Assembly: GCA_900088475.1 (NCBI GenBank)
Contig: FLMG01000094.1
Span: forward strand, 1-61,530
Reading direction: 5' to 3'
Length of the DNA: 61,530 nucleotides
Origin: Hyphochytrium catenoides
Taxonomy: Eukaryota; Protista; Hyphochytriomycota
The notes under the pieces were generated by a model. It was not told the DNA's origin, made no database searches, and saw only the letters and a program-made list of their open reading frames with translations. The position numbers were made by a program, and so were the translations under genes. Positions 1 through 61,530 of this stretch are shown piece by piece. The first letter of the stretch is position 1; every line of letters starts with the position of its first letter.

Positions 1-1042
1 AAAAAGACGAAACTTTTCTACAGACCAGTGAACCTCTGATATCGTAAATTCCAACACAACAGATGGCAATTTACACTTTCCAGAACGTCCATTTCTGTGT
101 GGCTGGGGAGAGGAATTTTCTGCACTTGGCAGTTTGCTCCCTTTTGCACCAGCCAATACCAATCGCCCACCCACCTCCTGAAAGAGCCGTTACCGTGTCC
201 GTTGAATCAGACCCTCTGTCCCTGCATCTGTAGGAGAAAAGGTCCCAAAGGGTTCAAGCAAGTACAAGTGAAAGAAAACTTTCTTCAGGATGGGTGAGTA
301 CTGCCCGTGTCCCCCGCATCTTACTCTACCTCGACGGGTTGTATTTTCTCATCTGTGTCTGGAGCTAATCACTAACAATAACACTGTGACCTCAGGACAA
401 ACACACCTCTTACTAAGGCCACCCCTTCTATTGTCTGCCTGCTCGCATCTTCCGGTGGGTGGGTCCACTTTGCCAGCCATTATCCTCAGCCTGACTAGAT
501 CTTACTACGTCTCATATTTTATACATCAAGTCCTTTGCTTTAACAGAATATTACTATGACAAGAGAAGGTGTGTGGGTGCTGAGTGCCGTCACGGCCGCA
601 AGTTGCCGCGCCACTTTGAAAGCACTGTCTCCTCTGTCTCGCTCTGTCTATACTTATTGGCCTGTTATTCTTATAGAGTTTGCGCTGCCACTTCTTTCTA
701 TCGTGTCTGCAGCAGTCACTTGCCCTGCTCTGTCTTCTATTATTAGGTGGCTCTCCTCCTAGTGTTGCCTATTGCATTGAAGAGGTGGATGCAGATGTAC
801 AAGGGCAGGAGCGAAGGAGGAGCAGCGCAGCGTCAGTCGCCATCGGTTCAGGGCTTTTCATGCTGAGAGCAAGGGCCTAGGAGACCTGCCATATCGGAAG
901 GAGGAGGCTCATAGCTTACTAGGGGCGGGACTAGCGCCGCACGGCCTCAGCACCTCGTATCTGTCTCGCTTGAACTTTGAAGAAGAACAACAACCCTTTG
1001 TCTTCTGAGTCCACCCACTCTTAGCGGTCAGCCTCAATAATC

Positions 1043-3360
1043 ATGGACTTATCCACCATCTGCCACCCACCAGAGACACGGGCACAGACAGTGGAGTCTA
1101 TGGCGGAACTGCCCAGCACGGGCGACGCTAGACCTGCTCTAGGTTCAAGCGCTGCGGAGAACTTTCAAGGCAATGCGGTCCAGGAGCCTCTCCTCGAGCG
1201 TTCTCCGTCAGCCTTTGGTACCTTTTTTGCCTCAACACCTTCAGGAGGCCGGCCCATACTTCCTAAGCCCTTGCCTATGGCGGGACATCCTGCCCCAGCT
1301 TCCTCTGATTCTATACTACAAGGCTGCTATGAACTTCATATAGTGGAAGAGCAGGCGGTAGCGGCGGTGTCTGGTGTGTGTACGCCTGGCCTTGACCGCA
1401 CAGAAGAAGGGTACATCGTCTGGATCAGTGCCGAGGGCGGGAAGAGGACCTTTATTTATGCCAAGCTCGAGGTAAGGCCTTTGATGCCGTCTGCGTCGCG
1501 TCCGTGGTGGTGTTAGCTCTCTTAGCAGTAGGGACTCCTCCTGCCAATCTGTCACTGTCTCTCGCATCTACGGAAGGTAGACGCCTATAACTGACTCTCC
1601 CCTCTCAGTTGTCTTGCCGCTTGCCATCAGGCAGGGTTATCCGGCCATGTGCACCTCCTCCCGGCGCGACTGTAGACGTTCGCCTTACCTATGCCGGCGT
1701 CAGAGTAAGCAAACAGAACAAGAAGGATGTGTACACGCTCTGCCCGTCTCCGGACGGAGATGAGACCGACGTCAGTTATCAGTCGACGTCTAAAGGCATT
1801 CCTCTGTTCCAGATCTTCCGCTCTGTTGGCAAAGGTAATACCAAGGGCCTACCCTACTAGCTTACGTTGAGGTCTTACTCTTGCAAATAGTGACAGAGCT
1901 TGGCTTAAGACTGACTGTACCTCCCCCTTAGGTGGCCTTGGCATCAGCGCTGTCTCACCTCTTGACAGCGCGGAGCAGTTTGCCCCTTCATTCCAGGGAG
2001 AGAGTGGCGGATACGCATTGGAGCTTCGTTATAGGATCAACGACATCTCCAAGAATCATCAGAAAAATCTCTTTCGCCTGAAGGTCTCACTGCAGGTCCC
2101 AGATAGCACCGGTGCGTTGTGTCTCGCCCTGTGACAGTCTTCTTCTCTAACCCTATCCTTAAGCCCGTGTGAGGCTTCTTTTTTTATCAGTCGCCTATGA
2201 CTACTCGTTTGGCATCACGTCTATCTCTCAGCAACCTGCACAATCTAGGTTACGCAGGCCTTGGGTCTGCTCTTCTCTTGCTCGTGCCGTATGTAACTGG
2301 AATTTATTTGACCTTGCGTTTTGGCGCCTTGACCCTTCTCTTTACCTCTCCAGTGCCATCTGCCAAGCGCAGCCTTTGTTCAATACGCTGCTCGCCCGTC
2401 AATGTCACTTCGAAAGATTTGGAAAAATTGAAACTGAACAAGAGGAAGAGAGCGCTCAGTGTGGGCGGGCCAGGGCAGCAGCGTAGCGCGAGTCAACCGC
2501 CACCCAGACATAGAGGTGATTCTGCACGCCAAGGCGCAAAGAGTTCTTTGCCACACTCCGCGTCGTCCTCCTCCCTTGTCCTTCAAAAGACGCAGAGCTC
2601 TATCCCGGTAGTCCAGTTCAAGCGATCAAGGTCGGAGGATGAGATGGCGCTAGCCGCTTCAAACTCTTGGCCAATGCCGTCATCAGGCGTAGAAGCTGCA
2701 GCCAGCGAGTCCATACCTCTCGATTTGCTGGTTCAGCACGTCCTGCAGGGCATTCTCGCTGTCAGCACGGAGCTACAGAAGCTAAAGCTGACGTCGGAGG
2801 GCTCAGCACAGGGACAGAAGGATATGGCAACCGGAGCAGGTTCGTCTCTACCTGTTAACATGCAGATGCACAAGTCAAGCCGGATCAATTCGATCAACAA
2901 GCCGTTCTCGTCCTTATCATCGGCAAAGTCGAATGCAAAGAAAGGCGAGAAGAAATTGTCAGCTTCTAAGGCCGTTCGCAATTCTGGCTCCTTAACATCG
3001 TCAAAGTCAAGAGCAAAGTCGCCCATAACACCACGAGCGCAGACAACGACGGTCCCTCCTTCATCTACCTCTTCGGTGAAGCCTTTTAATTCAAAGACAA
3101 AGAGCAAGCCCTCAAAGTGTCCCACATCAGCCGGTGCTGGGTCGAAGAGTATAGCAGGCGGCAATCTCAAGGGGAGAGGAGAGAAGAAGGTTGTCAAGAA
3201 GGCAGCAGGCAGAAAGACAGGCCTATCTAGTGCAGAGGGTGCAACTTTGCCTGCTTACAGTGTCCCCAGTAGCGCAATTGAAGAAACGAGACCATCAGCG
3301 GTAGACCGAGACCATCTCCTAGCGGCCACGATGCTGTTAGGGCTCAGTGTCGCCTCATAG
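1043..3360 (+). CDS. Putative DNA-binding protein (p53/STAT/NDT80-like Ig-fold type), 4 exons: 1043-1471, 1609-1834, 1932-2111, 2354-3360
   Basis: GT-AG junctions keep frame. The spliced product has WISAEGGKR...LRYRINDISKNHQKNLFRLKV...SPVNVTSK, resembling a motif set (WxxDEGG / RIxDVSKNHQ / PIxVxSK) I recall from uncharacterised stramenopile proteins. It is followed by a basic NLS-like KRKR, an S/K-rich disordered tail and C-terminal AATMLLGL. Confidence 0.6.
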
Positions 3361-3607
3361 AAGCCAGATAACGTGGCGTCACTAGTGCTAGATCCGCGTC
3401 CCTGCTGTGCTCATCTAAGTTCTCTGGAGGGCGCACCCACTTACCACCAATAGAGCTAGTTCCCACCATAACTCTAATTGCTATTATCTCTATTCCTCCT
3501 CCATCTGCACCCCTGCCACCGGCTTTGCTACTTCGCTTGTCTCCTGCCTCTATTCTTTGGTAGACACGCAGTCGCTGGTAAATGGATAACAGAGTCTGTA
3601 CAGTTCT

Positions 3608-5707
3608 TTATACAACGTCATTGTGCGATAGCAGCGGGGTTTGCGTGTCCGCTGCTCCTCCTGTCGACCTACTTCTCCTTCTTTGACGCCTCCCTCCTCT
3701 CCACAGTCGCCGTACGGCGTGGATAAACCCTCGTCCAGTCTCTCTGTTGCTTCTCACTGTCTCTGGAGGACTGACTGTGGCCTTGCACACAGGGCAACTG
3801 GCCCGCCGATGCATCAACCAAGGGTCCACGCACTGGCTATGAAAGCCTGCGGTTGAGAAAAGACACACTTATGATCAGAGAAAAGGCTGGATAGGGAGTC
3901 GGGCCTTCCGCATAAAAATAGACTCTTAGCGGAGGGAACGTAAAAAAGAGAAATGGCAGGAATTATAGAAGCAGGAGCGCACAGGGATCAAGAGGAAAGC
4001 AGTTCAGAGAATAACGTACGATGTGAGCAAGGTAGTGCCCTAAGTCTGTCATTCTCTGTGTACTCCTCTAAGCAGATAGCACAGATGGTCGCGCGATATC
4101 CATTCCTCTCTTCAGACGAAGTGCCATAGACCTCCTCTCCAAAAGCCTCCACCTCTTGCTGGCTCAAGGTACCATTACCATTTAGCCATCCCCCCGAACC
4201 AGCCTACATGCAGAGCAGAAAAGAAGATGAGAAGGACAGGAGGTAAGAGAGGTTCGCACGAGCTAGAGAGGCAGAGTTCTTCGGATAACAAGAGCCAAAA
4301 GGCGGGCGGTACTACCAGAGGCAATCCAAGGGAAACGCAAGGACAAAGGAAGAAGATAGAGTCACAACGTCATTCAAGAACTAAGGGGGCAAAGAGCCCA
4401 GTGGTAAGCACATTAAATAAACCTCGAAGAGGCAGAAAACTGACGCGGCTTGGTGCTAACAAGATGATGGACCTACCTCTTGGCCTGTCCGACACCAAAA
4501 GGAAAAGCAGTAAGTGGCACAGCACAGCGTGAGCATGATGAAGAGGACAGACAGGTAAGTCAGGAGTGTGGTCCACACGAGATAGGGATTCTTCATGATG
4601 CGGACATGAGGATGCCGGCCCGCCATAGCACGAAGCACCGTTCGAAGAGCCTCTCCTTCTCTCTGAGGAGTCAGTAAAGCGGCATTAAGAGATATCAAAA
4701 AAGCGAGGAAGAGGGATAGAAGAGAGGGAGAACTGAGAGAGAGACAGAGTATAGAGGAAAGAACTTTGTCCAGAGAGCCTTGAGCGAAAGAGAAGCAAAG
4801 ACAGAGAACCGCCATGGCCAGCGGAAGAAAGGCATAAGAGACGACAAAGCACTAGGCCATAACGAAGAAGATGAGAGAGAAGAGACCGGAAGAGAAAAGT
4901 AAAGAAGGGCAAGTCCGCCCATCATCTTACCTCCGTGACCAAAACTGACGGCATAATGATCTCATCAGCAAGTGGAGAGCTTGACTCTTCCCTCAGGTCC
5001 CCGGCCACGGAGCCATTGGCATGAGCTAAGAAGTTAACTGCTATGATTGCTGCACGGGCGCCTGCCTCTTGGACGTTAAAGATCTGCTGCTCGATGGGAC
5101 ACGCGTAGGACTCATGAAAGAGGGCAACAGGCGGGACCAGGGCTGACACCTCGGTCAGTTCTATGGGACCGCAAGGGTCCTGCGGCCTAACTTCTGTCAG
5201 AATACTGAGGTAGAAATTGCAAGAAGGAAGCAAATAGTGCATCGACGACCGATTAGTGGGGTCATAGTCAGAGTTAGGGCAGAGCTTGCAAGGCACGAAA
5301 CTGCAACCGAACAGGTAGAAGCGAAGAGTAGATGGGAGAGAAAGAGAGAATGAGACGGAGAGGGAGAGAGGGAGAGAAGAAGAAGAGAGAGAGAAAGAGA
5401 GTGAGAGAAGAAAGGGACTTCTTAGCGAGGGCCAAAGTGTCTTTGCCCTCACTCTCCTGCGTTGCTGTCTCACTCACCCTAGGATGCCACTGTAGCCATA
5501 GTGAGCTAGATCAGGCCCCACAAGGGCCTGTGAGCCCTGAAGCATGAGGGTAAACGACGATGGGCTTTCCACCATAATGGTCACTTGAGCTGTGTAGAAG
5601 GAGCTCTCACCCGAGAGGACCCCGGAGACGCCAGGCGGGCCTTTACCATGTACCTTCCCAATGAGCCACCACCAGGCCAGAGTGAAAAGTGCATAAGTTA
5701 GCTTCAT
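3608..5707 (-). CDS. PA-TM-RING (RMR/RNF13/GRAIL-type) RING-H2 E3 ubiquitin ligase, about 6 exons
   Basis: Signal peptide MKLTYALFTLAWWWLIGKVHA|Q after removing the 57-nt intron at 5590-5646. PA domain (DPCGP...CPIEQQIFNVQEAGARAAII...IIMPSVLV), one TM helix (VWTTLLTYLSVLFIMLTLCCATYCF), and spliced RING-H2 CAICLEEY...LPCSHRFHSQCVDPWL...CPVCK. Confidence 0.88.
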
Positions 5708-6740
5708 CGTGATTCTTCCCCAGGACCCTTCCTCACTTGTTTGCCAGGCGTATCAGCATTCAAGAGACGCTGGGCCCGCCCATACTCCACAATGGTCTAG
5801 TGAGCCCGAGCTGCTCGGACAAGTTTCATTGGCGGCAACCCACTGAAACTCTGAGCTCCCAACAGCCTGAGTCCGCCAGCTGGCAGGTCCTCTTAGCAGT
5901 GCCGTCAGTCGAGGGATGAGCCTTATTTCAGCTCCTCCGCTGGCAAAGGAACTCTGCAGATTCGCTTCTGATGTCCTTTATGGAGCTTGAAGATCAGCTT
6001 TTCAAGCTTTTTCGCCTCGTTCTTCTGCCCTTTCCTGGTCTTCCTTCTGACAGAAGATGCAACCAGAAGAATCACTGATACAGGTAGATCATAAAGAGAA
6101 AGTGTAAGATTATCAGATACCTGATTATCCGCAGCTGATATGCTATCGAAAACGGACAGAAGAGCCTTCTCTCGGCTGTTTTTGCCGCTGTTGCCGCTCT
6201 GGCGCTGTGGGGCCCGCGCGCCGCTGGCTGGGTGCAGGCTGTGCATCCATCGTGCAGGTTTATTAGCCAAGGCTCTCCTCTCCCATGCCTTCTCCTCTCT
6301 CGTCTGGGGCTCTCGTGCAAGATCCCTTTCTGAGAAGCTCTTTCAGGGCTCTCTCCTCAGTTTCTTCTTGGCGTCTCCCTGGTGCTGGTTAGAGTTCTCC
6401 TACTAGGCTCCCTCTTTCTTGTCGCAGCTGTGGAATCTATTAGGGGAACCTGCTGGGTCTGCTTCCACCGTGGCGGCGCCGCCATATTTCTCAGCATCAC
6501 CAGCTTCCCCTTTGATTGTCGTTCTCTGTGCTATCCTTCTCATTGAAGTTGGGACACTGGTTATCCTGCGTCCTCCTGACTTGTGGTCGTGCGAGATGTC
6601 CTCTACTGTGGGCTGTCCCTTCTTATCCTAGGGCCATCTGGGGCTCCACGGAAGATTCCACACAGAGGCCCATAGCTCCTTGGCTGGCGGTGGTAGCATC
6701 TGAAGTGTCCAAGGACCAGCCTCTTCGTCTTCCAAGGACC

Positions 6741-9340
6741 ATGACTTCGATCCGGGAGGAAGGAGAGCTGGGGAGAGGCGCGTCTCTAACCCCAGATGCA
6801 CCGTCTTCTTTTCACGAGGAGGTTTTGATGCTGACGCGCGATGAGGAGCTGCGGCAGCTGCTGTTGGGGATCAACGAGGACTTTCACGACTATCAACCAA
6901 ATCTGGAGCAAAGCCCCAGGTTTGCTACGGTCAATAGCAACCTAGCGGGGGGAGATATGGACGAGGTAAGCGGTCCTGTGACTCTTCTCGGCATACTTGC
7001 CAAGAGATTGACAGACAGCGTCGCAAGATACAGCGACAGAGGTGACGAGAGAGAGTTCAGAAGAGATTGAGACACTGACAGAGAGAGACAGCTTGCGAGA
7101 CCGGAGTGGAGAGAGAAAGAGTAGAGAAAAACAGACAGAGAGGTGAGAGGCAGACAAAAGACAACGGAGAAACAGACAGAGAGAGAAAGAGATAAAATAG
7201 GGAGATGCGAGAGAATTGAGAAAAAAGAGCTGGCTGATGAGGTTCTGGAAGAGCCAAACTGCATGGCGAGACAAGGTCTCATCTCTTCCATCCTCTGTAG
7301 GTGTTAGAGCTCCGGCAGGTTATCCGTGACCTTCAGTTCCGCTTGGCTGAGGTTGAAGGAGAGCTGGAAAGAGAAAGAGAGCTGTCCATCTGCGCCTCTT
7401 GTCACAATTCGAAGGTACAGCAGCTCTTCTGTCCTTGAGATGTCACCGTCCAGCGCCGTCTATGTTGCCCCACGTTCCGTACTCTTTACTTGTATCTGTC
7501 TGGCCCTGCCACCCCATGGTTCGGTATCTCCATCTGTCACTTCGCTGTTCAGCCGTCGTTCGCAGTCTTCTTGAACACGGACATCTATTTCTCCTTTCTT
7601 GGTTCATTCTTTACGAACTTGCCATCTTCCAGCGTCTAAGAGGAGGGCCAAGCTTATTTCTCCCTCGTTTCGGACAGTCTCACCGTCTTGCGGGTCCCTT
7701 TCTTTTCTCTCGTTCTGGCCTAACTCGTTTCTCTTTGTCAATCGTAGACTCCAATGAGCATAGCCGATGTGCAGCAGATGATCGCGATAGAACTGAAGAG
7801 CCAGTCGCCCATCCTTGACCTTCTCTCCTGCATTCCCTCTCCTTCTTCTGCACCTTCCCTCTCTCCAGCTGCCCACACTCAGCCTTTCTCCACCCCTACA
7901 CAGGGCCATACGGCCTCTACTGACTCGGAAGCGGAGTGCTCCACTTATTCGCCTCCCTTTCCCTCCTTTTCTGAAGAAATGCCGGTTCAAGATCAAGGTT
8001 ACGAGTATGCTAGCTGCCGAAGAGATGATCAGAGCACGCCTGAAGAGAGTATCGCTTCGTCCCAGGTTCACGCTTGCTCCGCTGCCACTAAGGCTTGTAC
8101 GGACGTAGCGGTCAGAGCTCAGACTCTCTGTGCCGAGCCTTACCACGCTACTGCTTCCGTTCAAGCAGAAGAGGTGTTGCCTTTGTCTTCTTCTGACTCG
8201 TACCCAGCGCTAGGGGCAGCTCGTGAGTCGGGGACGAAGTCAAATGCCTCTGACCGGATCCTTGAGCCTCACCCAGCTCTTTCTTACTCTGAGGTCCCAG
8301 ACGTTTCTGAAGCTTTTGGCCAGTCAGAGTATTCCTTAAGCCAGTCAGAGTATGCCTCTATACCCTCTTCTGAGGGGCTCTACCACCACCCTGAGGATCC
8401 TGTCGCGGCTCTCATTTCCTTGCCAGCTAGTTCCCATCCGCACACTGCCCCTGTGGGCTCTCATACTTCAATGTCTGAGGCGTATTCGTCATCTCCTGAA
8501 GTTTCCACACAGCTCGCAAAGGAGTACGGAGCGTGGTACCATTCAAATCAGGCGGCCTGGGAGAGTATCGAAGGCGGAAAAGAAGGGAGACCGGAGGCTG
8601 AGGCCGTCTCCATCGAGTCCTACTTAGGCTACGAAGGGCTACATGCTGTCCAATACGATGGACAATATACAGTGGAACTCAATGAGAGAGCTCAACCAGG
8701 AAACCAAGAGCTAGATCATCCAAATGTCGCAGAGATGGCGCCTCCATTACCGCCGCCACCACATCAGAGCTCTGAAAGACGGCATCGTACCCCCATGACA
8801 GGAAGTCAACAGGACGAGAGAGAACATATCACACGATCTTCCTTCAGTCGAAGACCCAGAGACCAACACTTGCCCGATCCATCCGCAGCATCCCATAAGC
8901 GAAGCCCTGGAAGAGGTAGTCAGATAGAAGAATATCGCCCTGCTGTTACCGTCACAGCCTCTGATGGCGACGACAGGGGACGGTCGATGGCCCTCGCGCT
9001 TGAGATCCCCGGCCCACCTCCAAGTCGCCCCATACGAAGCTCGATCTTGGAGGCACAGAGAGCGCAATCTATCTATATGTTGGACTTCCGGCCTCCGGTC
9101 CAGTCCCCTCAGCACCCAATTGAGAGTCCTTCTGTGCAAGTTGACTCACCTACGAAGTACTTCGAGACGCTGAGGGAGCTGCCTTACGTCCGGACGCCGG
9201 TGAGGGAGGCAGCGAAAGCAGCGCCTTCTTTTTTCTTGGCTGGAACAGGGAAGAGTTTATTAGATTCCTTGGCCTATGAGACACGCCGTGATCTGCTTGC
9301 CAAGTATCTGGAGCTGCAGCAAGAGGCGGGACAAAGCTAG
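6741..9340 (+). CDS. Hypothetical protein with an N-terminal coiled coil and a long S/P/E-rich disordered region, about 3 exons (6741-6965, 7301-7414, 7749-9340)
   Basis: A 528-codon terminal ORF is joined in phase 0 to a coiled-coil exon (VLELRQVIRDLQFRLAEVEGELERERE) through GT-AG introns. No recognisable domain. Confidence 0.55.
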
Positions 9341-10502
9341 CGTCCTCCTTCTCTTAGTGCTCTCTCTCTTCTTCTCCTGCTGTCTAGCGGGCCTATATGG
9401 GCGGCCCTTGACGCTGTTTACTTCACAGATGCTTCGCTCTTCTCGTTGTCCACTTGCCTCTCTGTCTCTCTCTTTCTTTCCCCCTTCTCTCTTTCTCCTT
9501 CCCTATCCCTCGCGTGGGCCTCCAAACCTAACTCCATCGTCATAGCTCCTCCCTCATCTCTTGACCTCTTTCTCCCCTAATCTTAGCCTATCAGCTGAGC
9601 TCTGTCTCATTAAGTCCTTAGCGGAGACACTTTCAGATATATTGTGCTCCCTATATAAGCTAAGGAATGGGACAGCTTGCCACAATAATACCCGCCAAGG
9701 ATAATCTAGCCTTTTCTGCTCCGATAAAAAGATGGAAGAGGAGACAAGCAGACGTTATGCATTTGTTCACCGCTGCTAGATTTCCTGCTATATATATCGT
9801 TCTTCCTCTGTACTCCTGGATGAGGTTGCTGCTTCTGTGGCAAGCTTCTCATCAGTAGTCTCTTGCTTCTCGTACTTCTTCCTGTCTCGTCTGCCTTTCC
9901 TACCATCGCTGTTCCTCATCAGTCTATCGTTTCTCATCATTCAGCTCCTCTCTTTCTTGTCTTGATCTGCAGCCTCTTCACCTTCATCCTCTGTGGCTGA
10001 TTTATCGGCTCTGTTCTCTGGCTGGAGCCCATCGCCTCTACTTCCCGTTCCACATCCTCTAGCCTGGCATCCCCATAACCATATTCTTCCATCGCTCTAT
10101 CCATCCAGCCCATAGTGCTATCTCCTTCGGCTCTTGTCTGCGTGCCCTTCTCCTGATCTAGGACGTTCTACTATCTGGGCTGGGAGGTGGAAGCCGAAGT
10201 GCCGATGGCGGAGCTCCGACTCCACGCTGTTGACAGATCCACAAAAAGGTGGCGATTACGACGATTTCCGGTTAGATTCTCGTTATCTCTTCTGCTAACT
10301 AATAATGCGCAGAAGAGTACACCTAGCTTAGTATTACGGTTATAATTCCATTGTCTCTGAAATATTCGTCACAAAAACGACAAAAGAAGGTATGTTTCAG
10401 ACCTCCCCTCGGATGAGAACTCTCTGGATCTGCAGATTTGGGGGCAGATCTCTGTCTGGGGTCCTGAGCTCAAAGTCAAGACCGGGCGATGGCCAATAGC
10501 TG

Positions 10503-10548
10503 GAGCTCTGATTAGCCATTGAGAGCTCTGATGAGCCATTGAGAGCTC
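10503..10548. repeat. 20-bp tandem repeat (2.3 copies) about 90 bp upstream of the GPN2 start
   Basis: GAGCTCTGATTAGCCATTGA / GAGCTCTGATGAGCCATTGA / GAGCTC, one mismatch between the full units. Confidence 0.85.
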
Positions 10549-10636
10549 AAAAGAAGCTTACCTACTAGCTTAGGAGGCATAACCAAGTACGACATACTCT
10601 CAGGGTAAAGTCGAAAGGTCAGCCGAAGAGAGCGCA

Positions 10637-11028
10637 ATGACCGCCTTCGGACAGCTCGTCATCGGACCGCCAGGATCTGGAAAGACAACCTATTGCAATG
10701 GGATGCAGCATTTCTTGGAGCTGCAGAAAAGGTTAGCATAAGAATAAACCAGTTACCTGTTTGCCAGGCTAACCATGGATGTCAACTGCGGCGGGACAGG
10801 CCGGCAGCCGTGGTCAACCTCGATCCAGCGAATGACCAGCTGCCGTATGTGTCCTTTCTACCATTCGCCCATTCTCTCTCTATTGGTTCCCTTTCTCTCT
10901 CTTCGTCGCCCTTTGTCCTCTAGCCACTCAGTATTCGTGCCATCTACTTCCCTCTTTTCCCACCACACCATCTCACTCTTCTCTCATTTTTTTTTACTCT
11001 CTCTCTCTCCCTGTTTTCTCTCTTTCGC

Positions 11029-11062
<34 letters not shown>

Positions 11063-11987
11063 CTACGCGCACACACAGACTTTCTCTTCGGTTGAATTGT
11101 TTAATATCTTGAGAGGAACCCTTGTTCTCTGCTAGCAAGCACCAGGGCTCATCTGACTTGTACCCATGATGTTTCTGGGTTCCTTTAGGTACCAATGCGC
11201 GGTGGACATCTCTGAGCTAATAAAGCTAGAAGATGTGATGGAAGAGCTAGGATTGGGACCCAACGGAGGTGTGTGGAGATAGATGTTGCCTCTTAGCTTC
11301 GCTCCTCTCTTTATCTCATAGTCTCTCTCTTCTTTGCCTTGTCTCCCCCTCTCCCTTTCTCTCTCCCTCTCTCTTACTCTCCTCCTCTCTCTTTCTCTCC
11401 TTCTGTCTTTCTCTCTCTCGCACTCTGTCTTTACCCGTTGCAGCCCTTGTTTACTGCATGGAGTACCTAGAGGAGAATATCGACTGGCTGCTAGAACGGA
11501 TTAGAGGCCTAGAAGGTGCTTATGCTGTCAGCGTGGCCCTTGCGCTTCGCCTCCTGTCCCATCTCTTATACGGCGTTGGCCTTCCTCGTCAATGTATCTC
11601 TCTTCCGATCTCCCATCCATCTTTCCCGCATCTGTCTCTCACAGGCTCCAACCTTCCATCTGTCGGTCCCTCTCTCTCTCTCTTTCTCTCATATATCTCT
11701 CTTTGTAGGTTCTCCTCTCTCTCGTCTCGCTTATGCCATTTGCTCAAGCAGAGCTGCTTTTTACTTCTCTGTTGCTCTAGGCCAGTACATCATCATGGAC
11801 TGTCCGGGACAGGTAGAGCTCTTTACCCATCACCAATCAATCAGGAACATCATCAAAAAGCTGCAAGAAGCGGACGTAAGGGTAAGAAGTTACGTTCTCT
11901 CTCTCTCTTCGTTTTTGCTCGTTGCTTGGCCTGAGATCACTCTCCTTCGCATGACCGAGATAACTGTTTCTCCTCCCGTTGTCCAAA

Positions 11988-12039
<52 letters not shown>

Positions 12040-12446
12040 GTGTCGCGGTTTGACGCAGCTTTAACCCGAACCATCTCTCCTTTCCTTTCTCATGCTTTTC
12101 CTTAGCTGACGGCAGTTCACCTGGTAGATGGTCACCACTGCAGTGACGCCTCCAAGTTTATCTCTATCCTTCTTCTATCCCTGTCCACAATGGTCTCTCT
12201 TGAACTTCCACACGTCAATGTCCTATCAAAGATAGATCTGATAGAAAAGTACGGGAAACTAGGTAATCGCGACCTCCGCTTCTCCACATCTTCATGTCAC
12301 TCTCTCCTTTTCCTCTCTCCCTGTCTCACTGCCTCCACTTATGTTCCTACCTCTTCTCCTTCATCGAACCTGGCATGGTTAGGGTCCCAACTTTATCTTC
12401 ATCCGCCTTTCTTTTCTGCCTTGTTCTCCTATCTTTCTTATGTCGT

Positions 12447-12487
<41 letters not shown>

Positions 12488-13252
12488 CTATCTCTCTATC
12501 TATCTCTATCCCGCTCTCTCCCTCTCTATATCCAACTCTATCCTTTGATCTAACACGAACAATATCTATCTCTTGTCTCATCTGCTCTATCTTCTCCCCT
12601 CTCTTCTCTCTCTCTCTCTCTCTGTCTTTATATTCTCTCTGTCTTTATATTCTCTCTCTCCCTGTTGAACTGCACTGGCTCTCGCAGCCTTCAACCTGGA
12701 GTTCTATACAGAGGTGCAGGACCTCAGCTACCTTCTCGAGCATATAACGCCTAGGGGAGAGGTTGAGAGCCGAGAGATTGCTCAAGAAAGTGGCAAGGCA
12801 AGAAGCTATTTCGAGCGGAAGTACCGCAAGCTAAACGAGGCACTGTGCGAGCTCATAGAGGACTTCAGCCTCGTTTCCTTCCACTGTCTAGATATCCAGG
12901 TAACACAAGCAGCCAATCTCCCTACCTAGTTCGCCCTACCTCTTCCTCACCGGCCGACCCTGCCTTCGATGTGCCTCTTACCGTGATGCAGAACGCTGAG
13001 AGCGTGGACAAATTGCTCCGTGTCATTGACAAGTCAAACGGCTGTATATACACTACCGCTCTCGCGGATTCCTTAGCTGCTGGGACGACGGACCCAACCG
13101 CTTTGTTGCAGTCCCTAGCCGGGCGGGATGACTCCTTGGAGAAGCGGGAGCTGCTCTCAGACATCAGAGAGAGACACATGGACGATGAAGATGAGGACGA
13201 GAGGCTCTATCAAGAGATGATGGAGGCAGCAAAGGCCTCAGAGGTGGAATAA
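10637..13252 (+). CDS. GPN2: GPN-loop GTPase 2 (RNA polymerase II/III biogenesis), 8 exons
   Basis: Spliced product [23 protein letters not shown]...VVNLDPAND...[16 protein letters not shown]...[12 protein letters not shown]...[14 protein letters not shown]...[15 protein letters not shown]. It contains the P-loop, the GPN motif and GPN2-type signatures. All introns are GT-AG. Confidence 0.95.
11991..12032 (+). repeat. Perfect (CT)n microsatellite in a GPN2 intron
   Basis: About 21 uninterrupted CT units. Confidence 0.95.
12447..12510 (+). repeat. Compound (CT)n/(CTAT)n microsatellite in a GPN2 intron
   Basis: A CT run grading into CTAT repeats. Confidence 0.9.
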
Positions 13253-13647
13253 GTTCTCTGCTGACTGGGCCTATGCTTTCAGAGTCTACAAGGGGCATAC
13301 CTAGACGAACTGACCGCACAGCTTAGGCTGAAGAGTTCCTGACCTATCCACTGACATCGGGAAAGAAGACAGGAGAACAGGAGGAACCAGAAGTTATTAT
13401 CGGAGCCGTGGCCGTGGTGTCTTAAGATGGGAGGGAATCGGTCACCAGCGGACCCCTGGGCTACGAGTTGATGAGAACGGCCAGTAGTGCAATCAGGGAA
13501 AGAAGGAAGGCAAGCTTCGCCCCCAATATGGTGTGGCTTTATAGGTGTCTCGCTCGCCTTTCTCTCCACCGCGCTTCACCTCACATTCTCGGTCTCTCAT
13601 GCTTTGCTTAATTGGAGCTAAGGGAACGAGGAAACGCTCCACTCTCA

Positions 13648-13688
13648 TCTGTGAGGTCAAGACACACCTTCCCGGGTGACCTCACAGA
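13648..13688. other. Perfect 12-bp inverted repeat (hairpin) with a 17-nt loop
   Basis: TCTGTGAGGTCA (13648-13659) and TGACCTCACAGA (13677-13688). Confidence 0.8.
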
Positions 13689-14204
13689 GAGATAGAAAGC
13701 TTCCTTCTCCAATATCTGCCTCTATTTCCTTTATGTTTGGGCGATGTCACTCAGACCCTCTCTTTCTCTCATACAAGTCTTCTCTTGCTTCTCTGTCTGG
13801 ATTACGTTGAATAAAAAGGATTAGTTCTTGATCTGACACTTTCCGCTGACAGCACGAACAGTGCGACAGGCTCTTGCTTTGACATGGCGACGCTTGCTTA
13901 TTGGTAACGAACCTATCCATTTACCAGCATATCTGGACCTTCATGATTTGCTCGCTCTCCCCTTCTTTCTCCAATCAATAAGCTCTATCGAAAGTTAGTA
14001 GTAGGAGGTAATGCATCAGCATGTTCTTTCCCTGCCTAGCTCTGGAGAAAAGGTTTCTCTTATGCTCTCTCTATCTCTACTCCTCTCTCTTTCTCTCCCT
14101 TTCTGTCTTCAAGGAGCTTGTCAACTCTGCCCTTCTTCACAATCGGTCTTTATCTAGTCTTGTCCCAATAATATTGTGACTCTCATCAGCGACCCTATCG
14201 AGCT

Positions 14205-14729
14205 CTAATAGAGTGGATCATCAATGCTTCGTTCAGTTGATCCTCCTCCTGTTGCCACTGCTCGCATCAAGGAGTTTGATGCCCAACCAGCCCTGTTGCC
14301 CTCCCCACTAGCCACCATTGCATTGCGTCCACCGAGAGAGAATAAAGTCTTCAACAGCAGATATGTAGCGTACATGAACCTGCAGAGGACATCGTAGTCC
14401 AGCCGCCGAGCCGGTCAAGATGATTCGGTTCCGTCGAGCATAGCTGCCCCTGCCGATATAAGCATGAAGTCCAGTGCGTCTGCAAAATTTCTGCAGAGAA
14501 GGCCCAGCCGTGACGTCCTTCGCGCTCAGGAAGCGAGCGGCAGATAAGTGCTGCTGATGGTGAAGAAGATGATGGCAGAAGCCGCATTCTTGCAAAAATA
14601 GTGCAGCTCTTGCATCCTATTTTCGTATATGCTCGGAAAGAAAGACAGACACGAAATTAATGTGGCTTCCATAATACAGTAAGAGCCGGGAGGAGAGCCG
14701 AGAGAGGGAGTCACTAAGTTAGGGGACAA
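14205..14729 (-). pseudogene. Possible relic of a multi-pass membrane (7TM/TOM1-like) gene
   Basis: A ~175-codon frame with hydrophobic segments, interrupted only by two TGA codons (14526-14528, 14415-14417). The upstream part runs into an assembly gap. Confidence 0.3.
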
Positions 14730-14760
14730 CTATCGGGCGTTACTGCCTTATCTTGGTGCT

Positions 14761-14809
14761 NNNNNNNNNNNNNNNNNNNNNNNNNNNNNNNNNNNNNNNN
14801 NNNNNNNNN
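14761..14809. other. Assembly gap (N run)
   Basis: 49 Ns adjoining a CT-rich tract. Confidence 0.99.
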
Positions 14810-15281
14810 TTTCTCTTTCTCTTTCTCTTTCTCTTCCTCTCCTCTCGCTCGCTCGCTCGCTCTCGCTCTTTGTGTCTCGCTCTCTATATCTCGCTCTCTC
14901 GCTCTCATTCAGTCTCGCTCTCTCTTCCGTTCCCTTCTTCCTCTCTCTCTCTCTTTTCACTCTTTTCCTCTTCGCTTTTTCTGCATCCTGTTAATGCTCT
15001 GCCTTTGTCTCGGAAATGACGCTAGGCTGTCTCTCTCACTTCCCTTCCTCTGGGTGTCCTCTCTTCTTTCTGTCATCATTTATAAAGATGCATTGACCTC
15101 CGTCTGCATCCATAGAACTCTCCTCTCTCTCTTTCTCTTTCTTCCGCTCGACTCTTCCACGATCTCTCGGCACTTGGATGTCCTTCCTTCGTCTCGCTTT
15201 GGCCAGTGGTCTCGTCAAACCTTTGTCTCCCTCCTGGGCCCAAAGGAAAGCTGGAGGAAGTGGTAGAGAAATGGAGAAGAG

Positions 15282-16414
15282 ATGATGAAGCTCCTCTCAG
15301 CAGCAAAGGTTGGGCCAGTAGAAGATGACCCAGGAGACGAGGACGAGGAGGAGAAGAGACGGTTTAGCAAAGAACGCAAGGTACCTGGGGTCTCTCTCTC
15401 TTCTTCGTCTTCCAACGAGGGAAAGCCAGGCAGCGGGGTTGTCCCTAGAGAAGAAAAGACAGGGATTGCCTCACCTCCTTCTTCTTCTTCGGGGAAGACA
15501 AGCACCGTGAAAGATGAGGCAGACTGGTTGAGATCTGAGCTGCTGCGAGACGTGGGGGCCCTGCAGCAAGAGAGAGAAAGCTATTTCTCTCCTCCGCAGG
15601 AGCTTCTTCCCTCATTGAAAAGAGAGATAAAGAATGACTTTGCGCCAACGGTGGCTCTTTCTCCCGCGGCGGGTGAGTCCCCTGTCGGTGCTTTCAGCGG
15701 CAATGAAGAAGAGGACGAGACATGTCTTCCTCTCGAGCTCATCCAGGCACAAGCGCCTCTCTCTCACTCCCCGCAGGATCAAATGGAGGAGGAGAAGAGA
15801 GAGAAAGAGCAAAAGAAGAGACGTCTCTTCTCTCTCTTTCGCTTCAGTGACGCGCGACTCAGGCGCTTGGCAGGAATTTTAGAGGACGACAGCTTCACTC
15901 TAAGGATTTACTCTCGAAAGACATATCTCTACGTAATGGGCCAATATCCCCGTCATAATCTTCCAAGAAAAGTCGTCGTCGAGCTGGCAGCGCTGAAATT
16001 CTTCTCCAGTCGAAGATGGGACGGTCTCTTTCTCTTCTTCTCTTCCCTCTGGCTTGCCACCATCGCGATGGCCTCTCTCTCTTCCTCTCCTAGTGTCTTC
16101 TCTCCCCTGATAGCTATGGAGATGGCTCTCAGCTTTCTCTCTCTACTTTCTCCAGTCTGTATGGCTCCCGTACTTCAGAGAAACAGCTCCCCGGATGTAT
16201 GGGAAGAAGCGTCTCTCTTTCTCTCCACTGACTGGGTAAGATATGTCTCCCCCGTATCTCTTCCTTCCTCTCTCCTTTTCGCTCTCCCTCACTCTGGGTG
16301 TCTCCATCTCTTCGCCTTCTCGTCCAAGTCCTTCTTAGTCCCCTCTTTCTCTCTTGTTCTCTGGCTCTCGACATATTCAACAACACTGTATACAGTGCTT
16401 TCGCTTCCTTTTTT

Positions 16415-16467
<53 letters not shown>

Positions 16468-17417
16468 CCTCACTCAAAGATCTAAAAGAGATTTCTAACC
16501 ATCATTTCCAGGGCATCTTCTTCATTGCCTCCGTGCTCACGGCCGGGTTCAGGCGGACCCCTACCAGGGAGGTTCAACGACGCGAGACAGAGCTCGTGAT
16601 AGAAGAGCTCAAGCGAGTCAACCGCTTCCTTACTGAGCAAGTCAGAGCCCAGAAGAGCTACAATTTGAAGGCCAAGCTTCTTTCAGCAGCTCAACGGGGG
16701 AGCCGAGCGCTGGAAGCGGTAGAGAAAGCTCGAGAGGCGCTAGAAGATAGGCCAACGGACGAGGAAGTGGCTCATGGAGGGCATCTTCGTGCCGTGGCAG
16801 GAAGCATTCTGTTCCTTCTCTTAAGCTGCAATCTTTCTCTCTTCTTTGCCTTCTCTCTCGAGCGAGAGTCCCCTGTGAGCTTGTCGAAGCCTGTGAGACA
16901 ACTGCTGGCTAGTCTTCTCTCCCTCGCGGGCCTGGCCATAGCGCTGTCACAATGCTTAGACGTATGGAGAAAGCTTAGAAAAAGATTGATGCCCGCGGCC
17001 GAGATGTCCATCAAATGGCAAGGTCTCTCTCGGAAGAAAGTCCTGTTCCAGCGCGGCTTGGTTCTTGGCCTGCTCCTCACTCCATCCCTTGCTCTCTTTG
17101 GCGGTGGCCTCCGTTTAGCAATAGTCCTTGGAAGAGACAGGGCAACCCCAGCCGCCAGTGCCACCGCTGGACTGTATGTCTCTCTCTTCCTAACGGCAGC
17201 ATTGTTAGCTCTCAGTCGTAAGGGAGGATTGCTATCTGCAGCTGTCTTTCTTCTGTCTCTCTCTCCTTTGATGGGTTTCGTGGCGCTCGTAGGACATGTG
17301 GTGGATGGAGAAGGTGTCTCTGCCTTGGCTCTTTGCAGTGTTTTACTCCTGCAACTCGGAGTTGTCGCTCTCTTAAAGGGAAAGCTCCATGTCCTCTGGC
17401 GGTTGACCGACTCTTAA
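15282..17417 (+). CDS. Orphan multi-pass membrane protein with an acidic disordered N-terminus and a central coiled coil; one probable in-frame intron at 16236-16511
   Basis: 711-codon ORF. The intron reads TGG|GTAAGA...TTTCCAG|GGC, is 276 nt long and CT-rich. Roughly 8-9 hydrophobic segments remain after splicing. No family recognised. Confidence 0.65.
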
Positions 17418-17970
17418 GAAGTCAAGCAAGCTGCCATGGAGAACTCAACAAGCAAAGTGGTCTCGTACCAACATAAAGGGGTTGCAAGAAAGACGAGTAA
17501 CAACCACTCAGGAAGCGAGAGAAAGAGAGGGAGAGAGAAAGAGAGAGAAAGAAGAAAGTAAAGACTTCCAAGGGAGCAGTATGCGCAACGCATGCAGGTG
17601 AAGAATCTTGTCTGTTTTACACTCTGAACTGAGCTACAAGTTCCCCCAGCCATGCGGACGAGAAAGGCGGAGGAGAAAGCTTTTAAAATGACTCGTAATT
17701 TACGCCTTAACCAGGAAGAAGGAGCGTCTAGCCTCTGAACCACCAGGAGAAGAGGACGCAAGTATCTCTCGCTCTTTCTGTCTGCTGCTCTTCCGCTGAA
17801 TTGGCAAAGAGTTGGCACGGTCAGCAGCGGGAAGCTCGCTAGGCGACGGGCGCTCCAGGGCATACAGACCCGATGGCTCCAGTCTCCAACTTCTCTCCTG
17901 GTCGGGGAGTCTTTGCTAAAAGTTTCTCTGTCTTTCTCTCACCGCTAAATAATTCTATAATGTTACACAG

Positions 17971-20508
17971 TTAGGCCTTTGGTACCTCCACAGGCTGCTT
18001 GGGAGCAAACACTGTCGCGTCAGGCAGGTTCGACCTGGGAAGGGCACCACAAGAGAGAGAATCAGTGAGGCCAAGAGCGCCTTCAAGAAAAGAACGGAAA
18101 GACAGAGGACATCTCCTACTTAGATCTGAGAGAGGAGTTGGAGACACAACGTCAAAAGAGAGAGACGCGAGAGTTTCTGACAGGAGAGTGATGAGGAGAA
18201 AGAGGGTACGCCACGAGAGATGTCGCTTACCGAACCGCTGTGATGCCCTTGTTAAGCTTAGGAGCCACGGTGGTCTTGATCTTAGAAGCAGACGCGGAGA
18301 GTGACTTCATCCCTAGTACATATTCAGGTTAGAAGGAGCCGTCAGCAGTGAGAGGATGAACCAGAGGCAGAAGGTGGAGACGAGAAAGAGAAGACACGCT
18401 TGAGATGTAGAAAGAGGAGACGATCCATACACATAGAAAGCATGGAAGAAGGGAGAGGGAGGAGAGAAGATAAGAGAGAAAGAGACCGTCAATAGTCTTA
18501 ACCTGAGAGAAGGAACTGTGAGGCCGTTGTCGCCCTAGTTGCGTTCTTCTTCGTGTTTCCTGCATCCTTTTCTCCTTCCCTCTCCTCCTCTCCGTTGCTA
18601 CTTGTCAATGAGTTAACAGGAGTGTTCTCCTGAGAAGGACGGCTGCTTTTGCCTTCGGAGGACGCGGGAGATCTTAAGGTAGAGCGGTGAAAGTATCCCA
18701 CAGCGCCAAAGGCCAGCTCGACAGTGACGATCGAGGATGTTGACTTGACAATCACGCCTTCTCCTACGGGAGTCTCCACCACTAGCCCTTCGGGGAAGAC
18801 ATCCTTACTGCAGAGACAACGGGGAACGTTTGAACAAAGCGTAAGCCATTCAAGAGTGGTAATGATTATACGACAGAGCGATCTCTCTCTCTCTCTGTGT
18901 CTCTCTCATGCTCTCTCTCTCCTCTCTCTCCTCTTTTTCTTCCGTGTCTCTCCTCTCCCCTCCTCATTTTCCTTTTCGTTGTGGTACATTAAAGACCCAA
19001 TGCTCTGCCCACCCCGCTGCTAAGACATCCCTTTCCATACTGGCACACTCATCGCTAGCACCCTTCCAACTGACCTTTTCCCCGAGCTGTTAATGCTAGC
19101 CATCATCATCTTCACGCTACCGAAGCTTGAGGCTGCCATTGCCTTCCCACTGGCGGCTGTAAGGTTCACAGTCAGTAGGGAAGGAGACAGTTTGGAAAAG
19201 CGCACCAGAGCCATAGCGTCAAAAAGAGCAGTTATACACAGAAAGATAGGAGGACTCTTATGCCTGGCTTACCTGAGGCAAAGAAAGAACGGGCCGCGGG
19301 CTTCTTTGCCCCCTGCGCGCTACTGTCGTCTCTCTCTCCTTCCTCCTGAGCATTGAGAGACTTCAAGATGGAACGTTGGCAGTATCCCACCGCGCCCTGA
19401 GGCATCTCGACTGTCACTATAGAGAGAGAAGACTTGGCAACGACTCCATCTCCAAACGGAGTCGCCACTACTAGACCCTCGCGGATTGCGTCCTTACTGG
19501 AGAAGATAAGGGAAGGAGAGAAAGGAAGACGTAGATTAAGCGTCTCTAATCAGCTCACTTGCTATCTCGTCTATCTTTCTCTTCCAACTCTTCCTTGAGC
19601 ACACGCTATTTCATGCCCTGCTATCCCAATCTTTAGTGGCCGCGGTCTAACTCTGGTTTATGGATCCCGTCTTCTCCGAGGGCCAACTCTGCCTACACTC
19701 TCTCTCTTCTCTCTCTTTCTCTCTGTCTCCCTTTTCTGTCCGCTCTGACCCTCTCCCTCCCTCTCTCTCCTGCTCTCTCCCTATCTTCCCCTCTCTCCCT
19801 CTCTCTCTCTCTCCCTCATGTTTCCCAGGTCCCCTCCCCTACTTGCTTACCTCTTCCCGGAGTTGATGCTTGCCATCATCATCTTCATACTTCCCAGTCC
19901 CGAACTTGCAATCGCCTTTCCTGTCGCGGTGGCGGTGCTGAAGCCGGAAGAGGCAATCGCCTTCCCTGTTGCTGCCGCGGCACCAAACGTCTGCTGTGTG
20001 GCCTTCAGGACTCCGCCTCTACTCTCAGGCAGGCGTTCGAACTTCTTCTCCTGCAGTTGAAAGAGACCATCTTTAGTGCTTGTAGATCCATTATGGGGAG
20101 AAAGAAGCATAAGAAGTGGGAGAAGCGGCCAAGAGCGAAGAAGAGACTTTAAGTCAGCGCGCGATACTGAGAGGAAGAGAGGATTCAATATGCAAAGATT
20201 TAGAGAGAGCGCAGAATGAGAGAGAAAAGACTCCTCAAAAGAAGCAGCAGACTCACGGTAGCCAAGATGTGCCAGACGTGCTCCTCGTCCCATCGCCAGT
20301 CCAGGTCAATCTCATAGAGATCTGTCTCTCTTCTGTACGCTGTGACCGTCCCTTGGNNNNNNNNNNNNNNNNNNNNNNNNNNNNNNNNNNATCCAGTCCT
20401 CCGACCGGATCTCTCGGACTGTTCCAGTTCCCAGCGTGGTCAGGACACTGTCGCCCACTTTCGCTTTGATCAGAGGCTCGCTAGCGGAAGGGAGAGAAGA
20501 AGGAACAT

Positions 20509-20548
<40 letters not shown>

Positions 20549-21409
20549 AGAAGAGAGAAGAGAGAAGAGAGAGAGAGAAACAGAGAGGAGAGAGAAACAG
20601 AGAAAGAAAGAGAGAAGGAGAGACCCAAGCGACATGGGGGGAGGACTGTGGCCTATACCTCTCTTTCTCCCCGTTGACTGCCTCTGGCTCACTCTTCCTC
20701 CTCGTGAGGAGCGACGGAAGAGACATTCTGCCATAGAACATGCTCGCGCCTAGCCCAGGAGAGGTTGAAGGGGTGGCGAGCTCCTCAGGAAGCGTCCAGT
20801 AGCTCTGCTTCGTAGCAACATCGATGTAGAACCATTTACCCTGCACCACATGCGCGGGAGAGAGAGTGCGTGAGAGCGAAAGAAAAGTAGAGAGAGAGGA
20901 ATGAGAGAGGGACAGAGAGAGAGAGAGAGAAAGATGAAGGACCAAGAGAAAAAAAAATGGAGCGGCGGTACTGACCACCAAGGGAGGAAGCCAGGAAAAA
21001 AGAAAGCAAGAAAGAGAGACAAAGAGAGAGACAAAGAGAGAGAGGAGAGAAGTGAGAGAGACACAGAGAGAGAGACATGCTGGACGGATTATGGAAGGAG
21101 TGCGGGTACCGGCAAAGACTTTGACTCTCTCACGGCAAATCCCGGTGGAACATAGGAAGGCCGGCCGTCAGGAAGAGAAGCGATGAACGCCGCTCTCGCC
21201 TTCTCTTCCGCTGCTTTCTGCTCTCCTCCTTTCTCCTCTGCTTTCTCTTTCTCTTCTTCCTCTTGCTGTGCCATTTCCTTCTCTCTCTCTCCTGCGTGGC
21301 TCTGCTCCTCTAGCGCCTCTTCTTTCTTCTCCGCCTGCAGCCGCTGGGAAGACGCTGGCAAGTCATTAGCGGACCCGCTGGACGTAGTCGAGGAAATAGC
21401 CTCCGTCAT
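17971..21409 (-). CDS. WW-domain protein with repeated 'TPxGxGxV' SH3/Tudor-like modules, about 9 exons (one interrupted by an N gap)
   Basis: Spliced WW-like domain VPPGFAVRESKSLP|GKWFYIDVATKQSYWTLP. Modules VGDSVLTTLGTGTVREIR, EGLVVATPFGDGVV...VEMPQGAVGY and EGLVVETPVGEGVI...VELAFGAVGY. The last exons end ...PVEVPKA with TAA at 17971-17973. Further upstream exons are possible. Confidence 0.7.
20357..20390. other. Assembly gap within the WW-protein gene
   Basis: 34 Ns. Confidence 0.99.
20509..20622 (+). repeat. (GA)n / (GAGAGAA)n purine microsatellite (intronic, CT on the sense strand)
   Basis: Long GA tract with GAGAGAA units. Confidence 0.9.
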
Positions 21410-21867
21410 GGTGCTGCCGCCTTTGAGAGAGGAGAGAAAGAGACAATGCTGCGGCTGCGCAGACGAAAGAGAAGATGCAGACTGGTTGAGGAGGAGAGTG
21501 GGAAAGAAGCCTTTGAGACAAGCGGGAGAGAGAGAGAGGAGAGAGGCGAGACGACAAAGATGTGAAGTGAGAGAGAGAGAAAAACACAAAGAGACAGTTA
21601 CCTCCCTGACCCTGCTGATGACCGCTGCGATTGACCAGATAGACCTTTACAAACCCCACCCAATAGTGGAGAAAGAGGGAAGAGAGAGACGGACCGAACC
21701 AAGTAAAGGAGGATAAAGAGGGTGCGAGGGAACGACCAGAAACCGAGAGAAAGAGAGTGAATGACAAATGCTCAGAGCGACACAACAGGAGAGAGAGGGG
21801 ACAGAGGACAAGAGATGTTGAGACAGAGAGGCACAAAGAAAGAGAGAAAGAGAGAGAGAGAGAGAGA

Positions 21868-21921
21868 NNNNNNNNNNNNNNNNNNNNNNNNNNNNNNNNN
21901 NNNNNNNNNNNNNNNNNNNNN
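21868..21921. other. Assembly gap inside a (GA)n tract
   Basis: 54 Ns flanked by GA repeats. Confidence 0.99.
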
Positions 21922-22265
21922 GAGAGAGAGAGAGAGAAGGAAAGAGAGGAATAAATTTTTGTCTGTGGTTAGAGGCGGAAAATGTTTCCCACACTCTCAG
22001 GGGTTCGCATCAGCCGCCCCTCTGCGGACTATCTATGGGTACGACATCCGCTAGGGATACTATCTCACTCCCCTTGGAGGAATATCTTTGGATAGAGGAA
22101 ACAAAAGACATCAAAAGCTGGTGACGGTAGGATTCTGAATGTACTTAGATAAGCGAGTGGTATTTAGGACGAGCATGGACATCGTGCCCACAGTACAGTA
22201 CTGTAAGCGGTTTGAGCGGTTCGTCTGACCTTTCACCCTGTCCCTCTCTCTTCTCTCTGTCTTCG

Positions 22266-22381
22266 TCTCTCTCTCTCTCTCTCTCTCTTTGTCTCGCTCT
22301 CGCTCTCTCTTTGTTTCTCTCTCTCTCTCTCTTTGTCTCGCTCTCTCTCTCTCTCTTTGTCTCGCTCTCTCTCTCTCTCTC
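22266..22381 (+). repeat. Compound minisatellite of (CT)n-TTGTCTCG units
   Basis: CTCTCTCTCTTTGTCTCG recurs three times, plus a variant. Confidence 0.85.
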
Positions 22382-22841
22382 CCCCTATGTCTCTCCTTTT
22401 ATCTTTCTGATGGATATTTCTCCCTCATATTCCCCGAAGCTTGCGCTTTCCGGCACCGTCTCCATCACTTGTGCAGTACATCATCGCAAGCTCCATTCTC
22501 CCGCCACTCGCATGCATCGTTGAGCTCCACATCAGCTCACATTTCCACCATCAATAACTTGCGTCCAGCACACCGACCTCTCTCTCTCCAATCTCCCTTT
22601 GTTCCTTCCTCTCTCTCTCATAAACCTAATCTTTATCAATCCAGGAAAGCCTCATAAACCTTTGTACCTCCTCTCTTGACTTTTCTTGGACCATCTCTCT
22701 CTCTCTCTCCTTCTGAAGCTTTGATCTCCAGACGTAGAGGTGGCCAGAGAAGGAGAAACCAAGCTATTCAATAAGAATTTGATAATATTGCCAACCAATA
22801 GTTCTTGATGTCTGCCTTCTCTCTCTCTCTCATGAAGAGTA

Positions 22842-25800
22842 TCACCTTTCTCTCCTGAGCAGCACCAGCGTGCTATTCAACGCGTGTACCTCGCCTTCCA
22901 GGTCCCGAACTCTCCTAGTAAGCCGCTGCACTGCGCCATGACGGTCTCCTCCACCAGCCACTGCGCGTCCAGCCACATAGCTCGCCCTCAGGTCTCCTCC
23001 CCCTGCTGCCTTGGCGCCCAATAGCCTTCGGTTCCGCCTCTGTGCCTCGCGTAGGCGAGACAGAGTGGCCGTGTTTCCATATCTTGCTTGGTTCGACTGA
23101 GAGAGCTCCAGGTTGTCCAGAAACAAGAGACACGCCGCCTTCACTAGATCTGCCCCCAGAAGGGCGAAAGAGAAGAGAACAGATCAAGGAGAACAGCAAA
23201 GGGTAAACGATGGGAGATGCCGTGAACGCCAGAGAGGGAAGAAGCTTACAACAAAGAATGCCACAAGGGATAAAGTGAAAGTTTATGAACTGGGACGGGA
23301 CGTCCAATACATGCTTCTCCTGGTCCGGGCCACATGAGTGCAAAGAACATAGAGAAAGGAGCAAAGGCTTGGGAGAGCACGAAAAGAGTGGGACAGGAAC
23401 AGAGAACAGAGAGACGGGGAAAGAGAAAATGTAGAGGTCACTGAGCCTAGCGCCCTTGACATCCCTTACCTCCAATAACAAACCAGAAGAGGCAATAGAC
23501 CAAGACAAACAGCACCATTAGACTGGACAAGTGCGGAGCAGGATGGAAGGGCCAAAAAACAGCGAATGCAGCGACAAGGAGCACACGAAGTGCAGTCACT
23601 CCTAACCCCAAGGCCCCAGGTCGTGGCGATAACATGAACAAACGCTCCTCCTTCGCAGAGTAGAAAGCTAAGGCGTCACTGACGCCAATCTGCAGGAACA
23701 TTAGGTTGAAGATCTGCCTATAGGCCAGCGGAGGAAGATGGAGCTGTCGAAAAGTGGACCGCGGATCATGCGAGGTTAACGCCCAGTGTAAGAGGAGTAG
23801 AGAAGAGACTACCAGAGAAGAAGAGAGAGAGAGAGAGGTCCATAATACTCTGCCAAAATCCCAAGTCTCTGGCCGTCTCCGGGCCCGGAACTTCTCTGCT
23901 GGCAGTCCCGAAGTAACGAAGAAGTGGAGTATGGTGACTATTATGAGAAACACTGTGGGCAAGCGGAAGGAGCTTGGAACCGGCTCTCCATGTCCTCCCT
24001 GGCTAGGACACATCCCGTTGACAGGCATAAACCCAGGATATCTGCAGCTGTCCGGGCGGACAAAGACGGTACCAATGAAGACAAACAGCAGCAGGCGGAG
24101 ACTGCAGGCCATCCTGTAGGTGATCGCACTGCGCATCCGCTGCACCACCTCCCGGGCAATTTTAATACCGCACACGAGAACAGAAAGGCCAGGCTTCGTC
24201 AGGACCACGTCAGCAGCACTTCTCGCTGCATCCACGGCCCCTTCCACTGCCACGCCAACAGTAGCCTTTCTAAGTAGTGGAATGTCACTGACAGACTCGC
24301 CTGTAGCCGATAACAAGCTGCCCCGGGACATCAGGACATCCGCAATGATTTGCTTCTGCTGAGGGTGGACTTGCGCGTAGGCATCAGCCGTCTCTAACAC
24401 CTCCGCGTAGTTGCTGGTGAGAGCCAGCTCACTTGGGACGAGTTGGTAGCTCCCCGCGGGCTCATCCTCATGGTCAGGGGCAGGAAGAACAGGAAGAGCG
24501 TTGGCCCCAATGACTGTGCTTCCTAGTCCGAGCTCACGGCAGACGTTAAGCGCATTAGCAGCTGTATCACCCGTCACAATTTTCACGTCAATGCCATGTG
24601 CCAACGCGTCGGCCACCGTGTCCTTAGCGTCATGCCTAAGGTTGTCTTTGAATGCAATGAGCCCCAAGAAGACCCAGAATCCATCTGCCCTACCATGATG
24701 GTGTGCCTGTTCTGCTGCTCCTGGGCCCGGTAAATGAGGCTGATGGCTGTCACTTTCGGAGAAAGCAGTGCGCGCAACAGCTAAGGACCGTAACCCTCTG
24801 CTTGCCAGCTCTAAGCAAGTGCTTTCGACTGCAGGGCGCAGGTCAACCGCGTTATGTGCAAGCTCTAGAACGGCTAAGGGACAGCCTTTGGTGGTCCGGA
24901 AGATGGCGCCGTTGGAAGCCCTTAATATGGCCTCTGAACGCCGTCTCTCTGCAGTGAATGCCTGGTAGTCCAGCTGCTCGTATTGGTCTAGCGGCCTTAG
25001 ATCAAGAGCGTTGAGACAAAGGACATCGATTGCATCTTTGGGAGGCTCTTTCCATTTTGACGCTAGCGCTGCCGCGACCAAGACGTCCTCTCTTGAGATA
25101 TTCTGTGCAAAGACAGAGATTTCTGACTGCATCTCAAGCTTGTTTCGTGTCAGCATTCCCGTCTTCTCTGTGAGTAGAAGGTTCACTCGAGCTAAAGCCT
25201 CAATAGCGCTAAAGCTGGTCACTACCACCTTCTCCTGGGCGAGCTGCTGAGATCCAATTCCAATGATAGTTTGGCAAGCCATTTGTAGGTTGATTGGGAT
25301 ACACGAGATGAGGATCACGGAGCAAATGATAGCTCCATGGGTAACAGAGTAGCCCTCAGCGAATAAGCGTCCTAGACAGAAGCCTAAGAGAAACAAAGAC
25401 AATACGAAGAGGTAGAGGAGCATTTGCATCACCACGGAGTGAGAAAGTCCTTTGTCTTCTAGCAAGTGAAGGCTCCGGACGCTCTGCCAGTAGAGAGTCC
25501 GAGAGCCTGTAGCCGTCACCACCGCTTCTGTCTCCCCTTTAATGACGAATCCCCCTGCCCTGACTGCATCACCTGTGCGGACTCTGACTCGCATACTGGG
25601 CCCAGTTAGAGAGCTCTCATCCACCACGACCTCCTTAGGGCCCACAATCATGCAGTCAGCCATCACGGCTGCTCCTGAAGGCAGCGAGACCCGGTCTCCA
25701 GGAACCAAGAGTGATGACTTGATTATCTGATAGACGCCATCGCGCTTAACTGATAAGGTTAACAAGAGGGCCAAACAATAGATTAAGCGATGAAAGAGCA

Positions 25801-26489
25801 ACCAACCAATGGACAAGCCCAAAAGGTGAGGGACACAGGGAAAAACGAGTACTCGGACGGCCTACTTTTTTGAGGTTAACGGACTAACCTTTGGCCTCGG
25901 GCGTTAGAGAGGATCGGAGCAGATTTGAAGCGATAGAGAGACGATTGCCCTCATTCCAGTTTATTGTCGCGTTAATTGCTTGGAGGAGGAGTAGCGCCAG
26001 AGCATCGGCCCATCTTGATTCCAAGCAACTGAGGATGAACCCTAGCCAGACCAACAGAGCTAATGGCCTGGTGAACTCTATGGCATAACCCCGCTGTAAG
26101 GACGGCAAGCGGATAAGATTGAGGCTTTGATCGATCAGCGTCAAGCTGAAAGTTGACAGCCTACCAGTCCGACTCCAGAAGCATCATGGAGGTCATTGCT
26201 GCCATACACAGCAAGGCGTTTAGCTGCCTCAACGCTGGATAATCCATTGTCAGGGGTTGGTGGAAGGTTATAATCAGGACCTTCCACACCAAAGTCCTTA
26301 CAGCCAAAGAGTTGTAAGACCAATCAGTCAAGCTATGAGGCAAAAGCACGATTATACCGATGAAGCGAAACTTACTTCTCCAAAGGTATAGGTCTGATGC
26401 TCGCGAATGCTCCCTGGTTGCTGGCCATTGCTGGAACGGGCAACTTCACTCCGTAAGAGAGACGTGTGCTCTTCTCCTTGCCTTGCCAT
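22842..26489 (-). CDS. P3A-type (plasma-membrane H+-ATPase family) protein with degenerate catalytic motifs, 5 exons, about 1,000 aa
   Basis: P3A scaffold: GLSSVEAAKRLAVYGSN, W.D...LLLLQAINATINWNE, VKRDG...LVPGD, AIEALA, KWKEPPKDAID, TKGCP, RGLRSLAVART, VKIVTGD, ATVGVAVEGAVDAARSAADVVLTKPGLS, YRMACSL, and a C-terminal coiled coil. Exon 1 is 26376-26489, the main exon is about 23470-25750, and the last exon (D|LVKAAC...) ends in TGA at 22842-22844. Confidence 0.9.
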
Positions 26490-27350
26490 GGCAGCCAGGT
26501 GCTACCCTACTATACAGCTAGTATATCAACTTTGGAAGGGCGACGAGTCTCTATGGTGGTGACGGCATACCACTCTCTAGCGTGGTAAGTAGATTTTGCT
26601 GGAACTTCTGACGCCCAATGAAAGTTGACTCCTCAAGAGTGCCTTATCCTTTGCTATGACAGCTGGCAGGGAGATGTTTGAATGGGAAGTAGCGACCTGC
26701 ACTCCTTCTGTTGGAGCATGGTGCATACTCACTTTCTCTTCAACTGCAGTTCATCGTTCTGCCGCTCTCATCTCTCATCAGCTGATGGCTTGCCTTCAAC
26801 TGAGCCTCTGAAGGTGATGATAGGCGTGTTCTTTCTACTCGTAGAGATCCGCCAAAGATTCACTCACTTGACCTGCTGCGAAACCCATAATCCATCATCG
26901 GGCAACCCATAATTCGCTGATTTTGCAAGTCCTTGGTAACCCATTATTCTGGGGCGTTGTGATTGGTCCTTTTGAGGCAAGAGTGAAGCAATCACCCAAT
27001 GAAAAGCCATCTTGATACTAAAGCGGGTCAAGGTTTGAAACTTGGGTATCTGCTAAAAGAGAGGACCCAGCTGAATATTTGATTATCGCCTTTAGGATGT
27101 TAAGGATAATCACGAATCTGATCTGTCAAGTTAATTTGTCAGAAGCGGTGATGAGCTTCTTGCCCAACCATTCGCCCTTGTCAACAGAAACGGAAAGCCG
27201 TCATCAGAGCTCTACAAAGAAAGCTCTGGTTGGATGCAGCTCTCTTTCTATCTATGAAGTGAAGTCTGGCTGGTCCTGCGCAGAGACATTGGCACAATCC
27301 GGACAGAATATCTGATAGACTGAGATATCTGCCTGAGCTCTATAGTGAGA
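26490..27350. promoter_or_regulatory. Putative bidirectional promoter between the divergent P3A-like gene and BRX1
   Basis: Head-to-head ATGs about 860 bp apart. CCAAT/ATTGG boxes lie near 26614, 26962 and 26996. Confidence 0.4.
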
Positions 27351-28868
27351 ATGGTGGCCAAGCCTTCCAGCAAGAAGCGTGCGGCACCAGCAGCGAAAGA
27401 AGCTGTAAAAGTATCCGACGAAAAGAGAGCTAGGTTGGAGGATGGTGCGCCAGGGCAGCCAGACGCAGATCAAGAGATGGAAAACTTAGTTTATGATGGA
27501 ACATACAAGAACAAACAGCGAGTGTTGGTCCTCTGCTCTCGGGGTATAGTCTCCCGCCATCGCCACTTTATGGAGGATATCAAACTTCTCTTGCCACATC
27601 ATAAGAAGGAGAACAAGTTTGACTCCAAGGGCACGCTCCAGGTTATCAACGACATAGCAGAGATGAAAGGATGTAATAACTGCATCTATCTGGAGACCAG
27701 AAAACGACAGGACCTGTACATGTGGATCAGCCGCACGCCTAATGGTCCTTCTGCCAAATTCCGAGTCCTGAATGGTACGCCTAAAGTGATGTCTTACGTG
27801 AGAGCGTGCCTCAACCTTATCTTCTTTGCTCTCGCCTCACACTTGCCAGTGCATACGATGGATGAGCTCAAACTCACTGGGAATGCCATGAGAGGCTCTC
27901 GGCCTCTACTATCCTTTGACACAGCCTTCGATAGCCAGCCCTATTTGAAGCTTATCAAAGGCATGTTTGTACAGGTAAAGCATAGATGATGGGCTGACAC
28001 TTGGCTACTAGGGCCCTCGCTCATTCTCCTACCCTAGGTCTGGGGAACACCGCGGGGCCACCCTAAGAGCAAACCATTCATTGACAGAATGATGTCCTTC
28101 TGCTTTTTGGATAACAAGATCTGGGTTAGGAACTGGCAGGTGAGACGCATTCGCAGAGGCTTTCAGACAAGAAGAGCGAGGGGAGAGATACTGTTGGGAA
28201 TCCTAGGCATGTGAGAGGATCAAGTCTCTTAACCCTGAGCAGAAGGAGCCAGGAGCGACAAGGAGTACATCAGCAACATCCTTCACTGCTGGCCAAAGAT
28301 ATATATTGTGGAGATGGGGAGATAGGGGAGTCTCTGTGGATGCAGACTTAACTGTGCCAGAAAGTAATACTGCTGCTTCCTCTTCTCAGATCATTGATGA
28401 AGGGGGAAACAGAAAGGAGGAGCTGGTTGCGGCACACAAGGGCGAAGATCTTACACAGCTTGTAGAGATTGGGCCACGCTTCGTCCTGGACCCGATCAGA
28501 ATTTTTGACGGCAGCTTTGGCGGTGCAACGCTGTATCAAAGCCCAAGCTATGTGTCTCCTAATGAGGTTAGTCTGCTTTGAGCTTTTACTTGGTGCTTCC
28601 TGCTTTCTTCTTTTTTTTTGACTTGAGACCATCAACAAGCTGTGTTCCCTCTCATCGTTATTCATGAACTTCCGTCTGTTTTTCTTTGGCGGACCTATCA
28701 TGGGGCATGTCACTGATATTGTGGTGGCTGCAGTTGCGACGAGAGCAGCACACAAAGCATCACAACAAGTATGCGAACAGAGTGGCAGCCAGACAAGCCG
28801 CCCAGCAGCGGAAGGCTGAGAATGTTATGCCTAAGGATGAGCTAGAGGATGTATTTAAAGCTGAATAG
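27351..28868 (+). CDS. BRX1: Ribosome biogenesis protein BRX1 (Brix domain), 5 exons
   Basis: KNKQRVLVLCSRG...RHRHFMEDI...LLPHHKKE.KFD...YLETRKRQDLYMW...NGPSAKF...VHTMDELKLTGN..RGSRPLLSFD...GTPRGHPKSKPFIDR...LVEIGPRFVL.PIRIFDGSFGGATLY. Confidence 0.97.
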
Positions 28869-31130
28869 ATTGATCTGAAGATCTCTCAATCAGAGTTCTC
28901 GCTTTCTATCTGCTAATCTCTGCGCGCGCAATTATGGGTAGACAAACGAAAGAGAGCTTTCGACTAGCACGCGATATTGGGAGTGGCTATGTGGCTGTCC
29001 TTTAAAAAGGCACCAATTGTGGCAATCTTTGCTGGTAGTCAGCAAAAGCTTCAGTGAGGTCGAGCATGTCGGCAGTGACGGGGCTTCGTTCCAACGCAGC
29101 AGCTTGAGAACGCTGATGAGCGTGGTCGAGAATGGACGGCCAATAATAGGATATATTGCTTTCTGTTCGTTCTTGGCCCTTGTCTCACAAAACCTTCTGC
29201 TATTATGGCTTCACAACACCTTCACGGTAAGAAAAAATGAAGAGGGATACTGAGTGGTGATCAAAGAGAAGAGAAGAACGCCCCAAATAAAGAGAACGAG
29301 GAGTCTGAGTGAGCTTCTATTGAATGGTTATTTGGTGGTGGTCTTGAAGCGGCGCTGTTATGGAGCGATTGCATCCTGGCGATTGGTGACCAGGATCATC
29401 AGTGACAAGGATGATGATGGTGGCTTATCCTTTGCGTAGCCGTATTTGTAGAGTAGACCATGATAACAAATGCAGAGAGGATGGGCATGCGTCAAGAAAG
29501 AGTGACGTGACCTATTTACTAGTCCACTCTCCTGTTCTTTCGCTGTCCCTCCTCTTCGGCCTTCGGGCCACCTTATTGGGACACTCAGTTATTTTATTGT
29601 TAGCTCGGAAGAGACGTCATCATCACCACCATCATGTCGACAGCAGCCAGTTGAGAGAAGTAGAACTACGATTGCAACAAGGTTCAGCGCAGCTTTCTAC
29701 AAGTGCAGGGACGGCGCACAAAAGATTAGATCATCGTAGTAGAGCCTAAAGGTCATCCTTTGAGCTTACTACTACTAATACATAATAAAGCGGGCTACTC
29801 GGGTCATCCTCCTCCTCCTCCTCATCCATCAACAGCCAGCAGCAGGAGGAGAGAGTAGCATCAGAAAGTGACGAGAAGAGGGCGAGGAGAGGAGGAGAAC
29901 AGGATGCAACCCAACAAGATGCAACTTCTCTTCCTCGTACTCATCATCACCGCGATCAGGTTCCTTCGCGGCTCCCAAATCATCAAGAACCACCAGCCGT
30001 TCCACCACGGAATCTTTCAAGGAACATTCGTTCTGAACCTTTCAGCAGCAACACTATCAAAGACCTTGTTGTGCGCGAACCTTCTTTTCGCCCAAAGTTA
30101 CGCAGAAGAAAGTTTCCGCCTCATCATGAGCTAATTCATGTCCGTTACACTCTCCTCGCGGATGATGATGGGACAGGAGGAGGACGAAGCCTGGGCTGGC
30201 GGCCCACAGAGCACAGGAGGAGCCCGTGTTCGGTTGGTTGTCTCCCTTCTTTCTTGGGACTCGGAGGCTTGAAGACAACCTCCTCTTTTTATGGGTACTC
30301 GCCCTTCTTCGCAGCAGCAAGCTCCTCAGAACCTCTTCGGCTCTTCTGCTGCTAGTGATGATTGATAAGACCACTGGAGTAGTAGTGCGCGGAAGGAGAA
30401 GTAAGCACATCCGCACTCAAGAGGCACTCAGGATCACCACTTGGGCACTTAGAGACCGCCCTACGTCACCCTGGACACTCCTCGTCCCGTGCTACGAATA
30501 CATTGACTGCGGCTTGGGAAGAACAAAAATAGCTGTGGCCCCCTTTCCTATGGCGGCCCCAATTCACCCTCTTGTGCTGCTCCATCTCTGGATTCTTCTA
30601 CAGTCTTGATGGCAGTAGAAACGCCTTCAAACCCTCGTCTTCTTACAAAAAACAACTTTTACCTCCGTCTATGGCAGGAGCTGGTGGCGGGCACTACTGC
30701 TTGAATGCAATACGTTTTGCTTTGAGCTCTCTCCCCCTGTCCCTACAGCTGCCTTCCTCACATCCCATAGGCGCGCCCATACTAATGATATAATAATAAA
30801 GCATGAGCTGAAGAAGGGCATTGACCGTAAATAGAAGGAAAGGAAATAGCTTTCCCTGGTTTGCCTTCGGGCGCTAGTGCCTTGCTTCTTTCCTTCTTGT
30901 TGTCTCGTCCGGATCTTCCTTTCTTCCCTTATACCATAGTCCCGCTTCTGAACGTTGAAAGAAGGCTGTTAAAGTGAATGTTGTTTGGCAGCATCCCTGC
31001 AGCCTTCAGCCGTCTGAGTGCCCCAAGAAGGGTGACGGTAGCCTCACCATCGGCGGATAAGTAGGCACATCAAGGCCAACCAAGACCAGGTGAAGCAATC
31101 GTCAAACGTTACATTGGAATTAACGTGAAG

Positions 31131-32815
31131 ATGCTAGCTGCAGGAGCGGCGGATGGAGAGGAGGAGGGCCAAGAGGTGATGAAGAGTACGGCTCACGACA
31201 CGGTGGCCCAGATCTTTATTGCGACACACGTGATCCTCACCTTGGTCATTACTTTGACATTTATTCTAAGGCGTAGCCTCTACCCTATGAACGTGATGCC
31301 GATCCACTGGTTGGTCTTTGCACACATCAGCACGCCCATAGGATCCTTTGCCTTCCTTAGCAACTCCTTCGACTATCCGTGCAAACCCTTCATTACCTTC
31401 AAGTTGCACTTGGGAGGCTTCTTCCCAGCCCTGCCATCATTGCTGTCCCAGTGCTTCATCCTCTACTATACTCATCGTCATCAAGAGAAGCAAGTTCTCC
31501 TTAACGCTGATAACAACAAGAAGATGGGATTTTCTGGGCGAAGAAGAAGAGCATTTGCGCTGCTGCCGGATTGGGTCTCGTATAAGGCAAAGAGGGAGAT
31601 CTACGCATGGATCACCTTCATCTTGGTCACGTTGGTTATATTGCCGCAAGGAGTCCTTGTCCTTGTGGCTTACCAGGAGGCTCAAAGGCCGGAGACTCCG
31701 GACTCGGATCTTCTCTTTGAGTTGAAGACATGCACTGCCACAGCAGGCTATGTGGTATGTGATAGTAGTAGTGTCAGACTCTTTGCTCCCTTGCTCAATC
31801 TCTGTTCTGTTTTCCGTGAGAGATACATAGTTTGACCTCTTGTCGCTGGTATAATAGGTCTTATACAGGCCAGTCGCCACAGTCGCTCTTGGCCCATTGG
31901 TCGTGTTGACCTATTCGAGTTAAGGAGGCATTTGACATGAAGAAGCACTTTATGTTGTGCATCATATACACGCTCGTGGTGGCTCTTCCGCTACAAGCTG
32001 TAGACATTGTCCTAACAGGATCAGCCGCTTCAACTTGGTTTCATCCTTTCTATCTCTTCATGTACTCTCTGGTCTATGTCATGTACGAGATCAACTGCGG
32101 CATCCTGCCTATCAGAACGTCTTTCATAGAGGCGAATCGGAGGTTGAAAGAGAGCTCACGACGTCCCTCTCGCTCGATCATTAGAAGTCCAAAGGTGCAT
32201 TCTACGGTGGAGCTGAGGTCGATATTGACGGCAAACTGCCCTGGTGTCAACGAGCGGTTCCAGGACTATCTGATAAAGGAGTTCTGCGTAAGATCCCTTC
32301 GAAGACCTCTCTTCTCTTCTGAGACTTTGTTCCTTCGCCACTGAGGTTGTCTTACGAGCCCTATTCTCGCCCTTTTGCTACGACGTACTATATATGTTGA
32401 TTAGGTTGAGAATCTCCTGTTTTTCAAGGCAGTCATGGCGTACCGCATATCAAGTGATGGAACAGCGATGTTGGCCTCTGCGAAGAATATTGCTCAACAG
32501 TTCTTGACGCCAGCAGGCGCATCTAGGGAGGTGAATATAAGCAGTGAGATGCGGATCAGAATTGTGAACGCGCTGGGCCAGCTAACGCCGACAACTGTGG
32601 AGATGGACTTCTTTGTGAAGGTGGAGCAGGAGGTCCTCTCTATGATGTTGGACCCCTTCAACCGCTTTCTCAGTACGGAAGGGATTCTCATACCTTTGGA
32701 GGCCTACGGGTCTAGTGCCCTGGCTGGGAAGAATGATGATCAGAGCAAGTCCGCTGTCAAGGGCAGCCCCACGAATCATAAGGATGATGACGTCGTGATG
32801 CCCTACTCAGGCTGA
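31131..32815 (+). CDS. 7TM-RGS protein (membrane-anchored regulator of G-protein signalling), 3 exons, with an apparent frameshift near 31909-31915
   Basis: Hydrophobic N-terminal region with FILRRSLYP after TM1. The spliced RGS box is FQDYLIKEFC|VENLLFFKAV...QQFL...REVNIS...EVLSMMLDPFNRFL. Confidence 0.8.
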
Positions 32816-35220
32816 CGTCTCAAATCAAGAGACGGAATGGCACACTTAGCAGACCGCCCATCACTTCTTTCCACAGCCGATTGCTGGTTGGCAAGTGTTG
32901 ACAGTATGACATGTTGCTCCTCTTAATTGCGCGGTAGTGCTGCTGCTTAGGACCTCCGAATAGCATCATGAAGCACAGCAGAACGATCTCGGATGACGAT
33001 AGCCTCTTAGAACCCAGACTAGACCGCCAAATTTCCTTCTCCAAGCTCACTCGTCCATGTCTGGGTCCGTCTATAAAGCGCCAAGCGAAGCGAAGCAAAC
33101 CTCTTGTTTTTGTTCCCCAAAGCTAAGTATCAGCAGCATATATCATGTCGGATTCATCGATCATATCGAACAGCGGAGGAGGAACGAGACGCCTATCTCT
33201 CTAGCATAGGTGCTTAGAACAGCTGGGGCTTCCAAGTGTACGGATAGTATGTCCCCTGACCTCTCATCTAGCACGCACGCGTTCTAGTGAGCCAGCATCT
33301 AAGAATAAACGGTCAGCAAGCACCTCAATAATAGTTGCACCAGAATTCTTTATGGTTGTTCCCCATGCCAGCATGTGGTCGTGTCGTCCTTGGAGACGGC
33401 TCCTCCTCTTTGCCTTTTTGATGATGGGCGTGCCACCCTCATGAACGAGGAAGACACAGAAGCCAGCAAGCACTCTGGCGCCAATAATCACCACGCAAAT
33501 GGCTTGTCCATGCTAAAGCTTCCTTCACAAAGGTTCACACCTTACTTGCCACTCAGTCAATCACCTGGGGCAGGTCATCGCCCTGGTACTGCTTGCGCTG
33601 CTGCAAGGTTGGATCAGCTACTTCTCCTAATCCTTCCTTAAAAAAGCTAACCGCTGCTTGTTGGTGCCCTTCCGAACCATCAAACTCTGGCGAAGACATC
33701 TTCTGCCCTGATGATGACAGAACCATCCATGGTCCAGAGGAAGAGCCCTTCGCCGTATCTAGGACATGGTGGCACATAGGCGGCGGGAGGACTCGGACAC
33801 TGAAGAATGTATGAGGTACAAGTGGGAGGAGCAGCTTTGTGATTGTGGGTGATGCAGGGTCGGACAACAATAATCATTCCTTCTTCTCTCCATTGGTCCG
33901 TCATATTGTTAGGGAGAACGGAGGAGATCGGTCATAATCTACGATGAGTGAAACTGAAGGAAGAAGGAGGAATGTTGAGACTTTCCATGTCCTAGTCCTG
34001 CTCATTCTTCCTCTGCTGGTCTTGGCGGCGGAGGTTGGACGAAGGACCAGTACCTTCCTCGAGAGACAGACAGCGGTTAAGGTCATGATGAGGAGGGAGT
34101 GGCTGCTGGTGGGACAAGCGCTGCTTGGCATTGTGATGGAAGAACATTGGCCAAGGATCTCATGAAGAGGCGAAGAGTTGTCCCCTCCTCTTAAAAAACG
34201 ATGGGATCTGGAACTTCTGCCGCCTGACTACCTACCTTCTTCTTCTTATCATCACCTCGTTCAGCGTGGCTAGCCTTCCTCTTGCGAGGCTGTCCGCTTG
34301 CAGCGATGCTGGCTCAGTAGGACTTAGTGTACCAGTTGGGCAGAAGAGGAAGAAGATCCAGTTGATGATGAGCAATATGTCCAAAAGAATCCAGAGCTTT
34401 GGCCAATGGCTGGCTCACTGACTGTTGGACAGATACCAAGGGCCACAGGATGATGGTCTATGTCTGTCTGTCTGTTGGGGGTCAGCAGTAGTACACGGCC
34501 ATATGTGGATTCATCTTCTCATCATCATGTCCATCTTCTGAGATGTGCAATAGGCTGCCCAGCTTGGGAACGGAGGGGCGGACATGTGGCATGATCGTGC
34601 ATCCTTTCCTCCAGCGGATTGTTGACAGGCCAGGGCAACAACAATTCAAGCATCAAGCTCACGCTCTCTATGTCTTCTATTCTCATTCTATTGCTCGCAG
34701 TGGCCTGGGACCATGGTAGGACAGGCTCTGCCGTGGTGGTGGTCCTGACAAGTTCCAAAAGTAAAAAGAGAAAGCTGGAGGAGGTGCAGGACCGAAGCAG
34801 CAAGAAGTCAGCCGGCCCGAACAGCCTTAATAAGAAGACGGAAAGACAGAGTAGCAAGCAGCGAGGAGAGAGATAAAAGAGCAAAAGAGGAGGGATGGAG
34901 GAGGCAGGATGACGATGGAGGAAAGAGCTCAAAACAAGCGGAGAGGCACGAGTAGGAAGGAGGAGAGAGCAGCGAAGAAGAGATAGCGAGCGGGTGAAGA
35001 GGAAGAAGGATGATAAACATTTTTGCCCGCAGCAGAGGCGGCACGACCTGCTGGTTTCTTCTTCTTTATCTGCTCGCTAACTCACTGGCTGTCATCACTT
35101 CCTAATAATCTCCGTTGCGAGCAAGTGTCTCATAGTGCAGAAGCTCTCTTTACCTCGTTAGTCCCCTTGTCGCTCTTCTCGCTTTACTCTCTAGCGGCTC
35201 GTTCTCCTCGTCAAGAAAGG

Positions 35221-38126
35221 ATGAAGCGGCAAGAAGACTTCCTTCGGCCACCGTCTACTGATGGTCGGCTAGCAATAATTGTTCTCACTACGAGCTTCCT
35301 TTCGATAGCCCAGCTGCTACAGGGTTGCCAAAGCTCAGGAGCTGGCTCAGGATTGGAGGAGGTACAGCCCAAGCAATGCTTCTGCCAGCCTTGGCAGCCC
35401 TGCTGGCCCATCCCAGCCGACTGGCGCCGCCTAGCAGAGGCTGTGGGCCAAGAGAATCTGCTTGAGCTGGAGCCCTACGGCCAACCTTGCTATCAGTCCG
35501 GACAGGCAGCAAAGTGCGAGGATCTTCGCAACCGCAGTTCGGACATTGACTATCGCATCAGGTGCTTTTCCTACAGCTGGTCGCTCCTTTGTCTTCAGTG
35601 ACGGACTATATTGCCAATTATATCTAACGGCCACCGGTCGCGCCTACCACGACCTGCGCCTTCCCAACGATAGCTTGCACCCCAGTCACTCTCTTCCTCG
35701 TTCTCTTTTTTCCTGATTCTGTGTGTGTCTCTGTCTCTGTACGACAGCGCCTTTCGCGCCTCCATTGTTATCATATTCACCTCTTTCTTTTGGATCTCCA
35801 GCGTCACTCCGTTTCTCTCCCACCTGTTGATCATCATCAGCCTGTGTTTGCTCACACATGTGCCCAGCCTGCCAGGTGCCTATGTGCAGGCTGTTTGGGA
35901 GTGGGATGGGCCACGTGCCTGTCCACCCTTTGGAAACTTGACGGGCCGGACATGCGAGCAAGGTGCTGTCCCCTTGCGTGCCGTTGTCGCTCACAATCCA
36001 AGGCACGTCCAGGAGGCAGTTCGCTTCTCGAGTAGGCACAGCATCCGGCTTGTAGTGAAGAACACTGGGCATGACTTCCTCGGCCGTTCAGCGGGAGCTA
36101 ACACGCTGATGGTTAGCGGCAAATTGTCTTCTTCTTGGGTTGAGCGCCATGTCTCTTTGGTCGTCTGTCTTTGGCCTCCCTCTTCATGGCTGTCTAGTGA
36201 GGGATCTTTCTTGACTCTGATGAACACGTGTCCCTCTTTGCTATCTCCTTCTCTGTGCGCTACCAGTCACGATTCTGCCTCTGCCTACATAGGTCTGGAC
36301 CCACAATATGAAGTCAATTATCTTTGACGAGCACTTCAGGCTTGAGACCTGCCCAGGCTTCACCGCTCAGGCAGAGGAACCGATTTTCGCTGTCAAGGTT
36401 GGGGCCGGGAGCCAGTGGTTTGAAGTCTATCAGGCTGCGCACAAGCGCGGACGAGTGGTCGTAGGCGGCGCAGGTAGGTGTATGAAGGCATTGACTAGTG
36501 ACTCACTCATCATCAGCCTAGCAAGGCTAACGTCTCTCATTCTTTTTTTCCTCTTCCCATCTTTTCTTCTCCAACGAATGCTCTGAAACCCCATTCCTCT
36601 CTGCTCGCTGGTGCGGCCGATGGGCTTATAGGTCGTACGGTAGGAGCAAGTGGTGGCTATGTAAGTTCTTTCTTGGATTCTCATGGCTGGCGTTCCAGAA
36701 AATAGTCCCTCTTTCACTTCCGGTTGTCTCCTTCTTCTTCCCAGTCTTCACCGCTTTCCTAGTTTCCATCTTTCTACCTCTCGGTGCATGGTCGTCCTCT
36801 CTCAGTCTTGACTTCTTCCGCAGCGTAGCCGCTCTTCACGTCTGACAATCTGATCTTTCTTGGTTTAGGTCTTGGGCGGTGGGCACAGCCCTCTGGGTCC
36901 ACGCTTTGGGCTGGCCGTAGATCAAGTCCTAGAGTTCCAGGTTGTCACGGCGGACGGGACGTTGCTTCGTGTGAATAGATGTCACCATGGAGACTTATTC
37001 TGGGCCCTTAGGGGCGGCGGTGCAGGTATAATCTTGAAAGGAGGGACAAGGACAAGAGGAAATGTTAGCAAGGCAGCGAGCTGGGAGCCTGAGCGATCCT
37101 GGAACAGAAGGGTTAGGAAAAGAGGATATGCACCCATAGTCAGCATAAGGGATAGAATGGCAGAGACATTATGTTGATTCGGACTAATGGAGCAAAAGGA
37201 GGAGGAGAAAGTGAAGCAGCTCATTGACTTGAAGACTCTTTCTAGGCTTTGGCATCATCATAGAGACAACTTTCCGGACCTTTCCCATGATCTCAATGTC
37301 GGCAGTCTCCCTTGTCGTGGACATGAAGGGCAATACCCAGAGTTGGACACAGTTCCTGGCCCGGTTTGCGGCTCAGCAGCCTTCATTGACAGAGAAAGAG
37401 GTAGGATCGTACTTCACTCTTCATGGGACGAGCGGGCAGTTCTCTTTCTTTGCTGCCGACCTAGAGCTTCACCTGTTAGAGCAGCTTGTCGGCAACTTTT
37501 CGGACCCATCCACATACATTGGAGCGGAGATTCAACGCCAGGCAACGAACGCGGATACCTTTCTAGATTGGTACACCAACGCTGTACCTCCTGATGAGGG
37601 AGGTGCCGCCTTTCTACTGGGCTCCCGGCTTGTTACTCGAGCTTTCATCAGCAGTGAGCCTGCCAAAGTTGGCTCCGTCCTGGCAGAGCTGTCTCTCTCT
37701 GCAGCAGTTCCTCGGCCATGCTCGTTTTGTGTCGGGCAGGTGGTGGGTGCTATTGTCTCAGGGATCGGAGGGAACCAGACATCCCCAGAACGTCGAAAGG
37801 CCGTATCGGCTCATCCTGTCTGGCGCAAAGCTGGGATGCACATCATGTACGGTCAACTTCTAGGCCTTAATGAGGTTGACGCTGTAACTCGGTTTCCAGC
37901 TGTGGCTGGCATCGTGGGGGAGATGGTCCAGGTGCTCGATCGTATAGGGGAGAAAGGTGCTCAGTACGTCAATGAGGGATATCCTTTTGAAGAGGAATGG
38001 CAGAGCAGCTTCTGGGGAGAGAACTACCCTCGACTCTTAGAGATCAAGCGGGCGGTCGACCCCACTGGCTTATTCTCCTGCCATCCTTGCGTGGGCAGTG
38101 AGTTTGGAAGAGAGAGCTGCAGGTAG
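35221..38126 (+). CDS. Secreted BBE-like FAD-linked oxidoreductase (VAO/PCMH fold, fungal isoamyl-alcohol-oxidase type), 6 exons including a 29-nt microexon at 36632-36660
   Basis: N-terminal hydrophobic segment, [25 protein letters not shown] (flavinylated His motif), VVGGAG|RTVGASGGY|[19 protein letters not shown], and BBE C-terminus YVNE...[29 protein letters not shown]. Confidence 0.93.
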
Positions 38127-38490
38127 TGATGCATTAAGATTGCATGTAGCTGCTGCTGATATCCCAGTAGACCGGAAGAGACACATTGTAGGGGCGGACA
38201 CAGCTTCCATCAGCAGTCATAAGGTTAACTAAGAAAGAGATCGATTTAAACCGCCTGCCTCGATACCTCTTTTGCCTGGTCTACGTCTCTTCCCTATCCT
38301 TTTCTCTCCCTCTGCAGTAACTCAACCACCGTTCGTCATCTTTTCCATAGTCAACACTCCCCTATTGAAAGATAGCTACCGGTGCTTAACGAGCCTAAGC
38401 TGGTGAGCACCCCTGAACGAAGAAGACGAAGCTCTGGCTTTAGGTATAATCTAGTTAACTAGCTCCATAAATATCTAACCTACTATCAGA

Positions 38491-41400
38491 CTATGCCATC
38501 AGGATGCCGCCCATACCAAAATTGATCGTTGCCAGCAGCATCTGTCTCATTTTCTCCTCTGTGCGATAAGGCGGGAGCTCCAGAGAAAAGAAGCATGTGT
38601 GTGCTACTGGCAGGCTGTTCACCGCATCTCTCCCTCCTTTCTTGCTCACTTTGAAGGGTTGAGTCCAGCGTCCTCGAGGCAGTCGCGACCTTCCCCAACA
38701 GAATCGGACAAAGTCTGCCCGCTGCTCGTCGGAGAAAGAACTCATAACTTTCCAGAAGAGGTTCACGGTTAAATCATCTTCCTCATAACCATCATATCGC
38801 GTGTGCTAGAAGGAAATGAGGTGTCAGAGGTGGATTAGGGGAGAGGCAATATGCACCAGACAGCATTCGAACAACAACCAACCGTCAGTTTGCTAAACAA
38901 GGACAAATGAAAGCAACGTAGACAGCTAAAGAGGAGAAATCACAAGGAGCAGGAGGAGAGCATAAGAAAGAATTCCAAGAAGGCAAAGCGACACAGCAAG
39001 TGCTTGGTTAATGGCACGCCGAATCTCAGTTCCTACCTTCCTCCACACCGCGACGTCAATCTTAGGGCTGCCACACGTGGCGAGCTCTAGTTCCTGCCAG
39101 GTCAAAAGCTTAAGGCCACGCATAGGGACAATAGACGCCATGCCGCGCTGAAGAGCCTTGATCTGTAGGTCATTAGCACGGGCAAATGAGACTCTATCAT
39201 GACATCTCTATAGCTCTAACGGCACGGTCAGACAGACACTGTGCCGTCCCAAGTGAGAGCCAACAGCTTAAGATATCTTTCTCTTTGTCACAACTCTAAT
39301 GCTTGAACTGACTGCTATTGGCACACTCATCTCATGAGTTCTCTCTCTTGCGTGTGGCCTCTCCTGACTCACCTGCTCATTGCACTCGTTGAGGCGGAAG
39401 TACTCTACCATATCGCAGTATATGACGCGGTTCTCAAAGGTCACCTTCTTTTCCCTTCCGCCGGGAAGGAGCTCAACCTATTGGTAGGGCAGATAGGGGT
39501 CCAGAGGATAGAAGGGGGGAAAAGATGAGCAACCGCATAACTGCGCCTCTTAGTAGTCCTATGGGCGGTCACCAATTCTCCAGTCCTTATCCATAATCCC
39601 TATCACTGCCCATTCCTCCCTGCCCGTTATGAGCCTGGAAGCCTCCGATCCTATAGTATCCGTTGGCCTATAATAGTCTACGGTTTTTCCAGGATCAACC
39701 TTCCTGCTTACCTCATTGCTGCTGCAGCTGGCAACGACGAAGCTAAGCTCAAGATCAGAGAAGGCTTCCTCAAACTGCTGCTGGTCCGTGATCGCATCTG
39801 CAGTGCAGTTTCTGATACCGTCCAACATCTGTAGTAGCATCACGTCGGTAGCTTCCAAATCTGAACGGTCCACAGCTTGTCCTACAAGCTTCTTCCAGAC
39901 CAACGAGGGAAGCTCGAATGGGAAGTCGCCCTTGGTCCGCAAAGAAATGCCCTGAAGAGAAAGAGAGTTAGCTTCCAAGCAGAGGTAGAGACGACAAAGA
40001 AAGAGTGATGATGATGTGAGCCAAGTAACGTCTCCTCAACGTACCATGAGTTTTCCCATGAACTCGAACATCTGCAGCGCGACTGGAGAGACGCACTTCG
40101 GATTCGGAAGGTACTTGCCACGATTGACACCTGAGGAGTAAGCGGTTCAAGGAAGAATGGTCTTTAGACGACTGGACGCCGAAGCCGCAAGAGCGCCGGG
40201 AGTATGCGAGAGGGAGCTGAGTGGCACAATGACCGAAGAGAGAATCACTTCGAGCTGATTATATGAGGATAGAATGCTGGAGTGGCTGGTTTCAGGGAAG
40301 AATAGACGTAACAACGCAGTCGACGACGCAGTTGCACGAGCCTCTTGACTGAAGATCAGGATTACCGGTGTCATGTTGGCCATTAGGACAGAGGACCAGC
40401 AGTGAAATTCTGTTGGAAAACAAGTCATCCACAATGGAGTTCACGCCCTCTCGGTAGACGCCGCCCCAATCTACTCCTTCCTCTCCGCGAAACTTAACGT
40501 TGAACAGTCGTCCTTTGTTGTCAATCTACATTTTGAAGGATTTTGTTAGCTCACTCACTGGGCACTATGAGCTAAGAAAAGAAGCAACGGAGTATCGGAG
40601 AAATAAGACCAATTACCCGTCGCCGCAGAAGCGCTGTGTCCACGTCCTTCAACTGTCTGAAGGCCTGCCCGAAGAAGCACTGAGACACCGACGGCTCTGT
40701 CTCGCCTTCATCCTGAGCGCAAAGGATACAGTCAGATGGCCCTCTATCATCAAATGACCCTTAAGCAGTTTTGCGTACCTGCGACTCCAAAGCCTTCATT
40801 CTATCAAGTGTTATCGCGGCTCCGTTGTTGTTATTGTCTGAAGCTTCCCATGTGGCATCCACTAAAGCTTCAAGATGTTTTAACTTCACATCGGTGCAGA
40901 TACAGTGGGCAAGCTGACGGAGCTTATATCCCAAAGTCCATGAGCTCTCTGTGTCCTTAACATCTAAGAATTCAATGCATCGCTGGACTCGGAGGTTCAG
41001 ACAGCGGAGCAAGGCGAAGCGAATGTGAAGACAGGGGAGGGGTAGCTCTATGAGAAGAGAACAACGAAGCTCGTCCAATTGAGGGACAAGGCGTATATCT
41101 GTGGGTTTCAGCTCCGTTGAGGCCTGTGTGAGGGGAAGACAAGAGTAAGATCCTGGCGCTTGGGAACTTCTCAGGCGGAAAGGTAGGTAACTAGGGAGAA
41201 GACGTGCTGCAGGTTCCCTTAACAGACGGCGCAGGGTACACTGACGGGACTGGTATCAGGTAGATAGCCACATTCCCTCCTTACCGTGGAGCTAGTTTCC
41301 GCCTTGGCGTTGACCCACTCCATGAACTGCATGTCCATCGGGACAGTCCACTTGCTCATCTCTGACAGTACTGCCAATCCTTCCTCCTTGGAAAATTTCC

Positions 41401-44400
41401 TGAGCTTGGCTTCATCGCTAGCCCCCAGTTCTGTAATAGTAAAGGCAAAGCCCCAAAGTCCATCGGCATTGTTAGCCTCCATGTCTACACTGAACTCATA
41501 GGATACCGAGCCCCCATTGACATCGATCACCCCTAAAGGCCAGCTCTCCGCAGATACTCCGTTTTCGCCCTCCTTTGCATGAACGGAGAGGATCTCATTG
41601 CCGTCTGGTCCTCGAACCACTAACGAGCAGCGGGTGCCTAAAGCGGAGCGGGGCTCAAACCTCAGGCGCAAGCCCGTACTTCCCTCGCTTCCCTTGTAGG
41701 ACCCGTGCTTACTCTCCCCCGCAACGTACGGATGGTGGCTCTCCACGATCCCTACGCCACCGCGAGCATCAAGCCACGCTTCGTTGATAAAGCGGTCAGG
41801 AAGCTGGATAATGGAATGAAACGCGTCCAGAAGATCAACGACATCCTGGAGGACTTGGGCCAAGGGCAGATCAGCCACCTTTATAGGCACAGAGATCGTT
41901 GTGCTAGAGAGAGTGTCTACTTCCGTCTTCATTTCCTCCTCTTCTTTCATCTCTCGCTCACCAGCCTGCGTAGCACCATTGTTGCTAGAGGCATCATGGC
42001 TGATGTACTTTATTCTTCTAGGACCGTCCTCAAAGACGTCAGCAGCTCGGTTAACCGCCATCGACATCTCCAAAAGCTCCAGAAGACGGCGAGGGAGGAT
42101 GACCGTCGAAGCGGCCNNNNNNNNNNNNNNNNNNNNNNNNNNNNNNNNNNNNNNNNNNNNNNNNNNNNNNNCCTAGATAACAGAAAAATGCAATGCTGAT
42201 GACGATATGTGGCCGCTAGCTCTGGAGGACTTCTGTCCAAGAACACTATTGGCTGTCACAATTCTGAGGACCCACCGAAGCGGCATCAAAGACAAGCGCT
42301 GCAATATGCTTCAATGAGGTCAGCCGCGGGCGCTGCTTTTTGGGGAAGTGGTCGGCCTGACGCAGGAGCTGCGCCAGAAGAGAGATAACTCTGTTCTTAT
42401 ACGGGGCCCCTGGCGACCGCAGATAACGTACCAGCGCGTCACAAACCTATATGAACAGATTGACCAAAGCGTTAGCACTGACTGTTTAGCTGCTCAAGCG
42501 TCCAATACTGGTTGAATGTTGTCACGAGGCTGGCGAAGCCAGGACTAATGGACGCCCGGGGAGCGGTCATAGCTCTCTAGGTACTTTCTCTTTCCACTAT
42601 CTTCTTCCTCCTCACGTATCACACCCTTTCGCTGCCTTTCAGTCCCCAGCTCTTTAAGTTTCCAGCGTTGGCGCGTTCCCTCATTCGTATCCGTTCTCTT
42701 ACCATTTTGTTGTGTACTGCTCCCTCCTTAACCAGCTTGTTCGCGTCATTGAGGAGGAAGTCCAGGACCCAGCAGGCCCATTCAAGGCTGGGAGAGGACA
42801 GCACTTCTTCTTCTGAGGTCCACTTGATGCTGCTCATTGGCCGCACATAAAACCGGAAGCCCCATCCATATTCTCCTTCTGTCGACTCCTCGCTGGCACT
42901 AAACCTACCAAGGCACAGGATAAGAGGGATCAAAAGTGAGCAACAGAGGGACAATCCAAAGTACTTCGACCACCGTAGCCCTGGGCAGGCGGGACATCAA
43001 GGAGAGAGCAGACATAGCAGAGAACCAGACCCGAAGATAATGAGGCGAAGAGAGGGGGGACAGTGGAGGTAGCACGATAGGGTGGAGGCCGTGGCGTCCT
43101 TGCTTACCTGAACCAGAACTTGTTAAGGTGGATGACGGTGGGCCTAAAGACAGCACTTTCGCCTGTGAAAGTGGTTATGGCCTTCGTCATCTCACTATCA
43201 CTATAGAAAGTAAGGGATGCTTTAGGACCCAGCTTACACCGAGAGTCGAACGTCACACGAAGAGCAGTAGCCTCTCCGCCGTTCTCCTCTTTATGCCTCT
43301 TGACCTCACCCTTGTAGTTGCAACGAGGAAAGTAAGGGTGGAGAGACTCAAAGACTTCTGTCTCAGTCTCCGCATCCGCCACCTTCGTAGATGCCAAAAA
43401 ATGTGATACACATTCCTTCACTAGAATGCGTGAGAGAAGCTTGCTCTCCTCTGAATTCTCAAGCATCGCGTCTTGAATTGGAGGTAAAGCCGTGGATCGT
43501 TCCTTCTTCTTGCTCTTGACTCCCGTACTTTGAGAGGCATGGCCCAGCGGGCTAGGATGTTGAGCGCCAGGAACGGCAGGTGCCGAAGGAGGAGTAACCG
43601 AAGATGGCGTTGAAGCAGGAGGAAGAGGCACTCCTTCCATTGATAGAGCGATTGCCCTTGCTAAGTCGTCGTCCGCATCCTCTCCCAACCAAGCAGCCAC
43701 ATCAAGCTCAGAGAGAGCAATGGAGCGATCCAGATGAGGCTCAGATGGCACAGGGACGTGTGCTTCTCCTACCGATTGCTCTTGTGCCTCTTTAAGGAGA
43801 GAAGAGGTTGGTGAAATATCCCCCGCGTCCTTGCTTTCCTCCTCATGGTCGTCGTCTGACTCTGCTTCTTCCATCGTTCTCTCGGTGCTCTCATCCTCGC
43901 TGTGCAAGGCTTCCTCTCTTAAGATTTGGAGCATCTTATTTCTGAGCAGCTCCATGAGAGAAGACGAAGATGATGGAGCTTTTGCTCCTGCGAAATCAAA
44001 AACTTCAGATTGAGGAGAAGCGAGGTAATCTTTTGAGAGAGACTGAGGAAGTTGAGACGACGAGCTTGACGATGCTTTTCCGCCTCGTCTCTCCTTGAAC
44101 ACGTTCTCGGATGCCGCCAACAGCTTTACCAAGTCGACAAGCCGATGAGGGCCACCGAAGACTTCGGCAGAAAAACGTGGCAGAGATATCTCCTGCGCAT
44201 GATCTTTCGCAACCTCCATCTTTTCGTCTTCTGAGCTTTTAGGCCAAGCCGAGAGTAGTGCCACAAGCGCTCTTCTAGCGTAGTGAGATCCTAGGGCGGC
44301 CTCGGTCGCGTACATCAACCGCCTAATGCCCCCAGACCCATCGAGAGGCTCCTCGTAAAGCCGAGTAAAGCGTCTTACGCAGTCCGGAGAGAAAACGTAT

Positions 44401-47400
44401 TCCTCTGAAAAGCCATTCTCAATGTTGAGAATCCGTAGTCGAACGGAAGACGGAGTAGACAGCACCAAGGCTCCTGTTCTACCGGATAGTGGCATTCTCT
44501 CCACTGGTCCCATCTCTTCGCTGACAGTCAATAGAATGCCCTCAGGAAGGTACCCTTCCTCCAGCGGAGCAGGATGTCCAGGACTTGTCTCTGCTACTAT
44601 TGGCGCCAGATGCACCTCTGCCTCTCCTCCCGCAGTCTCGCTTCCACTTCCACTACGTCGCTCTCTCCTTTCTTCTCCGGCACCGTCTTCGTCACTCTCT
44701 GTGAAGAGCTGCTCGGCAGCTTGGGCCTGCACATCCTCTAAGGCGGCAAGATCAGACAGTTCGCACCCTTCTTCTTTCCAGTCTTGATCCTTGGTGCTGG
44801 AGAGAGATGACAGATATCGTCTGCCAGAGTCCATTAGCCAGCCCATGGACTGATTCGGATCGTCTCCAAACATCTCTAAAGCTTTAAGAACTAGATCGTG
44901 AGGCATCCCAGAGATCCCTCCAAGTTCCAGCGCCAGATCCTCTCGTGTGCCGCCGCCTCCAGCCCCGGACGCAGTACTTACGGGCTGGTAGAGAGTGGCA
45001 CGAACGACATCCGCCTCTGCGCTCGTAAGCCAATCGATAGCCCCTGTGAGGTCATCTCTGTTTCTCTCTAAAGCGACCATGCAAAGCTCGACCTCAAAGC
45101 CCATCGCAGCCAAGTCGCCAGCCATTTGTCTCCTCTGGCGCTGTTGTTCCGTCTCTTCTTGAGGCGGTTCCTCTACTTGCTGTACTTGGGCAGCCCCATC
45201 TCTCGCCACCTCTTCTCCTGCAGCGTCGACGACTGCCTTAGGAGGTGAGAGAGCCTTGAACATTAGCTCACCAGCAGGGGATGAGGATACTTCCAGCAGT
45301 CGCGCTTGTAGAACGCGGCTCCTTTCTTGAAGATGTCTCAGAGCTACAAAGGAAGAAAGCCGGACTGGTAGCATAGCCACCTGGCACAGCGCCTTCAGCA
45401 GTTCTCCGACTCTAAGCGCTACCTTGGCAGAGCTGTCTTGTGCTAGAATGCGCTGTAAAGACAGCAGTGAGCGGGACTTTATCTGTGCTAGCCATAGCAT
45501 TTGGTCCTGGATAATGCTGTCCGACTGACGGGACGGAAGGTCCGGGATAGCCAGGAAGGCAATGAAGAGTTGAATGAACTCTGGCGACAGATAAAGAGAG
45601 GGCGGAGCCTGGGATTCCACTGGAGAGAGAGAAGAGAGGCCTACTTGTTGCACGTTATGCGTGGGATCCGCGGCAGAGTCATACAGAGCATCAAAGAGAA
45701 CCAGCCCGGCAGGTTTGTCCGGAACAAACTCTATAAGAGTTGCACGGGTAAGGCCATCCCGCTCTTCAGAGGATACTTCTACAGTACCACCTACTCGCAA
45801 ACAATCTGCATACCCACCTAGAACAGCCAACGCAGCATTAGCGCGGGACAGCGTAGCCCTCTGTAGGAGAGAATAGGCCTTTCCATTATCCACTCCCTCC
45901 ATAGGTCTGGTCATCTCCCGGACGAGGGGTGCCCCGTTCCTTAGTGCTACAGCTAGAACAGCCATGACCTGATGAGACCATTGTTTCTCACGACTGAGCT
46001 TTCTTAATAAAGCGACACTCTCGGCAGCTAGTGCTTGGGCAACGTAACCGCTTCTGAAGCCTGAAAGTGCAGAAAGCGTGTCTGAGGCAGAGGGCAGAGA
46101 AGAAGGAAGAGAGCTGCCTGTCACTCCTTGACCTTGGCCCTCTTTACTGAACAACACAGCGGTCGATGAGTCCACCCAGAGCGCATCCGAGATTCGATCC
46201 ACTAGCAGATCCAACAGGGAGGAGTCTGAGCCTAGGATACTGGCCACAGAGCGTGGGTCTAGGACGTTAGAGAGCGAACCTAATAGGCCTAACACCAGCC
46301 TTTGCATCCGAGGGGAGCCCAGCCTTAGAAGAATAAAGAGATGACGAAGGAGAGCAACGCGAGAGAGATGGCTTCTTCCTCCAGCCGTATCTCTCAGAGA
46401 GTAAAGGAAAAGTAGATGCCTGAAGAGGATGCTCTCTAGCTCCACCGGCTCTAGTGGGTGGCTGGTACCTACAGTGTTAGGAAGACGACCAGACACGGCA
46501 GGGGTAGAGAGAGATCGAAGCATTGGAGGCCTTTGAGCCCTCAGCAGTCCCTCTGCCTCCTGTAGGATGTTAGCACCAAGGTCAAGTTCTTTCTCCAATA
46601 GCTCCAGAGCCTTTCGCTGGAGCTCCATGGTGAACCAGAGTGCCTGGGCACCTTTCTCTCCTCCAGCTGAAGCGCTCATGGCTGCGTCCTGAGCGGCTGC
46701 CGATGCTGCTTCGGCCTTCGTTTTCTCTTCTTCTACCGCTGGGTTTACAGTCTCCGGAGGTGCTTCACCTCCAATTTGCTGCTTAAGATCGCTTTCTCTT
46801 TCTCTCGCCTTCTGCCTTCTCTTTCTCTTTGCCGCTGCAGCAGCGGAAACAGTCTCTGTTTCTCTCCTGCTCCCCATGTTTCCACTCATCGCGATTGTTG
46901 TAATCAGCTGGAACACTGTAGCAGCGCACGTTCTCAGCTGGAGAAGCTGGTAACGATGATCTTTCGTCCACTTCTCAGCCTGAGAGATAAATATTTTCAG
47001 GCCCACAGGCTCGTGATGCCCGACGGCTCCTCCGCCTCCTCCAAGCTGGCCAATAGGGCTTCCAGAAACTTCTTTTTCTCTGTCATAATCGTCCGTATAC
47101 TCTTCTTCCTCTCCCTCCTCCAAACTCGTGGCACCCGCAAGCTTTGCTTCCTTCTCAAACATAGACTTTGATCCTCGCTGGCCTATTTGTTTCCATCGGT
47201 GCCACTGACGGAACCAGCGTTGAAGGCGAGAGAGGGAAGTCAGAAAGACTTCCCAACTGAAACCTATTCGCAGTTGCCCTTCAAACAGTGGAGGCCTCTC
47301 GTTTCTCCATAAGCAATCTGTTAGAGTCGCATGACGAGGTGCCTCCTCCAAACGCGAGCTATTTAGCGTCGTAGAGGCATCGTGGAGACGATTGCCCTGT

Positions 47401-50400
47401 CCCTCAGAGACAGGCCAAAGGCCAATTAGATGGGACAGAGTTCTGCTGTCTGCATGGCTCCTGCCCGTAAGAATCAGCCTTCTGTACATGTTTTCGTCCA
47501 AGTCAGACGGAGAGAGGGATTGATCCCAAAGCCGTATCTCAGAGAGGAACCCAGTAAAGCCATGAACAGCTGGCTTAGAGGGCTGATTGGGCGCAAAGCT
47601 ACCACCGAATCGACTTTGTCGAAGATGAATAATAGGCGTTGTGGACTTGAAGGAAACACTTTCTCTCGCGTGACGAGAAGGACAGAGATGGTCTGTCACA
47701 TAGAGCGTTGCAGACTTTAGTGTCGCTGAATACGACACAGCAAGATGCGCCCACTGATGAGGAAGAAGAGAGAGATTGAATCGCGTGTGATGGGGCTCGT
47801 TTCCCTTGATAGACAGCTGGACTTGACCGTCGACGAGGAAGAGAGAGACACTGCCAAGCCCATTCTCCCTCTCAGTTCTGATGGCCTGAGTACCTGTTAC
47901 GGACTCGGGACAGAGCCACATCTCCATGGTAAACTCTGTCAACTCTCCTATTTGTCCGATCTCCATGTAGCTATTCTGAGTGGCATCTAGATATAGAGAG
48001 TGACTCTTTCCCTGGGGGTGGTGCAAGGGGGATGCAGCAACCGAAGGGCTAGAGAGCAGTTGTCTCCCTTGCATGCTCTTCCTGAACTGTCCGTAGAGTA
48101 CGACCAGAGCGGATGCGGTAAGGCTCGAAAGCACTTGCCTCCCTCGCCCCTGAAGGCCATGGGCTTGGTACCAAGACCGGGGTAAAGCCTTCTGAGGAGC
48201 ACACAGCATGTGCCGAAGGAGTTCTGCAGAATGCACGAGAAGCGACAGTGCCATTAAATGATGAGCTTATAGAACAGACAGACCAAAGATACAAAGACAA
48301 CAAGACAACTTTGAAAGAAGCGTCATCGTTCATCTCGATGATTAATCGCTACCTACCTCTCTTGGGGAAGCTGCCAGCCTTCACATTTGCCGCTATGTAG
48401 TCTTCAACGTATGGCTGCCACTGCGATGCAAGTTCGTACCGCTCTGAATCTGAAATCCTCACTTTCAAAACAGAAGCGGGGCTTGCTGTCCCTTCTGCTC
48501 GTGGTAGGAAAGAGGTTGGTGGCTCCAAGGCGGGTCTCCGAGGCAGACTGATAACCGACAGAGGAGCCCTAGATAGCCGAGGCGCCTTCCTAGGCAGTCT
48601 TAGCTCAGACAAGGGCGATACAGAGCCTTCTTTGGGTTCCTGAGCTTCAACCTCAGTTCCTCCCATCAACGCGTCAATTGACGCAATCACTTGAGTCGCC
48701 TCTGCGGAGAGAGAAGAGAGGGAGATGAGGCTCTGGAGAGAGGGAAGGATTCCTGATCTTAGGATGAATTCGTGGTCTTGAGCTTCGAAATCCAAAGCCC
48801 AGGCACAAAGAAGAGCTCGCGTGAGTCCGGAGTCCAACACAGTCTCGGAGCGTTGAATCATTTCGGCCAAATCGCCATAAAGGGCGGTGAAGGACTTACG
48901 GACCGCGTAAAGAAGGTGTTTGGGGCACCCTTCCAGATGCTTGAGATGATGGTGACGGAGTGTTGGTCGGAAGCCCCCTGCAACATGCACTCCTCCCTCA
49001 CCTTCTCTTGCTTCTTTCTCCCCTTCTGTGAAGCCCCTAAGAGCTGGTCGGAGGAAAAGGAGCGTGTCATGCTTGGCCGAGTCGAAGGAAATGGAGGAAA
49101 GAAGAGCCTGCATGGCATAGAAACCATAAATCCTGCTCTCCGCCCTCCTCCGTCTCCTCTCCATCAGTTTTCTCAGAATATGCGGAGGAGCTCCCGCTCC
49201 GTTCTTGATATACAAGCCGCATGCCTTGACGACCGCAAGCCAGCCTTCTTCTTCCCCAGACGGTGTCTCCCTTTCCTGTGCCGCTTCCACAGCCTTAACG
49301 CTCTGCAGATCAGAGTTGCTATTGTTCCTCCACAGGTGTTGGGCACGTAAGACGCCTATAACACCTTGCCAGCGGGAAGAATCTTCCTCAGACACCGTCT
49401 GCCACCTTTCTTGCATTGGCTGAAGCATGTTTGGGCCTTGGCTTTGGTCAGCCCAAAGACGAGCCATCTGAGAGAGAAGAAGGGATGATTTTCTCATGTC
49501 GCTGGTAGGAGGCGCGAGGGTGCAGATAAACTTTGCCCTAGCGAATAAGTGGTCCTCCAGCTCCTGGAAGGAGGCAGGGAGCTGCAAATGCTTGAAAGAT
49601 GGAGGCGAATCTTCCTCTTTGCCACCATCCAGGGAGAAAGACGCAGCATCTCCATCCAACGCATAAGCAGACGAGGAGCCGGTGAAGACGGGGCTTGAGG
49701 TGAGAATGACACGAAGTGGATCCTCCTTTTCTTTCTCGTCGGCAGTCTCACCGCTTTTCGTCTCTTCCTCTCCTCCTTTGGTCTCCTCGCCGCCTTGGTC
49801 TTCCCCGTCATTGGCCGTCTTACTTTCCTCTCCTCCTTCTCCTTGCTCTTTTGCCCTAAAGCCTTGACGGCACTTTATTAGCCAGTGACGAACTTCCAAC
49901 ACAGCGTTCCAAACAGAAAGAACGGCAGATGAGTGGGCAGGATCTATCTCGGTCTCGTCTGCCGTTTCGGCGTGTGTCATCAAGTAGAGGGAAAGCTCCT
50001 CTGGCAGGTAGCGTGCCAGGGCGGCCAGGTAGATTCTCTCAGAGCGTGGAAAAGCACCCAGCAGCCTTAACACAGATCTATCTGGCCATTGACCTGACAT
50101 CCACGATATCAATACAGCAGCGGGACCGCTATCCGATAAATCTTCAGATAGTGAAGACAAAAAGCGCTGGAGTTCCTTGGACATCGACGAGTCTCTCTCC
50201 TTATTTCTCTCTCCTCTCTCCTCTTCTTCCTTAAAGGACGCCCCGCTGACCATAGACAGAGTCAAAGAAGAGCCACCGAGAGTGGACAGACCACTCTTGC
50301 TAGATATCCTATCCAGCACAGGCTTGACTCTCTGTTTCTCTTCATTGTACTTTCTGACCCATTCCGAGGATAGTTGGCGCCCTTCCTCTGCATGCGCCTT

Positions 50401-53400
50401 CATACCTCCCGAAAGGAGAGATGACTGCAACCAGGGGGCCAGCTCTTCCTCATCATCGTCTGCGGGTGTTCCAGCGATCATAGTAGCAGCAAGTCTTCCT
50501 CCAAGTGAAGCCAAGGTCTTCTCGAGGTCTAGCAGCCAGTGCAAGTCCATGGTACTCCCTGCGAAGCCGCCGGGTCTTACTCGAACGGCATCGTTCTCAG
50601 AGAGGAGAGAGAAGCCTGGATGGATTGCACCAGGGAGCCAGTGGTTTAGAGCCGGTATTCGTCCATCTGGAAGAAAAGAAGATGCGCTGATTGCCACCCC
50701 AAGATCTGATCCATTGTAGGAGAAGGAGAGAGATGACCGATCCAGATCTAGGGTCATTCCTATCACTGCTCCGGTCGCAAGGTCAGGTATAGCCTTATAT
50801 TGAGAGGCATAAGGCCGCCCATTCCATAGCAAAGTGCCTGTCTCTACTACCCAGCCTAGGGAGTGCACAGAATCGCCGAGACGATAGCGGCCACTGGAGC
50901 AAGTGGTCCCGTACTGGCTAAGGACCCCCAGCACTAGGTGCCCTGCGGCGTTGCGAATGATCTGAAACTCCAGATCGTGGACCCCAGAGGCGAACGAGTT
51001 CTTTGTGATAGCTGTGGCCCAGACCTGGCAGAATAAAGCAGCTTAGCTCTAATATAATTAGAGTAAGCGGCGTGTAAGGAGGACGCTTGGGGTCAAAGGA
51101 CAAGAAAGGAGAAAGGGATCACGTAGAATCTCAAAGTAAGAAAAAACGGACGCAGGCAAAGAATGTCAGCGCAAATAAGGTGGCCCGACTCTAGCAGAGC
51201 TTAACCTGCGCGGGCTGGATGCCGCCACTAACCTGTGAGCTGCCGTTGACGGTAGCGCAGGAACCTTCATGAGAAAGAGCAACGTTTGGGCTTTTCCATT
51301 CCTCAGAGAGTCTGAGATCGGGGACGCCATATGAAGGGGCGGAGGTAGAGGGAAGAAGGCTCGCACCCTCACTATCGACATAGAACGTTGGAACGCCGTA
51401 GGGAGCCTTGTGCAGGTTCTGGTTGTTTGGATAAGATGTGGATCCTCCTGAGATGTAGCAGTCTCGAAGTATGCTAATCAGTTCTTTATCGTACTCTTCG
51501 TCCGGACGGTCTTCCTTTTTGTACCAAGGGTCGCCCGACTGGGAGTACTCGTGTGATGTGAGGCTGGAGCGGAGTTGTGTCGTGAGAAGATCAGGATCAC
51601 AGCCATAGACTTCTACTTGTCAGTAGCACTTACCGGTATCTCTTGCCCGCAATGATCTGCACGGGCTTAGTGAGGCGACAGTAGGCGTATCCAAGGTGAT
51701 CCTTCTTGCTATGCCCACTGACTGCCGTCTCTGCTATAAGACTTTGTGTCTGTTCATCCCAGAGCCGGATCTTATGGGATTTTAGCAGTACGCCGTTATT
51801 ATACCTACCAGGACGAAAAGCAGGAACCGTGAGTAAGGTGGGGACAAGAGAGGCCCAGCAACGTAGTGAAGAGAAAGGGGAAAAAGGAGGAGGCCATCAG
51901 CGCGAATATAACTCATCTAGGCATATAATAGCCCCAGGATAAAAGCAAGAAAACACAAGCCCGCCATGAACGTAGAAGAGGGCGGTCTATAAAGGAACAG
52001 GTGCGAGAGAGATGGGGTTATGTTCGCTATGAATGCTGTTCGGCAGAAAGACACAAAGCCTTCACATTCGTTCTCGTGAGCCGCATTCGCCCAGCTTGCC
52101 GAATTACTTACTGAGGATTGACTGATCTTCCAAGGCCCGAGATACTGAAGGAAGAGTTGGCCTCAAACTGGAAGCCAATTTGACCGTCAAAGTGGTCTTT
52201 GTCCCCAGTGTAGAGCCGGCGGAAGACATTCTGAACCTTCCGCTGCTCGCTCGAACCTTCAACTTCCACACACTCAGCAGAAGCCTCAAACTTGCAGAGA
52301 CGAGTCTCCGTCGCACGAACCTGCGATACAAATAAAGGTTAACCTCTCCTTTTTGGCGTTGAATGTCTCTCTCAGTCCTTTTATTTCATACACCTGCCGC
52401 TAACTTGTTCAAGACCTATCGCCATGGTCGGTGTGAACTCCAATCATCCCGTACACACATTCGTCTATCTTTTAAAAAGTTACATAACTTGCCCATTATC
52501 GCACTGCTGCTCGTAACTTAAGACTGCCGCTTGTGGAGATGTGAGGTTCCCTTCAGCAGCACTCGACCGCCTGGCGTCTCACTTACCTCAGCAAGCTGGC
52601 AGTTCAGAGTGTCTAGGCTTTCGACTAATCCGATGACAGCTGGAAGAATGGGCTGGGCCAGCCAGGGTTGGCGACGGAGTAGACAAAGCGCAGCGGAAAG
52701 GGGAGGAACAAGTGCGCCGACGAACGAAAACTTCAGGGTGCTTTCTACTTTCCTCTTCCTTTCTTCCTCTCCTGCACCAGGACCCACGACCATGTTCACA
52801 GAAGTTAATACTGCCCTGCAGTGCCGGGTCAGGAGGAGTGAGTAAGAAACGACGGACTGTTGAACTTGAATCTTCTTCGCCAGCAACTCTGGCTCCAAAT
52901 GCCGCAACCTTCCGGTCAACTCTAAAGCCTCAGCAAGGAGATGCTCCTGGTAAGAGCTGAGCAGGGCACAAGCAGCATCCAGAACCTTGTTATCTTCTGG
53001 TATGTCTTGTCGCCCCACTTCATTCTGGCTTCCCTGAGTGATTTTTTGATGACACCGAGTGGCTACAAGCTCCACTAAGGTGCTAATCATCCTGTCTACC
53101 TCCCGGTATTGCTCTCTTTCCTGATCAGCCGACAGAGACCCCGTCGCGTCTAGGGCAGACGCTGGCAGAAGCGATACGACGCCGCAGTTTCTCGAAGAGG
53201 AGAAATCCAATAGAAGGTTCCAAAGAAGAGAAAATGGCACTGAGGTCGGCGGGCAGCGGGATCGGAGGTACAAGTCGAGCAGTGACATCAAGAGACGAAC
53301 GCGGTCCAGCGCTAAGGGATAGAGCACTAAAAGGCCGCTCCGCAGAGCCTGAGCTGCTGTGTCACTAACCTCTCTGGATACGCTTATGCCATCAATGACA

Positions 53401-56400
53401 TGGATACCTACAAGTCCTTCCAACAAATGCCGCAGAGGAAAGAGATTGCCACAACCTATCTCCTTGGTATCTGTGGCCGTCAGAGGGCTCTTTACCCCTG
53501 GAAAGAAGTCCTGAGAATCCTTGAGCACCTCCAAGCCCACCGCCTTAGGGTTAACCTTGGCATCTACAAGTCGGCAGAGGTTACTCTTAAGCAAGTGGAG
53601 AATATAGACAACCATTTCCTCCTTCTTCTTCTCCTCGTCCCCACTAGCTGGAGCAGAGGGCTCGTCGGGAATATTCGTAAGATTTCCTAGCAGAGAATAG
53701 AGAGAGTGGATGCTCCACTTGTTTGGCTGTATGCAGTAGGCTTCATCTATGGCCTTCAAGCCTCGCCGGTAAGGGCAGAGATCTGCCAGAGAGGCCAGGT
53801 TCTTCAGAGTCTCCACTGTGAAAAGAGGAGAGTTTTAGGGAGTAAATTAGACTCAGAGAGCTGGATAAAGAGCAGAGATGATACACTTCGTAGCTAGTGC
53901 AGAGGAAACAAGGGGTAAATAAGGGCGAGACAAACTGTGGGCCCAAAAAGGCGACATACTGGGCGCTAAGCACTTGGAGATGAATGGAATTTGCTGCCAC
54001 CGTGGACTGGTAGAGAGACATCGTTGTCCGATAGCAAAAGAGCGATAGATTAGTGGCAGTACCGGCAAGGCTTAAGCCATCCAAATCTTTCTGGTACTTC
54101 GCCGGAGTAGCAGGCTTCTCGATAGCAGACACCAGATCGTCATCGTGCTCCTTATCCCCATCCAGGATACCAGGATCAAGACCTGTGGATGCTACCGCCT
54201 CTTTCCTCTTCCCATCACCGCAGGAAGCGCAGGACGTCAAGGCCCCTGCATTCTTAAACTTACAGAGGTTACAAGTCCAGTCTATATGGGGAAGGACGAA
54301 TGGATCCACATAGACAGCGTGAGCCTGTCAAGGACGGAGAGAAGAGACGTAAGAAAAGACAAAGAGTGAAGTTGATGACTAAAGGCCACTCGTTCCGCGG
54401 CAGGTGAAAGACTGAAGAAAACACACTCAAAATCATTCTTGCTGACTCTTGCTTGGGCCTCCTTCTGCTCTTCTTGTTCTCCTAATTAACTCAGTCGGCT
54501 TCATCTTACCTTCACGTTTGAGCCAGGGCAGGTTGCTCTTAGTTCTAACGTCATAACATCGCTGACATCAACGTTGAACTCCAAAACTTCCCCTGGCTGT
54601 GACAGGGCGGAGGACGATCTCCATATCTCCACGTCATCTCCTAGAACAGAAAAAGAGACGGAGGTGCCGTTCTCTCGCATGCTCTCTCGTGGAACATCGT
54701 CATTGATTGCCACTGCTCCCTCTAGGGTCCTGTAGCGTCTGGAAAGGTCGTAACTAACGAACGCAGTCCCTTCTCGGGGAGGATGGAGAGAAAGAGCCTG
54801 ACTTCTTCTCTTTCCTGCTATCTTGACTCTCGCCTCACCTCCATCCTCCGGATCATAGCCCAGAACACCTCGGCGGCCAAACGAGCCATGTCCTACGTAA
54901 GACTCCCACTCTTGCTGTGACGATAGATAGACAGGTGTTGCCTGGATCGCAGCTCGGTCTAGCCCGGATGAGGATTCAACTTTCTGCAAAGTGATGACCT
55001 GCAGAAAAATTGCACAGGGTAAGAGAATGGGTGAGGTTATGCGTCATATCTATCTCCTGGCTCCCAGCGGGTTACGGGCCGACAGACCTTGCCAGTTCCA
55101 TAGAAAGAGACAGCAGGATAGACTTCAAACCCTGCAAGGTCGTTAAAGGCAATTCCCTGCGGTTGAAGAAGAGATGGCATCAATAGGGTGAGATTAGTTC
55201 CTGCAAAGCCAGAATTACATCATCATCAACACTGAGAGAGCGGTGAGGGATCCCTGTAAGCTACTGATCCGCAGTCAATGGAGACTGCTCTGGAACAGAG
55301 CACCTGCTAGTTGCAGATAGGCAGCGTGCAGCGATTCAGGGGGCTTCTACCTGGTCTTCTCCGTTGACTGCATAAGACAGTGTTCCTTCGTCCATATCTA
55401 CCTCCACCCGTACCACGTCTCCAGGATGAACCCTACTCATGCTAAGATTCACCCTTAAGCCCCGCGCGTAGAGACAACCATTGTATCCTCTCAGCATCCA
55501 AAGAGACGATGAAGTGTCATAGGCTGAAGAAGAGACAGGAAGGATCGCAGCTCCGAAGCAAGTCATCTCATCGTCGGGAGTGTCCTCATCTAGGCGAAAC
55601 TCCCAGCAAGCACGGCCTACAGAGCGACCCAGTCGTCATATAATGGCCATAGTCATTTTGAGATTAGCAGTAAGCAGAGCCTGTCAAGCAGTCAAAGAGA
55701 TAGCAATGGAGATCCTTACCTGATGCAAAGCCAACATTGACAATGGCGTGTTGGGCGCTGCCCTCGCGTGTCCGAACCGTCATCGTGCCTTCCTCCACCG
55801 TGACCCCTGACGAGCAGAGGGAGGGATCAAAGCCTGCCTTTATCACCCGTGAAGGAGAATTGTGCTTGGTCCTCTTCTGCTTCTCTAATTCCCTCTCTCT
55901 CTCCTTGATGCGAGAGCGTAAAATAGATAAGATGGAGGATGGATAGGTCGTCTTCTCATCTGATGGACTATTTTTGCTGACGGTCGGCAGCAACATGCAC
56001 TGGTTTTGGCATAGCAAATGACACATGAGCACAAAGTTAACGCCACTGAACAAGAGATGTAAAATTAGAAACCAAATCCACAATGAAAGAGTCTGAACTC
56101 CTGGGGCAGCAAAGTAATCGTAAATGCATAAGTTAGGACACCAGGCGACTAGAGAGGTGGTAGACTAGACGATAAGCGCCACTGCTCAAGAGCAAAGCCC
56201 GACTAGACTTCTCTATCAAGTGATGAGGTAGCAATGTGAAAGGCGGTTGGCCTCAAGGACTTCTTCGTAATGGCCATGGACAGAGTAGACGTAAGAAGAG
56301 ACAACCAGCCAAGTTACAATGCGAAAGCTAAACAACGAGGGGCTTCTGACCTGGACATACTGCAGCACTGATGTCAACGCCCCTGTGGCAAGTGCCCATC

Positions 56401-58205
56401 GGGAAAGTCCTTCAAGTGCTTTCCTCTTCACTCCTTCTGCACCCTCCTTCCAAGCTCTGCAGAGCCAACCGTCAAACTGCACCATCGTGTCCACGGGATC
56501 CACGTAAACACCGCCTGCAGGAACAAAGATTTGCACTTCTTCTATACTGTATATTCCTTCCTTATTTGCCTGAGAGGGTGAGATTAAGCAGGCATTAAGG
56601 TAGTGATTGACGTTCGGCAGAAAGACAAGAGGAAGAGCCAACCAGAGGCCCATTACAAGAGACAGATGGAAGGCCAAGGGATGAGAGCATGCCCAGCTCA
56701 AAAGAGCGCAAAGACATGCTCCATCATATAGTCTTCAAGATGTGAAGTGGAAGAACCTCGTGGCTGTGAATCCACGCGCAGAGGAAAGAGGAGAAGGAGT
56801 AGACCCGCACTAGATGCGATTAGACCTGGTAAGCAGCAAGCCAAAAGTCCCGGTTGGGTCATGACACTATGCAGTCTTCTTTACCTTTGGGAGCCCTGAC
56901 ATCTCTAGACGAAGGGCGGAAGCTTTTACACTGCCTAAGCCCACTCTACCTGGTAGGTCTGGATAGGTATACAATGCTACCGTCCGGAAGAAGTCATAAC
57001 CTCCATTTTTGCCCGCCCTCGCCACCTGTATCTTGCAGCATTCAGGTACCTCCTTACCCCTCCATCTCACTGTCATGCTACTCAGCTCAACCTCCTCCTT
57101 ATTGTCAGTTAGCTGAACGGTCCAGGTGACGGTACCGGGCCTCGGGGCTGAGGACCAGTAGGATGCCATAGAGCGATCTATAGCCATCTCTGGGCTACGA
57201 GGTGTGGATCCGGTGGCCGAAGAGCTAGCGGTCACCAGTCCCGGAAGGAGCTTGAGCTTCGCCTCAGGCGCGTCACGAGGCGGGGCCCAATAGGGCATCA
57301 TGGAAAGTGGGCCCATGGAGTTGAGAATCTTCAGAAGTTCTTGAAAAGGTAGCGCAGCTTTCTCACCGCTAAAGTCAAAGCTTCCAATGAGGCTCTGTAG
57401 CATGCAGATTCCAAGCTGATGCAACTGCACATCAGGGGCTGGCCCTGCCGACGGCAGAGGTTGATAGAGACGCTGCGACTGAAGCCGTCTCTCTGCCAAA
57501 ATGGCGGCGCCGTTGATAATAGCAGCACAGCGTCTCTCGAGGGTGTTAGTGAAGGCAGAAGTTGGTAGAGATTCCACCAAGAGTTGCTCTAGAAGGCGAA
57601 CGATGGTCTTCTCTCTATTCTTCCCGTCCAGATAGCCCGCGTTCATGATCTTCTTTGATGTCTGGACATTGTGCTGAAGCTTTTGGATCTTCTGCTTGGT
57701 TAACCGGTGCTCGGTTGGTAGGTCACCATAATAATTGTCTCCACAAAGCAGGGAGGAGATGAACCTGAGCAGACAGAGCGAGGGTTAGTCAGAGAAAGTG
57801 GAGAAGAGAGGGCATTAGGAAGCAGGAATGGGCATAACCAAAGGTCACGATGGTCCTTTCTGCTTGCCTGTGCTCTTACCTATCATTTGCAATGTTATTA
57901 TACAGTTGCTCTAGAAAAGCTTCACTGCCAATGTAGTCATCCCAGCTGGAGAACTGTGTATACCGCAGCCAGGCGCTGCATGTTTCACAGCGGTTGCGCC
58001 TGCCGGTATGGAACTTTGCCAGTGGCCTCGCCATCCATGTCTGAACGTAGTGCAGCTCAGACGGAGCTTGTTGTGCCTGGCCAGGACGCGCCTGGGACTC
58101 ATTTTCTGGGCTCTCAGCTGGCGATGTCTGAGCTACAGCGTCATCCATAGCATTCCCTTGTGACTGCCGCCGTGAGAGAATTCTCGCAATTGTCGGTGCT
58201 GACAT
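38491..58205 (-). CDS. Giant HECT E3 ubiquitin ligase (about 25 exons, about 5,000 aa): F5/8-C, SPRY, NPCBM, RanBP2-type zinc finger, DUF4082-like, SPRY, LamG, 2xUBA, UIM, 2x CUB-like, HECT
   Basis: Exons were chained by hand through canonical GT-AG junctions with consistent phases, except across one gap at 42117-42171. HECT motifs are VKFRGEEGVDWGGVYRE, FVRFCWGRSRLP and LPVAHTCFFSLELP (catalytic Cys). The start ATG at 58205 is a best guess. Confidence 0.9.
42117..42171. other. Assembly gap within the HECT gene (covers a probable splice acceptor)
   Basis: 55 Ns. Confidence 0.99.
47320..48000 (-). other. LamG/ConA-like lectin domain of the HECT ligase
   Basis: FTMEMWLCP...WAHLAVSY...ATLYV...FTGFLSEIRLWDQSLS...LIGLWPVSEGQG. 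Confidence 0.8.
54300..54935 (-). other. NPCBM/NEW2 (CBM51-like) domain of the HECT ligase
   Basis: VYLS...VGHGSFG...ALSLHP...VSYDLSRRYRTLEGAVAINDD...SVSFSVLGDDVEIWRS...VDVSDVMTLEL...|AHAVYVDP. Confidence 0.8.
56530..57240 (-). other. F5/8 type C (discoidin/CBM32-like) domain of the HECT ligase
   Basis: VTASSS...PEMAIDRSMASYWSS...WTVQL...ALRLEM...|YSIEEVQIF. Confidence 0.7.
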
Positions 58206-59382
58206 CCTTGAATAGCCACGCGCGGAATCGGTCAATCTTAGTGTGCCTGTTTCTACTCTGCATTCTCTGAGGCGTCCATCATTTAACTGCAGCAGAGATC
58301 AGGAGCGCAGCCGTGCCTGAGTATTGAGAATCAGGCACCAGCTCCCTCCAGCCCGTCTGGCCTGCTCGCCCTGGACTGCCACCAAGATTACCCGGAGAAG
58401 CAGGAGAGACCGAATAATAGGCCAATACCTATCTGTTACCTTAATGCTCTTTCCACGCACGCCCCTTCAGCTCCCAAACAGTATAAGAAGTCCGGCTCTT
58501 GCGTTCTGCCAGGATCCAGCAGCGTTATCCTCATCTTCAATCTTCAATCTTCAGGCCCGCACCCCATCCGCTCTAATATTATGACGGTACAGGGACAACC
58601 TATAGAGACGATGAAGATTTCCTCCTGATCTCCCTTCGCAACAAAAAGTTATCAACATTTTCTTCAATGCGGAAATTCCTTAATATGACCGCTACATTTG
58701 GAATGAGGACAACGTTAATTCTTGATCATACTCGCTTGCCGCTTCAGATGCAGACGATCTTCAACTTCCTCAAAAAGTGCCGATGACACCGCAGACGCAG
58801 AGTGCAAATCCTCGATTTCTAGAACTTTCAGACTAAACTTATACGGATATACAGCAGCTAGCGCTGCCTGAGATGTGTGATAGGTCTCAGACTTTTGAGC
58901 GAAGGGTGCTGCTGACACTAGCTTTCGATTCTTCTCCCCATGTCGGGATGAAAATCTTCCTCCGGGCAATAATGGACATGCAGGTATTGTTCCGTGCAGC
59001 TTACGGATGGACATTACGGGAAGTCAGGTCATGGACACGTTTCGATCGATTTGCCCCCACTAAGCATTCTGCTCGTGCTTCAGATCATGGTGAAGGTCAG
59101 CTAAGAGGTAGTGCGATTGAAGGTTTAAAGCAGCTCCGTTCGCGTAGTCGGCTACCTCTGGGGCCGAACTGCCTCTCACTGTGGCCACTTTTTTTTGGGC
59201 CTCCGACTCTTTTGGCACCATGCCTCCAATATTTTCTGGCTGATCCTATTGTTATCACGCTTAAAGTACGTCTTCACACACTTGGCGCTGATGAATTCTC
59301 TAGGTCCCTGCAAAATATCCTTCCAACCAATAGCTGGTCGGACCTTACGGAGGTGGCAACCTCGTAGAACAAAACCTCAAAT

Positions 59383-61530
59383 TTATAATAGACCGCTCTC
59401 CGTCGCAGATCCACTCTGACTTCGCTGTAGCAAAAATGGGTCGTGGAGGTGTGATCTCGCCGTGGACGGGACCCATGGCGATCCCTGGGAGAGCTGAAGC
59501 GACTGGCATGTTAGCGACTGCGAGTTGGCAGTAACAGTCATTGCAGGCTTCATTGGCTGTCCGGCAACATGTTGGCGGCGCATCAGCTCGTTGAGGGATT
59601 GCTGAGGCCCCTGACGCCTAGTGCTGGCACCGTTAGCGGCCATGGAAGAAAGATCCTCCAAATTGATCAGCGAAACAGCGCCCGGCGGAAGGACCTTTGC
59701 AGTTTCAACTGTGGGAGTATGTTCCCCATCTTTCATCGTCGTCAAGCTGCCTTGTGGCTCGAGTATAGGCGCGGATTCCTTGTCAGCCTGTCCGCTTGCA
59801 GTCTTCGAAAGCGAAGAGGGTAGCAGAGTAGGTGTACTGCCAAACTCGAGCCCGAGAAGATCTGATCCTAAAGATGAGACAGTCAAACCGATGTCCTTTC
59901 TGCCCTTTTACTATACACGGCCTGGCCTCTTTAGACAGCCTTCATAGCTTCTCTGTTTCGGCCTCCCTCTATCAGTATTTTTACCTTACTTCCCTGGTAT
60001 ATCATCTACCTACCTTGAGCCTGGGACTGATTGCTTGCGCTTTTTGGAGATGTCTTTGAGCCAACAAAGGGTGGCGCTGACAGTAAATCAGTTGCAACGG
60101 GCGGCCCTTGAGAAGCCGCTGCTGGCAGGGAAATGCCCAATAAATCACTTGCCACAGAAGGAGGACTCCCGTTTCGAGGTCCAGAGTCTACAATCTGGTC
60201 GGGGCCCTCCGCCATAGAGCTAAAGTCAATCAGGTCTTCTGTTGCCCGTTCCTCTTTGACTTTAGTTCTGCAGTGGGAATCAGTGTCAGGAAAGACAGAT
60301 ATACTTTTTCAGAAAACCAACATTGGAAACCCAACCGAAGCACCCTCCTTGAAAGCAGAAGGAAATGAAGGAAGTCAAATGCCCTCTGTCAGGACATTGC
60401 TTGGAGCAACTCTGAGTCACTCACTTCTTTGTGTCCTTCCTTGAGCTCTTTGCCTTTGTGCTGTGGTTCTTAGTGCTACTTCTCCCTTTCCTGCTGGCTG
60501 GTCTTCCAACCTCTTCACTTGCAGACGACGTGGACTCTGACTTGTAGCTATCGGGCTCAGAGGCTGAGCTCTCTGTCGATGGGCGGTTCTTTGACCGGGC
60601 TTTACCTCTTTTAACACTATAGCGACAGAGATTTAGTTAATGTGGTGTGGCTGAGGGCACAAGGTATGGTGCCGATAATGGAGCAAGTAGCAGGGGGCAG
60701 GATATGATCTCACAAGCGACAACGAGGATTGAATAGCTGAAGACAGTGATATGAGATCAAAGGAAAAGAGAACATGACAAAGAGGAGAGCAAGGTGGAAA
60801 CATAGGGTGAATAGAATTTAAAATACCTAGCAGCCTCGTCTGAGCTCTCCGAGGAGTCGGAGCTTGACTCAGATGAGTAGAAGCTCTTCTTTCTTGCCCC
60901 GATCTTGCCTCTGCCCACAAGGCTTCTGGTCCTATTGGCTTTATGTGAGGAAGAAGAAGTATCTGACGAAACTTCTTCACTCTCAGATACTATCTTTCTC
61001 CTCCTGGCAGCGCTCTGGCCCTTAGACTTGACTCCTTTCTTCACGGTCCGCTTTTTTTGTTCAGGAACGCCTCCAGCTTTCTCTTTCTTGGTACTCGACG
61101 ACCGCCAGTCGTCATCTGATTTGGAGAAATTACCTCTCTTAAAGTCCGAGTAGGCTGTGGGCCTCTCACCATAGTCTTCAGCCTGAAGATTACAGCCTCG
61201 CCTTAGCTTTGAAAGAATACATCTGCCGTCGACTCTCAATTTAAAGGTCCTTGGTAGCTCTCCCCTTTATCGTCATTCGGGCGAGGGAGCTCTCTTTTTC
61301 CCTTTCTCTCTCTCTGTCTTACTTCCTTTCGCTCTCTCTTCCTTCCCTGCTTAGCTCCTGCTGCTGTCCCACTGCCAAGTTATTTCGGTCTTGCTTGGCT
61401 TTCGCGGAGCTACCCAGCCGATTATTGTCTGTCCTGTGATCTACTTCAGCGTAATCTCACCTGATACACCCGCTGACGGTATGGCCCAACATAGTCTCCA
61501 CTGCGTCCATCTTGGCTGTAGGCGTTTCTA
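59383..61530 (-). CDS. 3' part of a clathrin-coat accessory protein (epsin/ENTH- or VHS-type tail); the gene continues beyond the window
   Basis: The spliced disordered tail has clathrin-box motifs LLGLE and LINLE, plus DLIDF, DLL repeats and a DPF motif. The exon structure above about 61200 is uncertain and the N-terminal domain is not in the window. Confidence 0.55.

What the first reader, a model, noticed from the sequence alone, without database searches (positions are those of the whole stretch)
22842..26489. Intact P3A ATPase gene with its key catalytic motifs replaced: a candidate P-type pseudo-pump
Seen: the phosphorylation motif reads LTEKTGMLT (Glu codon GAG at 25166-25168) instead of CSDKTGTLT. 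The actuator TGES is TGPS (25595-25606), the hinge TGDGVND is TGESVSD (24284-24304), DPPR is DNLR, M4 PIA is PIN, and M6 (IIVTILHFFVT) lacks the proton-acceptor Asp of the ...LNDG motif. The frame is open for about 1,000 codons with normal introns, and the fold, nucleotide-binding KGxP, TGD and membrane helices are kept. Established: the DKTGT Asp is the obligatory phospho-acceptor of P-type ATPases, the TGES Glu drives dephosphorylation, and the M6 Asp (D684 in AHA2) is needed for H+ transport. Inference: this many independent losses without stops or frameshifts fits a maintained pseudoenzyme better than sequencing error. Possible roles are a regulator or hetero-oligomer partner of an active H+-pump, a nucleotide sensor, a scaffold or a passive conduit.
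Basis: partly seen in the sequence, partly recalled or inferred. Interest (0 to 1): 0.85.

Follow-up and report, generated by a model that had tools for sequence, protein, structure and literature searches.

The report
Proton-pump gene with dead catalytic site
This intact five-exon gene encodes a relative of the plasma-membrane proton pump that has lost the residues needed to use ATP and carry protons, yet natural selection still keeps it, so it probably makes a pump-shaped protein with a non-pumping job that is still unknown.

Summary
A minus-strand gene (22842-26489; 5 exons, GT..AG introns, 1012 aa) belongs by descent and by predicted fold to the P3A H+-ATPases. K438, the TGD motif, K616 and the second hinge Asp are kept.

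Contigs from two DNA runs of the same organism show the same codons. No RNA run was listed, so transcription is untested.

Selection is visible:
- Neutral drift to even 90% identity closes the frame in over 99% of simulations, and the protein is only about 42% identical to its nearest kin.
- Allelic differences give 17 synonymous to 14 non-synonymous changes (pN/pS about 0.28, p about 0.001).
- Every well-supported indel lies in an intron or the 5' flank.

The gene belongs to the oomycete-type pump subfamily. It shares that subfamily's Cys-rich outer loop and C-terminal tail. Its nucleotide-binding domain is the best-kept part and its membrane domain the most decayed.

No orthologue with the same losses was found, and its relationship to other degenerate oomycete proteins is unresolved.

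Best reading (about 0.68): a maintained, catalytically dead pseudo-pump. Its actual role is inferred, not shown.

The scan has not reported this on other DNA. It did note a dead ABCC ATPase in the same genome.

The parts
22842..26489 (-). Whole gene: 5 exons, 1012-aa P3A-type ATPase homologue
   Evidence: Gene model and translation. Pfam E1-E2_ATPase and Cation_ATPase_N. Best PDB sequence matches are Pma1 and AHA2, E about 1e-72.
26376..26489 (-). Exon 1 (Met1-Glu38), N-terminal tail
   Evidence: ATG at 26489 and GTAAGT donor at 26375.
26165..26296 (-). Exon 2 (residues 39-82), Cation_ATPase_N segment
   Evidence: Pfam PF00690, E 1.4e-6. Phase-0 junctions.
25889..26093 (-). Exon 3 (residues 83-151, first base of codon 151), helices M1-M2
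   Evidence: Aligns to M1-M2 of homologues. The junction gives ...PEAK|VKRDG, as in relatives.
23470..25749 (-). Exon 4 (residues 151-911): A, P and N domains and M3-M10
   Evidence: 791-aa ORF. AF2 model pLDDT 84.7, pTM 0.79. Foldseek TM 0.80-0.81 to Pma1 7nxf and AHA2 5ksd.
22842..23149 (-). Exon 5 (residues 911-1012 and stop): end of M10 and the C-terminal tail. It holds the subfamily motifs QRRNRRL (23022-23042) and SYVAGRA (22962-22982).
   Evidence: The tail motifs are shared with canonical oomycete pumps (QRQNRIR, SFVAGRA).
25595..25606 (-). Actuator motif TGPS in place of TGES (Pro201)
   Evidence: Unchanged in the X1 contig.
25286..25297 (-). M4 motif PINL in place of PIAM (Asn304)
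25148..25174 (-). Phosphorylation motif LTEKTGMLT in place of CSDKTGTLT (Glu345, Met349)
   Evidence: Unchanged in the X1, X2 and X3 contigs.
24980..25090 (-). Best-conserved stretch of the protein (residues 371-407, start of the N domain)
   Evidence: 77-80% identical to the canonical oomycete consensus in 30-residue windows. The whole N domain keeps 72% of columns that are invariant in 9 canonical oomycete pumps, against 34-44% in the membrane helices.
24878..24889 (-). Nucleotide-site motif KGCP (Lys438 kept)
24680..24760 (-). Gene-specific insertion in the N domain (residues 481-507), predicted disordered
   Evidence: Gap in all homologues. pLDDT under 50. It holds 3 of the 14 non-synonymous allelic differences.
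24635..24646 (-). DNLR in place of DPPR (Asp519 kept)
24563..24577 (-). VTGDT: the TGD motif is kept (Asp545)
24284..24304 (-). Hinge TGESVSD in place of TGDGVND (Glu635, Ser638; Asp639 kept)
   Evidence: Unchanged in the X1 and X2 contigs.
24005..24058 (-). Cys-containing M5-M6 outer loop typical of the oomycete-type subfamily
   Evidence: Shared with P0001, P0005 and P0007 and absent from plant and bacterial P3A.
23912..23944 (-). M6 helix IIVTILHFFVT: His759-Phe760 in place of the Asn-Asp proton site

Best explanation
The gene encodes a pump-shaped protein descended from the oomycete-type plasma-membrane H+-ATPase (P3A). It can no longer run the P-type cycle. It lacks the aspartyl-phosphate acceptor (Asp to Glu345), the dephosphorylating Glu (Pro201), the Mg-binding hinge Asp (Glu635) and the M6 proton-binding Asn-Asp (His-Phe). 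It is nevertheless kept by purifying selection, which makes it a pseudoenzyme, a 'pseudo-pump'.

Shown here: the descent, the fold, the residue losses, the open frame, and the signature of selection.

Inferred: the protein still folds in the membrane. It probably still binds nucleotide, because the N domain and its Lys438, Phe and Arg positions are the best-kept part. It also keeps the subfamily's C-terminal regulatory tail. It would therefore act through binding rather than transport. The likeliest role is as a regulator or partner of active pumps, since P3A pumps are known to form hexamers, or as a nucleotide-responsive membrane scaffold. Which of these holds is not known.
For: Descent and fold:
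- Best PDB sequence hits are Pma1 and AHA2.
- The best NCBIfam model is TIGR01647.
- The gene falls in a 100/100 clade with oomycete pumps.
- The AF2 model has pLDDT 84.7 and TM 0.80-0.81 to 7nxf and 5ksd.

Residue losses.

Reads: X1 and X2 contigs show the same motif codons, with every difference accounted for.

Selection:
- Simulated neutral drift gives a mean of 27 stop codons at the observed 42% identity.
- 0 of 300 simulated frames stay open at 80% identity, and 0.7% at 90%.
- Allelic differences are 17 synonymous to 14 non-synonymous over 763 and 2273 sites, giving pN/pS about 0.28 and a binomial p about 0.001.
- The four indel places carried by well-covered contigs lie in introns 1-3 and the 5' flank. 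The only coding indel is in a contig of depth 2.5.
- One 160-nt intron-4 piece differs at 10 places (about 6%), against roughly 1-1.7% in the coding sequence.

Uneven conservation: the N domain keeps 72% of subfamily-invariant columns and the C-tail 62%, against 34-44% for M3-M10.

Precedent that Asp to Glu at this site is not tolerated: the Toxoplasma P4-GC substitution, as cited in PMC13466520.
Against: - No RNA run was listed for this gene, so neither transcription nor the splice model is confirmed by reads.
- No close orthologue exists in the databases searched. The best hit is 42% identical, so long-term retention of these particular losses cannot be shown.
- Only 40 of 70 read differences were listed, so pN/pS rests on 31 coding sites. 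A value of 0.28 is only moderate constraint.
- The DNA runs are probably the assembly's own source.
- The branch is about ten times longer than those of canonical pumps, which also fits strongly relaxed constraint.
- Nucleotide binding, partners and location are all untested.
Confidence: 0.68

Rival explanations
1. A gene on its way out. It was functional and fast-evolving for a long time, but it is now silent or useless, and disabling mutations have not yet arrived.
For: No RNA run was listed. The terminal branch is very long, 1.8-1.9 changes per site. Only 61% of family-invariant columns are kept. No orthologue shares the losses.
Against: Present-day alleles still show an excess of synonymous change (pN/pS about 0.28, p about 0.001). 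Indels are confined to non-coding DNA. Both haplotype-like contig sets keep the frame open. Conservation is patterned by domain rather than uniform.
Confidence: 0.14
2. Still an active ATPase or transporter that uses unusual chemistry, for example a glutamyl-phosphate at Glu345 with Glu635 in the Mg site. It would move something other than protons.
For: Both key Asp residues are replaced by Glu, which keeps the charge. Lys438, TGD, Lys616, Asp519 and Asp639 are kept, and the N domain is well conserved. Two other family members also have Glu at the phosphorylation site (P0184, P0249).
Against: The TGES Glu needed for dephosphorylation is Pro. The second Thr of DKTGT is Met, DPPR is DNLR, and the hinge Asn is Ser, so several parts of the site are hit at once. 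Asp to Glu at this position is reported as non-viable in a P4-ATPase module (PMC13466520). It is inactivating in SERCA and Pma1 by my own knowledge, which I did not check here. The membrane ion site is the least conserved part.
Confidence: 0.1
3. An artefact of assembly or of my gene model, such as a chimeric or mis-spliced frame.
For: The splice sites are inferred from sequence and homology only. The window carries an N gap about 900 bases downstream of the gene.
Against: All critical motifs lie in one uninterrupted 2280-nt exon. Contigs from three runs cover them with only scattered substitutions. Exon junctions align cleanly to homologues.
Confidence: 0.03

Closest known systems
Oomycete-type plasma-membrane H+-ATPases (P3A), e.g. 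Globisporangium polare P0005, Albugo laibachii F0W1W3 (P0299), Peronospora effusa P0301
   Same: Nearest relatives at 40-43% identity, in a 100/100 clade. They share the 10-helix architecture, the Cys-rich M5-M6 outer loop and the C-terminal tail motifs QRxNR and SFVAGRA.
   Different: They keep all catalytic and proton-site motifs and all 132 family-invariant columns. This gene keeps 80 of 132 and lacks the phospho-Asp, the TGES Glu, the first hinge Asp and the M6 Asn-Asp.
Fungal Pma1 and plant AHA2 (solved structures 7nxf, 7vh5, 5ksd)
   Same: Same predicted fold (TM 0.80-0.81) and the best sequence matches among solved structures.
   Different: 26-28% identity. Those are active, phosphoenzyme-forming proton pumps, and this protein lacks the residues for that.
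Divergent oomycete relatives: Pythium insidiosum GLD93772.1 (P0017), UniParc UPI00043FE040 (P0020), Aphanomyces astaci XP_009843977.1 (P0272), A. euteiches (P0286), A. stellatus (P0308)
   Same: Same subfamily, long branches, below the TIGR01647 cut-off, degenerate hinge. P0017 and P0020 also have an M6 without the Asp. Some replacements are identical to this gene's: hinge Asn to Ser, Ala to Ile, PEHK Glu to Gln, Lys to Arg.
   Different: All keep the phospho-Asp, and most keep the TGES Glu. Common origin with this gene is not resolved: support is 61/95, then 37/38 with more taxa, and the alternative placement has p-AU 0.46-0.54. The Aphanomyces proteins group with the Saprolegnia and Achlya pumps, so they are lineage orthologues and not a separate paralogue clade.
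P4-ATPase module of the flippase-guanylate cyclase chimeras (P4GC) of alveolates
   Same: A P-type ATPase module that has lost the DKTGT Asp and the A-domain Glu in some lineages and is still retained and needed (PMC13466520).
   Different: Different subfamily (P4, lipid flippases). That module is fused to a cyclase which gives it an evident role. This is a stand-alone P3A protein with no added domain.
Pseudoenzymes in general (pseudokinases, pseudophosphatases)
   Same: Enzyme fold kept, catalytic residues lost, gene kept by selection. Ligand-binding parts are often preserved.
   Different: I found no described case in the P3A proton-pump family. The library searched is not complete.

Membership tests
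P3A plasma-membrane H+-ATPase (by descent) | Falls inside the P3A clade in a phylogeny | tested here: met
   100/100 clade with oomycete P3A pumps. Plant and bacterial P3A lie outside it.
P3A plasma-membrane H+-ATPase (by descent) | P-type fold with A, P and N domains and a 10-helix membrane domain | tested here: met
   AF2 model of residues 152-910 has pLDDT 84.7. TM is 0.80-0.81 to Pma1 and AHA2. M1-M2 align to homologues but were not modelled.
P3A plasma-membrane H+-ATPase (functional equivalog, TIGR01647) | Score at or above the curated cut-off of 615.5 bits | tested here: not met
   489 bits for exon 4, which lacks the first 96 profile positions. Full-length degenerate relatives score 573 and 576, and a canonical pump scores 992.
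P-type ATPase (catalytic) | Asp in DKTGT as phospho-acceptor | tested here: not met
   Glu345, codon GAG at 25166-25168. D is found in 142 of 149 representatives.
P-type ATPase (catalytic) | Glu of the A-domain TGES motif | tested here: not met
   Pro201.
P-type ATPase (catalytic) | GDGxND hinge, with the Mg-binding Asp and the Asn | tested here: not met
   The motif reads GESVSD. The first Asp is Glu635, the Asn is Ser638, and the last Asp639 is kept.
P-type ATPase (catalytic) | Nucleotide- and phosphate-site residues KGxP Lys, TGD and the PxxK Lys | tested here: met
   Lys438, Thr-Gly-Asp543-545 and Lys616 are all present.
P3A proton transport | M6 Asn-Asp proton site (Asp684 in AHA2) and the M4 PIA motif | tested here: not met
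   M6 has His759-Phe760 and M4 has PINL.
Pseudoenzyme | Homology to an enzyme family with the catalytic residues lost | tested here: met
Pseudoenzyme | Retention by purifying selection | tested here: met
   Open frame against neutral simulation, pN/pS about 0.28, and indels only in non-coding DNA. This is within-organism evidence only.
Pseudoenzyme | The gene is expressed as a protein | tested here: inconclusive
   No RNA run was listed for the gene.
Pseudoenzyme | Shown to lack catalytic activity | not testable with these tools
   Needs phosphoenzyme and ATPase assays.

The most novel reading that the evidence does not exclude
Dead P3A proton pumps may be a recurrent class of membrane pseudoenzymes that has gone unrecognised. 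Among 150 representatives of the nearest P3A proteins, about 13 have lost the phospho-Asp, the TGES Glu or the hinge Asp. They sit in at least ten separate places in the tree, each beside active pumps. They include a euglenid transcript, a basidiomycete gene and a three-member clade that is entirely degenerate. In this reading the present gene is the most complete example. It would keep its nucleotide-binding domain and regulatory tail so that it can sense ATP, or bind the pump's regulators, and so tune active pumps in mixed oligomers.
Probability: 0.3. Interest if true: 0.75.

Novelty: new variant of a known kind. Interest (0 to 1): 0.6.

Why it matters
P-type ATPases are textbook examples of a strictly conserved catalytic cycle. 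The recent review I checked (PMC10654040) has no text on non-catalytic members.

A stand-alone proton-pump homologue that has lost the cycle but is still under selection would show that this fold can be reused for something other than transport. It would give a natural 'locked' P3A protein for structural and regulatory studies. It would also warn annotators that the label 'plasma-membrane proton-efflux ATPase' is being applied to proteins that cannot pump; the Aphanomyces astaci relative carries that name.

It also bears on how this relative of the oomycetes energises its membrane. Earlier notes from this scan, which I did not check, report Na,K-ATPase-like pumps in the same genome.

Tried and rejected
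- **RNA evidence.** The RNA search listed no run. The second search returned only DNA-type runs. The one reads call therefore shows DNA only.
- **Closer orthologues.** Two word-indexed searches and one exhaustive profile search found nothing closer than 42% identity. A between-species dN/dS for this gene could not be computed.
- **Orthology with the degenerate oomycete proteins.** A first tree joined them (96 SH-aLRT; 61/95). Support fell to 37/38 with more taxa. A tree with this gene as sister to all oomycete sequences is equally good (p-AU 0.46 and 0.54). I therefore dropped the claim of an ancient shared pseudo-pump clade.
- **dN/dS between Aphanomyces astaci and A. euteiches.** dN is 0.27 but dS is saturated, so only 'well below 1' can be said.
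- **An active paralogue in this genome.** A look-up of the scan's notes by sequence and by words found nothing. The origin of the canonical Logan proteins P0007 and P0269 (run SRR26183987) could not be determined.
- **Synteny.** The neighbours differ: a Brix-like ORF here, a CFAP65-like gene in Aphanomyces, VPS9 and a kinase in Pythium.
- **Full-length structure.** Not modelled, because the spliced protein has no reference. Only exon 4 was folded.
- **Sequencing error or a neutral pseudogene.** Rejected.
Full report
**What is there**

The minus strand of 22842-26489 carries a five-exon gene. I spliced exons 26489-26376, 26296-26165, 26093-25889, 25749-23470 and 23149-22842. This gives a 3039-nt frame, 1012 residues plus stop. 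The four introns are 79, 71, 139 and 320 nt, and all are GT..AG. The spliced junctions read through smoothly in alignment with homologues; for example, the exon 3/4 junction reads ...LTPEAK|VKRDG. All catalytic motifs lie in the single 2280-nt exon 4, which also appears as a 791-aa ORF. ORFs on the other strand are short and unremarkable. Below, WIN means this window's protein.

**Family**

- Pfam finds E1-E2_ATPase and Cation_ATPase_N.
- The best solved-structure sequence matches are yeast and Neurospora Pma1 and Arabidopsis AHA2, with E about 1e-72. MgtA and the P2 pumps score far lower.
- The best NCBIfam model is TIGR01647 (plasma-membrane proton-efflux ATPase). It scores 489 bits for exon 4, below the 615.5 cut-off. 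A canonical oomycete pump scores 992.
- An AlphaFold2 model of exon 4, built with a 30-sequence alignment, is confident (pLDDT 84.7, pTM 0.79). Only two gene-specific loops are disordered.
- Foldseek ranks Pma1 (7nxf, TM 0.80) and AHA2 (5ksd, TM 0.81) first.

**The motif losses are real**

HMMER alignments to Pma1 and multiple alignments show these changes:

| Canonical motif | Here | Key residue |
|---|---|---|
| TGES | TGPS | Pro201 |
| PIAM (M4) | PINL | Asn304 |
| CSDKTGTLT | LTEKTGMLT | Glu345, Met349 |
| DPPR | DNLR | Asn520, Leu521 |
| TGDGVND | TGESVSD | Glu635, Ser638 |
| M6 Asn-Asp | His-Phe | His759, Phe760 |

Kept are the KGxP Lys438, the DPPR Asp519, the TGD motif, the PxxK Lys616 and the last hinge Asp639.

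Across 150 representatives of the closest P3A proteins these columns are nearly fixed. The phospho-Asp is D in 142 of 149, the TGES Glu is E in 130 of 134, the first hinge Asp is D in 137 of 148, and the M6 Asp is D in 119 of 138. Of 132 columns that are near-invariant in 25 canonical pumps, this protein keeps 80, while canonical pumps keep 128-132.

**Reads**

No RNA run was listed. Three DNA-type runs of one organism hold the gene. Laid on 22700-26600, their contigs differ from the window by scattered substitutions. For the long contigs, every difference is in the listed table:

- X2 over 23970-25599: 12 differences.
- X1 over 23970-24616: 4 differences.
- X1 over 24626-26600: 14 differences.

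None touches a motif codon. The nearest, at 25169, is a synonymous change in Thr344. Pairs of overlapping contigs with 0 against 4, or 0 against 10, differences indicate two haplotypes. These runs may be the assembly's own source, so they exclude an assembly slip but are not an independent isolate.

**Selection**

1. I simulated neutral substitution on this coding sequence. At the observed 42% identity the frame collects a mean of 27 stops (minimum 15). No frame in 300 stays open at 80% identity, and 0.7% stay open at 90%. The frame has therefore been protected for almost all of its divergence.
2. Of the 31 listed allelic differences in the coding sequence, 17 are synonymous and 14 are not. 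The sites number 763 synonymous and 2273 non-synonymous, giving pN/pS about 0.28. The binomial p is about 0.001 against a neutral non-synonymous share of 0.72. Only 40 of 70 differences were listed, so this is a sample.
3. The four indel places carried by well-covered contigs fall in introns 1, 2 and 3 and the 5' flank. The only coding indel is in a contig of depth 2.5.
4. One intron-4 piece differs at 10 of 160 places. The coding sequence differs at about 1-1.7%.

**Where it belongs**

The nearest proteins are oomycete P3A pumps at 40-43% identity, with all motifs intact. In trees the gene sits in a 100/100 clade with them. It shares their Cys-containing M5-M6 outer loop and their C-terminal tail; QRRNRRL and SYVAGRA here match QRQNRIR and SFVAGRA there.

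Earlier notes of this scan describe the genome as an intron-rich close relative of the oomycetes with kalium channelrhodopsins. From this I infer, without proof, Hyphochytrium catenoides. Its genome paper reports a diploid with about 2.75% SNPs and a cDNA data set (PMC5795050).

**Degenerate relatives**

Several oomycete proteins of the same subfamily are also degenerate:

| Protein | Motif states |
|---|---|
| Pythium insidiosum GLD93772.1 (P0017) | AGES; hinge TADSVSD; M6 LLHGV |
| UniParc UPI00043FE040 (P0020) | VGAS; hinge TGSTISD |
| Three Aphanomyces species | TGET; broken hinge |
| Saprolegnia and Achlya | Hinge altered only mildly |

All of them keep the phospho-Asp.

A first tree joined this gene to them. 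Support was 61/95 in a careful tree and fell to 37/38 with more taxa. Placing the gene as sister to all oomycete sequences, as the species tree would predict, is equally good (p-AU 0.46 and 0.54). So I cannot say whether the gene shares an old degenerate ancestor with P0017 and P0020 or decayed on its own.

The Aphanomyces genes are intronless and share a CFAP65-like neighbour. They differ by dN 0.27 with saturated dS. At least that lineage's altered pump is clearly maintained.

**Pattern of conservation**

Measured against the consensus of nine canonical oomycete pumps, conservation varies by domain:

| Region | Identity to consensus | Share of subfamily-invariant columns kept |
|---|---|---|
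| N (nucleotide-binding) domain | 58% | 72% |
| C-terminal tail | 28% | 62% |
| M3-M4 | 31% | 34% |
| M5-M10 | 33-35% | 42-44% |

The best-kept windows are residues 371-410 (77-80% identical). The cytosolic nucleotide-binding part and the tail are kept, and the ion pathway is let go. This is why I favour a binding or regulatory role over any transport role.

**Mechanism, with what is shown and what is inferred**

Shown: a P3A-derived fold, loss of the residues for phosphorylation, dephosphorylation, Mg binding and proton binding, and purifying selection.

Established knowledge: the DKTGT Asp is the obligatory phospho-acceptor and the TGES Glu drives dephosphorylation (PMC10654040). Asp to Glu at this site was non-viable in the Toxoplasma P4-GC (PMC13466520).

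Inferred: the protein does not cycle or pump. It may still bind ATP, and it acts by association. P3A pumps form hexamers (entry titles 7vh5 and 7vh6), so incorporation into, or regulation of, active-pump assemblies is the most natural model. A nucleotide-responsive scaffold is the alternative. I put the maintained dead-pump reading at about 0.68, and any one specific role much lower.

**Known or new**

Searches for P-type ATPase pseudoenzymes, inactive paralogues and oomycete PMA1 found no description of a dead P3A pump. The closest precedent is the P4-ATPase module of the flippase-cyclase chimeras, where the Asp and Glu are lost in some lineages.

The phenomenon is wider than this gene. About 13 of the 150 representatives have lost one or more of the key residues, and seven have lost the phospho-Asp itself, two of them to Glu. 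In a FastTree these need at least ten separate origins. They include an Entosiphon transcript and a basidiomycete gene.

I therefore rate the finding as a new variant of a known kind (pseudoenzymes, here in the proton-pump family), with moderate to high interest.

Noticed in passing
proteins P0139, P0147, P0184, P0189, P0199, P0215, P0226, P0232, P0235, P0243, P0247, P0249 (no window coordinates): About 13 of 150 P3A representatives carry degenerate DKTGT, TGES or hinge motifs. They lie in at least ten separate tree positions, each next to canonical pumps. P0215 is an Entosiphon sulcatum transcript. P0249 is an Artomyces pyxidatus (basidiomycete) gene reading AEKTGTLT. P0147, P0189 and P0226 form an all-degenerate clade.
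   Followed up: partly
L002:1501-4407 (Aphanomyces astaci), L003:1501-4254 (A. euteiches): Intronless genes that share a CFAP65-like neighbour. They encode pumps with TGET, DKTGS and a broken hinge (TGLG-D and TGH-TE), yet the A. astaci protein is annotated as a 'plasma-membrane proton-efflux P-type ATPase'. dN is 0.27 with saturated dS, so the gene is conserved.
   Followed up: partly
window 23183-23342 and 23886-23999: Pairs of overlapping read contigs with 0 against 10 and 0 against 4 differences indicate two haplotypes. Intron 4 differs by about 6% between them. This fits the highly heterozygous diploid described for Hyphochytrium catenoides, which is my inference for the organism.
   Followed up: partly
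window 23996-24146: A freshwater-sediment metagenome run (X4) holds a 151-nt contig of this gene with one difference. The organism, or a very close relative, therefore occurs in that environment.
   Followed up: no
window 27345-27989 (+): An ORF that looks, from its sequence alone, like a Brix-type ribosome-biogenesis protein. It is transcribed divergently from the pump gene, about 855 bases upstream of its ATG. Not scanned against Pfam.
   Followed up: no
window 21760-22800: GA/TC-rich microsatellite-like DNA and a run of N (translated as X in ORF 21761-22054) lie downstream of the gene's stop. This is an assembly gap close to the 3' end.
   Followed up: no
window 24353-24367 and M5 around 24090-24130: At the M5 position where the canonical pumps of the oomycete-type clade and its nearest protist relatives have Gln (ACTIQLL) and plant pumps have the conserved Arg, this protein has Arg (ACSLRLL). 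Its PEHK motif reads PQQK, as in the Pythium insidiosum relative.
   Followed up: no
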